NCBI GenBank assembly: GCA_016284875.1
Contig: JAEEPS010000008.1
Coordinates: forward strand, 581 to 64,580
DNA length: 64,000 nucleotides
Direction of reading: 5' to 3'
Origin: Salinivirgaceae bacterium
GTDB taxonomy: Bacteria > Bacteroidota > Bacteroidia > Bacteroidales > SZUA-534
Shown: positions 1 through 64,000 of the stretch, in pieces
How the letters are laid out: every line of letters starts with the position of its first letter
Position numbering within the stretch: position 1 is the first letter of the stretch
Notes under the pieces: model-generated
The model's input: the letters and a program-made list of their open reading frames with translations, nothing else
Database searches by the model: none
Told to the model about the DNA's origin: nothing
Made by a program: the position numbers and the translations under genes

Positions 1-577
1 AAGGCTGCGCATTTGTCTTAAAACCAAACGATTGCGCCACTGTGTAGTAGAACGATTCTTCCCAATTGTTCTGCGTGAGCCGCAGGTTTTCGGCAATAGC
101 GGCCGTTTTGTTCTCGAGCCGTTCAACGGTCAGCGACTCGTACCACTGTTGCATCACAAACGGGTCGATATCAGCAATATACGACTGACACGGCAGCCAA
201 CGGTCGGTGCGCATCAGGAACTGGTAGCGCTCAAGCAGCGGTTGCGGGCAGCGGATTTCGGCGGCGGGAATGAGTTGCCCCGCCTGGCTGCGGATTTCGG
301 CATCGTTCTGCCCCACCACGTGCAGCACAACGTTGTTGTAGTGGTCGTCAGTTTGGTGGCGGTGTCGCAGCCAATCGCTCGAGCGCAGGTGAATCTCAAC
401 ATTCCCCGCCCAAACAGTCTGCCCGATGCGGATGCGCGCGTTGAAGAAATCGGGGCCCTGGTCGCGGTTGTGCAGTCCTGGATTCAGCACTTCGATGGTC
501 TCGCCCGAGTAGAACTCAGTGAGCGGCATCTGATAAAGGCCGTTTTTCCAAAGGAAATGCAGAAAATCTTCGGACAT
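1..577 (-). CDS. DUF2851 family protein (N-terminal part; gene continues past the left window edge)
   Basis: Hand translation of the minus strand from the ATG (complement of 575-577) gives MSEDFLHFLWKNGLYQMPLTEFYSGETIEVLNPGLHNRDQGPDFFNARIRIGQTVWAGNVEIHLRSSDWLRHRHQTDDHYNNVVLHVV... The frame stays open to position 1. The pattern matches the DUF2851 N-terminus as I recall it. Track ORF 32..589(+) is its antisense shadow. Confidence 0.7.
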   Translation of the reverse strand, partial: MSEDFLHFLWKNGLYQMPLTEFYSGETIEVLNPGLHNRDQGPDFFNARIRIGQTVWAGNVEIHLRSSDWLRHRHQTDDHYNNVVLHVVGQNDAEIRSQAGQLIPAAEIRCPQPLLERYQFLMRTDRWLPCQSYIADIDPFVMQQWYESLTVERLENKTAAIAENLRLTQNNWEESFYYTVAQSFGFKTNAQP

Positions 578-757
578 CGGAAGTTTTAAGTTATGAGTTT
601 AAAAGTTATAAGTTTTTGTAGGGGCAAGATAGGAAAAAAATTGAACTACTGGCATCGGGCAAACGACGTCAGACGACAATTCTACAAATAGGAAAAGGAA
701 GAACAGCCGAAAGTCTCCTACTCAATCAGCCCTTCAGTTATTCACGCATTCAATCCT

Positions 758-2341
758 TCAATCCTTCGTCACAGGCGGATAATCCACATTGAAGTGCAGG
801 CCGCGGCTCTCTTTGCGCTCAATGGCCTGACGGGTAACCAGATAGCCCACATTTATCATATTACGCAACTCGCAGATGTCGCGGGTGGCTTTGACGCGTT
901 TGAAAAGGTCTTCGGTCTCTTCGTAGAGCAGGTCAAGGCGGTCCCAAGCGCGTTTCAGGCGCAGGTTGCTGCGGACAATGCCCACGTAGGTGCTCATAAT
1001 CTGCCCCACTTCCTTAACATCTTGAGCGATAAGTACTTTCTCTTCATTGGTCATCGTGCCTTCGTCGTTCCATTCGGGAATCCGCTCGTTGAACGAGTAT
1101 TCATCAATATGCTGCAGACTGTGTTTCGCAGCAGCGTCGGCATAAACCACGGCTTCAATCAACGAGTTGGAAGCCAGACGGTTACCGCCGTGCAGACCCG
1201 TGCACGAGCACTCGCCAACGGCATACAGGCGGCGGATGCTTGAGCAGGCGTTCAAATCGACCTTGATGCCGCCGCACATATAGTGGGCGCAAGGTGCAAC
1301 GGGAATGTACTGCTTGGTTATGTCGATGCCAATGCTCAGGCACTTGGCGTAGATGTTCGGGAAGTGGTGCTTGGTCTCTTCGGGGTCCTTGTGCGTGACA
1401 TCAAGGCAGACGTGGTCCAGGCCGTGGATTTTCATCTCCTTGTCAATGGCGCGGGCCACAATATCGCGCGGTGCAAGGCTCAGGCGCTCGTCGTACTTGT
1501 GCATAAACTCTTCGCCGTTGGGCAGACGCAGAATGCCGCCGTAGCCGCGCATCGCTTCGGTGATAAGGTAGGCGGGATGCGTCTCGCCAGGGTGGAAAAG
1601 CGCCGTGGGGTGGAACTGCACAAACTCCATATCCTGCACCGTTCCCTTGGCGCGATAGACCATTGCAATGCCGTCGCCTGTGGCGATGTTGGGGTTGGTG
1701 GTGGTGGCGTAGATTGAGCCGATTCCGCCAGTGGCCATCAGCGTGACGCGCGACAGATAAGTATCGATTTTGTTGGTTTCGGGATTCAGAATATACGCTC
1801 CGAAACACTCAATGTCGGGTGTGCGGCGCGTGACTTCAACGCCCAGATGGTGCTGCGTGATAATCTCCACAGCAAAGTGATTTTCAAGCACATCGACGTT
1901 CGGATTCCGACGGACGGCTTCCATCAGCCCGCGCTGAATTTCGGCACCCGTGTCGTCAGCGTGGTGAAGGATTCGGAATTCAGAGTGCCCGCCTTCGCGA
2001 TGAAGGTCGAACTCGCCGCTGTCGGTGCGGTCGAAGTTGACGCCCCATTTGACAAGTTCGGCAATCTGCGACGGCGCGTTGCGAACCACCTGCTCCACGG
2101 CCTTGCGGTCGCTCAAATGGTCGCCAGCAATCATTGTGTCTTCAATGTGTTTCTCGAAATCGTCAACCTTAAGGTTGGTGACCGATGCAATGCCGCCCTG
2201 TGCTTTGGCAGTGTTGGCTTCGGCCAGAGTTGTCTTGCAAACCATTGCCACGCGGCCCTTGCCTGCGTTGGCCACTTTCAGCGCGTAACTCATTCCGGCC
2301 ACGCCAGAACCAATTACCAGAAAATCGTATCTCTTAATCAC
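758..2341 (-). CDS. nadB: L-aspartate oxidase
   Basis: 527 aa. It has an N-terminal FAD fold (DFLVIGSGVAGMS), HPTAL, GGNRLASNSLIEAVV and a C-terminal ESRGLH, which is a typical NadB/succinate-dehydrogenase flavoprotein layout. Confidence 0.9.
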   Translation of the reverse strand: MIKRYDFLVIGSGVAGMSYALKVANAGKGRVAMVCKTTLAEANTAKAQGGIASVTNLKVDDFEKHIEDTMIAGDHLSDRKAVEQVVRNAPSQIAELVKWGVNFDRTDSGEFDLHREGGHSEFRILHHADDTGAEIQRGLMEAVRRNPNVDVLENHFAVEIITQHHLGVEVTRRTPDIECFGAYILNPETNKIDTYLSRVTLMATGGIGSIYATTTNPNIATGDGIAMVYRAKGTVQDMEFVQFHPTALFHPGETHPAYLITEAMRGYGGILRLPNGEEFMHKYDERLSLAPRDIVARAIDKEMKIHGLDHVCLDVTHKDPEETKHHFPNIYAKCLSIGIDITKQYIPVAPCAHYMCGGIKVDLNACSSIRRLYAVGECSCTGLHGGNRLASNSLIEAVVYADAAAKHSLQHIDEYSFNERIPEWNDEGTMTNEEKVLIAQDVKEVGQIMSTYVGIVRSNLRLKRAWDRLDLLYEETEDLFKRVKATRDICELRNMINVGYLVTRQAIERKESRGLHFNVDYPPVTKD

Positions 2342-2382
2342 TTCTGTAAGTTTGATAACGGTGGCAAAAATAGGAATTTATG

Positions 2383-2419
2383 AGTTACAAGGTGCAAGGA
2401 ATAAGTTACAAGGTGCAAG
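2383..2419. repeat. Tandem AGTTACAAGGTGCAAG x2 (period 21) in the intergenic spacer
   Basis: Identical 16-mers at 2383-2398 and 2404-2419, between the GH16 stop and the nadB start. Confidence 0.8.
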
Positions 2420-2491
2420 TTGTAAGGTATAAGTAAGGGTTTTAGGTATCAGGGGGCAGGGGTCTATAGTATTATCCCGCATCCTAATCTT

Positions 2492-3439
2492 TTATTCCTT
2501 CTGATAAACCCTTACGTAATCAATCTCCATTGTCGCCGGAAGAGCAGTCTCATCAACTCCCTGCATACCTCCCCACGTGCCGCCCCAAGCAAGGTTGAGG
2601 ATAACGTAGAACGGGTCGTCGTACGGCCAATCGTCGCGGCCCAGACCACGGTTATCGTAACTCAGTTGCAACTTGCCATCAACGTAGGTTGTGATGTTCT
2701 TGTCGGTCCAAAGCACGGAATAAACGTGGAACTCGCCCTCTGCACCATCGCATTTCATTTCGTGCGTAACCTGCGTGTTGTTCGAATGCACGTGGGCATT
2801 GGCGTGCAGGCTCGACGAAACATAATCGGGATGGAAACCAACCTCCTCCATAATATCAATCTCGCCGTCATCGGGCCAGGCCGTGAATTTGACGGGCATC
2901 ATCCAGAAAGCCGGCCACGTGCCCTTGCCTTTTGGCAGTTTGATGCGGCCCTCGATGTAGCCGTAGGTCCAGCCCTGCCGCACCTTTGCATATATACGGC
3001 CCGAATAAATCTTGCCGTTTTCTTTCAGACAGGTGATGTGGAGCCGGCCGTCTTTAACCTCGGTAACTAACGTGCCACTACGAGTTTTGTGGTTGACGTA
3101 ATTCTGCAGTTCCTCGTTCACCCAGCCGCTGCTTTTCACCTCGTGTGTCCAGTCGGCGGTGTTCAACTCCGAACCATCGAACTCATCGTGCCAAACAAGC
3201 GAATATCCGTCAGGCACATAATACGTGTTACTATCCGCTCCGGCTTGAGTTATGGCTATGATTTGGCTTACTGTGTCTGACAGAATCGTAACAGTACCTG
3301 TGCGGAAATCCAACGTTGGATTGGCAGAAACCGTTATTGCCAATGAGCCGGCCGTAGCGGTTGTGTCCAGCGCTTCCGCGAAAATGAAATCGCTCACATC
3401 TCCAATATGCCACTCGTTGCCCGTGGTTGAAACATTCAC
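2492..3439 (-). CDS. Glycoside hydrolase family 16 (beta-glucanase/laminarinase-like) catalytic portion with a BACON-like N-terminal segment
   Basis: GH16 catalytic motif EIDIME (in WPDDGEIDIMEEVG). Upstream segment has BACON-like wording (LAITVSANPTLDFRTGTVTILS...AITQAG). The track ORF begins at a GTG directly after an in-frame TAA (see feature 3455..3583). Confidence 0.85.
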   Translation of the reverse strand: MNVSTTGNEWHIGDVSDFIFAEALDTTATAGSLAITVSANPTLDFRTGTVTILSDTVSQIIAITQAGADSNTYYVPDGYSLVWHDEFDGSELNTADWTHEVKSSGWVNEELQNYVNHKTRSGTLVTEVKDGRLHITCLKENGKIYSGRIYAKVRQGWTYGYIEGRIKLPKGKGTWPAFWMMPVKFTAWPDDGEIDIMEEVGFHPDYVSSSLHANAHVHSNNTQVTHEMKCDGAEGEFHVYSVLWTDKNITTYVDGKLQLSYDNRGLGRDDWPYDDPFYVILNLAWGGTWGGMQGVDETALPATMEIDYVRVYQKE

Positions 3440-3454
3440 TGTGAACGATTCTCT

Positions 3455-3583
3455 TTAGGCTGATGCGTTGACAGTATCGGTTGAAAACGTGATTTTCACC
3501 TGTGCCGGACTTTGGTCATCGTTTTTTTCGCTGCAACTCCAGAGGGCGGCAGCAAAAGCAAGCGGAATTATGAAGCGTTTCAT
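3455..3583 (-). pseudogene. Detached lipoprotein leader/N-terminal fragment of the GH16 gene, ended by an in-frame TAA
   Basis: ATG at complement 3581-3583 gives MKRFIIPLAFAAALWSCSEKNDDQSPAQVKITFSTDTVNASA*, a lipobox-type signal (LWSC). The TAA (complement of 3455-3457) is in the same frame as the GH16 ORF (3583-3439 = 144 nt). Reading continues RESFTVNVSTTG... after the stop. Confidence 0.6.
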
Positions 3584-3989
3584 TTTTAATAATTTTAGAT
3601 GCAGTAAAAATAATGATTTATGAATCGGTGATTATCCGCGCGGCATATGGCAATAATCAGTCCAAAAAACGCATGAAATCGTCATCTTTTTCGCTTCATA
3701 CACAACTTGCAGTAAAAGCCGAACCATTAAAAACAAAAAAATATTTCACTAATACACAGTTGATTATCTACCCATAGGTATAAATACCTATTGCAAAAGA
3801 GAAACAAAGGCATACTTTTGTAAAAGATTTTTGGCCAGACAAGGTCAAGAATAGCAACTCTACTTTTAGAGCTACCAAATTGAAGCGTTGTTTCTGCAAC
3901 GGTGTCTAAAGGACTTCGCATCGTGAGCAAGGCAGTGCTGAAAAATGAAAAAAATAGGAGTCCAAACATTTAAAATTTCAAAACAAAAA

Positions 3990-5285
3990 ATGAAAATGAG
4001 AAATTTTATGGCATTATGCATGGCTGTAGCCATGGGAGTGCCGGCGTTTGCCACCACCTGGTACGTATCGCCAGAGGGAGCAAAAAAGAATGAAGGAACT
4101 ACCCCTGAGGCTCCGTTGAAAACTATTTACGGCGCACTTGAAAAAGCTGCTCCGGGCGACAAGATTTATGTTGCTGCAGGCGTTTATGGTGGCGCAGCTG
4201 GTGTAGGTCACATCGAAATCACCAAGGCTGTAGAGCTTTACGGTGGATACTCAACAGACTTCAAAACCCGCGATTTCAAGAAGTATCAGTCAATCATCCG
4301 TCCGAAAATGGAGCAGAACGCTACTCCTCCGAAAAACGGTACTGTAGAGTTCACTCTTACTGACGACAAAGGCACAACTGTTTTCGACGGCTTCTTTATC
4401 GACCACAGCGAAGTTAACGCTTACCACCCAAGAGAAGGCAAACCAGAGGGTGTTGAGACTGGTTACTGGCTTGAGCCTCCTACCAAAGGTGACTATCCTT
4501 TCGCTTCGTTGAAGAAATATGCTATCTATGGTAACACAACTGGTACTTTCACCATCGCTAACTGCTTGATTCTGAACAGTTCGTTCTACGCTATCAACCT
4601 CAACCACCTGAGAGGCGTTGTCAACATCAAGAACAACCTGCTCATCAACAGCCGTATGATGGCTTGCAACGTATCATGCCGCAGCGCTAAGGCTTTCGAT
4701 ACTCGTCTGAACTTCGAGTACAACACCGTTCTCTTCACATGGAGCCGCACCAAAGATTTCGGCGACATGGGTTATGGTGTTCGCGCTTTGAGCAAAGTTG
4801 ACGCCAACATCAGCCACAACCTCATGGGCTTGTGCATCATGTCGGCATTCGACAATAGCATGAACAACCGTCCGGGCGAGCAGAAAGTTACTCTCGACGA
4901 GAACATGTTCTTCCTCAACAAGAAGGGTGACGTTAGCTACACTGTTAGCCCGTCAGTTAAATACCTGAAGGTTGATGATGAGGCATTTGAGGACTTCGAG
5001 GATGTTAAAGGCATTGAGAGCTGCGAGAAGAACGTAACTTTGAAAGACGCAAGCGTATTCAAAGGCATTCTCGACCAGGCTTATCTGCAGGGCTTCCTTT
5101 CGGCTTCTTACACTGAGTCGACTGACTACAACCCGAACTCTGCTGCCAACCAGTTCCGCTCTGCAATGGGCATGAACCAAGTTGGTTCAATCCAATCGAA
5201 AGTTTCGATGTACGCCAACAAATATCCTTACTCAGCCAACCTGTTCAAACTCTTTGGCGCCGTTAAGGGTTATGGTGCACAATAA
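3990..5285 (+). CDS. Secreted protein, probable right-handed beta-helix (DUF1565/pectate-lyase-fold-like)
   Basis: Signal peptide MKMRNFMALCMAVAMGVPAFA, then TWYVSPEGA...APLKTIYGALEKAAPGDKIYVAAGVYGG, which is the usual N-terminal signature of beta-helix proteins. The start choice (3990 versus 3945) is uncertain. Confidence 0.5.
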   Translation: MKMRNFMALCMAVAMGVPAFATTWYVSPEGAKKNEGTTPEAPLKTIYGALEKAAPGDKIYVAAGVYGGAAGVGHIEITKAVELYGGYSTDFKTRDFKKYQSIIRPKMEQNATPPKNGTVEFTLTDDKGTTVFDGFFIDHSEVNAYHPREGKPEGVETGYWLEPPTKGDYPFASLKKYAIYGNTTGTFTIANCLILNSSFYAINLNHLRGVVNIKNNLLINSRMMACNVSCRSAKAFDTRLNFEYNTVLFTWSRTKDFGDMGYGVRALSKVDANISHNLMGLCIMSAFDNSMNNRPGEQKVTLDENMFFLNKKGDVSYTVSPSVKYLKVDDEAFEDFEDVKGIESCEKNVTLKDASVFKGILDQAYLQGFLSASYTESTDYNPNSAANQFRSAMGMNQVGSIQSKVSMYANKYPYSANLFKLFGAVKGYGAQ

Positions 5286-5316
5286 TCTGTTGCAGAATAA
5301 TTTAGATTGATTTTTT

Positions 5317-5352
5317 GAGCATCGCTGCATTTGTGGCGATGCTCTTTTTTTT
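5317..5352 (+). terminator. Rho-independent terminator
   Basis: GAGCATCGC-tgcatttgtg-GCGATGCTC followed by a T8 run. Confidence 0.8.
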
Positions 5353-5385
5353 GTGAAATAGGGTTTGCAATCCGCTTGATTTCAC

Positions 5386-7110
5386 TCAATCACAATTGCA
5401 ATCAGATGATTCCGACTGACGATACAACCTTCCGTCAACGGCTCCAGCAGGGGCGTTTGAAGGTTGGCCCGACTTATACTGCTCGCGGCTGAAGGCTATC
5501 ATGTAAAGATTGTAGAGCATCATGTAATCCAAACCGTTGAATTCCATATTGTTGCACTTGCGCCATTTGCCCGGGCGGAGGTTTTCTGGCCAGACGCAGC
5601 GCGATGTTTCCGACCAATCGTAGGCGTAATGGTCAGAGTCAAGTTTGCAGTTGCCTGTCGGGCCGCAGAAAGGAGCGGAGTTGAGCAGCGACTCGTAGAT
5701 TTCCTTCTCCGACTGGTATTCGCTGCTTCCAAATGACATTTGTTTTCCTTCTAAATCGTTGAGAGCCAGGCTCATCAGCGGAAAATGCTCATACACCGTT
5801 TTCTGTCCCGACTGGCACGGGTCGTAACTGCGGCGTTCGACAAGCGTTTTGTAGGTGCTGTCGCCCAGATAGTTGCTAGTGCAGGCCAGCGAGCGCACCT
5901 TGTAGTCATCGTTGTTTTCGCCAAGCGCCTTGTTGCAAATGCCTGCAACGCCTTTCATCAGCAGAATATGCAGTTCGTACACGCCCGCCGTCAGCACATC
6001 GACGGTGATACGGACATTCCGCCTGTCGTAGCCTGGAGCCAGAATCTTCAAAACAGTTTTTTTGACAGTGGAGTTGAACCCCTCGGTGAGTATGTTCTGA
6101 AACATCCAATCGCCTCTTCTATAGGCTTTTGCATGACGCAGATTTTTGCCACTATACTCGCAACCTGTAGCAACAAGTCCGTAGTTGTAGAACAGCCACG
6201 AGTCCCAGCCGATGTCGCCCGAGCCCTGCTGAACCTTTTCGCCAGTTACGGTGTTGCGCAGCACCCAATGGTTCTTCTTTAAAACCAGCCTAAGTGGCTT
6301 TCTGCTCTGAAAACAATTGACATAGCGGCTGATAATGTCGCCAACCCAAAGTGAGAAATCGATGTTGTCGCCGTTTTTAATTCCCTTTTCTGTCAGATAC
6401 TGCGGAATGATGTCGGTCCTGAATGTTACGGGAACATTGGCCACGTTCTCGGTGCCCACAAGCCTTGCCACGAGCGACAGTCCCTCAATATTATGAATCA
6501 TCACATCCTGGCTGATTTCCTCCATCGGGTGGCGGCCGACAATTTCAAACACCTTGCAGCCGAAGTGCGTGCTGTGCTTGTTCCAGAAAGCCTGAGTGAT
6601 GTCGAAACGCAGGTGCATGCCGTTGATGTCGGCTTTATCGGGTGTGAAGTCTTCGGCCACGGGCTTTGCTCCAAGAGCGACAACCGTCTGAATGTTTTTC
6701 TCCTGAAGTTCCTTGTCGCGGGTCATTAGAGCCAGTTTTCCCTCAAAGCGCCGCCAGTGCGGTTCGGAGTACAAATCGAGCCTCTCCATGGCCAGCATGG
6801 CATAATAAAGTTCGGCAAGCGTCTGCGAATAGTCCTGGCCGTTGATTTTCAGCAAATAAAGTTCGGTTGCGAGCATTGCCAGATAGTGGCTCATGATGGA
6901 ATTGCCATCGCTCCAACTCACGGTATCGCCATAAATCTCACCCGCAGGAATGTTCACTCCCTCCTCCTCAACATCCTGACTCACAACTATAAAACTCTGG
7001 CGCAGACGGTCGCGGTAGTGCCAGTATTTTTCAAGATTTTTCTCGGGAGTCTGGCTCTGTGCCGACCATGAGCCGACCAAAAGCACTATGAGTAACGCTA
7101 ATTTTTTCAT
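5386..7110 (-). CDS. Secreted hypothetical protein (no family recognised)
   Basis: Long ORF. Internal start MKKLALLIVLLVGSWSAQSQ (complement 7108-7110) gives a clean signal peptide. I recognised no catalytic motif. Confidence 0.6.
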   Translation of the reverse strand: MKKLALLIVLLVGSWSAQSQTPEKNLEKYWHYRDRLRQSFIVVSQDVEEEGVNIPAGEIYGDTVSWSDGNSIMSHYLAMLATELYLLKINGQDYSQTLAELYYAMLAMERLDLYSEPHWRRFEGKLALMTRDKELQEKNIQTVVALGAKPVAEDFTPDKADINGMHLRFDITQAFWNKHSTHFGCKVFEIVGRHPMEEISQDVMIHNIEGLSLVARLVGTENVANVPVTFRTDIIPQYLTEKGIKNGDNIDFSLWVGDIISRYVNCFQSRKPLRLVLKKNHWVLRNTVTGEKVQQGSGDIGWDSWLFYNYGLVATGCEYSGKNLRHAKAYRRGDWMFQNILTEGFNSTVKKTVLKILAPGYDRRNVRITVDVLTAGVYELHILLMKGVAGICNKALGENNDDYKVRSLACTSNYLGDSTYKTLVERRSYDPCQSGQKTVYEHFPLMSLALNDLEGKQMSFGSSEYQSEKEIYESLLNSAPFCGPTGNCKLDSDHYAYDWSETSRCVWPENLRPGKWRKCNNMEFNGLDYMMLYNLYMIAFSREQYKSGQPSNAPAGAVDGRLYRQSESSDCNCD

Positions 7111-7238
7111 TGCCGATATTATTGTTTTTGAAGGGGGCAATTTAATCAAAATGTCGGCTTCATTTTTGCAAAACGACCGCTTCATGCGTTTCCGCTTGCA
7201 AAAAAACGTCAAACACTGTGCAATTTCGAGACTATTCT

Positions 7239-7246
7239 TACCTTTG
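7239..7246 (+). promoter_or_regulatory. Bacteroidetes -7 box TAccTTTG
   Basis: Matches the TAnnTTTG consensus, 28 nt upstream of the S41 peptidase ATG. Confidence 0.45.
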
Positions 7247-7273
7247 TTTCACTCCTTTTGAGTGAATTTGATT

Positions 7274-8932
7274 ATGAAATTTTTTGGAAGAAAAACCCGC
7301 ATCGCAGTCATTGTTGCTGCCATTGCCGCCGTTGCAGGCTTCACCGCCGTTGGCGACAAAGAATTTGAACTGGCCAAGAATCTTGACATTTACCACACTC
7401 TTTTCCGCGAACTCTCAATCTATTACGTTGATGAGATTGAGCCAGGCGACCTTGTGAAAAAGAGCATCGACGAGATGCTGAAGTCGCTCGACCCCTACAC
7501 GGTTTTCATTCCCGAGTCGGATATTGAGGATTTCCGCTTCATGACCACAGGCCAGTACGGCGGCATTGGAGCCTATATCCACGGCAAAGAGAAGTATGTT
7601 GAGGTGACCGAACCCATTGCCGAGGCGCCTGCCGACCAGGCTGGAATCAAGGCTGGCGACATTATTATTGAAATCGATGGCCGCGATATTGCCGATATGA
7701 AAAGCGAAAAAGTGAGCGAACTGCTCAAGGGTGAGCCCAATTCGAAAGTCACTCTCACGGTTGAAACCCCTTTCACCAAGCAGAAGCGGAAGGTGGTCAT
7801 CACGCGGCAGAAAATCAAGGTGAAAAGCGTGCCCTACTACGGAATGGTGGCCGACGGCATCGGCTACATCAGGCTCAGCAACTTCACCGAGGACTGCAGC
7901 CAAGAGGTGAAAGAGGCTCTGCTCGACTTGAAAAAGAACAACCAACTCAAAGGACTGGTTTTTGATTTGCGCGGCAATCCAGGCGGTCTGCTCAACGAGG
8001 CCATCGCGGTTTTGAGCCTTTTTGTGGAGAAATCGAACGAGATTGTAAGCACCAAAGGTAAGGTGAAAATGTGGAACAAAACCTACTACGCCACAGGCGA
8101 ACCCGTTGACACCAAATTGCCGCTGGCTGTGCTGGTCAACAGCAGTTCGGCTTCGGCGTCGGAGATTGTGTCGGGTGTGATTCAGGACCTCGACCGCGGT
8201 GTGATTGTTGGTTCGCGCAGTTACGGAAAAGGACTTGTGCAAACCACCCGCGACCTGAGTTACAACACCAAACTGAAACTCACCACGGCCAAATATTACA
8301 TTCCGAGCGGCCGCTGCATTCAGGCTTTGGACTACTCGCACCGCAACGCCGACGGCAGTGTGGGCAAGGTGCCCGACTCACTCATCACCATGTTCCACAC
8401 CCGCGCAGGACGTGAGGTGTTCGACGGCGGCGGCGTTCTGCCCGATGTGAAGATTGAGCCCGAAACCATGAGCGAAATCACCTTCAGCCTTTACAGCAAA
8501 AACTTGATTTTCGACTTTGCCACGTTGTACGCTCAAAAGCACAACAACATTGCCGTTCCCGACAAATTCCGCATCAGCGATGATGACTACGCGGAATTCA
8601 CTAACTTCCTGGCAGACAAGGATTACGATTACACTTTCGAAAGTGAAAAAATGCTCGACAAACTTGAAAAGACCATCAAACAAGAAAAACACGACACCAC
8701 CATCAGCGCAAAAGTTGACGAACTCCGCAACGCGCTGAAACACAATAAAGACCAGGATTTAATGGCTCACAAAAGCGAGATTAGTCTTCTGCTTCAGGAG
8801 GAGATTGCAAGCCGCTACTACTATCAGGAAGGCAGAATAAAGGCACAACTCCAGACTGACCCAACGCTGCTCAAGGCCATCAGCACACTGAACAATCCCG
8901 ACGAATACAAACGGCTGCTAAGCCCCAAATAA
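7274..8932 (+). CDS. S41 family C-terminal processing peptidase (PDZ-containing)
   Basis: PDZ segment GIKAGDIIIEIDG, catalytic Ser region NSSSASASEIVSG and Lys region GSRSYGKGLVQ. Confidence 0.85.
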   Translation: MKFFGRKTRIAVIVAAIAAVAGFTAVGDKEFELAKNLDIYHTLFRELSIYYVDEIEPGDLVKKSIDEMLKSLDPYTVFIPESDIEDFRFMTTGQYGGIGAYIHGKEKYVEVTEPIAEAPADQAGIKAGDIIIEIDGRDIADMKSEKVSELLKGEPNSKVTLTVETPFTKQKRKVVITRQKIKVKSVPYYGMVADGIGYIRLSNFTEDCSQEVKEALLDLKKNNQLKGLVFDLRGNPGGLLNEAIAVLSLFVEKSNEIVSTKGKVKMWNKTYYATGEPVDTKLPLAVLVNSSSASASEIVSGVIQDLDRGVIVGSRSYGKGLVQTTRDLSYNTKLKLTTAKYYIPSGRCIQALDYSHRNADGSVGKVPDSLITMFHTRAGREVFDGGGVLPDVKIEPETMSEITFSLYSKNLIFDFATLYAQKHNNIAVPDKFRISDDDYAEFTNFLADKDYDYTFESEKMLDKLEKTIKQEKHDTTISAKVDELRNALKHNKDQDLMAHKSEISLLLQEEIASRYYYQEGRIKAQLQTDPTLLKAISTLNNPDEYKRLLSPK

Positions 8933-8944
8933 AACCGAACAAGA

Positions 8945-10081
8945 ATGGAAAAACTGAAAATATTATCGATTGCTCCTGAGCCTCTCTGCCCGCCAATTTC
9001 TGGCGATTTGAAAGGCGTGTTTGGCTACTTGAACGCCTTGGGAATGATATCGGACCTCACCGTCATCACAGGTGTGGGCTCAACCACTCCCGAGTGCTCG
9101 TTCGAACTCCGCCCCATTGTTCCGCGCTCGGCTTTCCGCCGCATCTCGCGTGCCAACTACAAGATTATCTACGATCAGGTGCTTGAAATCAAGCCCGATG
9201 TCATCATTCTTGAGCAGCCCGTGCTGGGATGGATGGGCACGCTGTCGAAAAAGACGGGTGTGCCAGTGTTCATCCACTCCATCAATATTGAATATCTGAG
9301 GTCGATGGCCACAGGCAAATGGTGGTGGCCAGCAATGTTCGAGTGGGAGCGTTTTGCAATGAAAATGGCCAAAGGCGCCTTCTTCACCACCGACCAGGAC
9401 CGTCAGATTGCCATCAACAAGTTCAATCTGAGCCCCGAAAAATGTTTTCTGAAACCTTACGGCATAGAGCAGACCTCGCTGCCAGTCTTCAATCCTGAGG
9501 AACGCGCCAGTGTGCTCCAGCGCCACGGCATCAATCCCGACGACAAGATTTTTATGTTCTTCGGCGTGCTGAAATATCTGCCAAGCATTGAGTCGCTCTC
9601 TATCATAATCGACGAAATCAGCCCGAGGCTTAAAAAACTGATGGGCGACCGCGGATACAAGATTCTCATCTGCGGCGGCGGCCTCTCAAAAGAGTATCAG
9701 AGCCGCTTCAACGACCTGAAAAAGAACAATGTTGTCTATGCGGGATTTGTTGAGGACATAAACTCCTACATCCGCAGTTCCGACGTGGTGATGAACCCCG
9801 CGCTGCAAAGCGGCGGCATCAAGTCGAAGGTGATTGAGGCCATCGGGCAGAACCGTCCTGTGGTTTCAACATCGATGGGCGCAATTGGCATCGACACAAC
9901 GGTTTGCGGCAACAAACTGCAAGTGGTTGTCGACAACAACTGGGACATGTTCGCCAACAGCCTCGTCAACGCGCTGACACTCGCGGGCGACACTCCGCAG
10001 GCCTTCTTCGACAAATACAGTTGGCAGGGTATTGCCAAGAATGTCTATGAGACTCTGCAAACATCTGTCAAAAACAAATAA
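8945..10081 (+). CDS. Glycosyltransferase family 4 (GT-B, group 1)
   Basis: 378 aa. The C-terminal half is GT1/GT4-like (ILICGGG..., GGIKSKVIEAIGQNRPVVSTSMGAIG). Confidence 0.75.
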   Translation: MEKLKILSIAPEPLCPPISGDLKGVFGYLNALGMISDLTVITGVGSTTPECSFELRPIVPRSAFRRISRANYKIIYDQVLEIKPDVIILEQPVLGWMGTLSKKTGVPVFIHSINIEYLRSMATGKWWWPAMFEWERFAMKMAKGAFFTTDQDRQIAINKFNLSPEKCFLKPYGIEQTSLPVFNPEERASVLQRHGINPDDKIFMFFGVLKYLPSIESLSIIIDEISPRLKKLMGDRGYKILICGGGLSKEYQSRFNDLKKNNVVYAGFVEDINSYIRSSDVVMNPALQSGGIKSKVIEAIGQNRPVVSTSMGAIGIDTTVCGNKLQVVVDNNWDMFANSLVNALTLAGDTPQAFFDKYSWQGIAKNVYETLQTSVKNK

Positions 10082-10090
10082 CCCACTGAT

Positions 10091-11134
10091 ATGAAGGACT
10101 TTGTGTTTTTAGGAGCCACTGGGTTCGATTGGCTGAAAGCAGTAATTGAAATTGTTGTTGCGGTGATAATCAGCAAATTGATAATGCTGATTCTGCCAAA
10201 AATCATCGACCGATTCACAAAAATGCCGATTGAGAAATCGAAAGGCATGGTGCGCAGTCTGCTGATGCCCATCAGCGTGCTAATCATTCTGATAGGCCTC
10301 CGTCTGGCACTCTCCAATTTCCCCATTGAGCAGTACCGACCAACGGTGAGCAAGGCTTACACATTTGTGGCTCTGCTTTGCATCACCTGGTTTGTGTCGA
10401 ATTTTGTCACAGCGATAATCGACGGTGTAATCTCGTCGAAAAATCAGAAAGACGGCAGCAGTAGCAGCACCATTCAGATGCTGCCTACCATCAAGCATCT
10501 GGTACAGGTGATTATCTGGGGCGCGGGCATTGCCATCACTCTCTCCAACACGGGTTACGATGTGAAGGCACTTCTGGCTGGACTTGGCGTGGGTGGTGTG
10601 GCATTGGCTTTGGCTGCCAAAAACACTGTGACCAACTTCCTGGGCGGCGCCACCATGCTCATCGACAACCCGTTCAACATTGGCGACCGCGTGCGGGTGG
10701 CCAACTACGACGGCTACGTGAGTTTCATCGGGTTGCGCAGTTTCCGCCTCACCACACTCGATGGCACCGAGGTTACAATCCCCAACGCCAACATCATCGA
10801 CAACGCCGTTGAGAATGTTTCGCGCGAGCCTGCCCGCCGCATTGTGCTCGACCTCAGCCTGACCTACGACACCACTCCCGAGCAGTTGAAGAAGGCCTTC
10901 GGCATTCTGGAAGATATTGCCCACCGCCACGACAATCTGAAGGATGATTGCCATGTCTATCTGAAAAATTTCGCCGATTCGTCGTTAGACGTGTGCTTTA
11001 TCTATTTCATTGTCAAAGGTGAAGACATATTTGCCGCACAATCGGAAGTCAATGTTGAGATTCTGTCGCGCTTCAACGCCGAGGGCATTAATTTTGCATT
11101 CCCAACACGAACGGTGCATGTCAATAATATTTAG
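10091..11134 (+). CDS. Mechanosensitive ion channel family protein (MscS-like)
   Basis: N-terminal TM helices, then the MscS core TNFLGGATMLIDNPFNIGDRVRV...GYVSFIGLRSFRLTTLDGTEVTIPNANI. Confidence 0.85.
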   Translation: MKDFVFLGATGFDWLKAVIEIVVAVIISKLIMLILPKIIDRFTKMPIEKSKGMVRSLLMPISVLIILIGLRLALSNFPIEQYRPTVSKAYTFVALLCITWFVSNFVTAIIDGVISSKNQKDGSSSSTIQMLPTIKHLVQVIIWGAGIAITLSNTGYDVKALLAGLGVGGVALALAAKNTVTNFLGGATMLIDNPFNIGDRVRVANYDGYVSFIGLRSFRLTTLDGTEVTIPNANIIDNAVENVSREPARRIVLDLSLTYDTTPEQLKKAFGILEDIAHRHDNLKDDCHVYLKNFADSSLDVCFIYFIVKGEDIFAAQSEVNVEILSRFNAEGINFAFPTRTVHVNNI

Positions 11135-11227
11135 GAGTTAGGAGTTTGAAATTGAAAATTGAAAATTAACAGTGAACAATTAACAATTTAGAATAATATG
11201 GTTGAGAGTGTTTAGAAAGTTGAGAAT

Positions 11228-11275
11228 CTAAACCTTCTCAACAGCGAAGCGCTAAACCCTCTAAACAGCGAAACG
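11228..11275. repeat. Tandem 24-mer x2 upstream of cmk
   Basis: CTAAACCTTCTCAACAGCGAAGCG (11228-11251) and CTAAACCCTCTAAACAGCGAAACG (11252-11275). Confidence 0.8.
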
Positions 11276-11311
11276 ATTTACCAATTAAACGATTCACCAA
11301 AAACCAAGAAT

Positions 11312-12016
11312 ATGAGCAATAAAAAACTAACCATCGCCATCGACGGTTTCTCATCGTGCGGAAAAAGCACTGTGGCAAAGGAACTTGCACGAAAATTAGG
11401 ATACGTCTATGTTGATACGGGCGCAATGTACCGCGCCGTGACGCTCTACTGCATGCGCAACGGCCTCATTAGCGATGACGGCACTGTTGACGAGGCGGGC
11501 TTGAAAAAAGTAATCGACAATATCAGCATAACTTTCACTCACAACGAGTTGACATCAGCAAACACCACTTGGCTCAATGGCGAGCAGGTTGAAGACGAAA
11601 TCCGCCGCATTGAGGTTTCAAACAAGGTTAGTTACGTTAGCCGCATCGATTTTGTGCGAAGCCAAATGGTTAAGTTGCAGCAAGATATGGGCCGTCAAGG
11701 CGGAATTGTGATGGATGGCCGCGACATTGGCACTGTGGTCTTCCCCAACGCCGACCTGAAAATATTCATGACCGCATCGCCCGAGGTGCGTGCCCAGCGC
11801 CGCTTCGACGAACTGACAGCCAAAGGCGAGAAGGTTACCTTCGACGAGATTCTTGAAAACGTGAACCAGCGCGACTATCTCGACCAGCACCGCGAGGTGT
11901 CTCCACTCCGCCAGGCCGACGACGCCCACGTGGTTGACAACAGCCACATGACGCGCGAGGAGCAGTTCGACGTTATTCTCAAACTTGTGGATGAGGCAAA
12001 ATTATCGCACAGATAA
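11312..12016 (+). CDS. cmk: (d)CMP kinase
   Basis: [35 protein letters not shown] plus the downstream [12 protein letters not shown], typical of cytidylate kinase. Confidence 0.9.
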
Positions 12017-12152
12017 CACTGACTGGCTGCGCCAGGACACTGAATTTCACTGAAACGAATATCAAAGTTGGACTCGGTTAGAACAAATTTTGCTGTGGAA
12101 TAATAAAAACTGTGTTTTCTGTGTCATCTGTGCGAAAAATAAATGTTTGTAA

Positions 12153-13022
12153 ATGAGCAAAGTTGAAATCGCCATCGACCCTGATTCGGGCTTCTGCTTT
12201 GGAGTGAAAAACGCCGTTACCAAAGCCACTGCCGCGCTGTCGGAAGGCGAGCCGCTCTACAGCCTGGGCGCCATGGTGCACAACCCGCTCGAGGTGAACC
12301 GCCTGGCCGAGATGGGCTTGAAAGTGATTGACAACAAGCAGTTTGCCATGCTCCACAACGCCCGCGTGCTCTTTCGTGCCCATGGTGAGCCGCCAACCAG
12401 TTACGCCAACATCAAAGAGCGCAACATCCAACTCATTGATGCCACCTGCCCCGTTGTTCTGCGGCTTCAGCAAAGTATCAAGCAAGCCTATCAGGAGATG
12501 TCGGCTTGCGGCGGACAAGTGGTGATTTTCGGCAAAAAAGGCCACGCCGAAGTGGTTGGGCTCATTGGCCAGACCGACGGCAATGCCATTCTGGTGGAGA
12601 CTGAAGCCGACCTTCAGAAAATCGACATGACGCGCCCTATCGAGTTTTTCTCGCAGACTACCAAAGACATAGGCCAGTTTATGCAACTGGTGAAAATCAT
12701 CGGGCAGAACGCCAAGCAATTCAACTGGCACGACACCATCTGCCGCCAGGTGGCCAACCGCGGCCCTCACCTCAAAGAATTTGCCGCCAAGCACGAACTT
12801 GTTGTCTTTGTGGGCGGCCACGACAGTTCCAACGCCAAAGCGCTCTTTGGAATGTGCCGTCAGGTGAACGAGAAATCATATTTTATTGAAAACATCAACG
12901 AACTCCGCCCCGAATGGTTCGCTGGAGTGTCGAGCGTTGGAATCAGCGGCGCCACCTCTACTCCCTCATGGCTGATTGTCAATGTGAAGGAGCAGATTGA
13001 AACAATCTTAGCACTCCGATAA
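12153..13022 (+). CDS. ispH: 4-hydroxy-3-methylbut-2-enyl diphosphate reductase
   Basis: LytB/IspH pattern: GFCFGV, VHNP, ATCPVV, GHAEV, SSNA. Confidence 0.9.
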   Translation: MSKVEIAIDPDSGFCFGVKNAVTKATAALSEGEPLYSLGAMVHNPLEVNRLAEMGLKVIDNKQFAMLHNARVLFRAHGEPPTSYANIKERNIQLIDATCPVVLRLQQSIKQAYQEMSACGGQVVIFGKKGHAEVVGLIGQTDGNAILVETEADLQKIDMTRPIEFFSQTTKDIGQFMQLVKIIGQNAKQFNWHDTICRQVANRGPHLKEFAAKHELVVFVGGHDSSNAKALFGMCRQVNEKSYFIENINELRPEWFAGVSSVGISGATSTPSWLIVNVKEQIETILALR

Positions 13023-13050
13023 CTTATAACTCAAAAATTTTCTATCTTTG
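13021..13050 (+). repeat. Direct repeat copy 1 (AACTTATAACT...AAAAATTTTCTATCTTTG) carrying a -7 box
   Basis: Similar to 13981-14016. Contains TAtcTTTG at 13043-13050, 28 nt upstream of the small ORF at 13078. Confidence 0.6.
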
Positions 13051-13077
13051 CAGTTAAAAGATTAAAAACCAAGAGTT

Positions 13078-13248
13078 ATGGCACGACCAATTAGAGAAAC
13101 ACCGGTTTTGAAGGGTATCGACGCTTTCAATTTTGAATGGCAGCGGGCGGTGGCAGAGAACCGTACGCCCGAAGAGCGCGCCGAACTTCGTAAAAAATTC
13201 CAGGAGCAGGTTGCTGAAGCCGACAAAATTATTAAAGTCTGCTGGTAG
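13078..13248 (+). CDS. Small protein (56 aa), putative antitoxin of the downstream GNAT toxin
   Basis: Hand-found ORF, below the track size cutoff: MARPIRETPVLKGIDAFNFEWQRAVAENRTPEERAELRKKFQEQVAEADKIIKVCW*. The stop TAG at 13246-13248 lies 3 nt before the GNAT ATG (TAGGCTATG). The call rests on position only; I could not verify an RHH/DUF1778 signature. Confidence 0.4.
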   Translation: MARPIRETPVLKGIDAFNFEWQRAVAENRTPEERAELRKKFQEQVAEADKIIKVCW

Positions 13249-13251
13249 GCT

Positions 13252-13764
13252 ATGAATCTTGTCGCGCTGACACCTGATTTTGAATTGACTAGTTTCGATT
13301 GCGGAGACGGCGATTTGAACGAATTTCTGCTCAATGACGCCAAAAAAGCCATTGAATTGCGTATTGCCAATACGTTTCTTGTTGAAGACAATGGGCGTAT
13401 TGTGGCTTATTTTTGTCTGCTAAACGACCGTATTAGTCGCAATGAGATTACGAACAGCCAATGGAAGAAAATCAAATCTAGTTTTCCGGTAAGCAAGCAG
13501 TTCCGTAGTTATCCGTGCATTAAAATCGGGCGTTTTGCTGTTGCATTAGACTATCAAGGGCGAAATATAGGCAGTATTCTGATGTCGAAAGTCAAGGATT
13601 TATTGAATACGGAGCAAAGCCGTTCAGCATTCCGCTACATTACAGTTGACGCCTATCTCTCAGCCATTCATTTCTATGAGAAGAACGGTTTCAAGACTTT
13701 GACGCAAAAGGATGAAGACAGCCACACGCGTCTGATGTTTTTTGACATGATGGATATTGGCTGA
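13252..13764 (+). CDS. GNAT family acetyltransferase, AtaT/TacT-like type II toxin
   Basis: FDCGDGDLNEFL resembles AtaT RFDCGEEALNLFL. Also present: YFCLLND..., IKIGRFAVALDYQGRNIGSILM (acetyl-CoA site) and HFYEKNGF...LMFFDM. Confidence 0.7.
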   Translation: MNLVALTPDFELTSFDCGDGDLNEFLLNDAKKAIELRIANTFLVEDNGRIVAYFCLLNDRISRNEITNSQWKKIKSSFPVSKQFRSYPCIKIGRFAVALDYQGRNIGSILMSKVKDLLNTEQSRSAFRYITVDAYLSAIHFYEKNGFKTLTQKDEDSHTRLMFFDMMDIG

Positions 13765-13980
13765 TTTGAGTTTCTTGAAGTGCCATTTTGGCACCTCAAA
13801 ATGCCGAATGTGATGATTTGCGGTCGAATATTTCGGCCACAAAATTACTCTTTCAAGTCAAGAGAAATATCGACATCAACGACAACACCCCCCTAAAACC
13901 CAACTTATTACTTCTCTTTTTTTTCGCCTGCCACGATGTGACAGCCCTACTACATACCTTAGAAAACTTAAAACTTCCAA

Positions 13981-14016
13981 AACTTATAACTTATTACTTA
14001 AAAAATTCTATCTTTG
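13981..14016 (+). repeat. Direct repeat copy 2 (AACTTATAACT...AAAAATTCTATCTTTG) carrying a -7 box
   Basis: Shares AACTTATAACT and AAAAATT(T)TCTATCTTTG with 13021-13050. Contains TAtcTTTG at 14009-14016, upstream of the giant LRR gene. Confidence 0.6.
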
Positions 14017-14073
14017 AAGGTTGAGAATTAATTATCGCATTTTTATGTTTTAATTTTTTACGGAAACCTTGCA

Positions 14074-14098
14074 TAGATGCGCCATGGCACGTCTCTAC
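14074..14098. repeat. Degenerate GTAGAGACG-type hairpin upstream of the giant LRR gene
   Basis: TAGATGCGCCATGGCACGTCTCTAC. The right arm CGTCTCTAC is identical to the arms at 61147-61155. The left arm is imperfect. Confidence 0.45.
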
Positions 14099-14134
14099 CA
14101 TACAACAACGAATAAACCTATAAACCAAATAAAA

Positions 14135-17100
14135 ATGAAGAAGATAATCGCATTACTGTTTGCCACTATTCTTGCCGCACAGGTGTGGGCGCAAACATCT
14201 TTTGAAGTTAACAATCTGCAATACACCATTATTGAAGGCACCACCAATGTTTCAGTTGGCACAGTTTCACCCCTCCTCCCAGGCGACCTTGATATATCAT
14301 CAACAGTGCTATACAATGGAGTAACATACACGGTTACCAGCATAGGCAACGAAGCGTTTAGAGAATGCCATTACCTAACTTCGGTTAAAATCCCTGGAAC
14401 TGTGACAACCATCGATGATTGGGCTTTCTATTCATGCTATGAACTGACATCGGTTACAATTTCTGAAGGAGTGACAAGCATTGGAGAATTGGCATTTGCT
14501 GCTTCCACAAACATTCGCCAGATAACCATCCCAAGTACCGTGGAAACTATAGGCAAAAGTGCTTTTTCAGGTTGCGCTGACCTTTCCCAGATAACCATCC
14601 CAAGTGGCATAAAATACATAGGCGACTATGCTTTTTCTGGTTGCTCTGACATTCCCCAGTTAACAGTTCCATCTAGTGATGATTTATCCATAGGCGAAGA
14701 CGCTTTTGCTAACGTGCCAAAAATATACTATGCCGCTGATCCTTCAGCCACGTGGGGCGCCTTAGAAAACACCGCAAGCAAATTTCAAATTGGAAACGGC
14801 GTACTTTACAGATACACAGGCACTGACGACCACGACAATGTGATTATCCCTGATGGTGTGACAAGCATTGCCGAGGACGCGTTCGACGGTTGCAGTGACA
14901 TCACGTCATTGTTTGTGCCAAAATCTGTTACCTCAATTGTCGATAACGTTTTCAGCGATTGCAAAAACTTGACATCAATAACAATTGAAAGCGATGCCGA
15001 TTTCTCTAATGCAGGACTTTGCTTCACTTATGACGGCATCAAATACCAAGTGCAGAACAAAGGTGAGGTTGAGATAGTTCCTGTAGAATTCGAACAATAT
15101 GATACTGGTTGTAGATATGCCTCAAACTATTATTCGGGCGATTTGGTGATACCAGAATCTATAACGATGGGCAAAAACTTTGCTGTTAAAGGTATAGGTC
15201 ATTACGCGTTTGCTGGTAACGATGGTATAACTTCTGTAACAATTCCTAATTCTATCACCACTATTGGTGATGATGCCTTCGTCAGTTGCGGAAATTTGAA
15301 ATCAGTAACCATTGGCAATTCTGTTAAAACCATTGGCAATTCAGCCTTTAACGGATGTCGAAATCTTGAAACAGTCAACTTGGGCAATTCTGTAACAAGT
15401 ATTGGAAACGATGCATTTAGGGCGGCAAGTATAAAAAACATCGAAATACCAAGTTCTGTAACAACCATTGGAGGATGGGCGTTTGCTGAATGTGACGATT
15501 TGGAAACAATAGAAATACCTTCTTCGGTTGAAACCATTGGCGAATATGCGTTTTGGGGAATACAAACCATAACCTATTCCGGCACTGCCGAAGGCAGCCC
15601 ATGGGGAGCAGGTAGAAACACATCAAACGATTTTATAATTGATGAAAACGGCGTACTCATCAAATACACTGGCACTGACGCCAACGACAATGTGATTATC
15701 CCTGATGGTGTGACAAGCATTGGCGATTATGCTTTCCAGTCTTGCTCTAACCTATCATCGGTTACAATTCCCGAAAGCGTTACTGTCATTGGCAACTATG
15801 TGTTCGAAAATTGTACTCACCTTACTTCGGTAGATATACCTAATTCTGTAACCGAAATCGGAGATTGGGCTTTCTATAATACAGGCTTGAAATCGATAAC
15901 CATTCCAAACTCTGTTACCGAAATAAAAGAGGGCACATTCCGTGATTGTAGCGCCTTAACATCGGTAACCATTCCCGAAAGCGTTACTGTCATTGGCAAC
16001 TATGCGTTATATGGTTGCAACAACCTTTCTGAGTTAATCATTCCAAGTTCTGTAGAAACCATTGGCGTCCAAGCATTTGCTGATGTGCCAAACGTTTATT
16101 ACGCCGATGATAAAGGTTTCTTATATGCCTATTTTCAGCGCACAAAACTTGTTAAATACACTGGAAATGAGAAAGATGTAGAAATACCCACTGGTGTGAC
16201 AAGCATTGCAGATGGAGCGTTTGCAAATAATTCAAATGTCAAATCGGTAACTATTCCAAGTTCTGTTATATCTATTGGAGACAATGCCTTCCTTGGCGTT
16301 GAAACCGTTTATTACGCTGATGATAATGGTTTCTTATATGCCGATAGGGAGCAGCATAAACAACTCACCGGCTATAATGGCTCTGACGCCAATGTGGTTA
16401 TCCCTAATGGTGTGACAACCATTGGCGATGGAGCGTTTGCAAATAATTCAACTGTTAAATCGGTAAAAATTCCAAATTCAGTCAAAACCATTGGCGAGAC
16501 AGCATTCCTTGGCATTGAAACCATTGATTACTCAGGCCTTGCCAAAGGCAGTCCCTGGGGGGCAGGCAAAAACATTGCAACTGTTTTTGAAATAGAAGCC
16601 AATGACTCACGCCTGGAAGGTTGGAACCCTGTTGGCGTAACACCTTTCTACGATGAAAATGTAATACTTAGAAACGAATATTTTGACGATCCTTGGTTTC
16701 GCCGATTCGATCCGCCAACATGGTATGCGCCAAGCAAAACTGGCGACGAGGAATTCGAGATTATTTTCGAAGCCAAGTATGATGGCAACGGAACCAATGG
16801 AGACGGAACAGGTCTCTTGACATTCATTCAAGGCCGAGGGTTTGGTTACTTTGTTGGTGATTTGAAGGAATTGTGCAAACAGTTGGGAGTTGAAGAAGTT
16901 GACGCCGTATGGAAATTATCAAATATTGTCGAGCAGATGATTGTTGATGAATACACCGGTCAACCTGAAGATTATGAACCTAACACCCTTAACAATTCTC
17001 GCAACTTGAAATTCTACCCAACATCCGATTGGCATACATTCAGCATGAAAGGCTACCTTGGCCGCCATGCAATGGATTCTGTCGATCTTCAGTTTGAACT

Positions 17101-20100
17101 TGGCGAAGTTGCTGGAGACTATTCAATCCGCAACTTTGTGTTTATAGTCGATGGTGAGGTGTTTAAGGATTATTTCTGTTCCGATGAGTTCCTTAGTGAC
17201 ATCAACAAGCAGTTGGCCAAAGGTTTGAAATACGATTTCTCTGCCGGGGACAAGACTGCAAAGGTCATCGGATACAATGGCACAGAAACAAGCGTGGATA
17301 TTCCCGCAACGGTTGAGGTTGATGGTGTAACTTATAGCGTGACAAGCATTGGCGAGTATGCCTTCCAGAATTGCAGCGCCATGACATCGATTTCAATTCC
17401 CGAATCGGTTACCACTATTGAGAATTACGCATTCCAGGGTTGCAGCGGATTGCAAAAAGCCGAATTCGCCAGCATCGAGAGCCTTTGCGCTATATCTTAT
17501 AAAGATAATCCTTATTATTACTATGGCAGTCCATTATTGATGGCCAACCATTTATACATTAAGGGCATTGAAGATGAAATAACCGAATTCACAATCCCCG
17601 AATCGGTTACCACCATTAACGACTACGTATTCTATGGCAGCCAGATAACCACTCTTATCGTTCCCGAAGGAATAGAAGTTGGCGAAAATGCATTCTATGG
17701 CATAGAAGGCTACGTCTATCCTCCGGGTATTACTTCTTACCCCACTCATGGCTATACAATTGATCAATCTCGATTGGAAGGTTGGACGTATCAGAATTGG
17801 AGAGAACCTTATGTAAGTTACGATGATTGCATAATAATTTCAAAACCAGGCACTATTTCCACATGGGATTGTCAATTCAACCCGCCCGCATGGATTAATC
17901 CGGGCAATAAAGACGATGAATTCGAGATTTCCTTCGATGCCAGGTTTATAGGCTACGGCAAAGGCGATATCACATTCATTCAGGGCCGCCAATTCGTCTA
18001 TTATAATGATGAAGAAGTGCCGGATTTATGCGTCGAACTGGGAATTGATGAAGCATTAACCTCCTCATGGCAGTTGCAAATGTATGTTGAGCAGTTGATA
18101 GTTGAAGAGTTTACTGGGCAAACTGATGAATTTGAGCCCAGCAAGCCTTTCCGCAATGTTCACCTCCGTCCAACTTCAGAGTGGCAGACATTCACCATAA
18201 GAGGCCTTCTTGGCCGCAATGGTCAGGATTCAGTCGACCTTTCGTTCGAATTTGGCTCAATTTCAGGCGAATATGATATCCGGAATTTCACATTCAAGGT
18301 TAACGACAAGGTGTTTGCATCCTACTTCTCCAACTCAGAGCCGGAGCCGCTGGAGCAATTACAAGCCAATGACTCACGCCTGGAAGGTTGGAACCCTGTT
18401 AACGCAACACCTTTCTACAATGAGAATGTAATACTTAGAAACGAATATTTTGGCGATACTTGGTCTAGCCGATTCGACCCGCCTACGTGGTATGCGCCAA
18501 GCAAAACTGGCGACGAGGAATTCGAGATTATTTTCGAAGCCAAGTATGATGGCAACGGAACTGATGGCGACGAAACCGGCCACTTTACATTCGTTCAAGG
18601 TCGAGGGTTGGGTAGTTATTATGATGATGAAGCAATCGCAATGTGCGATAAGTTAGGTATTGAATATGTTGAATCGGGTTGGCAACTACAATATGCCGTT
18701 GAGCAGATGATTGTTGATGAATTTACTGGCGCTGGTGAAGATTTCGTTGGAGGCAACCTTACTCGCAACGTCCACTTCTATCCAACATCCAATTGGCAGA
18801 CATTCAGCATGAAAGGCCACCTTGGCCGCCACGCAAAAGATTCTGTCGACCTTCAGTTTGAATTTGGCGATATTGCTGGCGACTATTCAATCCGCAACTT
18901 TGTGCTTATAGTCGATGGTGAGGTGTTTAAGGATTATTTCTGTTCCGATGAGTTCCTGAGCGACATCAACAAGCAGTTGGTCAAAGGCCTGAAATACGAT
19001 TTCTCTGCCGGGGACAAGACTGCAAAGGTCATCGGATACAATGGCACAGAAACGAGCGTGGATATTCCCGCAACGGTTGAGGTCGATGGTGAAAATTACC
19101 GAGTAACAGTCATCGACAACGGAGCGTTCAAAGACAACACCAGCCTTGCTAAAGTCACCATTGCCAAAGGCATAGAGACCATTGGCGCCTGGGCGTTCAG
19201 CGGCTGCACGGGGTTGTCGAAGGTGATTGTTCCAAGTTCAGTAATCAGCATCGGCAAAGATGCGTTTGCAGGTGTGCCAGCCGTTAATTATGCCGATGAT
19301 AAAGGTTCCCTCTATGCCGATTTTGAGCATACTCAACTCGTCAAATACACTGGCAGTGAGGCGAATATAACCATTCCAAGCACCGTGGTGAGCATAGGCG
19401 AGAATGCCTTTGAGGATAACACTGATTTGAAATCGGTTCAGATACCCGCGTCGGTGAAAGAGATAGGCGAGGGCGCGTTCAGCGGCTGCACCGGAATCGA
19501 CAATGTTAACCTGCCAAAAACTGTGGAGAGCATTGGCAAGAACGCGTTCAAGGGAGTCAAGAACCTTACCTATTCAGGCACGGCCGATGTGAGTCAGTGC
19601 GGAGCCAAGAATGTGATAGCCACAACCGTTGAGGGCGATTTTGTTTTTGCCGATGCCTCAAAAACCAAACTCATACAATACAACGGCACGGGCGGCAATG
19701 TTGAGATTCCAAGCACCGTTGAATCCATTGGCGTTCAGGCGTTTAATGGCAATGAGAGTCTAACCACCCTTGTTATTCCAAACTCGGTGAAAACCATTGA
19801 GGAGGGCGCTTTCGCCAACTGCCACAATTTGACCGATGTGTCGGGTGGCGACAATCTGAAAACCATTGCCGAGTTGGCGTTCCGCGGTTGCCACCATCTG
19901 AAAAACATCACTTTGCCAAATAGCGTTGAAACCATTGGCGACGATGCCTTCTTATATGTGAAAAATGTTGAGTACTACGGCATTGCCGATGGCGAGCCGT
20001 GGGGTGCGCTCACAGTCAACGGCTATCCCTCAGGCGATTACATCTATGCCGACCGCGAGCAGACGCGGCTCACAGCCTACGTTGGCAACAGCAAGCGCGC

Positions 20101-20635
20101 CTTCATTCCCGAGGGGGTTATCTACATTGGCCAGATGGCATTCTTCGAGAGCAGGAACTTGTCGGTGGTTGAAATTCCAAGCACCGTTCGCAACATTGGC
20201 GGTATGGCGTTTGCCAACTGCACCAATCTCACAAAGGCCAACGTCCCGCAGTCGGTATCTATTTTGGGAAGAAGCGTTTTCCGCGATTGTCCTTATGTTG
20301 AGATTGATATTGAGTTCGATAGCGCGCCATACTCATGGAGCAACAAGTGGGATTACACCCTTGAAGAGAAGCAAATCCGCTGGGGCAATGTTGCCGCGCC
20401 GCAGCCAACGCCCGTCGCGGTTTCAGAATCCGCCGCCGATTTGCAGGTTTACGCCCACGGCAACGCCATTGTTGTTGAGAACGCCGCCGATGCCATCTAC
20501 GTTTACGACGCCATGGGCCGCCTGATATGTAGGGACGCGATTAATCGCGTCCGCGCAGAATTGCAGGTAAATGTCGCCGGCATTTACATCGTGAAAGTCG
20601 GCACCACCGCCAAACGCGTTATGGTGAATGATTGA
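14135..20635 (+). CDS. Giant cell-surface BspA-type leucine-rich-repeat protein with three internal beta-sandwich (CBM-like) modules and a T9SS C-terminal sorting domain
   Basis: Signal peptide MKKIIALLFATILAAQVWAQ at 14135. Dozens of LRR_5-type units (IPxSVTSIGxxAFxxCxxLTSVTI). The C-terminus VYDAMGRLI...GIYIVKVGTTAKRVMVND is a type A T9SS CTD. Confidence 0.85.
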   Translation: MKKIIALLFATILAAQVWAQTSFEVNNLQYTIIEGTTNVSVGTVSPLLPGDLDISSTVLYNGVTYTVTSIGNEAFRECHYLTSVKIPGTVTTIDDWAFYSCYELTSVTISEGVTSIGELAFAASTNIRQITIPSTVETIGKSAFSGCADLSQITIPSGIKYIGDYAFSGCSDIPQLTVPSSDDLSIGEDAFANVPKIYYAADPSATWGALENTASKFQIGNGVLYRYTGTDDHDNVIIPDGVTSIAEDAFDGCSDITSLFVPKSVTSIVDNVFSDCKNLTSITIESDADFSNAGLCFTYDGIKYQVQNKGEVEIVPVEFEQYDTGCRYASNYYSGDLVIPESITMGKNFAVKGIGHYAFAGNDGITSVTIPNSITTIGDDAFVSCGNLKSVTIGNSVKTIGNSAFNGCRNLETVNLGNSVTSIGNDAFRAASIKNIEIPSSVTTIGGWAFAECDDLETIEIPSSVETIGEYAFWGIQTITYSGTAEGSPWGAGRNTSNDFIIDENGVLIKYTGTDANDNVIIPDGVTSIGDYAFQSCSNLSSVTIPESVTVIGNYVFENCTHLTSVDIPNSVTEIGDWAFYNTGLKSITIPNSVTEIKEGTFRDCSALTSVTIPESVTVIGNYALYGCNNLSELIIPSSVETIGVQAFADVPNVYYADDKGFLYAYFQRTKLVKYTGNEKDVEIPTGVTSIADGAFANNSNVKSVTIPSSVISIGDNAFLGVETVYYADDNGFLYADREQHKQLTGYNGSDANVVIPNGVTTIGDGAFANNSTVKSVKIPNSVKTIGETAFLGIETIDYSGLAKGSPWGAGKNIATVFEIEANDSRLEGWNPVGVTPFYDENVILRNEYFDDPWFRRFDPPTWYAPSKTGDEEFEIIFEAKYDGNGTNGDGTGLLTFIQGRGFGYFVGDLKELCKQLGVEEVDAVWKLSNIVEQMIVDEYTGQPEDYEPNTLNNSRNLKFYPTSDWHTFSMKGYLGRHAMDSVDLQFELGEVAGDYSIRNFVFIVDGEVFKDYFCSDEFLSDINKQLAKGLKYDFSAGDKTAKVIGYNGTETSVDIPATVEVDGVTYSVTSIGEYAFQNCSAMTSISIPESVTTIENYAFQGCSGLQKAEFASIESLCAISYKDNPYYYYGSPLLMANHLYIKGIEDEITEFTIPESVTTINDYVFYGSQITTLIVPEGIEVGENAFYGIEGYVYPPGITSYPTHGYTIDQSRLEGWTYQNWREPYVSYDDCIIISKPGTISTWDCQFNPPAWINPGNKDDEFEISFDARFIGYGKGDITFIQGRQFVYYNDEEVPDLCVELGIDEALTSSWQLQMYVEQLIVEEFTGQTDEFEPSKPFRNVHLRPTSEWQTFTIRGLLGRNGQDSVDLSFEFGSISGEYDIRNFTFKVNDKVFASYFSNSEPEPLEQLQANDSRLEGWNPVNATPFYNENVILRNEYFGDTWSSRFDPPTWYAPSKTGDEEFEIIFEAKYDGNGTDGDETGHFTFVQGRGLGSYYDDEAIAMCDKLGIEYVESGWQLQYAVEQMIVDEFTGAGEDFVGGNLTRNVHFYPTSNWQTFSMKGHLGRHAKDSVDLQFEFGDIAGDYSIRNFVLIVDGEVFKDYFCSDEFLSDINKQLVKGLKYDFSAGDKTAKVIGYNGTETSVDIPATVEVDGENYRVTVIDNGAFKDNTSLAKVTIAKGIETIGAWAFSGCTGLSKVIVPSSVISIGKDAFAGVPAVNYADDKGSLYADFEHTQLVKYTGSEANITIPSTVVSIGENAFEDNTDLKSVQIPASVKEIGEGAFSGCTGIDNVNLPKTVESIGKNAFKGVKNLTYSGTADVSQCGAKNVIATTVEGDFVFADASKTKLIQYNGTGGNVEIPSTVESIGVQAFNGNESLTTLVIPNSVKTIEEGAFANCHNLTDVSGGDNLKTIAELAFRGCHHLKNITLPNSVETIGDDAFLYVKNVEYYGIADGEPWGALTVNGYPSGDYIYADREQTRLTAYVGNSKRAFIPEGVIYIGQMAFFESRNLSVVEIPSTVRNIGGMAFANCTNLTKANVPQSVSILGRSVFRDCPYVEIDIEFDSAPYSWSNKWDYTLEEKQIRWGNVAAPQPTPVAVSESAADLQVYAHGNAIVVENAADAIYVYDAMGRLICRDAINRVRAELQVNVAGIYIVKVGTTAKRVMVND
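16598..17327 (+). repeat. Intragenic module copy A1 (ANDSRLEGW...ATVEVDG)
   Basis: Matches 18365-19091 at an offset of 1767/1764 nt (in frame). Long near-identical stretches, for example 17117-17327 versus 18881-19091. Confidence 0.9.
17755..18364 (+). repeat. Intragenic module copy A2 (divergent: IDQSRLEGW...)
   Basis: Protein-level similarity to A1/A3 (DDEFEISFDARF..., TFIQGRQF..., VEQLIVEEFTGQ..., DSVDLSFEFGSISGEYDIRNFTF). Confidence 0.75.
18365..19091 (+). repeat. Intragenic module copy A3
   Basis: See A1. The same ANDSRLEGWNPV...DSVDLQFEFG...DGEVFKDYFCSDEFLSDINKQL...TAKVIGYNGTETSVDIPATVEVDG. Confidence 0.9.
20529..20552. repeat. GTAG + perfect 20-bp palindrome GGACGCGATTAATCGCGTCC inside CTD coding sequence
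   Basis: 20533-20552 equals its own reverse complement. It encodes CRDAINRVR within the T9SS CTD. Confidence 0.85.
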
Positions 20636-20640
20636 TATTG

Positions 20641-20669
20641 GTAGAGACGTCACAGCGTGGCGTCTCCAC
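20641..20669. repeat. Hairpin element GTAGAGACGTCACAGCGTGGCGTCTCCAC
   Basis: Lies 6 nt after the giant gene's stop codon. It is 26/29 identical to 61127-61155. Confidence 0.85.
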
Positions 20670-20718
20670 AAAATTCGGTTTTGAATCTGATAAAATCGGT
20701 TAGAGATAAAACAAGAAG

Positions 20719-20743
20719 GGGCGATGCAAATCGCCCTTTTTTT
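20719..20743 (+). terminator. Rho-independent terminator
   Basis: GGGCGAT-gcaa-ATCGCCC followed by T7. Confidence 0.8.
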
Positions 20744-20885
20744 GTTTTTGGTTGTATGCCCTAACGGGCAGAAATTATAAGAAAATCTAAAACAAAATCA
20801 TTCAAAATCAGTTGTTTATGAATTTTGTTAAATTTTTAAAACAAATTTTCTAAAAATTACTCGCGTAAGCGACACCGTTAAAAAT

Positions 20886-21746
20886 CTACTTCATCTTGTC
20901 GAATCCCTCGCCATAGACACTCATCACCGCCTCCTGCGAGATGAACGCCTGCGGGTCGATTTGCTTGACAATATTGCGCACGGCCTGAACCTGCGTTTTT
21001 TTCACAATCGACAGCAGAACCTTCATCTCCTCCTTCGAGTACCAGCCTTGGCCTTCGAGAATGGTCACGCCGCGGTCGAGTTGCGAGGTGATGGCGTCGG
21101 CAATTTCGGCATAGTGCTTCGAGAAAATCATCATCTGCACCGATTGCTTCTGGCCAACAAGCACCAAATCAATGCAATAGGTGAGTGTGAACATCGCCAC
21201 AAAGCCGTAAACCATCTTCTCAACGCTGCCGAAAATGAAGTACGACGAGGCAACCACCATCGCATCGCAAATCATTATGGCGCGGCCAGGCATGATGTCG
21301 CGGTACTTGTTGATTATCATTGCAATGATGTCGGTGCCGCCCGTGCTTCCGCCTTGCATGAACACAATGCCGATGCCCAAACCGCCAATGGCACCGCCAA
21401 TCACGGTGGCCATAAACGCCTCGTTGACAATCGGTTCGGTTATCACGCTACGCAGTATGCGGACAAAAAGCGTAATCATTATAATGCTATAGATGGTTTT
21501 CACGCCAAACGATGCCCCTAAAATCTTGAGTCCCAATGCCAAAAGGATAATATTGATGCCGATGTAGGAATACTCAACGGGAAAGTTAGTGGCGTAGAAA
21601 ATGGCCGAAGCCATACCTGCCACGCCGCCACTAACCACCTGCGCTGGCAGAATGAACGATGCCCAACCAAGCGAATAGATGAACAGCCCAACCGTCATTA
21701 TGGCGTATGAACGGATGGTTTCTGGTATTGATGCTTGCAATTTCAT
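20886..21746 (-). CDS. YitT family membrane protein (DUF2179 C-terminal domain)
   Basis: Multi-TM N-terminal part (VSGGVAGMA..., GGSTGGTDI) and a C-terminal DRGVTILEGQGWYS...SVYGEGF. Confidence 0.8.
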   Translation of the reverse strand: MKLQASIPETIRSYAIMTVGLFIYSLGWASFILPAQVVSGGVAGMASAIFYATNFPVEYSYIGINIILLALGLKILGASFGVKTIYSIIMITLFVRILRSVITEPIVNEAFMATVIGGAIGGLGIGIVFMQGGSTGGTDIIAMIINKYRDIMPGRAIMICDAMVVASSYFIFGSVEKMVYGFVAMFTLTYCIDLVLVGQKQSVQMMIFSKHYAEIADAITSQLDRGVTILEGQGWYSKEEMKVLLSIVKKTQVQAVRNIVKQIDPQAFISQEAVMSVYGEGFDKMK

Positions 21747-21901
21747 AACAAAACAATTTTCAATAACACACACAAATCTACAGCAGAATTGGCAAAATGG
21801 TTTCGAAAATCGAATGCAAAAAATTTTTTATCCCAAACTGCAACCTTTTCATATTTTCGCATCAATAGTGCGTAACTAAAAACAAAAAACATAATTCGAA
21901 A

Positions 21902-24244
21902 ATGAAAAGATTAGCCTTTTTGGCAACATTGATTGTTGCTTTGACAACTTTTGCGCAAGCGCAGACAACACAGACAATCCGTGGACAGGTGACCGACGTG
22001 GCGTCGGGTGAGCCAATGACGGGTGCAACCGTTATGGTTGACAATCAGACAACTATGGCAACAACAACTGATGCCGACGGACATTTCGCCATACAGAAAG
22101 TGCCCGTGGGGCGGCACACCATCAGGGTGAGTTTTATCGGCTACGAGCCGCTTGAACTTAAAGAGCAGTTGCTGTCGTCGGGCAAGGAGATGGTGCTGAA
22201 TTTGGGAATGACCGAAAGTGTCGCAACATTGAGCGAAGTGGTGGTTAAACCGCAGGTTAACAAAGAGATGCCGCTCAACGAGATGGCAATGGTGGGCGCC
22301 CGAATGTTCAGTGTTGAAGAGGCGTCGCGTTACGCTGGCGGCATTGCCGACCCTGCACGCACGGCGTCGATGTTTCCTGGTGTGGCGTCGAGCGGTGTTT
22401 ACAACGGCATCAGCATTCACGGAAACTCGCCGCAAATGCTGCAGTGGCGTGTTGAGGGCATCGAGGTGAACAACCCCAACCACTTTGCCGACATCACAAT
22501 GGCGGGCGGCGGCATTTTCACGTCGCTCAATGGTACGGTGCTGGCCAACAGCGACTTTATGACGGGCGCAATGCCTGCCGAATATGGCAACGCTCTGTCG
22601 GGCGCGTTCGATATGAAAATGCGCACGGGCAACAATACCAAATATGAGCACGCTTTCCAACTGGGCACGCTCGGTGTCGATTTCGCTTCGGAAGGCCCGC
22701 TGGGCAAGGAATCGGGGGCATCGTACCTTGTCAATTACCGCTACAGTTTTATGGAAATCGCAAAGAAAATGCACGCTATAAATATCAGTCAAACAATGGA
22801 TTATCAGGATTTAAGCCTAAAACTGAACTTCCCGACCAAACGGGCTGGCACCTTTGCCGTGTGGTTCACTGGTCTGATTGACAATTTTGGCAACGAACTG
22901 GCCGACTCGACTGAGTGGGAATCGCTTTGGGACGCTTGCGAATCGTGGGCAAACCAACGCAGTTGCGCTGGCGGTCTGACGCACACCTACCGCTTCGACG
23001 GGGGCGGCACGCTTACTTCGTCGGTGGCCTACACGGGCTCTTATTATAAATTGTACTCGAAACTCTTCGACGACAATTTGAAGGAAATGCCGTACTTGGA
23101 AGGAAAGAACAGTCAGAACAACCTGATTGTCAGCGTTCAGCATAAGCGGAAAATATCGTCGCGATACACAATGCAGAACGGCGTTGAGTACCGACAGATG
23201 AGTTTCAAGGCGTGCGACGACTACGTTCACCGAATTGGTGACCCCGAAATGTACCACGTTTACGACGCCGAGGGCAACACCTGTCTGGCGCGAGCCTACA
23301 CCAATCACAAAGTGGCTCTGAGTCAGAAGTTTTCGACGGTGGCGGGTATAAATGTTATGTACTTCGGCGTGAACAATCAGACGCTTGTTGAGCCGCGCGT
23401 CAGTCTGCAATATCAGGCCACGCCGTCAACCACACTGTCGGCGGCCTACGCAATGAACAGCCGCAAGGAATCGATTGGCGCATATTTTGTTCTGGCCGAC
23501 GATGGGGCTACGGAAGCCAACAAAGACCTTGGCCTGACGCGCTCGCACCACGTTTCGCTCACTTTCGCGCAGCGCCTTGGCGACAACGCCATTCTGAAGA
23601 TTGAGCCTTACTATCAATGGCTTTTCGACGTGCCTGTTGAGGAAGGAACAACCTATTCGGCCATCAACGAGCGCAATTTTCTGCAAGTCCGCAAACTGAC
23701 CAACGACGGTCTGGCCCGCAACTACGGCATCGACCTGACGCTTGAGCGATATCTGAAAAACGGCTTCTACGGAATGTTCACTGGCACAGTCTTCAACTCG
23801 GAATACCGCGACGCGCAGCACGAGTGGCACCACACGCTCTACGACCTTGGCTACATTACCAACATTCTGGGCGGAAAGGAATGGATGGTCGGCCTGAACA
23901 AGAAGAATGTCTTTGGAATCAATGGCCGTCTGACGGTTATGGGCGGTGGCCGATACACACCTGAAATTGACGGACTTACGCTCGAAGACGTTAAGAACGA
24001 CCCGCTTTGGGAAATGCCGCTTCAGGAAGACAAGCCTTTCGAGAAGAAAATGGACACCAACGTCGGATTCGCCTTCTCAATGAAATACACCATCAACAAA
24101 GAGCACGTGGCGCACCATTTTATTGTTGAGTATCTGAATGTTAAGTCGTTCGAAGGCCGCGGATTCAACACCCGCAAAAACAAGATTGTGGATTACTACA
24201 CATCGCTCACTTTCCCGAATATTGCTTATCGGATTGAGTTCTAA
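21902..24244 (+). CDS. TonB-dependent receptor with N-terminal carboxypeptidase-regulatory-like domain
   Basis: Signal peptide, then IRGQVTDVASGEPMTGATVMV...DGHFAIQKVPVGRHTIRVSFIGYE (CarboxypepD_reg), a plug region and a C-terminal beta-barrel ending ...YRIEF. Confidence 0.85.
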   Translation: MKRLAFLATLIVALTTFAQAQTTQTIRGQVTDVASGEPMTGATVMVDNQTTMATTTDADGHFAIQKVPVGRHTIRVSFIGYEPLELKEQLLSSGKEMVLNLGMTESVATLSEVVVKPQVNKEMPLNEMAMVGARMFSVEEASRYAGGIADPARTASMFPGVASSGVYNGISIHGNSPQMLQWRVEGIEVNNPNHFADITMAGGGIFTSLNGTVLANSDFMTGAMPAEYGNALSGAFDMKMRTGNNTKYEHAFQLGTLGVDFASEGPLGKESGASYLVNYRYSFMEIAKKMHAINISQTMDYQDLSLKLNFPTKRAGTFAVWFTGLIDNFGNELADSTEWESLWDACESWANQRSCAGGLTHTYRFDGGGTLTSSVAYTGSYYKLYSKLFDDNLKEMPYLEGKNSQNNLIVSVQHKRKISSRYTMQNGVEYRQMSFKACDDYVHRIGDPEMYHVYDAEGNTCLARAYTNHKVALSQKFSTVAGINVMYFGVNNQTLVEPRVSLQYQATPSTTLSAAYAMNSRKESIGAYFVLADDGATEANKDLGLTRSHHVSLTFAQRLGDNAILKIEPYYQWLFDVPVEEGTTYSAINERNFLQVRKLTNDGLARNYGIDLTLERYLKNGFYGMFTGTVFNSEYRDAQHEWHHTLYDLGYITNILGGKEWMVGLNKKNVFGINGRLTVMGGGRYTPEIDGLTLEDVKNDPLWEMPLQEDKPFEKKMDTNVGFAFSMKYTINKEHVAHHFIVEYLNVKSFEGRGFNTRKNKIVDYYTSLTFPNIAYRIEF

Positions 24245-24268
24245 GGGCGATGGGGTAGAGGCGTACAA

Positions 24269-24300
24269 TAAAAAAAGGGGAGATTGTTCTCCCCTTTCTT
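24269..24300. terminator. Bidirectional terminator between convergent genes
   Basis: A-run, GGGGAGA-ttgt-TCTCCCC, then a T-rich tail. Confidence 0.75.
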
Positions 24301-24314
24301 ATTTTATTATGGTA

Positions 24315-24929
24315 TCATTCTTTTCCTTCACGCCGCTGAATCTCATCGCGGATGTGTGAAGCCTCTTCGTAGTCCTCGTTCGAGATTGACTTGCTGAGCA
24401 GTTTTTTTAGTTCCTTCACGCTCAACTTCTCGTACTTGTCGGTGCCGGTGGCTGATGGTTGCGGTTCAGCCTCGGCTTCGGCTTTTTGTGCTTCGGGCTG
24501 TTTGGCGGTCTCGTCAACGGCATTGAAGACGATGCCAGCCTTGTCGATAATCTGCTCGGTGGTGTAGATTGGGCAGTTGCAGCGGATGGCCAGCGCCACG
24601 GCGTCCGATGTGCGGGCGTCGATTTTCATATACGAGCCGTTGGTCATACACACCAGTTCCGAGTAGAAAATGCCCTCCTCAAGGTGGTAGATGTTCACCT
24701 CGGTGATGGTGATGCCGAACGTTTTTGCAAAGTTGATGAACAGGTCGTGAGTGAGCGGGCGCGGCGGATGCAGCCGTTCTAAACCAATGGCGATGGCCTG
24801 GGCTTCGAACCCGCCAATGACGATTGGAATGCGGCGGTTGCCGTTCTCCTCGGCCAGAATAAGCGCATAAGCCCCCGACTGGGTTTGGCTGCACGACAGC
24901 CCCAAAACTTTGAGTCTAACCTTCGACAT
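24315..24929 (-). CDS. Bifunctional nuclease family protein (DUF151) with C-terminal UVR motif
   Basis: MSKVRLKVLGLSCSQTQSGAYALILAEENGNRRIPIVIGGFEAQAIAI...RPLTHDL. The C-terminus is ...LSKSISNEDYEEASHIRDEIQRRE. Confidence 0.8.
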   Translation of the reverse strand: MSKVRLKVLGLSCSQTQSGAYALILAEENGNRRIPIVIGGFEAQAIAIGLERLHPPRPLTHDLFINFAKTFGITITEVNIYHLEEGIFYSELVCMTNGSYMKIDARTSDAVALAIRCNCPIYTTEQIIDKAGIVFNAVDETAKQPEAQKAEAEAEPQPSATGTDKYEKLSVKELKKLLSKSISNEDYEEASHIRDEIQRREGKE

Positions 24930-25132
24930 TTTCTCTGCTATCTGTTGAGCAAATATAAAAATATATAACACCAAGAGCCCGCCCAACGGCAATAAATCTG
25001 AAAAAGAAATTTATCAACCGCGCAAATGGCTGTATATCAGAAGAATTAACTTTCAAAAAATAGCGCCAAAAAAAATGTGTTGAGAAAATCAGATTAATCG
25101 ATTCAAATGTTTGCAAGTTGAAAAATACTTTC

Positions 25133-25140
25133 TACTTTTG
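25133..25140 (+). promoter_or_regulatory. Bacteroidetes -7 box TActTTTG (with TTTG about 21 nt upstream)
   Basis: Consensus TAnnTTTG, 37 nt upstream of the rplU ATG. A TTTG is at 25109-25112. Confidence 0.5.
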
Positions 25141-25176
25141 CCGTCCAAAAGTTATGAAAATATAACACACAAAAGT

Positions 25177-25488
25177 ATGTACGCAATAGTTGAAATTAAC
25201 GGACAACAATTCAAAGTAGAGAAGGACTCGAAGATTTTTGTTCACCGTTTGGAAGCAGAAGATGGCGCAGTTGTTGACTTCGACAAAGTTTTACTGGTCG
25301 ACAACGAAGGCAGCATCAAAGTAGGAACGCCGGTTGTTGAAGGCGCAAAAGTATCAGCCAAGGTGCTGACACAGGTTAAGGGTGATAAAGTGATGGTATT
25401 CAAGAAGAAACGCCGCAAAGGTTATCAGAAGATGAATGGCCACCGCCAACAGTTCACTCAAATTCAAATTGAAAACATTAAAGCATAA
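25177..25488 (+). CDS. rplU: 50S ribosomal protein L21
   Basis: [25 protein letters not shown]...[28 protein letters not shown]. Confidence 0.92.
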
Positions 25489-25494
25489 TAAACT

Positions 25495-25755
25495 ATGGCA
25501 CACAAGAAAGGCGTCGGCAGTTCAAAGAACGGTCGTGAATCAGCAAGTAAGAGATTGGGCGTTAAGATTTTCGGTGGCCAGGCCGCTGTTGCCGGCAACA
25601 TCATCGTTCGCCAAAGGGGCACACAGCACCATCCGGGCAACAACGTAGGTTTGGGCAAAGACCACACCCTGTTCGCTCTTGTAGATGGCACAGTTTCTTT
25701 TGTTAAGAAACGTGACAACAAATCGTACGTATCGGTTATTCCTGCCGAAGCATAG
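25495..25755 (+). CDS. rpmA: 50S ribosomal protein L27
   Basis: [29 protein letters not shown]...[17 protein letters not shown]. Confidence 0.95.
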
Positions 25756-25847
25756 ATTTTTAATCAAGTAAGATAAGAAAGGGGCTGACCGTCGTTCGAT
25801 GGCATCCTCTTTTTTGTTTTATACCACGCAAACAAATACAAATCAAT

Positions 25848-27128
25848 ATGTTAACTCTCAAGTTAATTCAAGAGAACCGCGATGCAGTCATTGCGGGACT
25901 GAAAATCAAAAACTTCGACGCAGAAACCTATATTGACCAGATTCTGGCAAAGGACGACGAGCGCCGCACCACACAGAAAGAGCAGGACGACACTCTTGCT
26001 CAAATCAACGCCATATCGAAACAGATTGGCCAACTCTTCAAGGAAGGCAAGGCTGCCGAAGCCAACGAACTGAAGCAGAAGAGCACCGAACTTGGCGAGA
26101 AACAGAAGGCTCTGGCCGCAAAACTCGACGCCATCACCGCTGAGTTGAACGACATTCTGGTGCGCCTGCCCAACCTGCCCTACAAACTGGTGAAACCTGG
26201 CAAAGGCGCTGAAGACAACGAGATTGTGAAACTTGTCGACGACAAGATTCCTCATCTGCCCGAAGATGCCAAACCGCACTGGGAACTGGCAAAAGACTAT
26301 GATTTGATTGATTTCGAACTCGGCGTGAAAATCACCGGCGCCGGATTCCCCGTTTATAAAGGCAAAGGCGCCAAACTGCAGCGCGCGCTCATCAGTTTCT
26401 TCCTCGAAGAGAACGAGAAAGCCGGCTATCTTGAGATTGAGCCGCCTTTGATGGTGAACGAGGCATCGGGCTACGGCACCGGCCAACTGCCCGACAAGGA
26501 AGGCCAGATGTATCACGTCAACCTCGACAATTTGTACCTGATTCCGACGGCCGAAGTGCCTGTGACAAACCTCTACCGCGATGTGATTGTATCGTCGAAA
26601 GACCTGCCAATTAAGAACACCGCCTACAGCGCCTGCTTCCGCCGCGAAGCCGGCTCATACGGCAAAGACGTGCGCGGTCTGAACCGTCTGCACCAGTTCG
26701 ACAAGGTTGAGATTGTATGCATTGAGCACCCGTCGCGCTCATACGAGACTCTGGACAAGATGGTGGCTCACGTTGAGTCGCTTGTGCAGAAGTTGGGCCT
26801 GCCCTATCGTATTCTGCGCCTCTGCGGTGGCGATATGAGTTTCACATCGGCAATGACCTACGACTTTGAAGTGTTCTCGGCCGCACAGAAACGCTGGCTC
26901 GAAGTTAGTTCGGTATCGAACTTTGAGACCTTCCAGGCCAACCGTCTGAAACTGCGCTTCCGCGACGAAGAGACAAAGAAAACGCAGTTGTGCCACACAC
27001 TGAACGGCAGTTCGCTGGCTTTGCCGCGCATTGTGGCCGCCCTGCTCGAGAACAACCAGACACCCGAAGGCATCAAACTGCCCGAGTGCATCCAGAAGTT
27101 TATGGGCTGCAGCATGCTGACGAAATAA
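25848..27128 (+). CDS. serS: Serine--tRNA ligase
   Basis: N-terminal coiled-coil arm and class II core (TAEVPVTNLYRD, CFRREAGSYGKDVRGLNRLHQFDKVE, HTLNGSSLALPR). Confidence 0.95.
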   Translation: MLTLKLIQENRDAVIAGLKIKNFDAETYIDQILAKDDERRTTQKEQDDTLAQINAISKQIGQLFKEGKAAEANELKQKSTELGEKQKALAAKLDAITAELNDILVRLPNLPYKLVKPGKGAEDNEIVKLVDDKIPHLPEDAKPHWELAKDYDLIDFELGVKITGAGFPVYKGKGAKLQRALISFFLEENEKAGYLEIEPPLMVNEASGYGTGQLPDKEGQMYHVNLDNLYLIPTAEVPVTNLYRDVIVSSKDLPIKNTAYSACFRREAGSYGKDVRGLNRLHQFDKVEIVCIEHPSRSYETLDKMVAHVESLVQKLGLPYRILRLCGGDMSFTSAMTYDFEVFSAAQKRWLEVSSVSNFETFQANRLKLRFRDEETKKTQLCHTLNGSSLALPRIVAALLENNQTPEGIKLPECIQKFMGCSMLTK

Positions 27129-27151
27129 TTATTCTATAAGAGATAAAACAA

Positions 27152-27180
27152 AGCCCGGCCAACTTGGTCGGGCTTTTTTG
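27152..27180 (+). terminator. serS rho-independent terminator
   Basis: AGCCCGGCC-aactt-GGTCGGGCT followed by T6. Confidence 0.8.
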
Positions 27181-27185
27181 TTTGG

Positions 27186-27225
27186 ATTATAGATTAAGCA
27201 GATTTGAATCTGCTTAATCTATAAT
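27186..27225. repeat. 40-bp perfect palindrome at the left edge of the AT-rich island
   Basis: ATTATAGATTAAGCAGATT-tg-AATCTGCTTAATCTATAAT. A related AAGCAGATTTAATTCTGCTT hairpin lies at about 27352-27371. Confidence 0.85.
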
Positions 27226-27571
27226 TGGCACCTAAGCCACTCAATATTAATAGTTTGCGCGTATATTCTAAAATTCACAAGCCTCGTTTCTGCTATATTT
27301 TAGGTCAAAAATAGGCTCAAAAAGGCTTAATTTTTGCAAAAAACAAATATTAAGCAGATTTAATTCTGCTTGTTAATGATTGTGATATAGTTTATGGCTA
27401 CAATCGCCTTTTGATTTGCTTTAAATACCAATCTATCAATTATGCGAATCTATATTGACTAGTTTGTTGATTGTAAGCCAATCTATAGTATGTAATTGAG
27501 TTGGTGACAAATTCAGTTAAAGTACTATTGCAAAAAAAACAGGCATTAAGTATGTTTACAAACTGATTTTG

Positions 27572-28822
27572 ATGTGTGGAAACGTGGAAAACCTTAATAA
27601 ATATACCGTAATCGATCTCTTCGCAGGTTGTGGAGGTTTATCGCTTGGTTTGTATCAGGCGGGATGGAAAGGTTTGTTTGCCATTGAAAAGAATGCATTT
27701 GCATTTGAAACATTGAAATACAACCTGATTGACAACAAAAAACATTTTGATTGGCCTGATTGGTTGCCACAAACCGAGCACGATATTAACGAAGTGCTTG
27801 AAAAATATCCGGAGCAATTAAAATCACTGCAAGGTAAAGTGGATTTAGTTGCTGGCGGACCTCCGTGTCAAGGATTTTCTATGGCAGGGAAACGTGTAGA
27901 GGAAGATGTTCGAAACCAATTAGTGTTTTCTTACATTAAATTTATTGAATTGGTGCAGCCCAAAATGATTCTTTTTGAGAACGTAAAAGGCTTCACCTAT
28001 GCTTTTGACAAGAATAAAAAAGATGGCACCGAACCTTATTCACGTAAGGTAATACGCGGTTTGAAAAAACTGGGATATAATGTAAAACCACACGTCATAG
28101 ATTTTTCCAATTATGGCGTTCCGCAGCGACGCAAGCGATTTATTCTTGTAGGTATTAGAGATGAAATTGGTTCTCCCGAGAATTTTGAGAAATTTTTGAT
28201 GGAAAACAGAGATGCATTCTTGTCGCAGAAAGGGCTTAAATCTACCACCACATTGCAGGATGCAATTTCTGATTTACTTCGCTCTAACGGAGAAGAACCT
28301 ACACCCGACAGGAAAGGTTTTTATTCTGGCAAATACGGCAAGAATAAGTTGACTGCATACGAAAAATTGATGCGAGGTGATTATCCTAAAGAGCACGAGA
28401 TAGCAGACAGTCATAGTTTTGCAAAGCAAACACCTGACAAAATCGCCTGCTATAAACGGTTGTTGGCCGAATATCCGCAACGCGGCAAACGAATTGACGG
28501 AAAAGCTCGGGAGCCATGGGGAATTATGCAGCGCGGGATTACAGTTTTAGACCCGAACGCTGTTTCGCCAACCATTACCGGACATCCAGACGACTACTTG
28601 CATTACTGCGAACCCCGCATCATGACCGTTCGCGAGTGCGCCCGCATACAATCGTTTCCTGATTGGTACGAAATCAAGAAGAAATACACCACTGGTGGCA
28701 AGATGCGCAAGGTGGAAGTGCCTCGCTATACCCAAATTGGCAATGCCATCCCGCCGTTGTTTGCGGAACAGGCAGGAATAGTTTTATTAAATATGCTACG
28801 ATATGGAACAGATGCAGTTTAA
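27572..28822 (+). CDS. DNA (cytosine-5)-methyltransferase (M1)
   Basis: Motif I DLFAGCGG, IV GGPPCQGFS, VI ENVKG, VIII QRRKRFILVG, IX TVRECARIQSFPD, X GNAIPP. The 3' end overlaps the next gene by 20 nt. Confidence 0.9.
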   Translation: MCGNVENLNKYTVIDLFAGCGGLSLGLYQAGWKGLFAIEKNAFAFETLKYNLIDNKKHFDWPDWLPQTEHDINEVLEKYPEQLKSLQGKVDLVAGGPPCQGFSMAGKRVEEDVRNQLVFSYIKFIELVQPKMILFENVKGFTYAFDKNKKDGTEPYSRKVIRGLKKLGYNVKPHVIDFSNYGVPQRRKRFILVGIRDEIGSPENFEKFLMENRDAFLSQKGLKSTTTLQDAISDLLRSNGEEPTPDRKGFYSGKYGKNKLTAYEKLMRGDYPKEHEIADSHSFAKQTPDKIACYKRLLAEYPQRGKRIDGKAREPWGIMQRGITVLDPNAVSPTITGHPDDYLHYCEPRIMTVRECARIQSFPDWYEIKKKYTTGGKMRKVEVPRYTQIGNAIPPLFAEQAGIVLLNMLRYGTDAV

Positions 28823-31076
28823 AATAAGTTCATTTTTAAAAGATCTTATTGGACGAGAATTGATAACTGATGAATTCGTGGCAGTTTTCGAATTGGTTAA
28901 GAATTCCTTCGATGCACATGCAAAAAAAGTAAAAGTTATTTTTGAAAATCAATATGACTTGACAAACGCCAGAATTATCATTTGGGATAATGGACGAGGA
29001 ATGGACAAATCAGATTTACAAAACAAATGGTTGTTTGTTGCGCATTCTGACAAAAGGGATGGAACGGAGGACAAAGATTACAGAGATAAAATCCAACACA
29101 AACGCACCTTTGCCGGAGCTAAAGGTGTTGGTCGCTTCTCTTGTGATAGATTGGGAAGGTATCTTAATCTTCTTTCAATTAAAGACGCACCTAATGCTTT
29201 AATAGAGAATCTTAAGATAGATTGGACTTCTTTTGAACAAGACTCAAATCAGGAATTCATAGATATCAAAGTGGAACATGATAATTTATCAACAACAAAC
29301 TATGAAGATTTTCAGAAAGGAACAATTTTAGAGATCTCTGGACTGCGAGATATATGGGATAGAGATAGGATAAAGAAATTGAAAGTGTCCTTGGAAAAGC
29401 TTATTAACCCCATACAGGGGAATGATGTTAACGATTTTGCGATTGAGATTATTGCCAACGACGAGTTATTACAAGATCAGAAAGAAACAGATGATAGGGA
29501 CAAGGTTAATGGTGTTGTTCGAAATATTGTTTTTGAACGATTAGGATTAAAGACAACTCAGATCAAAGTGAGTATTACAAATCATGGTGGAACAATCACA
29601 ACAACATTAACAGACAGAGGTACAGATATATATACTTTAACGGAGCGCAATCCATATGATAAATTATATGATATAGATATTGTATTGTTTGTATTAAATA
29701 GAGCCGGGAAAATCAACTTCAAAAAAATAATGGGTGTTGATTCCGTTAAATACGGTTCCGTTTTTATTTACAAAAATGGATTTCGCATATATCCTTTTGG
29801 AGAGGAAGGTGATGATACTCTAAAAATAGACCGACGCAAGCAGCAAGGTTTTTATCGTTTCTTGGGAACCCGTGATTTATTGGGCCGCATTGAGATTAAT
29901 GGCGAACGATCTGATTTAAGAGAAACCACTAGTCGTGATGGTGGATTTGTTAAAAATGAATCATGGAATCAGTTAGTCGAGTTTTTCTATGACAAAGCAT
30001 TACGCCGTCTTGAAACTTATACCGTAGGTATCATTAAATGGGGTGATGAAAAGTTTGACAAAGAGACAGGTGAAATTATTCAGCCAGAACTAAAGCCCGA
30101 AGATGTTAAAGACAAAATATTGAACATTATTTCTAATTTGACAAAAGCAAAAGAGGTAATTGATGTTCAATATAATCAGGATTTTTTGCAAATCTACGAA
30201 TCTAAACAGGAGAGAAGTGCCACTCAACTTGTGAAAAATCTCACCCGTATGGCTGAAGAGACAAATAATCCACAATTTGTCAAACAGGCAAAAGCTGTTG
30301 AACGTCGTGTGGCTGAGCTCAAACAATCGGTTGGAGAATTAGAAAAAGAGAATGCTAACAAAGAAGAAGAAAATAAAAAGAATCAAGAAAAAATTCAACA
30401 ACTGAATACAGAAAATTTATTCTTATTATCTGATGTTCCGAATGATACTAAAGAATTCAAAAGTTTGCAACATCATATAACTCATACATCTAATTCTATT
30501 GCAGAATATATTGCATCTGCTACCGAATCATTAATTAATGGAGAGACGGAAAAAGCTTTGGAATATATGCGTTATGCAGAACTTGAAAATCAGATGATAC
30601 TGACATTATCTAACTTTGTTAGTAAAGCAAAATTTGACACGAAAGTAAATAAGATAACTGATGATATTATAACATTTATTGATGAATATATCAACAATCT
30701 ATATCTTCTAACACATAAAAAGATTAAGATTAATATTGAAAAGACTTCATATAAGCACATATACAAATTTGTTCCAATAGAGGTTATTATTTTAGTTGAC
30801 AACATCCTTAATAATGCACCAAAACATCATGCCAAAAATGTAGATATTTCATGGCACAAAAATGAAGACCACATAGAATTACACATCTCTAATGATGGAG
30901 ATACTCTATCCGATGAGCTACTGCCACATATCTTTGAATATAGGTTCTCTACGACGGGTGGCGGAGGCATCGGATTATATTACGCAAAAGAAATTATTAC
31001 CCGAATGAATGGTTTTATTTCGGTAAATAATAAGAGAACAAAAGGTGTAGAATTTATTATATCGTTCAAAAAATGA
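28803..31076 (+). CDS. Dual-GHKL protein: N-terminal MORC/Hsp90-like ATPase + coiled coil + DHp-like His helix + C-terminal histidine-kinase CA domain
   Basis: N-terminal Bergerat motifs: ELVKNSFDA (N box), WDNGRGM (G1), GAKGVGRFS (G2). Coiled coil around aa 495-540. His-rich helix SLQHHITHTSNSIAEYI at aa 555-570. C-terminal motifs: DNILNNAPKH (N box), SNDGD (G1), TTGGGGIGLYYAKEI (G2). Confidence 0.7.
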   Translation: MEQMQFKISSFLKDLIGRELITDEFVAVFELVKNSFDAHAKKVKVIFENQYDLTNARIIIWDNGRGMDKSDLQNKWLFVAHSDKRDGTEDKDYRDKIQHKRTFAGAKGVGRFSCDRLGRYLNLLSIKDAPNALIENLKIDWTSFEQDSNQEFIDIKVEHDNLSTTNYEDFQKGTILEISGLRDIWDRDRIKKLKVSLEKLINPIQGNDVNDFAIEIIANDELLQDQKETDDRDKVNGVVRNIVFERLGLKTTQIKVSITNHGGTITTTLTDRGTDIYTLTERNPYDKLYDIDIVLFVLNRAGKINFKKIMGVDSVKYGSVFIYKNGFRIYPFGEEGDDTLKIDRRKQQGFYRFLGTRDLLGRIEINGERSDLRETTSRDGGFVKNESWNQLVEFFYDKALRRLETYTVGIIKWGDEKFDKETGEIIQPELKPEDVKDKILNIISNLTKAKEVIDVQYNQDFLQIYESKQERSATQLVKNLTRMAEETNNPQFVKQAKAVERRVAELKQSVGELEKENANKEEENKKNQEKIQQLNTENLFLLSDVPNDTKEFKSLQHHITHTSNSIAEYIASATESLINGETEKALEYMRYAELENQMILTLSNFVSKAKFDTKVNKITDDIITFIDEYINNLYLLTHKKIKINIEKTSYKHIYKFVPIEVIILVDNILNNAPKHHAKNVDISWHKNEDHIELHISNDGDTLSDELLPHIFEYRFSTTGGGGIGLYYAKEIITRMNGFISVNNKRTKGVEFIISFKK

Positions 31077-32020
31077 GAATAAAATATAATATTCTTTGGG
31101 TTGATGACCGCAAAGAAACATTCATACGACTTGGACACGACAAACATCTTATAGATTATGTAAGTCGTTTATTCTTTGAGCCACATTTAACAATGTGTGA
31201 GAACATTGAAGAAGCGAAAGCCGCCTTGGGCACTCAATCTTTTGATGTAATATTCTCGGATTACAACATTAGCGATAGCAAGACAGACGAGCAAGGTGAT
31301 GATTTTATTGAATATGTACGTGAGCAGAACGTAAATACTGAAATACTTTTTTACTCTGCCATGGAGGAATTACCTACAATACACGTAAATCGTATATCTT
31401 TTTTCTCATTTGCAGGAAAGGCTGGTGCTTACCATGAACTTTTAGCACAAATGGAACTGTTAATAGAACTCACCGTAAAAAAGCTAAACGACATAACTGC
31501 ATTACGAGGTCTTGTTATGGCAGAGGTGAGTGAACTGGATGTCTTAATGGAACAAATCATTTTAGCATATTTCAATTCTCCAGAGAGAATGCGTACATTC
31601 CATGACCACATCACGGCGAATCGAGAAAAAACTTGGCATAAAATGCTAAATTCTAGTACTCAGTGCGATAAGCAATGTTTTCACATATGGCGTGAAAAAG
31701 ATCTAACAGAATATGTCAGCAAATTAGATTCTTCACAAAAAGCGCATGCCATTAACATTGTGCTTTCAGATATTGACTCTGCTCATGCTATTTGTACAGA
31801 TACCACATTTTTCAAAAACTATGATGATTCTATCATTCTCAATCGAAATAACTTAGCCCACTGCATTAGTATAAAAGATAAAAATGGAAATGAAATCTTA
31901 AAAACATGGAATGGAGATAAAATATACAATGATGACGAATTCCGCATTATGAGAGCAAACATTATTAAATATCACAACATGTTTACATCATTATTGACCA
32001 CATTAACCATGTCCGCATAA
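31073..32020 (+). CDS. Receiver (REC) domain protein fused to a helical C-terminal domain with an HEPN-type Rx4H motif
   Basis: ATGA start/stop overlap with the upstream gene. CheY-like landmarks: ILWVDD (D11, D12), DVIFSDYNI (D63), ILFYSA (S95), FAGK (K116). The C-terminal domain carries NRNNLAH (R258...H263, nt 31844-31861). Confidence 0.55.
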   Translation: MRIKYNILWVDDRKETFIRLGHDKHLIDYVSRLFFEPHLTMCENIEEAKAALGTQSFDVIFSDYNISDSKTDEQGDDFIEYVREQNVNTEILFYSAMEELPTIHVNRISFFSFAGKAGAYHELLAQMELLIELTVKKLNDITALRGLVMAEVSELDVLMEQIILAYFNSPERMRTFHDHITANREKTWHKMLNSSTQCDKQCFHIWREKDLTEYVSKLDSSQKAHAINIVLSDIDSAHAICTDTTFFKNYDDSIILNRNNLAHCISIKDKNGNEILKTWNGDKIYNDDEFRIMRANIIKYHNMFTSLLTTLTMSA

Positions 32021-32163
32021 AGCAATGGTAATATTAAGATGGATGATTTTACCACAGAGGATTTATTAAAACGAATAAAATAGACTAAATATCATTGTTC
32101 CGTAATACAGCGCCAAACCGCGATTTCTTGGCATATCATAGAAGATAGAATTTTTAAAGGTAA

Positions 32164-32868
32164 ATGAATCCAAATAAAACATATTATGCTGATGACAGAC
32201 TAAATAATTGTTGTGCATATTGCGGTGGTTTTGCTGAGACCGAAGATCATGTCCCCTCTCGTTGCTTTCTTGACAAACCTTACCCACAAAACATGCGTGT
32301 CGTACCATGCTGTCAAAAATGCAATCATGATTTTTCTATAGATGAGGAATATGTTTCTTGTTTAATCGATTGCATGAAGGAAAAGACAACGAATACTAAT
32401 TTAATAAGAAGGAAGAAAACACGAAAAACATTATCTCACTCATTTGGGTTGTCGGAAAGGATAAAAAGTCAATTTCGAAAATTTGCAGACATTGAAATTT
32501 GTGATATTGAAAAGAACCGATTTGAACTTGTTATGTCCAAATTGGCATTTGGACATTTAGCACATGAGAACAGTTCAATAAATTGGGATTCAGAATATAA
32601 GGTTGATATGTGGTTATTAGAAAATATGTCTAACCTTTTATTGAATGATTTTGAAAATCCATATTCTGGAGATGTTGTTCCCGAAGTTGGTAGTAATAGT
32701 TTATCTCGCATTCTAGTTGGGTTAGATGATTCTGCAATTTGTTGTGATTGGGTAATGGTTCAAAATGGAAGATATCGGTATTGTGTTTCCCCTGATAGTA
32801 CAAAAGTTAAATTTGTTATCGCAGAGTATTTGGCTGTTGAAGTATCAATTATGAGCCATAATGTTTAA
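32164..32868 (+). CDS. HNH endonuclease domain protein
   Basis: CAYCGG...EDHVPS...VPCCQKCNHDFS, that is CxxC / DH / CxxCN(H), in the first 60 aa. The C-terminal ~170 aa are unassigned. Confidence 0.7.
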   Translation: MNPNKTYYADDRLNNCCAYCGGFAETEDHVPSRCFLDKPYPQNMRVVPCCQKCNHDFSIDEEYVSCLIDCMKEKTTNTNLIRRKKTRKTLSHSFGLSERIKSQFRKFADIEICDIEKNRFELVMSKLAFGHLAHENSSINWDSEYKVDMWLLENMSNLLLNDFENPYSGDVVPEVGSNSLSRILVGLDDSAICCDWVMVQNGRYRYCVSPDSTKVKFVIAEYLAVEVSIMSHNV

Positions 32869-33048
32869 ATGTGGGAAAGTTTGTGATACTTCTGTCCTTA
32901 TGCAATACAACTTATTTATATTTGAGTAAAATAATTTGAGTAAAAAATTGACAATTGGCTCAAAGCAAACAATCACACCAAATTAATAAAGTCTGTGCCA
33001 GACTCGCCCCACAATTATCAACACCCCTTACAACATTTCCAACTTTCC

Positions 33049-33056
33049 TTATCTTT
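33049..33056 (+). promoter_or_regulatory. Bacteroidetes -7 box TAtcTTTG upstream of M2
   Basis: TAnnTTTG match, followed at 33063-33086 by the imperfect palindrome GCCGTTTTGCTATGGCAAAATGGC. Confidence 0.4.
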
Positions 33057-33185
33057 GCCTTTGCCGTTTTGCTATGGCAAAATGGCTCTGCATACATTAA
33101 GCGTCACCTTTTTATTGGCGCAAACACCCACGTTGTTTGTATGTAGATATTGAATAAGATTTTGAAAACATAGTCCGATTTTTAG

Positions 33186-34538
33186 GTGTTTGTAGGGCAA
33201 GGGAAATATAATACTGTGATAAAGGTAGGTACATTATTTAGTGGTATTGGTGCATTTGAACACGCATTAAAGCAGTTGAACATACAACATAAAATTTTGT
33301 TTGCTTGCGACAATGGGGAAAGGGAATTGCCTCTTACTTATGGCGATTTATTTAAACTTACTGCAGGTCTTAATGATGAACAATTGTATTCATTTTGTGA
33401 AGAATACATTAGTAAAATTGGTGTGAAGAAAGATTTACGCAAATTGGAAACAGACTTATTGTTTCAACTTGCACATAAAACGGAAACGCCCCCCCAAACA
33501 AATGTTGTAGTTGAATACAATAAAGTTGGCAGAAAGAGTCCTGTAAAACACAAACTTGCTATAACACAAGAACAAATCATTGCCTTAACCCCCAATATGA
33601 CAATGAAACAACGCGAACAATATGTTAAAGCGTTGTATGATAATATGCCAGAGCACAACTATGTGAAAGATGCCTATTTCGCCAATTATGATGTTACAGA
33701 TGCAGAATGGCACGAAGATATACGGTTTTTGGATGCAAAAGAATATGAAGGTAATTTGGACATTTTAATTGGTGGCAGCCCTTGCCAAAGTTTCTCTAAT
33801 TATGGAAAGAAACTTGGTTTAGAAGATGTTAGGGGTACATTGTTTTATGACTATGCACGTGTCATAAATGAAGCCAAACCTAAAGTCTTCATATACGAAA
33901 ATGTAGAAAACGTAACAAAAAATGATGGTGGGAAAACTTGGAAGGCAATGTTTTCTGTATGGCAATCATTAGGTTATCACATTGAATGGGACATTTTGGA
34001 TGCCAAAGATTATAATCACCCTCAATTAAGAAGCCGCCTTTTCCTCATTGGATTTAGAGAAGATATATACACCAAGCCATATACTTTCCCCGAAAAAATG
34101 GAATTGAAACATAAAAGCACAGAATACCTTGAAAAAGGGGAAGTAAGTGATATATACTATCTTGGGAAAAAAGGGTTTGAGTGGATTACAACACCAGAAA
34201 AGAATTTAAGGCGGTCAAGAGTAAACCAAGATGTAATTGGCTGTGAAACTGCCTATCAGCAAGACAATTGGATTGGTGATTTTAGAGTTGAGAAACCCAA
34301 ACCCCACCACTATAATGATGAGCGCATTTATGTAGGTAAATTTGATTTCAAAGATGGTAAAGGTCTTGTTGATGCCGTAGGCCGCAAAATGACACCACGC
34401 GAATGTATGAATTTGATGGGGTTTGATGATAGTTTTAAAATAGTTGTCAATGACAGCATTGCTTATCGCCACGCAGGTAACTCAATTGTTGTCCCTGTGT
34501 TAAAAGAAATAATAAAAACCCTCATTCCATATTTGTAA
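33186..34538 (+). CDS. DNA (cytosine-5)-methyltransferase (M2) with a long insertion between motifs II and III/IV
   Basis: Motif I LFSGIGAF, II FACDN, IV GGSPCQSFS (aa 197-204), VI ENVENV, VIII QLRSRLFLIG, IX TPRECMNLMGFDD, X AGNSIVVPV. The track start is a GTG, so the exact start is uncertain. Confidence 0.88.
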   Translation: MFVGQGKYNTVIKVGTLFSGIGAFEHALKQLNIQHKILFACDNGERELPLTYGDLFKLTAGLNDEQLYSFCEEYISKIGVKKDLRKLETDLLFQLAHKTETPPQTNVVVEYNKVGRKSPVKHKLAITQEQIIALTPNMTMKQREQYVKALYDNMPEHNYVKDAYFANYDVTDAEWHEDIRFLDAKEYEGNLDILIGGSPCQSFSNYGKKLGLEDVRGTLFYDYARVINEAKPKVFIYENVENVTKNDGGKTWKAMFSVWQSLGYHIEWDILDAKDYNHPQLRSRLFLIGFREDIYTKPYTFPEKMELKHKSTEYLEKGEVSDIYYLGKKGFEWITTPEKNLRRSRVNQDVIGCETAYQQDNWIGDFRVEKPKPHHYNDERIYVGKFDFKDGKGLVDAVGRKMTPRECMNLMGFDDSFKIVVNDSIAYRHAGNSIVVPVLKEIIKTLIPYL

Positions 34539-34559
34539 ACTCTTTTAAAATAATGTATT

Positions 34560-36380
34560 ATGGCAATTCAGTTTGGTACAGTAGATGGTTTGGTAAATAT
34601 TTCCGAGAGTATTATTCAACTTTTTGTACACGGAATAGGTGCCTTTAATTCATTAGGTGGTCCTGTTTATGCAAAAGAAAAAAACATTGCATATGGTATT
34701 GCGTTTCAAAGGTTTGTGGAACCTGTATATTCACAAGCAAAAGAACATTTTGAAATTGAAAGTATAAACATTGCTGTATATTCACAAAATGGTAATGAGC
34801 AAAGCCCCGCGCGTGCAACTTTTTGCAGGAAAATGGGATTGTTGGAAATAAATGAGCCAGCGGGAGTTTTTCGGTTGACACCTTTAGGCTGTGCTATTTT
34901 GAATAATGACATAACAATTCAAGAATATGCCTTCATTCTACTATCAAAATTAGGCGTATTTAAAGATGGTAATTATGTAGATAATGTATTTAATGTTATC
35001 GCCACATACTATCAAACCAACACGGTGCTTTCAAATGCAAGTTTGTTAAAATATTTAAAAGAGAAAAACAATGACACTTCATTTGAGAAAACCAGAGATG
35101 ACATAATTATTAATGCATTCACATTTGCTAATCTTATAACAAAAATTGACAAAGAAACTTATATACTAACAAATACAGGTTATGCTTTAATATTTTCGGA
35201 TTTTTGCAATCATAAATCAGCATTGACACCCGCAGTACTTGATGGTGATTCTAATTATAGTAAATACATTGGTGCATTAGATTATGGTATATTTGATATC
35301 CTAAATAAGGATAATGAATATATATACACCAAAATTTTTCCCAACCTTAAAAAATACATTAAAAAAAGTGGAGTTGGCAATAAAAACGATAACAATACAA
35401 CAACCCTTCAACAAATCTTCTACGGAGCCCCAGGTACAGGCAAAAGCCACGAAGTAAAGAAACTGACAGGAGAATTGTTGGATAACGGAGAAGAACAAGA
35501 TTTGCCCAATGTGTTCCGTACAACTTTCCATCCAGATACAGATTATGCTTCTTTTGTAGGATGTTATAAACCTACCATGAAACCGACATCCAAAGAGGAA
35601 AAGACTTTGACCGGCAAAGATGAAGAGATAGTATATGAATTTGTGCCGCAAGTCTTTACAGACGCTTATGTTTACGCATATAACAATCCCTCGAAACCGG
35701 CTTATCTGGTAATCGAAGAAATCAATCGCGGTAACTGCGCACAAATTTTTGGCGACCTGATCCAACTATTGGATAGAAAGGATGGTAAATCCGAATACAA
35801 AATCAAAGCCGACAAGGACTTGGCAAAATATCTTAACGAAGCCAAAGATAAAAATGGTCAAGATATTTTGACGAATAAAGAAGGCATCAAAGACGGAAAG
35901 CTCTGTTTGCCAGCAAATCTGCATATCCTTGCCACCATGAACACCTCCGACCAGAGTCTGTTCCCCATGGACAGCGCTTTCAAGCGCCGTTGGGAATGGG
36001 AATATGTGCCCATCAATTATGATACAAACATCAATTCTGGCGATTTTGAAATCACCATCGGCGACAAATCTTATTCGTGGGTTGACTTCATCAAGCAAGT
36101 GAACAAGAAGATTTTCGACCTTACCCAAAGCGAAGACAAGCAAATGGGTAACTTCTTCATCAAACATTCCATTGATGAAGTAGGTTTCAAGAGCAAAGTG
36201 ATGTTCTATCTCTGGTACGAAGTACTGCGCGATGAGACGGAAAACAACAAGTATTTCTTTTACGGGGAAACAACCGATGATGGCAAATTGAGCAAATTCA
36301 CTTTCAAAGACCTGTACGGAGACCAAGCGACAGATACATTGCAGCAATTTATGGAATACCTGAAGGTTACTCCTAAATGA
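34560..36380 (+). CDS. McrB-like AAA+ GTPase (LlaJI R1-like) with an unassigned ~280-aa N-terminal domain
   Basis: Walker A FYGAPGTGKSH (nt 35424-35447), the McrB signature LVIEEINRGNCAQIFGDLIQLLDR, and ATMNTSDQSLFPMDSAFKRRWEWEY. Confidence 0.85.
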   Translation: MAIQFGTVDGLVNISESIIQLFVHGIGAFNSLGGPVYAKEKNIAYGIAFQRFVEPVYSQAKEHFEIESINIAVYSQNGNEQSPARATFCRKMGLLEINEPAGVFRLTPLGCAILNNDITIQEYAFILLSKLGVFKDGNYVDNVFNVIATYYQTNTVLSNASLLKYLKEKNNDTSFEKTRDDIIINAFTFANLITKIDKETYILTNTGYALIFSDFCNHKSALTPAVLDGDSNYSKYIGALDYGIFDILNKDNEYIYTKIFPNLKKYIKKSGVGNKNDNNTTTLQQIFYGAPGTGKSHEVKKLTGELLDNGEEQDLPNVFRTTFHPDTDYASFVGCYKPTMKPTSKEEKTLTGKDEEIVYEFVPQVFTDAYVYAYNNPSKPAYLVIEEINRGNCAQIFGDLIQLLDRKDGKSEYKIKADKDLAKYLNEAKDKNGQDILTNKEGIKDGKLCLPANLHILATMNTSDQSLFPMDSAFKRRWEWEYVPINYDTNINSGDFEITIGDKSYSWVDFIKQVNKKIFDLTQSEDKQMGNFFIKHSIDEVGFKSKVMFYLWYEVLRDETENNKYFFYGETTDDGKLSKFTFKDLYGDQATDTLQQFMEYLKVTPK

Positions 36381-38455
36381 AAATTCTCATTGAGCAATAC
36401 GGCTACGCAAAGGACAAGTTGAGTGCCATACTCGACCCGCACTACTTCACGGAACTGCGTGACGGAAAAGCCAAGATACCTTACGTGGGTTATTTCCTGT
36501 CGCACAAGATTCCTGACATGGTATTTATCCTGCCGAAAGTGTTCATTATCGATGGTAAAGCGTTTGGAGAATACGATCCGGAAGAGATTGTCGACTTCGA
36601 GCAACTCAAGCCAGATCACAAAAAAAATGTGTTCAGTCTATCCGTATGGGTATACCGAGCCATCAAACTCTATTTCCAACGCAAAGACAAGACAGGAGAG
36701 GAAACGGAAATATTGCAGAACGTGGTTTTCCACCAAGGTCCGAGAAGCGAGACAATGATAGATATTGTGCTTTCTCTGCTGAAGTTTGACAAAGAGCACA
36801 AGAACTTGTTTGCCTATATTACCCGCCTCAAACATTCCGGACAGAACAAGATACATTGGCAGAAAACAATCTCCCGAACACAGGCACTCATCCAAAACGG
36901 AGATCCCATTTATATCCAACCTCACACCAAACAGAAAGGCATCAACTTCGACGAAGAACTGATTGTGCTGTTTTATTCGGTACTGAACTATCTGGCACAG
37001 GAATTCAAGTTCAACGTCCGTCCGGTATTCGGGTATGACTTGCTTAAACCCGAAACCATTCAATCCATGATAGGCAGCGGAAAAGGCGTTCGTTTACTCC
37101 GTCAAAACCGTCGCGAATATTTCACGGACGAGATGGTGCTGTTGTGGAACCTGCTATTCACGTTCTTTGAGCAATCGCAATATGTCCAAAGCAAGGACAA
37201 CGACGACGAGCAGGCTATGCTTGTCCGCGAGTTCAACCTTGTATTCGAGGATATGATTGATTCACTCATCGGAGACAATGACATCCGCGGTGGATTAAAG
37301 GAACAGAAAGACGGAAAGATAATCGACCATATCTACCGCGATAATGCGCTGATAGAGGACAAGAAGCAAATCTATTTCATCGGCGACAGCAAGTATTACA
37401 AAGATGACAACGACATCGGTCCGAATTCTATCTACAAGCAATTCACATACGCCAAGAATGTCATACAATACAATATTGATTTCTTCAACAGCAACCCTCA
37501 AGAGTTTGAGTCGGAGAACTTATTATACAGAGACAACAAGACCGAGGGCTACAATATCACACCGAATTTCTTTATTCGCGGACATCTGCAAGCCGGCAAA
37601 CTGGACAATTATAGTGATGACAACTTGCAATTGGAAAAAACGAGTGACGGTAAGGAATACAGGATCTCTTATCATTTTGAGAACCGGCTCTTTGACCGCG
37701 ACACGCTTATTCTGCAAACATACAACATCAACTTTCTTTTTGTGCTTGCGTGCTATGTGCAAGGTGCAGGGGAGCATACGCAAGAACTCAGAGTTAAATT
37801 CCGAAACAATATCAAAAAAGTTCTTCAGTCGCAGTATAAGTTCTATGCTATCAAACCTAAAGTACAGGAAGAAGCGGAAGCGTTTATGCATGACAATTTC
37901 CAACAGGTGCTTGGCAAAGTGTTTGCGCCTTATGCCGCTTCCACCAACTGCATGGCAATGGCTTTGGACAAGAATGTGGATAATACCGCCACGCTTAACC
38001 TGATTGGCAAGTATTTCTACTGGCACCCAATTCCCCAAGACCATTTGGACACAGATCTCGTTTTATTGTTTAGCGAGGAGGAGAAGACTCAACTTCATGT
38101 CACAGTTCCTGCGATAGATAAAAATGCCAGATGCATCATTACGGCGCTTGTTAGAAAGAGTGATAAGAATTACGACAAGTATAATACTGGAGAAGCAGAA
38201 GATTATATCATGGAATCGGTTCCTGCGGTTAGTTTGATGAGCATCAAATATTTGATGCCTATGGTTTCGTATGACTTGCAAGGATACTATGAAGTGACCG
38301 ATATGAGGATCCATCCCAAATCCGGTGCTATGAAATTCTATTTAGGACATTTCTTCTCGTTAGGCGGAAAGCCAGTTAATATCGCCGGAAAAATGCGACA
38401 CGGAGAATTGATAAATTTTGAATACATAGAGCGGTTATATAATGAAGATAATTAG
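36377..38455 (+). CDS. LlaJI/McrC-like PD-(D/E)xK restriction endonuclease subunit with a C-terminal extension
   Basis: ATGA overlap with the McrB-like gene. Wording FEDMIDSLIG...IIDHIY...IYFIGDSKYYKD (D-x-K at aa 337-339, nt 37385-37393) fits the McrC/LlaJI type. About 250 extra C-terminal residues are unassigned. Confidence 0.7.
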   Translation: MKILIEQYGYAKDKLSAILDPHYFTELRDGKAKIPYVGYFLSHKIPDMVFILPKVFIIDGKAFGEYDPEEIVDFEQLKPDHKKNVFSLSVWVYRAIKLYFQRKDKTGEETEILQNVVFHQGPRSETMIDIVLSLLKFDKEHKNLFAYITRLKHSGQNKIHWQKTISRTQALIQNGDPIYIQPHTKQKGINFDEELIVLFYSVLNYLAQEFKFNVRPVFGYDLLKPETIQSMIGSGKGVRLLRQNRREYFTDEMVLLWNLLFTFFEQSQYVQSKDNDDEQAMLVREFNLVFEDMIDSLIGDNDIRGGLKEQKDGKIIDHIYRDNALIEDKKQIYFIGDSKYYKDDNDIGPNSIYKQFTYAKNVIQYNIDFFNSNPQEFESENLLYRDNKTEGYNITPNFFIRGHLQAGKLDNYSDDNLQLEKTSDGKEYRISYHFENRLFDRDTLILQTYNINFLFVLACYVQGAGEHTQELRVKFRNNIKKVLQSQYKFYAIKPKVQEEAEAFMHDNFQQVLGKVFAPYAASTNCMAMALDKNVDNTATLNLIGKYFYWHPIPQDHLDTDLVLLFSEEEKTQLHVTVPAIDKNARCIITALVRKSDKNYDKYNTGEAEDYIMESVPAVSLMSIKYLMPMVSYDLQGYYEVTDMRIHPKSGAMKFYLGHFFSLGGKPVNIAGKMRHGELINFEYIERLYNEDN

Positions 38456-38500
38456 CGACAATAATGGATAAAGATAATCTAATAAAGAATATACACAATT

Positions 38501-39955
38501 ATGATTACAAACGAAATCAAAACAATTATTGCCGACATACAAGCTTCTCCCAAAGAATGCGAGTGGGTGGAGATAAAGCAGAACAACTATAACCCGCAAT
38601 TAATCGGAGAATATATTTCAGCTTTATCAAATGGTGCTGCGTATATGGGTCAATCTAAGGGTTATCTTGTTTTTGGTTTAAAAGATGATACGCATGAAAT
38701 TGTCGGGACAGATTATAATCCTACAAATGAAAAAATAGGCAATCAGGAATTGGAAAACTGGATTGCCACACAATTGTCCCCACGTATTGATTTTGTAATC
38801 CATAATGACATTGTAATCAACGAAAAAAGGGTTGTCCTATTTGTCATTGATTCAGCAGGTAACACACCTGTCAAGTTTAGAGGTGTAGCATATACAAGAG
38901 TTGGTTCATACAAGAAACCATTAGCCGAGCATCCTGAAATCGAACGAAAAATATGGCAAAATACTCATAATAACTGTTTTGAGACTAAAATAGCCAAAAG
39001 CGGATTAAATGCAGATGAGGTATTAGATTTGATTGATTACGCATCTGTATTTAAATTACTGCACATTCCATTTCCAGAAACTAAAACTGCTATTTTAGAT
39101 AAATTAGCGGAGGAGAAGTTAATTCATAAACGTGCTTCATGCTATGATATCACTAACTTAGGAGCAATCCTTTTTGCTACCAATTTGCAAGTTTTTGATA
39201 TGCTTTCCCGTAAAGCAGTTCGTGTTATTTTCTATAAGGGGACCAATAAACTACATGCCATACGAGAACAAGTCGGGAATAAAGGATATGCCATCGGCTT
39301 TGAAGGTTTAGTAAATTATATCAACGAACGATTACCTATAAATGAGGAAATTGGAAAAGTATTACGAAAAGACAATCCTATCTATCCGGAAATAGCTATT
39401 CGTGAGTTTGTGGCAAATGCACTTATTCATCAAGATTTTTACATGGGCGGTATGTCTCCAATGATTGAAATATATACCAATCGGATGGAAATATCTAACC
39501 CAGGTAAGCCGCTAATTGATGTGCTTCGATTCATAGACCATACTCCTATCAGCCGAAATGAACTTCTCGCGTCTATTATGCGACGGATGAATTTCTGTGA
39601 GGAACGAGGAAGTGGTGTGGATCGAGCATTGCATCAATGCGAATTATTCCAACTTCCAGCTCCCGATTTTATAAAAGATGATTTTAGTACAAAAGTTGTC
39701 ATGTTTGCTCCTCAAACATTACGTCAGATGAATAGGGAGGATAAAATTAGAGTTTGTTATCAGCATTGTTGCTTGAAATATGTAGCAGGTGAAAAAATGA
39801 CCAACGAAAGTTTAAGAAGCCGGTTAGAAATTTCTGATGCCAATTATTCTATTGCTTCACGTATTATATCAGATACCATTTCTGCTAACTTAATACGATT
39901 GGACGACAAAAACAAATCAAGGAAGTATGCGCAATATGTACCGATATGGTCGTAA
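38501..39955 (+). CDS. AlbA_2 (Schlafen-like) + HATPase_c_4 putative DNA-binding/ATP-binding regulator
   Basis: The N-terminus ECEWVEIKQNNYNPQLIGEYISALSNGAAYMGQSKGYLVFGLKDD is the divergent AAA/AlbA_2 signature. Later, REFVANALIHQDF...ISNPG fits HATPase_c_4. Confidence 0.7.
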   Translation: MITNEIKTIIADIQASPKECEWVEIKQNNYNPQLIGEYISALSNGAAYMGQSKGYLVFGLKDDTHEIVGTDYNPTNEKIGNQELENWIATQLSPRIDFVIHNDIVINEKRVVLFVIDSAGNTPVKFRGVAYTRVGSYKKPLAEHPEIERKIWQNTHNNCFETKIAKSGLNADEVLDLIDYASVFKLLHIPFPETKTAILDKLAEEKLIHKRASCYDITNLGAILFATNLQVFDMLSRKAVRVIFYKGTNKLHAIREQVGNKGYAIGFEGLVNYINERLPINEEIGKVLRKDNPIYPEIAIREFVANALIHQDFYMGGMSPMIEIYTNRMEISNPGKPLIDVLRFIDHTPISRNELLASIMRRMNFCEERGSGVDRALHQCELFQLPAPDFIKDDFSTKVVMFAPQTLRQMNREDKIRVCYQHCCLKYVAGEKMTNESLRSRLEISDANYSIASRIISDTISANLIRLDDKNKSRKYAQYVPIWS

Positions 39956-40075
39956 TCTTATGTGACGGCAGAGTGATTAAGCAATCATTTTTGTTACTTA
40001 ACCAACTGTAAATCAGTTATATCATTATGTGACTATTATGTGATTGAGATGTAATATGTATTATTGTATACCCCT

Positions 40076-40600
40076 ATGCCCGACCCACTAACACCCGAAC
40101 AACGGCACCTTTGCATGTCGCATATCCGCAGCCGCAACACCAAGCCTGAGTTGAAGGTGCGGCAATGGCTGTGGCATCACGGCTATCACTATAGGCTCAA
40201 TGTCAAGAGTGTGCCTGGCAAGCCCGACATTGTGATGAGGCGCTTCCGCACAGCCATTTTTGTCAACGGCTGCTTCTGGCACGGGCACAGCGGTTGCGAC
40301 AAGTTTCGGATGCCAAAGAGCAACGTTAATTTCTGGCAGGCTAAAATCAGCCGCAACCGTGAGCGCGACCAGCACAACTATCAGACTTTGCTCGAAAACG
40401 GTTGGCAGGTGATTGTGGTTTGGGAATGTCAACTCACAACCGCGCTCATTGAGCAGACAATGCGCCTGGTTGAACTGCGGCTCAATCAGAATTTTCTGTC
40501 GATTTACAAGCCAAAACCCAAGCCATACGCCATGCCAATCGACGAGCCGCTGCCAATGGCGGCTGAGAGCCAGTCAGCCTATGGCAAACAAGATAAATAA
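40076..40600 (+). CDS. vsr: Very short patch repair endonuclease
   Basis: SRNTKPELKVRQWLWHHGYHYRLN...LPGKPDIVMRRFRTAIFVNGCFWHGH...FWQAKISRNRERD...GWQVIVVWECQL. Confidence 0.9.
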   Translation: MPDPLTPEQRHLCMSHIRSRNTKPELKVRQWLWHHGYHYRLNVKSVPGKPDIVMRRFRTAIFVNGCFWHGHSGCDKFRMPKSNVNFWQAKISRNRERDQHNYQTLLENGWQVIVVWECQLTTALIEQTMRLVELRLNQNFLSIYKPKPKPYAMPIDEPLPMAAESQSAYGKQDK

Positions 40601-40602
40601 AC

Positions 40603-40632
40603 AAAAAAAGCCACCCCGCAAGGTGGCTTTTT
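40603..40632. terminator. Bidirectional terminator (vsr / leuS)
   Basis: A7, GCCACC-ccgcaa-GGTGGC, T5. Confidence 0.8.
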
Positions 40633-40653
40633 CATTGTATACAAATCTGATTA

Positions 40654-43266
40654 TCAGATAACTACATTCACAATCTTGCCAGGAACAACAATCACCTTCT
40701 TCGGTGTTTTGCCGTCGAGCCATTTGGCGGCCGATTCGTGCGACAGGGCCGTCTCTTGAACTTGCTGAACGGGCGTGCCCACGGGCAGTTCAATCATAAA
40801 GCGGGTCTTGCCGTTGAACGATACGGGGTAGGTCACCACGTCTTCGGTCAGTTTCGACTCGTCCAATGCGGGCCACGGCTCGTATGCCAGCGACTCGGTG
40901 CCGCCGTACATCTGCCACAACTCTTCGGCAAGGTGCGGGGCGAACGGCGCCAGAATCTTGGCAAAATCGCGGGCCACGCCAACCGAGACCTTCTTGGCCT
41001 TGTAGCAGGCGTTGGTGAATATCATCATTTGTGAGATTGCGGTGTTAAAGCGCAGATTCTCAATATCATCGGCAACCTTCTTGATTGTCTTGTGCAACTC
41101 TTTTACAACGGCGCTGTCGTCGGCCAGGCCATCAACCACGTTCTCTTTCTCGCTGAAGAAGCGGAACACGCGCGCCAGGAAGTTGAACACGCCCTTCACA
41201 CCGCTTTCGGCCCACGGCTTCACGGCGTCGAGCGGACCCATAAACATCTCGTAAAGGCGTAGACTGTCAGCACCATAGTGGGCAATCACATCGTCGGGGT
41301 TGACAACGTTTTTGAGCGATTTCGACATCTTGGCAACAATCTGACGCAACTCAACGCCCGTCTCTTTGTGGAAGAATTTGCCGTCGCGCTCTTCAACCAT
41401 ATCCGAAGTGACCTTGGCGCCCGCCATCGTCTCGTAGGCGAAAGCCAGAATCATTCCTTGGTTGAACAGTTTCTGATAGGGCTCGTCGGTGTGGACAATG
41501 CCCAAATCGAACAGAACCTTGTGCCAGAAACGGCTGTAGAGCAAGTGAAGCACGGCGTGCTCGGCGCCGCCCACATACAAATCGACGGGCAGCCAGTAGT
41601 TTTCGGCTTCAACCGAGAATGGCGCAGAGTCGTTCTTGGGGTCGGTGTAGCGCAGATAGTACCAGCACGAGCCCGCCCATTGCGGCATTGTGTTGGTCTC
41701 GTAGCGGCCGCGGCGTCCGTTCTTGTCAACCACTGTGAGCCAGTCGGTTGCGTTGGCCAGCGGCGACTCGCCCGTGTCGCTCGGCTCGTACTTGGTGAGT
41801 TCGGGCAGCGTGTGCGGCAGGTCCTTCTCGTCAACGGTGGTCACTTCGCCGTCTTCCCAGTGGATAATGGGGAACGGCTCGCCCCAGTAGCGTTGGCGGC
41901 TGAACAGCCAGTCGCGGATTTTATAGTTGACGGTGGCTTTGCCCAGATTGCGCTCGGCCAGCCAGGCAATCATCTTGTCAATGGCGTCCTTCTTGTTCAG
42001 GCCGTCAAGGAAGCCCGAGTTGACGTGGATTCCGTCTTCGGTCCAGGCCTGCTGCTGAACATCGACTTCCGATTTCAGAACTTCGATAATCGGCAGGTTG
42101 AATTTTTTGGCGAATTCCCAGTCGCGCGTGTCGTGGGCGGGAACGGCCATAATGGCGCCCGTGCCGTAGCCCATCAGCACGTAGTCGGCAACCCAGATTG
42201 GGATGAGCGTGCCGTTGACGGGATTTTTGGCGTAGCGGCCCGTGAAGACGCCCGTTTTCTCTTTGGCCAGTTCGGTGCGGTCCAAATCGGATTTCATCGA
42301 AGCCTGACGGCGATATTCTTCAACGGCGGCGCGTTGCTCGTCGGTTGTAATTTGCTCAATCATAGGGTGCTCGGGTGCGATAACCATATAGGTTGCACCG
42401 AACAGGGTGTCGCAGCGGGTGGTGTAGACGGTGAGTTTGGCGTCGAGTCCGTCGAGCGCGAAATCGACTTCGGCGCCCGTTGAGCGGCCAATCCAGTTGC
42501 GCTGCATATCCTTCACGCCAGCGGGCCAGTCGAGAGTGTCGAGACCTTTGAGCAGGCGCTCGGCATACAAAGGAATGCGCAACATCCACTGTTTCAGATT
42601 CTTGCGATTCACTTGGCAGCCGCATTTCTCGTGCGAGCCGTCGTTCAGCACTTCTTCGTTGGCGCAGACGGTCTTGCAGTTGGGGCACCACCAAACCTGT
42701 GCGTTGTCGTAGTATGCAAGACGCTGTGAGTCAACGTATTTCTTCACTTCGGCATCGCCTTTGGCCTTAACATCGGCGGGAATGGGCAGTTCCGAAATGG
42801 GGCGGCCCTTTTGAAGGTCTTTATCGAACCAGGTGTTGTAGAGTTTAATGAAAATCCACTGTGTCCACTTGTAATATTTTGGGTCAGTGGTGTTTATCTC
42901 GCGGTCCCAGTCGTAACTCAAGCCCAGCGACTTGATTTGGCGGCGGAACGTGTCGCAGTTCTTTTTGGTGGTAATGGCGGGGTGAGTGCCCGTTTGAATG
43001 GCGTACTGCTCAGCAGGCAGGCCAAAGGCGTCCCAGCCCATCGGGTGAAGCACGTTGAAGCCGCGCATACGCTTGTATCGGCTCACAATATCGGTGGCCG
43101 TGTAGCCTTCGGGGTGGCCTACGTGCAGCCCCGCCCCCGACGGATAGGGGAACATATCGAGAGCGTAGAATTTCGGTTTCGATTTGTCCAAAACAGTTTT
43201 GAAAGTCTTATTTTTTTCCCAATAAGCCTGCCATTTCTGTTCGATTTCGGTAAAATTGTATTCCAT
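40654..43266 (-). CDS. leuS: Leucine--tRNA ligase
   Basis: HVGHPEGY (HIGH) and KMSKSLKN (KMSKS). The N-terminus is [22 protein letters not shown]. Confidence 0.95.
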
Positions 43267-43321
43267 AAATCATTGAATTTAAGAGACGTGCAACCGCCCC
43301 GTGATTTGTTTTAATTTGTGG

Positions 43322-43329
43322 CAAAACTA
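43322..43329 (-). promoter_or_regulatory. Bacteroidetes -7 box TAgtTTTG (minus strand) upstream of leuS
   Basis: The reverse complement of CAAAACTA matches TAnnTTTG, about 56 nt upstream of the leuS ATG. Confidence 0.4.
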
Positions 43330-43528
43330 AAAAAAATCGCGAAAATTGATTGTTATTGTCCTAAATCGTGCTGATGTCAGCCAACGCTTGCCGCATTTAT
43401 AGATACAAATGCTTGTATTTGGCTTTTGGTCGATATTACCGCGCCCGCTTGTCGATTATTTTGGCCGCACATTTTCATTTCTCAAAATTCAATTGTTAAT
43501 TTGTTTCTGTAATAAAATTCTAACAACT

Positions 43529-44821
43529 ATGAACCGCTTTTCACTAATCGCTATTGGTGTGTTGTGCTTTGCCACTGTGCAGGCTCAAACCACAAAAGAG
43601 GAGATGCTTGCCAACCTGAAAAAAACGGGAGGCAACAACATGGCCTATCTGACCGAATTCAAACCGCAGACGCCGGCTCCCAAAGGCTATAAACCATTCT
43701 ATATCAGCCACTACGGACGCCATGGTTCGCGCTATCACTATTCGGGATTCGACTATGCCATTCTGCGCAACATGATGAAGGCTGCCGCCGATGCCAATGC
43801 CCTCACCGATTCCGGAAAAGACCTCTACAACCGCGTGAACAAACTCTACGACGACGGCTTCAATCGTGCCGGCGACCTGACTCAGACTGGCTTCAACCAG
43901 CATCAGGGCATCGCAGAGCGAATGGTCAACTCGTTCCCCGAGGTGTTTGCCGACAACGCCAACATTGTTGTCAAATCGTCGACCTCGCACCGCGTGCTTT
44001 GCAGCATGGACGCTTTTATGCAGAAGATGAAGGCCATGCGCCCAACACTGAACGTGACCACCGAATCGAGCAAGCGTATCATGCACTATATCAATAACGA
44101 AGAGCGCGACTCGGTTACCCGCTACCTGAACCGCACCGACGGTTTCCGCAAGGCCAACGATGCCATCGACCACGCGCTGGTTCATCCCGAAAGGCTTGTA
44201 AAACAGGTGTTTTCCGATACCAACTACGTAAAAAGCAAGGTGAATGGCCATCAGTTCATGCGCAAATTGTTTGATATTCAGTGCAACATGCAGAACATCG
44301 ATGACCTCGATTTCGATTTCAGCGATTTCTTTACCGACGATGAGATGTTCGACAACTGGCAGGTTACCAATGTTTACTGGTACGCCAACTTCAGCAACTG
44401 CCCTTACTCCAACTCACGCGGCTCGTGGTGCGCTCGCAATCTGCTCACCATCATTTTGGACGAGGCCGACGCAGCCCTTGCCGGCAATGGTGTTTCAGCC
44501 AATCTGCGTTTTGGCCACGACACAGGTCTTGCTCCGCTCGCCAGCCTGATGCAACTTGAGGGCACCACAGCGCAGGTTACCGATTTTTCGGAACTCTACA
44601 AGGTTTGGTGCGACTATAAAATCATCCCGATGGCAGGCAATCTGCAGATGATTTTCTACAAGTCGGACAAATCGAAAGATATTCTGGTAAAGATTATGCT
44701 CAACGAAAACGAGGTGAAACTGCCGCTCGAGAGCAAGACTGCACCATACTACAAGTGGGACGAGGTTGAGGCCTACTACCGCAACATTTTGAAGGAAATT
44801 CCACTGAGCGTCAAGAAATAA
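43529..44821 (+). CDS. Histidine acid phosphatase family protein (MINPP/phytase-like), secreted
   Basis: Signal peptide MNRFSLIAIGVLCFATVQAQ, the RHGxRxx motif (GRHGSRYH) and a downstream HD motif (RFGHDTG). Confidence 0.7.
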   Translation: MNRFSLIAIGVLCFATVQAQTTKEEMLANLKKTGGNNMAYLTEFKPQTPAPKGYKPFYISHYGRHGSRYHYSGFDYAILRNMMKAAADANALTDSGKDLYNRVNKLYDDGFNRAGDLTQTGFNQHQGIAERMVNSFPEVFADNANIVVKSSTSHRVLCSMDAFMQKMKAMRPTLNVTTESSKRIMHYINNEERDSVTRYLNRTDGFRKANDAIDHALVHPERLVKQVFSDTNYVKSKVNGHQFMRKLFDIQCNMQNIDDLDFDFSDFFTDDEMFDNWQVTNVYWYANFSNCPYSNSRGSWCARNLLTIILDEADAALAGNGVSANLRFGHDTGLAPLASLMQLEGTTAQVTDFSELYKVWCDYKIIPMAGNLQMIFYKSDKSKDILVKIMLNENEVKLPLESKTAPYYKWDEVEAYYRNILKEIPLSVKK

Positions 44822-44832
44822 CATAAACTAAA

Positions 44833-44869
44833 ATGGACTTGCGCAACCTTACGCAAGTCCATTTTTTTT
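44833..44869 (+). terminator. Rho-independent terminator
   Basis: TGGACTTGCG-caacctta-CGCAAGTCCA followed by T8. Confidence 0.85.
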
Positions 44870-44951
44870 GTCCTTTGGTCAATAACGTGAGTCACTATAT
44901 ATTTGCATTAGAAATTATTTTATTAGTTTTGATTGCTAATTACGACTGCTA

Positions 44952-45746
44952 ATGGATAGAATTGCAAAATTGGTGACAACTCTATTGCTGACATTTGTCT
45001 GCGCTGGTAGCATGGCGGGCGAGATTGTGCTTTCCGGCATCTATCAGGATAAGAACCTATACATTATGAATCCGTTTGCCCCATCAGGCGATGGATTCTG
45101 CGTCACTGAAATAAAGGTTAACGGCGTTGCAACTGCTGACGACATCAATTCAAGTGCTTTTGAGATTAATCTGGCCGCCGCCGGGTTGAAAAAAGGCGAC
45201 GAAGTGAAAGTCGTCATCAAGTACCATGACGGTTGCGAGCCGAAAGTCATCAACCCCGAAGTGCTGAAACCGCAAAGCACATTCACGGTTACGACAATCA
45301 AAATCGATAAAAACAACAAACTGACTTTCACCACAGCCAACGAGAGCGGCTCACTGCCGTTTATTGTTGAGCAGTTCCGCTGGAACAAATGGATAAAGGT
45401 TGCCACCATCGATGGCGATGGCAAACCGGGAGCGCACACCTACAGCACTGAGGTTAATCTGCACTCGGGCTACAACCGTTTCCGCGTTAAGCAGATCGAC
45501 TACACACGCAAGCCGCGCTACGGTAAGGAACTGAAGCACCGCACAATGCTGGCCGAGGTTACATATTCGTTTGTGAAGCCGTTTACTGAGGTTAAATTCT
45601 CGGCCGAAACCATGTATGAGATTTACAGCGACAAGGGCGCTCTGATGGACAAAGGAGTAGGTGTGAAGGCTGATGTTTCGAAACTGCCGGCCGGCGATTA
45701 TTTCTTAAACTACGACACCAAAACCGAGATGTTCAAGAAAAAATAG
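44952..45746 (+). CDS. Secreted hypothetical protein
   Basis: Signal-like N-terminus (LVTTLLLTFVCAGSMAG). No family recognised. Confidence 0.5.
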   Translation: MDRIAKLVTTLLLTFVCAGSMAGEIVLSGIYQDKNLYIMNPFAPSGDGFCVTEIKVNGVATADDINSSAFEINLAAAGLKKGDEVKVVIKYHDGCEPKVINPEVLKPQSTFTVTTIKIDKNNKLTFTTANESGSLPFIVEQFRWNKWIKVATIDGDGKPGAHTYSTEVNLHSGYNRFRVKQIDYTRKPRYGKELKHRTMLAEVTYSFVKPFTEVKFSAETMYEIYSDKGALMDKGVGVKADVSKLPAGDYFLNYDTKTEMFKKK

Positions 45747-45803
45747 TTCTGTGAACGTCGCGCACTCGTTTTTTAGCCTACCAGTCTTATATTTGCCACA
45801 ATT

Positions 45804-47114
45804 ATGAGCTGGATTTTGTATTTCATCTATCTGTTGCTGCTCATTTGGGCAATTCAGAAATCGCATTTTTTTGAGGCTCCCGGGATTGAGAAAAAATGGC
45901 TGATTGCCATATTTCTTACAAAAATAGCAGGCGGATTTACTCTTTTCTTCATCTACAATTATTTCTACACGCCCCGTTCGGCGTGCGACATTTTCAACTA
46001 TTTCGACGATGGTCTGATAATTCATAACGTGCTGTTTCAGAACCCAACGGACTATCTGCGGATGATAACCGGCATTGGAGGTTCGTCGCCACACCTGATG
46101 CAATACTACGACACGTGCAATTTCTGGCTGAAAAGTTTCAACTACGGATTGCCGAACGACAACCATATTATTATCCGCCTAAACGCAATTCTCTGCCTGA
46201 TTTCGATGGGTAACTTCCACATCCACAACATGATATTCGGTTTTCTCGGATTTGTGGGACTGTGGGCCATCTACAAGAGTTTTGCCCGCGATTTGTCGCA
46301 CAAACGCACACTTCTGCTGCTGGCGGTTTTCTTCTTTCCTTCGGTCTGGCTGTGGACCTCGGGCGCAACCAAAGAGTCGTTTCTGATTTTTGCTTTCGGG
46401 CTGCTCATCTACAACTACCGCAACATGCTCGCAAAGCCGCATTTGAGCAACATAGTGGGAGTGGTGGTTTGTGTATGGATGATGATGATGTCGAAATTCT
46501 ACGTGCTGATGGCCGCTCTGCCAAGTTTGGCCGCTCTGTTTTGGATTAAGCGCAAACCCAAGGCTGCACTGCTCAAATTCATTGCCATGCACGTTTGCAT
46601 TTTCTGCGTTGCGTGGCTCTCGAAATTCATCACCCAAATCGACCTTTTTCAAGTCATCTGCAACAAGCAGCACGATTTTATTATGATGGCCCAAAGCATG
46701 ACCGTCGGCAGTTACATTCAGTTGCCCGAACTGACAAACGGACTGCGTGATATTGCTGCGAATACCCCCGCATCGTTCGTAAGAACCCTTCTTCGTCCCA
46801 CTATTTTCGAAGGCGGTTCGCTAACAATGGTTGCCGCAAGCCTTGAGAATGTACTGATAATCATTGTTTTACTCGCAACACTGATTTTTGTAAGGCTTCG
46901 CAATCTGTCTCAGCCCGATGTTTGGTGCTGCACGTCGTTCATCGTCATACTTTTTGTGCTCATCGGACTGACAACACCGGTTCTTGGGGCGCTTGTCCGC
47001 TATAAAGTTCCGGGCCTTCCGTTTCTTGGAATTCTGCTCCTGCTCATAACTGACGACACACGGATTCAGCCGATTGAAAAATGGTTGTCGGACAAACTGA
47101 AGGGCCGCAAATGA
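45804..47114 (+). CDS. Polytopic membrane protein (function unknown)
   Basis: 436 aa made almost entirely of hydrophobic helices. I recognised no diagnostic motif. Confidence 0.55.
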   Translation: MSWILYFIYLLLLIWAIQKSHFFEAPGIEKKWLIAIFLTKIAGGFTLFFIYNYFYTPRSACDIFNYFDDGLIIHNVLFQNPTDYLRMITGIGGSSPHLMQYYDTCNFWLKSFNYGLPNDNHIIIRLNAILCLISMGNFHIHNMIFGFLGFVGLWAIYKSFARDLSHKRTLLLLAVFFFPSVWLWTSGATKESFLIFAFGLLIYNYRNMLAKPHLSNIVGVVVCVWMMMMSKFYVLMAALPSLAALFWIKRKPKAALLKFIAMHVCIFCVAWLSKFITQIDLFQVICNKQHDFIMMAQSMTVGSYIQLPELTNGLRDIAANTPASFVRTLLRPTIFEGGSLTMVAASLENVLIIIVLLATLIFVRLRNLSQPDVWCCTSFIVILFVLIGLTTPVLGALVRYKVPGLPFLGILLLLITDDTRIQPIEKWLSDKLKGRK

Positions 47115-47130
47115 ATTTAGAATCTACGCA

Positions 47131-47835
47131 TCACGCCAAGTGATATAACTCCTTGAGTTTCTGCTCCAGAATGCGTCCACCCTCGCCGGCCGATTTTTGA
47201 ATGAATGTGTAATTCTCATCGGTTGGGTACGGTACCATCTTCGGGTCGATGATGAACTTTGGAATATCGCGCCGTGTGTAGCGTAGCAGACCTGCCGCCG
47301 GATAAACATTGAGCGATGTGCCGATAACCACAAACACATCGGCCTGCTCGGCCAGTGGAATGGCGCGCTCCATCTCGGGCACACCCTCGCCAAAAAATAC
47401 AATGTGTGGGCGCAACTGCTGACCGTCGTCGGCCTTGTCACCTAGGTGTATGGGCTTGTAGCCGATGTCGTAGATAAGATTCTCGTTGGCTATGCTGCGC
47501 ACTTTGGTCAGTTCGCCATGCAGATGCACAACTTGCTTGCTGCCAGCCTGTTCGTGCAGATTGTCAACATTTTGCGTCACCACATGAACATCAAAATACT
47601 GCTCAAGGCGAACCAGAGCCTTATGGCCGTCGTTGGGTTTTATGTCGGCCAATTTTGCGCGGAGCCCGTTGTAAAAATCCAGTACCAACTTTGGATTACG
47701 GGCCAGCCCTTCGGGAGTTGCCACATCCTCAACAGGATAATTGTCCCAATATCCTCCGGCGTCGCGGAAAGTGCTCAGTCCGCTCTCAACACTAATTCCA
47801 GCACCCGTAAGTGCCACTAATTTTGGCTTTTCCAT
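47131..47835 (-). CDS. cobB: SIR2 family NAD-dependent protein deacylase
   Basis: TGAGISVESGLSTFRD, QNVDNLHEQAG, HLHGEL and VIGTSLNVYPAA. Compact 234-aa housekeeping form. Confidence 0.85.
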   Translation of the reverse strand: MEKPKLVALTGAGISVESGLSTFRDAGGYWDNYPVEDVATPEGLARNPKLVLDFYNGLRAKLADIKPNDGHKALVRLEQYFDVHVVTQNVDNLHEQAGSKQVVHLHGELTKVRSIANENLIYDIGYKPIHLGDKADDGQQLRPHIVFFGEGVPEMERAIPLAEQADVFVVIGTSLNVYPAAGLLRYTRRDIPKFIIDPKMVPYPTDENYTFIQKSAGEGGRILEQKLKELYHLA

Positions 47836-48040
47836 AGCAGTAGATTTTTGAGAAAGATAATAAAAAAAACTGGAGATTTCACCTCAGATTCGAAAAAACA
47901 GCAATCTCGAATCGCCGTAGTCCGTTCCCTAATCATCGCCTTACGCATTTTCCCGATAATGAACCAATCGCGTGCGCCACATCAAAAATTTAGAATAAAT
48001 TCGCGGCCGGAAAATTGAAAACGAAAAAAGACAAAATACT

Positions 48041-49438
48041 ATGCAGAAAAGGACAAAAATTGTTGACGTCCTGAAATCGGGAAAGGTTGACACTGAAGTG
48101 GTTGTGATGGGTTGGGTGCGCACAAAGCGCGACAGCAAAACCGTGGTTTTCATCGCCTTGAACGATGGCTCGACAATCAACAACGTGCAGATTGTTGCCG
48201 ATGTGGTGAACTTCGACGAAGAATTTTTGAAACAGGTAACCACCGGCGCCTGCTTGAGCGTTACGGGAAAACTTGTTCAGAGCGTTGGCGCAGGACAAAG
48301 TGTTGAGATTCAAGCAAAAGAGATTAAACTATTTGGCGCTTGCCCGCAGGATTACCCGATGCAGAAAAAGGGTCAGACAATGGAATATATGCGTCAGTAC
48401 GCTCACTTGCGTCTGCGCACAAACACCTTCGGCGCCGTGTTCCGCATCCGCCACAATATGGCCATTGCCATTCATAAGTTCTTCCACGACAAGGGCTTTG
48501 TTTATTTCCACTCGCCGCTCATCACAGCAAGCGACTGCGAAGGTGCCGGCCAGATGTTCCAGGTTACAACCAAAAACCTTTACGACCTGCAGAAAGACGA
48601 GAATGGCAAGATAATCTACACCGATGATTTCTTTGGCAAGCAGACCAGTCTGACCGTTTCGGGCCAACTCGAGGGCGAACTTGCAGCCACCGCGCTTGGC
48701 GCCATCTACACCTTTGGCCCGACGTTCCGCGCCGAAAACTCGAACACCCCGCGCCACTTGGCCGAATTTTGGATGATTGAGCCGGAAATCGCCTTCTGCG
48801 ACATCGACGACCTGATGGCGGTCGAGGAGGAATTCATTAAATACTGCGTTAAATGGGCGCTCGACAACTGCCAGGACGACCTTGCCTTCCTTAACAAGAT
48901 GATCGACAAGAGCCTGCTCGAGCGACTCAACTCTGTAATCAACACCGAATTCATCCATCTGCCTTATACCGAAGGAATTAAGATTCTTGAAGACGCCATT
49001 GCCAAAGGCCACAAATTCGAGTTCCCGGTTTATTGGGGCTGCGACCTTGCCAGCGAGCACGAGCGATTCCTTGTTGAGGAGCACTTCAAGAAGCCAGTCA
49101 TTATGATTGACTATCCGAAAGAGATTAAATCGTTCTATATGAAGCAGAACGAGGATGGAAAAACCGTTCAGGGCACCGATGTGCTGTTCCCGCAGATTGG
49201 CGAAATCATCGGCGGCAGCGTGCGTGAGGAAGACTACGACAAACTGCTTGGCCGTATGAACGAACTCGGAATGAAGACCGAAGGCTACGAGTGGTATCTC
49301 GACACTCGCAAATATGGTTCTTGCCCGCACGCCGGCTTCGGCTTGGGCTTTGAGCGCCTGATGCTCTTCGTGACCGGAATGGCCAACATCCGCGATGTGA
49401 TTCCGTTCCCGCGCACACCGAAGAATGCGGAATTCTAA
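48041..49438 (+). CDS. asnS: Asparagine--tRNA ligase
   Basis: OB-fold N-terminus and class IIb core ([37 protein letters not shown]). Confidence 0.95.
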
Positions 49439-49492
49439 TTTGGTGAATCGGTGAACTGACAAATCGGATAATCGATTTTCAAAAGATAATGG

Positions 49493-49516
49493 GGGCGGTA
49501 TTTTCCGCCCTTTTTT
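49493..49516 (+). terminator. asnS terminator
   Basis: GGGCGG-tatttt-CCGCCC followed by T6. Confidence 0.75.
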
Positions 49517-49543
49517 ATTTCTCAAAATTGCAACATAGCAAAT

Positions 49544-49577
49544 TAAAAAATCCCGATGGCATGCGTCATCGGGATTT
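49544..49577 (-). terminator. ahcY terminator (minus strand)
   Basis: ATCCCGATG-gcatgcgt-CATCGGGAT, with an A6 run on the plus strand (T-run on the minus strand). Confidence 0.8.
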
Positions 49578-49601
49578 TCATTCAATTATTCAATCCTTCA
49601 A

Positions 49602-51017
49602 TCAGTAGCGATAGTGCTCCGGCTTGTAAGGTCCTTCAACCTTCACACCGATGTAGTCGGCTTGAGCCTTGCTCAGGATGGTGAGTTTTGCGCCGACGTG
49701 CTCAAGGTGCAGACGGGCAACTTCCTCGTCAAGGTATTTCGGCAGGCGGTAAACGCCAATCTCATATTTCTTCTGCCACAAGTCGAGTTGGGCCAGCGTT
49801 TGGTTGGTGAACGAGTTGCTCATCACAAACGACGGGTGCCCCGTTGCGCATCCAAGGTTCACAAGACGACCTTCGGCAAGCACGATAATGCTGTGTCCGT
49901 CAGGAAAATAGTATTGGTCAACCTGCGGTTTGATGTTCACCTTCTTGATTCCGGGCACGGCCTCAAGATCGGCCATCATAATCTCATTGTCGAAGTGACC
50001 GATGTTGCAGACAATGGCTTTATCCTTCATCTTCTTCATATGGTCGGCGGTGATGATGTCGCGGTTGCCAGTGCAGGTAACGTAGATGTCGCCTTGCGGC
50101 AGAGCGTCTTCAACGGTTGTAACTTCAAAGCCTTCCATAGCGGCCTGCAGAGCGCAAATCGGGTCGATTTCGGTAACCAGAACACGGGCACCGAATCCGC
50201 GCATACTCATTGCGCAGCCCTTGCCTACATCACCGTAGCCGCAAACCACAGCCACTTTGCCGGCAATCATAATGTCGGTGGCACGTTTGATACCGTCGGC
50301 CAGACTCTCGCGACAGCCGTAGAGGTTATCAAATTTCGATTTCGTTACTGAGTCGTTGACATTGATGGCTGGGAAACGCAGAGTTTTTGCCTCAGCCATT
50401 TGATAGAGACGGTGAACGCCGGTGGTTGTCTCTTCCGACACACCGCGCACTTTGGCCGCCAACTTGTGCCATTTCTGGCAATCGTCTTTCAGTCCGTCGT
50501 TTATTCTTTCGTACAGACGGATGGCATCCTCACCCTTCGGCATATTGTTCAGGATGGATGGATTATCCTCAATCTCAATGCCCTTGTGCAGCATCAGCGT
50601 GGCGTCGCCGCCATCATCGACAATCAGGTCGGGACCTTCACCGTTGCCAAAGTTCAGCGCCTGCTCAGTGCACCACCAGTACTCCTCGAGCGACTCGCCC
50701 TTCCATGCAAATACAGGCACACCGCGCTCAGCCACGGCTGCAGCAGCATGGTCTTGTGTCGAGAAGATGTTGCAACTTGCCCAGCGGACCTTCGCGCCAA
50801 GCGCTGTCAAAGTCTCAATCAGCACAGCCGTTTGGATGGTCATGTGCAGACTGCCCGAAATTTTGGCACCCTTAAGCGGCTGACTTGCAGCGTATTTCTT
50901 ACGCAGAGCCATTAGTCCTGGCATCTCGGCCTCGGCCAACTCAATCTCTTTGCGCCCCCAGTCGGCAAGCGCCATATCCTTCACTTTGTAAGGAAGATTC
51001 TGATTGTATTTTTCCAT
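49602..51017 (-). CDS. ahcY: Adenosylhomocysteinase
   Basis: [30 protein letters not shown]..., the NAD site [13 protein letters not shown], and a C-terminal ...[10 protein letters not shown]. Confidence 0.95.
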
Positions 51018-51042
51018 ATCTATTTATTGTTTTTAAAATGAT

Positions 51043-52653
51043 TTATAGCGATTTAAGTGTTTTTGTCTCGACAATCTGCACACTCTCGTTCAGCGTTTTG
51101 TCGATGCGGTGCATAATGGGGTAGAAGCCGTCGTTGTCGATGACGTTGCGGGCGATGAGAGCCATTATCTGTGTCTCAATCAGTTTGCGCGACTGACGGA
51201 TTCCCTTCTCATCGCGCTTGATGCCCTGCGTCTCGGCGTAGGTCACAAACTGCTCAAAAATATTCTGACCGCGCAAGTATTTCACAAACTCGTCGGCTGT
51301 TTTAAACTTCTGAAGCACAGTGCGGTTACGGTCGGTGTACTCAAGGCTGAACTGATACTCGCAGCCCTTGCGCGAGATGCGGTTGTAGTAGGTTGAGCCG
51401 CCGGTGGTGTCGGCCGGGATGAACACATCGGGCATAATGCCGCCGCCGCCGTACACTACGCGTCCGCCGGTGGTGAAATATTCGGTTGAGTCGGCGATTT
51501 TTATGCTGTCGCGTTCCATAAACTCGCCACGCTCGTAGCGGTTCTCAAGGTCGGCATAGTAATCCTCATCGCTCTGATTATAAGGCTTTTGAATGCAGCG
51601 TCCCGATGGCGTGTAGTAGCGCGCAATGGTGAGCCGCACCGACGAGTTGTCGGGGAACATAATCGGCTCTTGCACAAGGCCTTTGCCGAACGAGCGGCGT
51701 CCGATAATGATGCCGCGGTCGTTGTCCTGAATGGCGCCGGCGGTAATCTCGCTTGCCGATGCCGAAAACTCGTCAATCAAAACGGCAAGTTTCAAATCCT
51801 TGCACGACTGCCGGAACGACGCGTGAAATTCTGCCCTGTCGCGGTGAGCGCCTTCGGTGTAGACAATAAGGCTGCCGTTGGGTAGGAACTCATCAACCAC
51901 GTTGATGGCCGCGTCCATATAGCCGCCGCCGTTTCCGCGAAGGTCGAAAATCAGGTTTTGCATTCCCTGCGCCTTCAGTTTGGCGACGGCTTCCTGAAAT
52001 TCTTTATGCGTTGTGCGCGCGAACTTCGACAGTTTAATGTAGCCCGTGTGGCTGTTGAGCATATAAGACACGTCGATGCTGTAGAGCGGAATTTGGCCGC
52101 GCGTTATTGCAAATGGAACAAGATGGTTCTCGCCGCGCCGAGCAATGCCCACACGCACTTTGGTGCCACGCGGGCCGCGCAGTTTCTTCATCACATCGTT
52201 GTTTGTTATGCCGATGCCCGCAATCAGCGAGTCGTCAACCGTCACAATGCGGTCACCAGCGCGGATGCCCACTTTTTCCGACGGGCCGCCGGCAATCACG
52301 TTCACCACATAAACAGTGTCCTTTTGAATGTTGAACTGCACCCCGATGCCGTCGAAATTGCCTTCGAGCGGCTCGTTCATCTCGGCAAACTCTTCGGCTG
52401 AGATGTAGGTAGAGTGCGGGTCGAGGTCTTTGAGTAGGTTGATGGCGGCCTTCTCTTCAAGTTCGGCCACATTCACAGTATCAACATAATTCTGGCGGAT
52501 ATTGCCAATCAGGTAATCGATTTTGCCGCCACGGCGCTGAATCACAGTTGTTTGCACGCTTCCGCGATTCGTGATATTGCTCTCGACAAACATTCCGAAA
52601 ACGAAAGCCACGGCAAGCAGCAACGGCAACCATATTTTAACTAACTTATTCAT
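51043..52653 (-). CDS. S41 family C-terminal processing peptidase (second paralogue)
   Basis: PDZ (GIRAGDRIVTVDD), the Ser region IDEFSASASEITAGAIQD and GRRSFGKGLVQ. Confidence 0.85.
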   Translation of the reverse strand: MNKLVKIWLPLLLAVAFVFGMFVESNITNRGSVQTTVIQRRGGKIDYLIGNIRQNYVDTVNVAELEEKAAINLLKDLDPHSTYISAEEFAEMNEPLEGNFDGIGVQFNIQKDTVYVVNVIAGGPSEKVGIRAGDRIVTVDDSLIAGIGITNNDVMKKLRGPRGTKVRVGIARRGENHLVPFAITRGQIPLYSIDVSYMLNSHTGYIKLSKFARTTHKEFQEAVAKLKAQGMQNLIFDLRGNGGGYMDAAINVVDEFLPNGSLIVYTEGAHRDRAEFHASFRQSCKDLKLAVLIDEFSASASEITAGAIQDNDRGIIIGRRSFGKGLVQEPIMFPDNSSVRLTIARYYTPSGRCIQKPYNQSDEDYYADLENRYERGEFMERDSIKIADSTEYFTTGGRVVYGGGGIMPDVFIPADTTGGSTYYNRISRKGCEYQFSLEYTDRNRTVLQKFKTADEFVKYLRGQNIFEQFVTYAETQGIKRDEKGIRQSRKLIETQIMALIARNVIDNDGFYPIMHRIDKTLNESVQIVETKTLKSL

Positions 52654-52664
52654 ATTCTGATAGT

Positions 52665-53090
52665 TTAATCGGTTGGAATCTGAACAATTTCAATGCCGGC
52701 ACGCTTAAGCAGTTCAATGCCGTCCTGGATGCGGTAGTTATCAGAAAAGACAACCCGCTTGATGCCCGACTGGATGATGAGTTTGGCGCATTCCATACAG
52801 GGCGATGCGGTGACGTAGAGCGTTGCGCCCAGGCTGCTGTTGTTCGATTTGGCCACTTTGGTGATGGCGTTGGCCTCGGCGTGAAGCACGTAGGGTTTGG
52901 TGGTGTTCTCGTCAATCTCGCAGCAGTTCTCAAATCCCGAAGGCGTGCCGTTGTAGCCGTCGGAAATTATCATTTGGTCTTTGACCAGGATTGCCCCCAC
53001 CTTGCGCCGTACGCAGTATGAGTTTTCGGCCCAAATGCGCGCCATCTGCAGGTATCGCAGGTCGAACCGGTGTTGTTTTTCAGCATCCAT
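52665..53090 (-). CDS. Deoxycytidylate (dCMP) deaminase
   Basis: Zinc motifs HAEANAI and PCMECAKLI. 141 aa, ComEB-like. Confidence 0.85.
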   Translation of the reverse strand: MDAEKQHRFDLRYLQMARIWAENSYCVRRKVGAILVKDQMIISDGYNGTPSGFENCCEIDENTTKPYVLHAEANAITKVAKSNNSSLGATLYVTASPCMECAKLIIQSGIKRVVFSDNYRIQDGIELLKRAGIEIVQIPTD

Positions 53091-53152
53091 TGCATTTTAT
53101 TTTGATGGCAAATATAAAGTGAAAGTTGGAAGTAGAAAGAGGTTTTAGGTAT

Positions 53153-53785
53153 TCAAAACGCCGCCCCAACGGCACTCTGGTAGAATTCACGGCAGAGACT
53201 TTTGCTGATGGGATATTCCTCAACAATCTGCGTTTTCAAATCGCAGACGTACAGTTTGTCGGTTTGCGCAACATGCAGTTTAGCATAGCGGATAGCGTTA
53301 CTGTCTTGAAGTTCAGTCATATAATAGACGGTGAGTTGGATCTCGTGGCGAGTCATATCGTCTTTTGTGAAGATGAAAAGTTCAAACTGGTCGAAATCGC
53401 CATAGAAACCATCGGCCACCTTGTGCACCTTGCTTTTGATGATGCGCTTGAGCGGCAGTGCCAGCGACCAATACCGCTTCTCCAACTCACCCATAAAATG
53501 TCCGTAATTCAAACCATAGGCGTAACCGTAAAGTTTGATTCTCCGCATGTCGGCCTCATCAATGCAGAAAATGTTGTCGCCAGCCAGTTCGTTCACAAGC
53601 ATCTCGGCCTCCGTCTTGTTCTCCTTTAGCGAACGCGTCACCTCAATGCCAAGATTCTGATTAACATCTTGCAAGTCGGGCCGGTCAGAGTTGACCAAAT
53701 GTGCGTATTTGTCGCCAAGCAAGGTGTGCAGCACTATCATTGCGTAGCGTTCGAAAAAAGTGGTATCGAATTTCGGTTCAATCAT
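53153..53785 (-). CDS. Hypothetical protein
   Basis: The ORF has an internal ATG (complement 53783-53785) that avoids overlapping tatD. No family recognised. It contains RPDLQD-x9-GIEVTR. Confidence 0.5.
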   Translation of the reverse strand: MIEPKFDTTFFERYAMIVLHTLLGDKYAHLVNSDRPDLQDVNQNLGIEVTRSLKENKTEAEMLVNELAGDNIFCIDEADMRRIKLYGYAYGLNYGHFMGELEKRYWSLALPLKRIIKSKVHKVADGFYGDFDQFELFIFTKDDMTRHEIQLTVYYMTELQDSNAIRYAKLHVAQTDKLYVCDLKTQIVEEYPISKSLCREFYQSAVGAAF

Positions 53786-53822
53786 GTGGGAAAGATAGTG
53801 AAAGAACTGTATTTTGAAGCAT

Positions 53823-54593
53823 CTACAAGCCAAACAATTTTTCGGCGTTGGCGGTTGTCAGTGCAGCCACATCCTCAATGCTGAGTTTCTTTATTTCGGC
53901 AAGTTTCTGTGCCACAAATGGCAGAAAACTGCTTTCGTTGCGCTTTCCGCGATGGGGGACAGGCGCCAGATAGGGACAGTCGGTCTCCAAAATAAGATTC
54001 TGAATATCAATTTGTTCTATCACTGCCGGAAGATCCGATTTTTTGAACGTCAGCACACCGCCAATGCCAAGCATGAAACCCATGTCGATGGCCTGCCGAG
54101 CCTGCTCCAGTGTGCCCGAAAAACAGTGGAACACCCCGCGCAGACGGTCGTCGGCAAGCGGCTCAAGTGCGGCAATGGTCTTTTCAATGGCGTTGCGGAT
54201 GTGGACAATGATGGGCAGCCCCAACTCTTTTGCCCACCTGACCTGCGTCGCGAAAGCGTCAAATTGTTCGCGCTCAAAAGTCTGGTCCCAATAGAGGTCG
54301 ATGCCAATCTCGCCCACAGCATAGAACCGCTGGCCGCTTGCAAGCATCGCCTCAACCTGCTTTAGCGCTGTTTTGTAATCACTGTCGACTGATGTTGGGT
54401 GAAGTCCGGCGCACGGGAAGAAATGCTGCGGGTCCGATGCCGCCATATCGAGCATGGCTTGCCTCGAAGAGGCGTCGATGTCGGGCAGAATTAGTCGGCT
54501 GACTCCCGATTCAAAGCACCGGCTGATGGCTTCAGTGCGGTCATTGTCAAACTCTTCGGCATAAAGGTGCGAGTGGGTATCGATAAATTCCAT
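53823..54593 (-). CDS. TatD family hydrolase
   Basis: MEFIDTHSHLY..., ...GEIGIDLYW..., ...IVHIR..., ...ETDCPYLAP. Confidence 0.85.
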   Translation of the reverse strand: MEFIDTHSHLYAEEFDNDRTEAISRCFESGVSRLILPDIDASSRQAMLDMAASDPQHFFPCAGLHPTSVDSDYKTALKQVEAMLASGQRFYAVGEIGIDLYWDQTFEREQFDAFATQVRWAKELGLPIIVHIRNAIEKTIAALEPLADDRLRGVFHCFSGTLEQARQAIDMGFMLGIGGVLTFKKSDLPAVIEQIDIQNLILETDCPYLAPVPHRGKRNESSFLPFVAQKLAEIKKLSIEDVAALTTANAEKLFGL

Positions 54594-54724
54594 TGCTAAA
54601 GTTTTCTACAAAAATAGGTTTTTAGGCCATGCTGAATAATGGTTTCAGGCGGTTTTTCGTCTTTTGATGTTGCTAATTTGGTTCTTCTCATTAACTTTGA
54701 AGTTCTCTCGTAACAATTGGGGTG

Positions 54725-55834
54725 ATGAGAAACGAACATTACTATTTCATTGACAGATTAAAGGTTTTCCTTGTGTGCCTTGTGTTTTTCCATCAAGGTC
54801 TGGTTGCTTATGGAGGAGCCGGAAATTGGTACTATACATCAAGCCACCATTTTACGGGAGTGCCGCTTATTACCGTCAACACAATCGAAACCATAAGTCT
54901 GACTATTATTGTTCCGATGTTTTTCTTGTTGGGGGCCATTCTCGCTCACAACTCATACAAACGTCACGGTTTCAGTCAATATGTCAAACGACGTTTTTTC
55001 AGGCTTGGTATTCCGGCAATCATTTATGCAATTATTGTTCACCCGACAATTCTTTTCTTCGTCAGCAAAACTCAGGACGGCAGCCTCGGTTGGTATAAGT
55101 TTGTGGTTCAGAGTATTACGCAGAACTTCTCTTTCGGACCAATGTGGTTTGTGGCGGCTCTGCTTGTTATCGAATTCTTCTATGCATTACTGAAATCGTT
55201 GAAATTCAGCGGTGACAATATCGTTCACGACATCTGGCATCAGATACCGTCGCTGCGGGCATCTCTATTCATAATAATTATTGGTTTCTTCTCGTTTCTG
55301 GCCAGACTTATATCGCCCGCTTATGCATCGTCTTTCACCCAACTCGGGTTCTATCCTTTATATATAGGAATGTTCGTTTCCGGTTTAATTGACGCGCGCT
55401 ACAACTGGACTGAACGCATCAAAACCTATTATGCCTATCCGTGGCTGATTTTCTCGCTGTTGTGTTTGCCGATTTTGTTATTGTCAATCAACTACATCAA
55501 AGATTGGACTCCGTTTGCCGGAGGTTTCAACACTCAGTCGCTTTTCCTTTCTCTTTGGGAGGCAATGACTTGCATGGGTGCATGTATATTCTTGACTTCG
55601 TTCTTTTTACAAAATTTCAACAAACCGAATCCTCAAACTTCTTATTTAGCCAATTTGGCGTATATGGCTTTTGTCTTACATCCGTTTGCCATTGTGCCAC
55701 TCACATTTTTGCTCGAGTCAACTCCAATGCCGCTTCTGCTTAAATGGTTTATTACCAGCACGGTGAGTTGTGTCGTATGTTTTGCCGCAGCCTACTTGCT
55801 ACGCAAAATTCCTGGTTTGAAGAAGATTTTCTAG
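54725..55834 (+). CDS. Acyltransferase family 3 membrane protein
   Basis: The N-terminus YYFIDRLKVFLVCLVFFHQ resembles the acyltransferase_3 signature, followed by about 10 TM helices. Confidence 0.65.
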   Translation: MRNEHYYFIDRLKVFLVCLVFFHQGLVAYGGAGNWYYTSSHHFTGVPLITVNTIETISLTIIVPMFFLLGAILAHNSYKRHGFSQYVKRRFFRLGIPAIIYAIIVHPTILFFVSKTQDGSLGWYKFVVQSITQNFSFGPMWFVAALLVIEFFYALLKSLKFSGDNIVHDIWHQIPSLRASLFIIIIGFFSFLARLISPAYASSFTQLGFYPLYIGMFVSGLIDARYNWTERIKTYYAYPWLIFSLLCLPILLLSINYIKDWTPFAGGFNTQSLFLSLWEAMTCMGACIFLTSFFLQNFNKPNPQTSYLANLAYMAFVLHPFAIVPLTFLLESTPMPLLLKWFITSTVSCVVCFAAAYLLRKIPGLKKIF

Positions 55835-55854
55835 TTAACGCGCTTGTTCTCAGG

Positions 55855-56418
55855 CTATTTTGTGCCTTTTTGTCCGATAATCTTGTCAGGATTTCGGTTC
55901 ACATAATCGGCCCACGATTTGCAACTTTTTGCGGTACTTGTCGGTACTTTCTGGTAAAAATGACACACTGCGGCAGCCAACCCGTCAGTGGCGTCAAGAT
56001 TCTTGGGCAGGTCAGTGAATCCTAGCATTTTTTGCAGAAAACCGGCCACTTGCTCTTTCGAGGCATCACCATTGCCAGTGATGGCCAGTTTTATTTTTCG
56101 CGGTGCATATTCGGTTATTGGTATTTGGCGCGATATGGCAGCAGCAATGGCCACGCCTTGTGCACGACCAAGTTTGAGCATCGACTGCACATTCTGCCCA
56201 AAAAACGGAGCCTCAATGGCACACTCGTCGGGCAGAAACTCGTCAATTAGCCATGTGGTGCGTTTGTGAATAATGGCCAACTTCTCGTAGGGGTCAGTTA
56301 TCTTGTTGAGCATAATCACACCCATTGTTTCCATCTTGGGTTTGTTGCCGTCGGCTGAAATTACGCCGTAACCCATAATGTTTGTTCCCGGGTCGATGCC
56401 TAAAATTTTTCGTTCCAT
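55855..56418 (-). CDS. ruvC: Crossover junction endodeoxyribonuclease RuvC
   Basis: [20 protein letters not shown]..., [36 protein letters not shown]. Confidence 0.9.
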
Positions 56419-56629
56419 TACTTGCAATTTTGGTTTCAAAACCATTCTACAATTATAGCCTATTTCAACAAACTCTTGTTGTTGATTTTGGATTTTTCAA
56501 ATTCAGAAATAATGCTGTGCGCGATTTTGAAAAACAATTCTTCAAAACACAAAAAAATCAACTATTTTTGACTCTATATCGAATTTTCGATTGATATAAC
56601 ATCAGAAATAATTTAAAAACAATCGATTT

Positions 56630-58168
56630 ATGTTCACACAAGATAACGGGCTTTACATTGCCCACTGCGCCGACGGCCCAATCAGCATTGTCGGCAAGAT
56701 GGCCAACCGCCACGGACTCATTGCCGGAGCCACCGGAACAGGCAAAACCGTAACACTTCAGGTTCTGGCCGAAACTTTCTGTCAGGCGGGCGTGCCGTGT
56801 TTTATGGCCGATATGAAAGGCGACCTTTCGGGAATCTCGCAGACAGGCAAACTGTCGGGCTTTATTGAGAAACGCATTGCCGAATTCGGCTTGCAAACAC
56901 CTGAATTTCAGTCGTGCCCGGTAAGGTTTTACGATGTTTTTGGCGAGCGGGGACACCCCATGCGCAGCACAATCTCGCAGATGGGCCCCGATATGCTGGC
57001 GCGTCTGCTCGAACTAAACGAGACGCAGACAGGCATCCTTCACATTGTGTTCCGCATTGCTGACGACCGTCAGTTGCTGCTGATCGACTTGAAGGACCTC
57101 CGTTCGATGCTCGATTACGTGGCTAAGAACGCTTCTGAGTTCACCACGCAATATGGCACCATCACCTCACAAAGCATTGGAGCAATCCAACGTGCACTGT
57201 TAACACTTGAGAATCAGGGCGCTGACAAATTCTTTGGCGAGCCGGCCTTCGACATTCAAGATTTGCTGGCAACCGAAGGCGGTAAAGGTGTGATGAACGT
57301 TCTGGCTGCCGACAAACTCATGCTCCAGCCGAAAATGTACTCAACATTCCTGCTGTGGCTGATGAGCGAACTTTACGCCACTCTGCCCGAAGTTGGCGAT
57401 ATGCCGCTGCCCAAACTCGTCTTCTTCTTCGACGAGGCTCACATGCTTTTCGATGACACCTCGAAAGCAATGGTTGACAAGATTGAGCAGGTTGTCCGTT
57501 TGATACGAAGCAAAGGCGTTGGCATTTATTTCATTTCGCAAAGTCCGTCCGACATACCAGATTCTATTCTTGGCCAACTCGGCAACCGTGTGCAGCACGC
57601 CTTGCGCGCCTACACTCCAAAAGACAAGAAGGCTGTGAAAACTGCCGCCGAGTCGTTCCGCCCGAATCCGGCATTCAAGACCGAAGATGCTATTCAGAGC
57701 CTTGAAACCGGCGAGGCGCTGGTATCGTTCCTCGATGAGAAAGGCGCACCATCAGTAGTTCAGCGTGCACGTATTCTCTTTCCGCTCAGCCAGATAGGCG
57801 CTGTCACCGAATCGCAGCGTGAGCAGATAATCAAGCAATCGCGCATCTACGGCAAGTACGACAAGGCTTTCGACCGTGAGAGTGCGTTCGAGGTTCTATT
57901 GGCCCAAGCCGAAAAAGATAAAGCGGAAGCAGAGAAAGCCCAAAAGGAGGCTGAGGCCGCCAAGAAGAAGGCAACAACCGACAAGGCAGCGCCGAAATCG
58001 AAGAAAACAACAGGCACCGCAGGCAAGGTTCTTTCTACAATGGCAACCACCGCAACTCGCGAGATTACGCGCGGACTTGTAGGTACATCGGGCCGTGGCA
58101 AGAAATCGTCGTCAGGCGGACTGCTTGGCACGTTTGTGCGAGGCATCTTGGGAAATCTGATGAAATAA
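56630..58168 (+). CDS. HerA-like helicase domain protein (DUF853/YjgR-type ATPase)
   Basis: Walker A GATGTGKTV, Walker B LVFFFDEAH and a Lys/Ala-rich low-complexity C-terminal tail. Confidence 0.8.
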   Translation: MFTQDNGLYIAHCADGPISIVGKMANRHGLIAGATGTGKTVTLQVLAETFCQAGVPCFMADMKGDLSGISQTGKLSGFIEKRIAEFGLQTPEFQSCPVRFYDVFGERGHPMRSTISQMGPDMLARLLELNETQTGILHIVFRIADDRQLLLIDLKDLRSMLDYVAKNASEFTTQYGTITSQSIGAIQRALLTLENQGADKFFGEPAFDIQDLLATEGGKGVMNVLAADKLMLQPKMYSTFLLWLMSELYATLPEVGDMPLPKLVFFFDEAHMLFDDTSKAMVDKIEQVVRLIRSKGVGIYFISQSPSDIPDSILGQLGNRVQHALRAYTPKDKKAVKTAAESFRPNPAFKTEDAIQSLETGEALVSFLDEKGAPSVVQRARILFPLSQIGAVTESQREQIIKQSRIYGKYDKAFDRESAFEVLLAQAEKDKAEAEKAQKEAEAAKKKATTDKAAPKSKKTTGTAGKVLSTMATTATREITRGLVGTSGRGKKSSSGGLLGTFVRGILGNLMK

Positions 58169-58190
58169 CTTCAAACGATTATTCATACGA

Positions 58191-58226
58191 AAGGGCTGCC
58201 ATTTTTGACAGCCCTTCGTGTTTTAA
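58191..58226 (+). terminator. Probable terminator
   Basis: AAGGGCTG-ccatttttga-CAGCCCTT, then cgtgTTTT. Confidence 0.6.
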
Positions 58227-58261
58227 TTCGCATTTTTAGAGGAATGCTATGATTATAGAAA

Positions 58262-58963
58262 TCACTTATCCATTGCAAGCCGCAGACCGCAAATCTCGTT
58301 CATCGCGTTTGGTGCGTTTTTGCTGCGGTTCCAAACCCAGCAAGCCTGCGATGTGTCGGTGAAGCAGCCGCCGCGAATCACATATTGCAACGATTCGACG
58401 CCCTCGTAAGGGTCGGAGCACCATTCCCACACATTGCCGCTCATATCGTAGATTCCCAATTCGTTAGGCGCTTTGGTTGCCACCGGATGAGTGCGCGATT
58501 CTGAATTTTTTGAGTACCAGCCAACCTTGCCCACTGCATCACCGCCGCTGAACTTATAGCCGTTGCTTTTGCTGCCGCCACGCGCCGCATATTCCCACTC
58601 ATCCTCAGTCGGCATACGGAATTTCTGCCCAGTCAGTTGGTTCAGTTTCTCGATAAAAGCCTTGCAATCGTTCCAACTCACCGACTCAACAGGCTGTCCT
58701 TTGCCGCGACTGCGCAAACTCGATGGATTCTTGCCCATCACGGCTTTCCACAAATCGCCGGTCACCTCGGTTCGGCCAATCAGAAAACTACCGACTTCTG
58801 TCTCTTCGGTCTTTCCCGGCTCGCCCATTTGGTAGGTCCCGCCGTCCACACAAACCATTTCAAACTTAACGCCATTGGCCTCAAACTCACGAACCTCGCC
58901 GTTCTGCGACATTGCCAACTGTGCTGCCGACAATGCAAACAATGTGATAATCAATCGTTTCAT
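58262..58963 (-). CDS. Formylglycine-generating enzyme family (SUMF1/FGE-sulfatase domain) secreted protein
   Basis: FEMVCVDGGTYQMG, EVTGDLWKAVMG, PVESVSWNDCKAFIEKLN, PTEDEWEYAARGG, GNVWEWCSD, RGGCF. Confidence 0.8.
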   Translation of the reverse strand: MKRLIITLFALSAAQLAMSQNGEVREFEANGVKFEMVCVDGGTYQMGEPGKTEETEVGSFLIGRTEVTGDLWKAVMGKNPSSLRSRGKGQPVESVSWNDCKAFIEKLNQLTGQKFRMPTEDEWEYAARGGSKSNGYKFSGGDAVGKVGWYSKNSESRTHPVATKAPNELGIYDMSGNVWEWCSDPYEGVESLQYVIRGGCFTDTSQACWVWNRSKNAPNAMNEICGLRLAMDK

Positions 58964-59110
58964 AACGTATCGTTTTAGAGTTTCAAGATACGAATAAAAA
59001 TCGAGATTACCGACAAGGATTTTTAGATTTGAAAAAAGACGACGCGGATTAGGCTGATCCCCGCGAGTTTATTTCGCTAATAATCAATCAAATATCTTCT
59101 GGGCATCAAA

Positions 59111-59647
59111 TTACTTCGCCCCCATATATTCGCCAACCCATTTTGCGTCTTGCATATCTTTCAGAAGGCGGATAAGGTTGTCGCCGTAAATCACGTCGCT
59201 CAGGAACTCCATTCCGTATTGCGACAGAATCTGCATCTGGCCGCTGGTGGGCACTCCGTTTTCGCCGCCCCAACCTTGTTCTTTCGAGTTACCAAAAGGG
59301 TAGGTGGCGTAACGCAGTTTCCATAATTCTTTGAGAGTGAACTGCTCAATGCCGTTGGTCTCAAACATATCCACGCGGTCGGGATTGGCTTTCGATGCCT
59401 CGCCGCCGCCAAACTGTCGCAGAAAAGTCTCGTACTTGACAAACTGCACGGAGGGTTTGCCTTCATAAGGCTTGCAGTGGATTCCGTAGGTCACAACCTC
59501 AAGGCCAGCCGATGGCATCAGACTCACACAGAACGAATAGCGCGCCCGACGGAACGCATCGGGGTTATCGCTGCCTTTGGGGATAAGAATCTGCGCATTC
59601 GCCGAAAGGCCGATCATAACCATCAGTATAGCAACAAGTTTCTTCAT
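59111..59647 (-). CDS. Secreted hypothetical protein
   Basis: Signal peptide MKKLVAILMVMIGLSANAQ. The start lies 3 nt downstream of the upstream gene's stop, so it is probably co-transcribed. Confidence 0.5.
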   Translation of the reverse strand: MKKLVAILMVMIGLSANAQILIPKGSDNPDAFRRARYSFCVSLMPSAGLEVVTYGIHCKPYEGKPSVQFVKYETFLRQFGGGEASKANPDRVDMFETNGIEQFTLKELWKLRYATYPFGNSKEQGWGGENGVPTSGQMQILSQYGMEFLSDVIYGDNLIRLLKDMQDAKWVGEYMGAK

Positions 59648-59649
59648 TT

Positions 59650-60273
59650 TTAATCAATTAAAAACGACAATGCGGCAAGTGCAATCAAGATGCAGCCTGT
59701 GAGTGTCTTTTGGTGATGCTCGAAAATATGCCAGTTGAGTCGGCTCAAACCTTTGGTGCCGATGTAAACAAGAGTGAGCATAGTGCCCACAGTAGCAACA
59801 AGATAGATGGTCGACGTGACCAGAATTCCGCGCCAGCCGAACACGCCAGCAGGCAGAAAATAGACCTCGAGTTCGATGCAGGGCGAGAAGAACATCGCCA
59901 CAACCATTGAGCCGATGACCGCGCGTTTGGTGCGGCCGTGGCTTGCTTCGTCGAGATGGTCGTGATGGTGATGGCCGCGACCGACGAAATCGGCAACAAT
60001 GAAAACCACGCCCAAAACGGCCAGAATGGCGGGCGCTATCCAATGCGTCAGTTCGGCGTGGCTGCTCGAGAGTTGGAACCCCGCAAGGCCAATCAGAATG
60101 CCGATAATCACAGTGCTTGCAATGTGCGCGGCGCCAATCAGCGCGGTTGCGCGCAACGTTTCGTGCATTGTCCAACGCTCGCTCTTACCAACGGCCACAA
60201 TGGGCAGCCAATGGTTTGGAATGGCGGCATGGACAAGGCTCAACAGCAAACTACCCGATATTATCTGCCACAT
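59650..60273 (-). CDS. Membrane protein with a His-rich loop, putative metal-ion transporter
   Basis: Six predicted TM helices, HAAIPNHWLP in TM1 and a GRGHHHHDHLDEASHG loop. The family assignment is uncertain. Confidence 0.45.
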   Translation of the reverse strand: MWQIISGSLLLSLVHAAIPNHWLPIVAVGKSERWTMHETLRATALIGAAHIASTVIIGILIGLAGFQLSSSHAELTHWIAPAILAVLGVVFIVADFVGRGHHHHDHLDEASHGRTKRAVIGSMVVAMFFSPCIELEVYFLPAGVFGWRGILVTSTIYLVATVGTMLTLVYIGTKGLSRLNWHIFEHHQKTLTGCILIALAALSFLID

Positions 60274-60279
60274 TGATTA

Positions 60280-60987
60280 TCAGAGTTTTAAAAGAAAAAC
60301 AAAATCTTCGTCAGGTTCAAGTTCGATGGGTTGGCGGCCATTGATGAAGAGCCGCAAGTTATTCTTGCCCACATAGCGGATGTGCTCGCCCTCAACGTTG
60401 AGCATACAGCCTTCGCGCAAGCCCACAACAGTCGATTTCGGATTGGCAGCCAAATATTCCAGAATGCGCTCCTCGCGCGTCTCGCCTCCGTGGCCTTCAA
60501 TCTGCTTGTCGGTATAATGCGGATTGATTTGGAACGGCACCAGACCGAAGGTGTCGAAGCCCAGCGGGTCAACCACGGGCATATCGTTGGTTGTCTGCAT
60601 TGTGGGGCAGGCCACGTTGGCGCCCGCACTCCAGCCCACGTAAGGCGTTCCAGCCTTTACGCAACGGCGCACAGGCTCAATCAAGCCGTTCTGATGCAGG
60701 TGGCGCACCAGATTCCACGTGTTGCCGCCACCAACCACAATGGCGTCGGCAGTCTCGATGGCTTCCACCTGATTTTCAAACCGATGTATCGATTTAACAC
60801 TCAGGCCAAAATCGCGGAAACGGCGGTTGACCTTGGCCTCAAAATCGTCGAAACTGAACGTTACGGCGGCGTACGGAATGAAAACGATGTTCTGCCGCCC
60901 GCTCAAAAAGCGTGCAATCTCGTCTTTCGAATACTCCAGAAACGGCTCACCCGCCATTGTTGAATTGCTTATCAGAAGAAGATGCAT
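60280..60987 (-). CDS. pepE: Dipeptidase E (peptidase S51)
   Basis: MHLLLISNST..., IVVGGGNTWNLV, GWSAGANV, NPHY. Confidence 0.85.
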   Translation of the reverse strand: MHLLLISNSTMAGEPFLEYSKDEIARFLSGRQNIVFIPYAAVTFSFDDFEAKVNRRFRDFGLSVKSIHRFENQVEAIETADAIVVGGGNTWNLVRHLHQNGLIEPVRRCVKAGTPYVGWSAGANVACPTMQTTNDMPVVDPLGFDTFGLVPFQINPHYTDKQIEGHGGETREERILEYLAANPKSTVVGLREGCMLNVEGEHIRYVGKNNLRLFINGRQPIELEPDEDFVFLLKL

Positions 60988-61050
60988 ATCTTGATTTTTG
61001 ATTTTTGAATTTTGATTTATGATTTATTGATTGAATGTTTGAATGCAGAT

Positions 61051-62187
61051 TTAATTAATTGCCACTCGTTTTGCAATGTTTCCAACCTTAACAATATAAA
61101 CGCCTGTGCCATTGACGCGGATTTCTGTAGAGACGTCACAATGTGGCGTCTCTACAATCAGACGTCCCATTGCATCATAAACCCGGATTTCATCCGTTGC
61201 ATTCTCAACCACAATGTTTTTGCCGTAGGCATAGATGCTAACTGCATTGGCAGCGGATTCAGTGACGGGGGTAGCGTCTGCTTCTTGCCGACCACGTTCT
61301 ACGGTGAAAGGGTTCTTGTGTCCCCATAAAACACGACATCCACTATAGTTCCAATCAGGATCCCAAACATCAGGTTCTTTTTCAAATTCACAATAGATAG
61401 TCGCTGTACATTCAAAAAACGCTTGGAAGCCAATGAATGTAACCGAATTGGGGATGGAGACTGATGTCAGGCCGCAACAATTAAAGAACGCAAAGATGCC
61501 GATGCTTGTAACCGAATTGCCTATGGTGACTGATGTCAGGTTGTTGCAACCATCGAACGCAAAGTCACCAATACTTGTAACCGAATTGGGAATAACTACT
61601 TCTTTTTCATCACCGACGTATGCCGTGAGTTTTGTTTTCGTGGCATCAGAAAATATGAATCCATCTTCATCAGGGATTGCATTAACATTTAGTGCTTCCC
61701 ACGGACTACCTTCCGCACTGCCCGAATAAACTATGTTTTTTACGTTGCAAAAAGCACCTTTACCTATGCTCGTAACCGAATTGGGGATGGTAACTGATTT
61801 CAAGCCGCTGCAATAAGCAAACACACGTTCGCCGATGCTTATAACCGAATCGGGTATGATGACTGATGTCAGGCCTCTGCAACCTTCGAACGCAAAGTCA
61901 CCAATGCTTGTAACCGAATTGCCTATGGTGACTGATGTCAGGCCTTCGCAATATAAGAACGCACTTTCGCCAATGCTTGATACCGCATATTTTACACCAT
62001 CGAACTCTACTTCGGCAGGAATAACAATGTTGCCTTCGAGGTTATTGTCATAATATATTTTTCCAACTGAAACTTCGTGTTTTTCGGCATCGGTAATAGT
62101 GTACTTCAGGTTACCAATGGTAAAACCTTCGGCCCACGCCTGCCCAGCAAACGCAACAGCCGCAAAAAGTGTCATTAGTCTTTTCAT
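61051..62187 (-). CDS. BspA-type leucine-rich-repeat protein with T9SS C-terminal sorting domain
   Basis: Signal peptide MKRLMTLFAAVAFAGQAWA, LRR_5 units (IPNSVTSIGxxAFxxCxxLTSVTI) and a CTD VYDAMGRLI...GVYIVKVGNIAKRVAIN paralogous to the giant gene's CTD. Confidence 0.85.
   Translation of the reverse strand: MKRLMTLFAAVAFAGQAWAEGFTIGNLKYTITDAEKHEVSVGKIYYDNNLEGNIVIPAEVEFDGVKYAVSSIGESAFLYCEGLTSVTIGNSVTSIGDFAFEGCRGLTSVIIPDSVISIGERVFAYCSGLKSVTIPNSVTSIGKGAFCNVKNIVYSGSAEGSPWEALNVNAIPDEDGFIFSDATKTKLTAYVGDEKEVVIPNSVTSIGDFAFDGCNNLTSVTIGNSVTSIGIFAFFNCCGLTSVSIPNSVTFIGFQAFFECTATIYCEFEKEPDVWDPDWNYSGCRVLWGHKNPFTVERGRQEADATPVTESAANAVSIYAYGKNIVVENATDEIRVYDAMGRLIVETPHCDVSTEIRVNGTGVYIVKVGNIAKRVAIN
61127..61155. 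repeat. Hairpin element GTAGAGACGTCACAATGTGGCGTCTCTAC inside CTD coding sequence
   Basis: 9-bp arms GTAGAGACG/CGTCTCTAC. It is 26/29 identical to 20641-20669 and encodes VETPHCDVST on the minus strand. Confidence 0.85.
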
Positions 62188-62243
62188 AATAAATAATTGT
62201 TATTTTATTTCCAAAAATACAACTTTTAATTACTAACTCCTAA

Positions 62244-63074
62244 CTATTTCACTATCTCCATTTTGATGGTCACAGCCTCAAGCGGCCAATCACCCTGACC
62301 AGTTTTTACGGCGGCAATCTTGTCGATAACTTCCAATCCATCAACCACTTCGCCAAACACAGTATGCTGCCCGTCAAGGTAGGCGCAACCGCCCACCGAT
62401 TTGTACACGGCGCGGGCTTCGGGGCCGATTTTCACGTTGTAGTTGAACTCCGTGCCATTCAGTTCGCCCTCGGTGTAAGTAGTGCCCTGAACAATGAAAA
62501 ACTCAAACGGCGACGAGCGTTTCTCGGGGTTGTTCTCATACTCGCGCACCATCGACAGGGCGCCGCGCTTGTGGATGTTGCCCTCGCGGAACTCCGCAGG
62601 CAGCGTGTATTTGCCGATTTTCTCCTTCACCGCGCGCCGCTCGTAGCCGTCGGTGTCGCCGCCCTGAATCATAAAATTGTTGATGACGCGGTAGAACTCC
62701 GTGCCGTCGTAGTAGTGCTCCTTCACAAGGTGGATGAAGTTGGCGCGGTGCAACGGCGTGTTCTCGTAGAGTTCCACCACCATTGTGCCCTTCGAAGTGA
62801 TGATTTTCACGCGTTTCTCGGGATTCTCGCGGCCATATTTGGTGAGTTCGTCAACCACATTGTCCTCCGTCAAGCGGACTTTTTTGGGCTTGGCCGCCTT
62901 TTTGGTGCCTTTCGGCGATGCCGTCTTCGTTTTCGGTTTTTCGGTCTGCGCCGATGCCGTTTCCGCTTGCTGCTGTGGTTGGCCTTTCGGCGATGGCTGA
63001 CTTCCGCAAGCGCACAACACTGCGGCCAACACCGTGCTAATCAGCACCTTGGCGATATTTTTCCTCGTCTTCAT
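62244..63074 (-). CDS. Cyclophilin-type peptidyl-prolyl cis-trans isomerase, lipoprotein
   Basis: Lipobox LCACGS, a Lys/Pro-rich linker and the cyclophilin core FYRVINNFMIQGGD...HTVFGEV. Confidence 0.85.
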   Translation of the reverse strand: MKTRKNIAKVLISTVLAAVLCACGSQPSPKGQPQQQAETASAQTEKPKTKTASPKGTKKAAKPKKVRLTEDNVVDELTKYGRENPEKRVKIITSKGTMVVELYENTPLHRANFIHLVKEHYYDGTEFYRVINNFMIQGGDTDGYERRAVKEKIGKYTLPAEFREGNIHKRGALSMVREYENNPEKRSSPFEFFIVQGTTYTEGELNGTEFNYNVKIGPEARAVYKSVGGCAYLDGQHTVFGEVVDGLEVIDKIAAVKTGQGDWPLEAVTIKMEIVK

Positions 63075-63975
63075 CGTTCAGTAGGCTTAAATAACTGTTG
63101 TAGCGGCTTTGCGCGATGCGACCTTCGGCAACAGCCTGTTTCACAGCGCATTTCGGCTCGTGAGTATGCGTGCAGTTGTAGAATTGGCAGTTGGCCGACT
63201 CGGCGAACATTTCGGGGAAATAGTGCGCCATTTCGTCCTTCATTTCGATGGTACCAAAGCCCTTAATTCCAGGTGAATCAATAATATAGCCGCCATTGAG
63301 CAGCGGGTGCATTTCGGGGTAGGTGGTGGTGTGCGTTCCGCTGTCGTGCGAGTCGGAAATGGCCGACGTGCGCAGTTCAAGGTTGGGATTCAAACGGTTG
63401 GCGATGGTCGATTTGCCAACACCCGAATGGCCCGCCAGCAGCGATAGTTTGCCGCGCGTGAGTTCCTCAATGCGGTCGATGCCGATGTTTTGCACCGTCG
63501 ATGTCTTAACGCACTCATAACCAATCTTTTCGTAAACGGCAATCAGTTCTTCCATTTCGGTGGTCTGCTGCTCGTCGTATAAATCTATCTTATTGAAAAC
63601 CAAAATCGAAGGAATGTTGTAAGCCTCCGCCGACGCCAGAAAGCGGTCGATGAACTGCGTGAACGTGCGCGGACTCACGAGCGTCACCACCAGAATGGCT
63701 TGGTCGATGTTGGCCGCCATAATCTGCGCCTCCTTCGACAGGTTTATCGACTTGCGGATGATATAGTTTCGGCGGTCGTCAATGCTGTGTATCAAACCCT
63801 TACCCGTTTCGGCGTCAACGTCAAACTCCACCACGTCGCCCACCGCCACAGGATTGGTTGTGCGCAGCCCCTTGGTGCGGAACTTCCCGCGTATGCGGCA
63901 CTCCACCACGCTTCCGTCAGCCCTCCTGACCAGATACCAACTGCCTGTCGATTTTGTTACAACTCCTTTTTCCAC
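63037..63975 (-). CDS. rsgA: Ribosome small subunit-dependent GTPase A
   Basis: OB-fold N-terminus, circularly permuted GTPase (VFNKIDL ... GHSGVGKSTI) and a C-terminal zinc knuckle CxFxNCxHxxEPxCAV. Confidence 0.9.
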   Translation of the reverse strand: MEKGVVTKSTGSWYLVRRADGSVVECRIRGKFRTKGLRTTNPVAVGDVVEFDVDAETGKGLIHSIDDRRNYIIRKSINLSKEAQIMAANIDQAILVVTLVSPRTFTQFIDRFLASAEAYNIPSILVFNKIDLYDEQQTTEMEELIAVYEKIGYECVKTSTVQNIGIDRIEELTRGKLSLLAGHSGVGKSTIANRLNPNLELRTSAISDSHDSGTHTTTYPEMHPLLNGGYIIDSPGIKGFGTIEMKDEMAHYFPEMFAESANCQFYNCTHTHEPKCAVKQAVAEGRIAQSRYNSYLSLLNDEDEEKYRQGAD

Positions 63976-64000
63976 AATTCAATAATCAGATGGGCAAATA

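Follow-up and report, generated by a model that had tools for sequence, protein, structure and literature searches.

An HNH nuclease family linked to C5-cytosine methylases and a candidate effector cassette for methylase-based defence modules

The DNA analysed here, a 64,000-nt stretch of contig JAEEPS010000008.1 from a Salinivirgaceae bacterium (hereafter the window), carries a small HNH-family nuclease gene between two C5-cytosine methylase genes, M1 and M2, with a kinase gene and a receiver-like gene separating it from M1 (Table 1). An earlier note on this DNA read the nuclease as the possible DNA-cutting arm of the M1 module. The locus thus raises the question of which methylase, if any, the nuclease serves, and what the long region behind its catalytic core contributes.

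Table 1. Features of the HNH cassette and its neighbourhood in the window.
Feature	Position	Strand	Basis
M1, C5-cytosine DNA methylase	27569..28822	+	PF00145, E 6.6e-59
GHKL (HATPase_c_3) N-terminal module fused to histidine-kinase-type HATPase_c, 757 aa	28803..31076	+	profile search
Receiver-like domain with C-terminal HEPN-like domain	31073..32020	+	sub-threshold matches, Rx4H motif
Leader travelling with the HNH gene, 51 nt	32113..32163	+	near-identical to locus L119 from 32113 on
HNH-family nuclease gene, 234 aa	32164..32868	+	ATG start; ORF list, homologues, AF2 model
HNH core (HNH_5-like, H-N-N type), residues ~16-58	32209..32337	+	invariant columns, model, HNH_5 matches
Family-specific C-terminal alpha/beta region, residues 72-234	32377..32865	+	conservation, C-terminal-only model, always fused to HNH core
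Conserved cassette flank 3' of the HNH gene, ~110 nt	32869..32978	+	alignment to relatives
M2, second C5-cytosine methylase, directly downstream of HNH	33186..34538	+	PF00145, E 4e-66
McrB-like AAA_5 protein	34560-36380	+	for the pair: AAA_5, PADLOC REase_II 1.2e-42, weak NCBIfam McrB match
692-aa partner of the McrB-like protein	36377-38455	+	pair recurs in 10/21 loci
Vsr mismatch endonuclease, island end	40064..40600	+	PF03852 on identical contigs L116/L117; ORF

Homology searches revealed 133 close homologues of the HNH protein (E down to 1e-159; nearly all 226–243 aa), and because conservation among them runs from end to end, the open reading frame is a real gene. The core residues C17xxC20, D28-H29, N43 and C50xxC53-N54 describe a divergent HNH motif with a four-Cys zinc site. 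C17, C20, D28, H29, C50, C53 and N54 were invariant among 37 aligned Bacteroidales homologues, as were C17, C20, H29, C50, C53 and N54 among 61 homologues sharing 32–43% identity. Position 28 was D or E throughout both sets, forming a DH/EH motif with the catalytic H29 at the end of beta-1, while position 43 was N in 45 of the 61 distant homologues and D, E or H in the rest. N54 takes the terminal metal-ligand position on the helix, and the two CxxC pairs, invariant in both alignments, form a predicted structural zinc site. The AlphaFold (AF2) model of the protein (pLDDT 88, pTM 0.86) places strands at residues 26–29 and 46–49 and a helix at 51–73 in a beta-beta-alpha arrangement, with a pLDDT of ~90 in this core.

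A Pfam profile search with the window protein returned no HNH model above threshold, including PF01844 and PF14279. Sub-threshold matches to HNH_5 (PF14279) over residues ~16–58 appeared in 20 of the 61 distant relatives (best E 1.1e-4; best score 22.5 bits against a gathering score of 27.5) but not in the window protein, and HNH_5 was the only recurrent Pfam match in the family. PADLOC covered the HNH core alone, weakly, via PDC-M01B and PtuB, and in a Foldseek search of BFVD ~55 residues superposed on phage HNHc proteins at a non-significant level. The family resembles HNH_5 and the beta-beta-alpha-Me superfamily in its CxxC...(D/E)H...N...CxxCN zinc-ribbon core with predicted beta-beta-alpha fold, but differs in a C-terminal region of ~170 aa that lies outside any HNH model. 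Judged by these motifs, the window protein very probably has HNH nuclease activity, and the earlier confinement of the HNH core to the N-terminal ~60 residues agrees with where the conserved motifs fall.

The C-terminal region, which the earlier note had left without assignment, remained so: residues ~72–234 gave zero matches in Pfam, NCBIfam and PADLOC, and sequence searches of the PDB, run with the protein alone and with a family profile, gave none. Foldseek searches of the PDB with the full-length and C-terminal-only models returned nothing below E 0.3; no modified-base-binding domain (SRA, McrA N-terminal domain and similar) was recognisable, and no PDB entry showed SRA or modified-base-reader likeness. 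R83, R119, K126, H131, E135, E174, W196, Q200, Y204 and Y206 are conserved, and the region modelled alone reached a pLDDT of 84. The high pTM of the full-length model suggests that the C-terminal part packs onto the catalytic core rather than forming a loosely tethered domain.

The wider family comprises at least 3,798 clusters at 50% identity, with a fixed ~230-aa architecture and strong full-length purifying conservation that spans phyla. The family search did not find the C-terminal domain with another N-terminal partner or in another architecture, and the N-terminal extensions of longer homologues were rejected as extra domains, as they look like mis-called starts. Members include proteins of Pseudomonas aeruginosa and the Burkholderia cepacia complex; complete E. 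coli genomes, queried with two proteobacterial members, gave no match. Family members are named only "hypothetical" or "HNH endonuclease", and one JGI record calls a homologue 'McrA'. Neither the nuclease family nor its C-terminal fold has an earlier description, and literature searches on PDC-M01 and MADS yielded nothing usable.

Neighbourhood analysis of 21 non-redundant Bacteroidales loci carrying this HNH, which formed our main set, revealed a C5-methylase (Dcm) in every one. In 18 of them a Dcm gene starts less than 450 bp downstream of HNH, with gaps down to 4–40 bp. The conserved slot is therefore HNH directly upstream of Dcm, and its occupant in the window is M2, not M1. In a distant set of 26 loci of at least 8 kb, where Dcm was counted and other methylase classes were surveyed in part, 14 loci had Dcm and 12 had none; even so, Dcm was the commonest neighbour family of the distant relatives (10 of 146 neighbours within ±2 genes). 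These neighbourhoods support a functional link between HNH and C5-methylases.

Does the nuclease then form a classical type II pair with M1 or M2, cutting the site that the adjacent methylase leaves unmethylated? The order of nuclease before methylase, the short gaps and the constant presence of Dcm in the Bacteroidales clade all fit such a pair, as does the grouping of HNH sequences by methylase type in three sub-groups (L013/L016/L024, L014/L015/L021 and L019/L020/L023). Overall, however, HNH identity and adjacent-Dcm identity were uncorrelated (Spearman 0.01). HNH proteins 54–91% identical to that of the window occur where methylases and kinases are 25–44% identical, so that HNH co-varies with no neighbour; in loci where every methylase and kinase is just 25–35% identical to its window counterpart (25–31% for the methylases), HNH is still 76–91% identical. 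Locus L010 combines a 76% identical HNH with three Dcm genes, each at most 29% identical to M1 or M2. Methylases beside HNH often already have NgoFVII- (NgoFVII_C), EcoRII- (EcoRII-C), MvaI/BcnI- or McrB-type partners, and in the window the McrB-like pair (34560..38455) is likely to be M2's own restriction arm. Given the absent co-variation, the nucleases already in place and the roughly half of distant members without a nearby Dcm, a type II pair with either methylase is improbable. We accordingly rejected HNH as the cognate type II enzyme of M1, the partner that the earlier note had favoured.

The linkage extends to GHKL proteins. A GHKL ATPase or kinase was present in 17 of the 21 Bacteroidales loci, the other four having Dcm without GHKL, and GHKL linkage recurs in Rhodobacterales plasmids, P. 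aeruginosa and Burkholderia. The order Dcm-HK-REC-HNH is kept in L077, L090 and L102, where HNH is ~38% identical. M1 orthologues with 77–86% identity occur in L001, L024, L026 and L121, and M1 counterparts in L013 and L016 score similarly high (746.7 and 721.6 bits); all of these loci carry this HNH. In the distant set, many loci have neither Dcm nor GHKL. In L004, L010, L020 and L022, 5–9 bp separate HNH from the preceding gene of the operon; in L121 its start is overlapped by a 50-aa ORF. A gap of 143 bp and a cassette-specific leader lie between HNH and the receiver gene of the window, so that HNH and the module may lack a common transcript. Nor does the identity of HNH follow that of the kinase, and these comparisons thus give no sign that HNH has a specific protein partner in the kinase or receiver.

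The window kinase, whose gene start is overlapped by M1, matched PF13589 (E 1.2e-20) and PF02518 (E 1.3e-25). Its N-terminus resembles the BbrUII/HgiDII-family ATPase, and a conserved HH at residue 557 offers no more than a hint of a dimerisation/phospho-acceptor domain; HEF_HK (PF19191) was not matched in residues 500–660 even at E up to 10. The adjoining receiver protein gave sub-threshold matches to Response_reg (PF00072; E 2.3e-5, 25 bits against a threshold of 30.2), cREC_REC and HEPN_MAE_28990 (E 0.039), and no match to Response_reg_2 (PF19192). It carries an RNNLAH sequence (Rx4H, HEPN-like) at 31844–31861, and the motif is kept in its L001 homologue.

Neighbourhoods combining a C5-methylase with HATPase_c_3/HK-like and RR-like proteins, with R-M nucleases nearby, among them 'variants of HNH', have been described in silico, and HNH in these two-component-like settings is mainly HNH_2 (Bellieny-Rabelo et al. 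2021, PMC8011034). The window is alike in that its C5-methylase precedes a protein with an N-terminal HATPase_c_3 and a C-terminal HATPase_c, after which comes a receiver-like protein; it is unlike the HEF_HK/Response_reg_2 neighbourhoods in lacking PF19191 and PF19192, in the HEPN-like Rx4H domain of its receiver and in an HNH of a family other than the HNH_2 mainly reported there. In paraMORC/MORC operons, likewise, a GHKL ATPase and a DNA methylase stand beside a nuclease, HNH or another, in what are predicted to be operons of restriction type (Iyer, Abhiman, Aravind 2008, PMC2292703). The account given there is a general one that offers no particular HNH family, structure or test, and the window family also occurs with non-GHKL systems such as Hachiman, DISARM-like cassettes and plain R-M. 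The gene arrangement is therefore not the unusual one that it had been taken for: the module type is already described in silico, whereas the nuclease family is not. As for a DNA-cutting arm of the M1 module, the nuclease motifs and the Dcm and GHKL linkage speak for it, but the type II-like pairing with M1 has to be given up.

Comparison with close relatives revealed that the gene moves as a unit. Locus L119 shares 93% nucleotide identity with the window over 32113–32978 only; upstream of 32113 the DNA is unalignable, and homology ends at both borders of the shared segment. The 3' flank contains a tandem 12-mer (ATTTGAGTAAAA x2) at 32920–32945 and a TAnnTTTG motif at 32917, which, going by the Bacteroidetes -7 consensus, we take to be a possible M2 promoter. 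A sigma-70 promoter and terminator scan, based on a consensus ill-suited to Bacteroidetes, performed no better than on shuffled sequences. HNH is frameshifted in L022, L025 and L026 (3/21 loci), with the methylase retained in L022 and L026, so the nuclease is dispensable in some islands; decay of the nuclease beside a kept methylase would also suit a type II pair. A phase-variable frameshift in L026 was considered and rejected, the lesion being a simple 1-nt deletion with no homopolymer tract.

Such mobility could mark a selfish, homing-like endonuclease cassette with no defence role that spreads from one Dcm-centred locus to another, for instance through cleavage of island junctions or of conserved DNA within methylase genes. 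The gene-sized mosaic segment with sharp borders, the intragenic mosaicism, the pseudogenes and a serine recombinase directly upstream of HNH in L007 and two plasmids are all consistent with this. Homing, however, would not leave non-homologous flanks around the shared segment, and the strong full-length purifying conservation across phyla also argues against it. GenBank phages gave no family match and 2.9 million viral contigs only 12. We regard this explanation as decidedly improbable.

A small conserved nuclease gene adjoining C5-methylases of many specificities is also the pattern of Vsr, and HNH might be a repair accessory that nicks T:G or other methylase-made lesions; HhH-GPD, SRAP and AP-endonuclease genes among the distant neighbours would fit. 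But the Vsr fold is unrelated to the window HNH, PF03852 was not matched, and HNH sits in defence islands, not in core-genome Dcm loci. Genuine Vsr co-occurs with HNH in the window island, L007, pBM153 and pP73D, and accounts for 4 of the 146 distant neighbours; because both share the same cassettes, HNH is no replacement for Vsr. The Vsr analogue was rejected, and a repair partner of any such kind is highly improbable.

It is harder to set aside an autonomous nuclease, type IV-like and modification-dependent or otherwise self-limiting, that is merely co-localised or co-transcribed with methylase cassettes and whose C-terminal region is its own DNA- or modified-base-recognition domain. The fixed two-part architecture of nuclease plus further domain recalls McrA-like enzymes, which also join HNH and a second domain in one polypeptide and often stand alone in islands. 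Solitary copies occur in Panacibacter and Pantoea settings, the gene comes with a leader of its own and moves singly, and its conservation is independent of all neighbours. Dcm is missing from 12 of the 26 distant loci; with GHKL absent beside Dcm in four of the 21 Bacteroidales loci and both absent from many distant ones, HNH may act autonomously. In McrA, however, the domain order is reversed relative to the N-terminal HNH here, the C-terminal fold is unlike SRA or other modified-base readers in the PDB, and the gene tightly adjoins an active-looking Dcm, beside which an m5C-dependent enzyme would poison its own host unless it preferred a different context. Direct adjacency to Dcm in 18 of 21 loci is far above ordinary island co-localisation. 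On balance we consider an autonomous nuclease unlikely.

The explanation we prefer, with a probability of about 40%, is that methylase-based defence modules have recruited the cassette as a generic DNase effector, its targets being chosen in trans. The gene product would be a functional DNase of the HNH kind (H-N-N type), stabilised by zinc and with its C-terminal alpha/beta region packed on the core, encoded by a self-contained cassette of ~0.85 kb (leader, gene and 3' flank) that would recombine among C5-methylase-centred defence islands. There it would act as a generic DNA-cleaving effector for methylase-marking modules, and in the window it would be the effector of the M1/GHKL-histidine-kinase/receiver-HEPN module, placed directly upstream of the M2/McrB-like module. 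Telling self-methylated from foreign DNA would fall, in trans, to the sensor ATPase/kinase or to the methylase, and the nuclease itself would read no methylase-specific sequence. The sequence comparisons establish the gene, its family, the catalytic motifs, the Dcm and GHKL linkage, the absence of co-variation and the mosaic nature of the cassette; from these we infer nuclease activity, service as an effector, and control or recruitment in trans. A more specific proposal, which we offer as doubtful, is a new restriction-effector class for cytosine-5 methylase immunity, in which cleavage by a non-specific HNH DNase would be licensed in trans through C-terminal docking to a conserved surface of Dcm, the GHKL sensor ATPase or the phosphorylated receiver.

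We know of no identified DNA-cutting component for many methylase-centred defence systems, including paraMORC/TCS-like, DISARM-like and Mza-like ones. The HNH family is a concrete candidate for this missing part, because it is widespread and tracks C5-methylases whatever their specificity, and its C-terminal 170 residues present a region without a detectable structural relative. If the restriction-effector proposal is true, one nuclease cassette would serve methylases of any specificity, as an 'R' subunit that can be plugged into m5C systems, the two-component-controlled one in this window among them. If the nuclease is licensed in trans, the family would show how one nuclease cassette is shared among many self-marking systems.

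Sequence searches with the product of the HNH ORF, which lies within one run of same-strand genes from M1 through Vsr (Table), returned no significant Pfam, NCBIfam, or PDB match, and the sole PADLOC match was a weak one of residues 13–57 to PDC-M01B. The HNH motifs quoted in the earlier note proved to be real and conserved: C17, C20, D28, H29, C50, C53, and N54 did not vary among 37 close homologues, nor did C17, C20, H29, C50, C53, and N54 among 61 homologues with 32–43% identity, 45 of which carried Asn at position 43. A confident AlphaFold2 model built with the family alignment (pLDDT 88.1, pTM 0.86) placed strands 26–29 and 46–49 before helix 51–73, a beta-beta-alpha-metal arrangement. 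Pfam HNH_5 was matched by 20 of the 61 distant members at residues ~16–58, with every score below gathering, and when viral models were searched with Foldseek, ~55 residues could be overlaid on phage HNHc proteins, though not significantly. From the conserved columns and the model, we concluded that the protein is a divergent, presumably catalytically intact HNH of the H-N-N type with a four-Cys zinc site.

The remaining ~170 aa, described in the same note as unassigned, matched nothing in the PDB below E 0.3 when full-length and C-terminal-only (pLDDT 84) models were searched with Foldseek. Residues ~72–234 were predicted to form helices (84–136) followed by a beta-rich part (144–230), with conserved polar or aromatic residues at R83, R119, K126, H131, E135, E174, W196, Q200, Y204, and Y206. 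This region probably packs against the HNH core, because the model has a pTM of 0.86. Its profile alone recovered only the same ~230-aa family, truncated fragments aside, and longer homologues appeared to have mis-called starts; the region is an obligate partner of this HNH core.

An exhaustive family profile search identified at least 3,798 clusters (50% identity) at E ≤ 1e-3 and 419 at E ≤ 1e-30, the best 150 being essentially all ~220–260 aa and aligned end to end. Hosts included Bacteroidales MAGs, Flavobacterium, Panacibacter, Pseudomonas aeruginosa (one cluster present on 393 contigs), the Burkholderia cepacia complex, Cupriavidus, Pantoea, and rhizobial and Rhodobacterales plasmids. Searches of E. 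coli and GenBank phages found no member, and 2.9 million viral contigs yielded only 12 matches, against >500 in metagenomes. Members are labelled "hypothetical protein" or "HNH endonuclease" in databases, and no Pfam, NCBIfam, or PADLOC model covers the family. The protein represents a new HNH variant that is very widespread and whose C-terminal region lacks a structural assignment.

The gene lies in a ~13-kb block (~27200–40000) with a GC content of 32–44%, compared with ~47–56% across most flanking windows. The block is bounded by serS and a class I aminoacyl-tRNA synthetase gene and closed by the SLFN/AlbA_2-HATPase_c_4 and Vsr genes; its low GC and its position between the two synthetase genes identify it as an acquired island.

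Table. Features of the island in the window and of related loci (L numbers, loci of HNH homologues; Dcm, C5-cytosine methylase)
Feature	Location	Strand	Remark
Terminator	27150-27176		strong, by serS
M1, C5-methylase	27569..28822	+	
757-aa kinase-like protein	28803..31076	+	N-terminal HATPase_c_3, C-terminal histidine-kinase-type HATPase_c
Receiver-like protein, 315 aa	31073..32020	+	
HNH ORF, 234 aa	32164..32868	+	ATG start
M2, second C5-methylase	33186..34538	+	next gene after HNH ORF
McrB-like AAA_5 protein	34560..36380	+	PADLOC REase_II match 1.2e-42
692-aa partner of McrB-like protein	36377..38455	+	without family match
SLFN/AlbA_2 protein	38501..39955	+	
Vsr	~40.1-40.6 kb	+	last in same-strand run
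Arrangement A	window, L004, L010, L020, L022, L026, L119, L121		Dcm-kinase-receiver(-small protein)-HNH, then another Dcm cassette
Arrangement B	L001, L014, L015, L021, L024		HNH-Dcm-kinase...
Arrangement C	L013, L016		HNH-Dcm, no kinase; then HamA + helicase (Hachiman)
Arrangement C	L007		HNH-Dcm, no kinase; then Vsr + EcoRII-C
Arrangement C	L011, L012		HNH between two Dcm genes
Methylase with Hachiman-like genes	L013:12058-16007, L016:8083-12032		
Kinase-HNH slot proteins	L004:9400-9996, L010:9355-9993, L021:14843-15445, L119:2990-3628, L121:9176-9895, L026:9298-9939, L024:15373-16050		
Frameshifted HNH copies	L022:9998-10700, L025:9992-10716, L026:10001-10704		
Small serine recombinase	L007:8349-8924		

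Among 21 non-redundant Bacteroidales loci (window included), all carried a C5-methylase, 17 a GHKL (HATPase_c_3) protein, and 10 an McrB-like protein, and in 18 a same-strand Dcm reading frame started ≤450 bp downstream of HNH. Three arrangements recurred (A–C); in several A loci the gap from the upstream gene to HNH was 5–9 bp, and in L011 and L012, where HNH lay between two Dcm genes, the second gene upstream encoded a GmrSD_N protein and an MTaX1 protein was encoded downstream. In L013 and L016, HNH lies upstream of an M1-orthologous methylase, and HamA and a DEAD/ResIII helicase (Hachiman-like) replace the kinase/receiver pair; the sensor modules beside the HNH-Dcm pair are therefore swapped. 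M2, the McrB-like protein, and its partner (33186-38455) constitute a methylase plus McrBC-like cassette; 10/21 related islands carry this cassette, and two methylases are often present.

Distant relatives (35–43% identity) were sampled at 80 metagenome loci, with Dcm in 22 and GHKL in 9; for the 26 loci of ≥8 kb the counts were 14 and 6. The earlier note had held that homologues mostly lacking methylase or kinase neighbours would speak against it: this was not the case for methylases, and was only partly so for the kinase. Across the 146 genes within two positions of distant HNHs, DNA_methylase was the top Pfam family (10), with Vsr at 4 and Helicase_C at 3. Three environmental loci (L077, L090, L102) retained the order Dcm, kinase (706 aa), receiver (362 aa), HNH and had a gap of ~38 bp. 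Other distant HNHs adjoined DISARM-like components (SNF2, MZB/DUF1998, PLD), UvrD-nuclease fusions, or enzymes of the MmeI type or type ISP. The HNH genes of P. aeruginosa and Burkholderia (L109–L114) face, in convergent orientation, an operon of the form PLDc_2-MZB(DUF1998)-large helicase-(Methyltransf_35)-HATPase_c_3; this DISARM-like system includes a GHKL ATPase, and in P. aeruginosa it adjoins ICE transfer genes (TraG-like, DtrJ-like). In two Rhodobacterales plasmids (pBM153, L123; pP73D, L124), HNH has a divergent ATPase-Dcm pair on one side and a Dcm-Vsr(-MvaI/BcnI) cassette on the other. Both plasmids, like L007, carry a small serine recombinase gene directly upstream of HNH (or HNH_5 + HNH). 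That HNH is a Vsr-like repair accessory is highly improbable, because it co-occurs with genuine Vsr.

The evidence spoke against the proposal that HNH is the cognate restriction enzyme of M1. Across 105 pairs, HNH identity (median 56%) and adjacent-methylase identity (median 34%) were uncorrelated (Spearman 0.01). L119 shares 91% HNH identity with the window, compared with 35% for the kinase and 25–31% for the downstream methylases; L010 shares 76%, with none of its three methylases above 29%, and loci with an M1 orthologue at 77–86% identity have HNH identities of only 52–69%. HNH-adjacent methylases often have their own nucleases, RE_NgoFVII_C (L121), EcoRII-C (L007), or MvaI/BcnI (pP73D), or McrB-like pairs (in the window and in nine further loci), and Dcm was absent from about half of the distant loci whose flanks were long enough. 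A classical type II enzyme, for all the constancy of a methylase in the close clade, is thus quite unlikely. By position, M2 rather than M1 most resembles the family's usual methylase partner, and M2 itself looks paired with the McrB-like genes. The HNH protein is tightly linked to C5-methylases, independent of their specificity. A nuclease that acts autonomously, whether type IV-like or self-limiting in some other way, is a doubtful but serious reading.

DNA comparison with L119 (L119:3658-4521) revealed 93% identity only over 32113-32978, from 51 nt before the start codon to ~110 nt past the stop, with unalignable DNA on both sides and flanking genes only 25–35% identical. Within the gene, L001 was the nearest relative over the first ~200 nt (90%), and L010 and L022 were the nearest over the last ~570 nt (82–83%), which looks like gene-sized and intragenic recombination. 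These patterns indicate a slowly evolving unit shuffled among otherwise unrelated methylase cassettes; that it is a selfish homing-like cassette is very unlikely. HNH is frameshifted in three loci beside intact methylase and McrB-like neighbours, in L026 by a single-base deletion outside any homopolymer tract. The 3' flank of HNH contains a tandem 12-mer (ATTTGAGTAAAA x2, 32920-32945), and the HNH-M2 gap contains TAnnTTTG motifs at 32917 and 33050, similar to the Bacteroidetes -7 box; the receiver-HNH gap has none. The motifs may be -7 boxes for M2; as the first falls within the conserved tail, M2 may receive a promoter from the HNH cassette.

The C-terminal domain of the receiver-like protein contains RNNLAH (Rx4H, 31844-31861), which the L001 homologue (33% identity) conserves in the form RNDLAH, and has a faint HEPN_MAE_28990 match, suggesting a putative receiver-HEPN RNase output for the kinase-like protein. 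In relatives, the kinase-HNH slot encodes a ~205–240-aa receiver protein, then a ~200–240-aa protein with a conserved HG...C dyad that resembles caspase/CHAT by eye and has no Pfam match. These two-component-like modules seem to carry interchangeable effectors. The module type is already described computationally: Bellieny-Rabelo et al. 2021 (PMC8011034) reported neighbourhoods of C5-methylase, HATPase_c_3/HEF_HK/HATPase_c kinase-like, and Response_reg_2 proteins together with type II nucleases and "variants of HNH" (chiefly HNH_2), and Iyer et al. 2008 (PMC2292703) reported operons combining paraMORC, HNH, and methylase genes; our literature search found no experimental follow-up. The window's kinase and receiver share the architecture of the former system but match neither PF19191 nor PF19192, and are therefore said to work like it rather than classed as members.

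We propose, with a probability of roughly 40% for the whole, that the HNH protein would be an active DNase that cleaves DNA as a generic effector on behalf of self-marking defence modules based on C5-methylases, licensed in trans by discrimination that the GHKL sensor/kinase, receiver, or methylase would supply. In the window, DNA cutting would fall to HNH, and RNA would be the target of the HEPN-like output fused to the receiver. The gene, its family and motifs, its linkage, the lack of co-variation, and the mosaicism are shown by the data, and nuclease activity, licensing in trans, and the effector role are inferred. The earlier note's observation stands, and its interpretation is supported in part. 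For the nuclease missing from several methylase-centred defence systems, the family offers a reasonable candidate.
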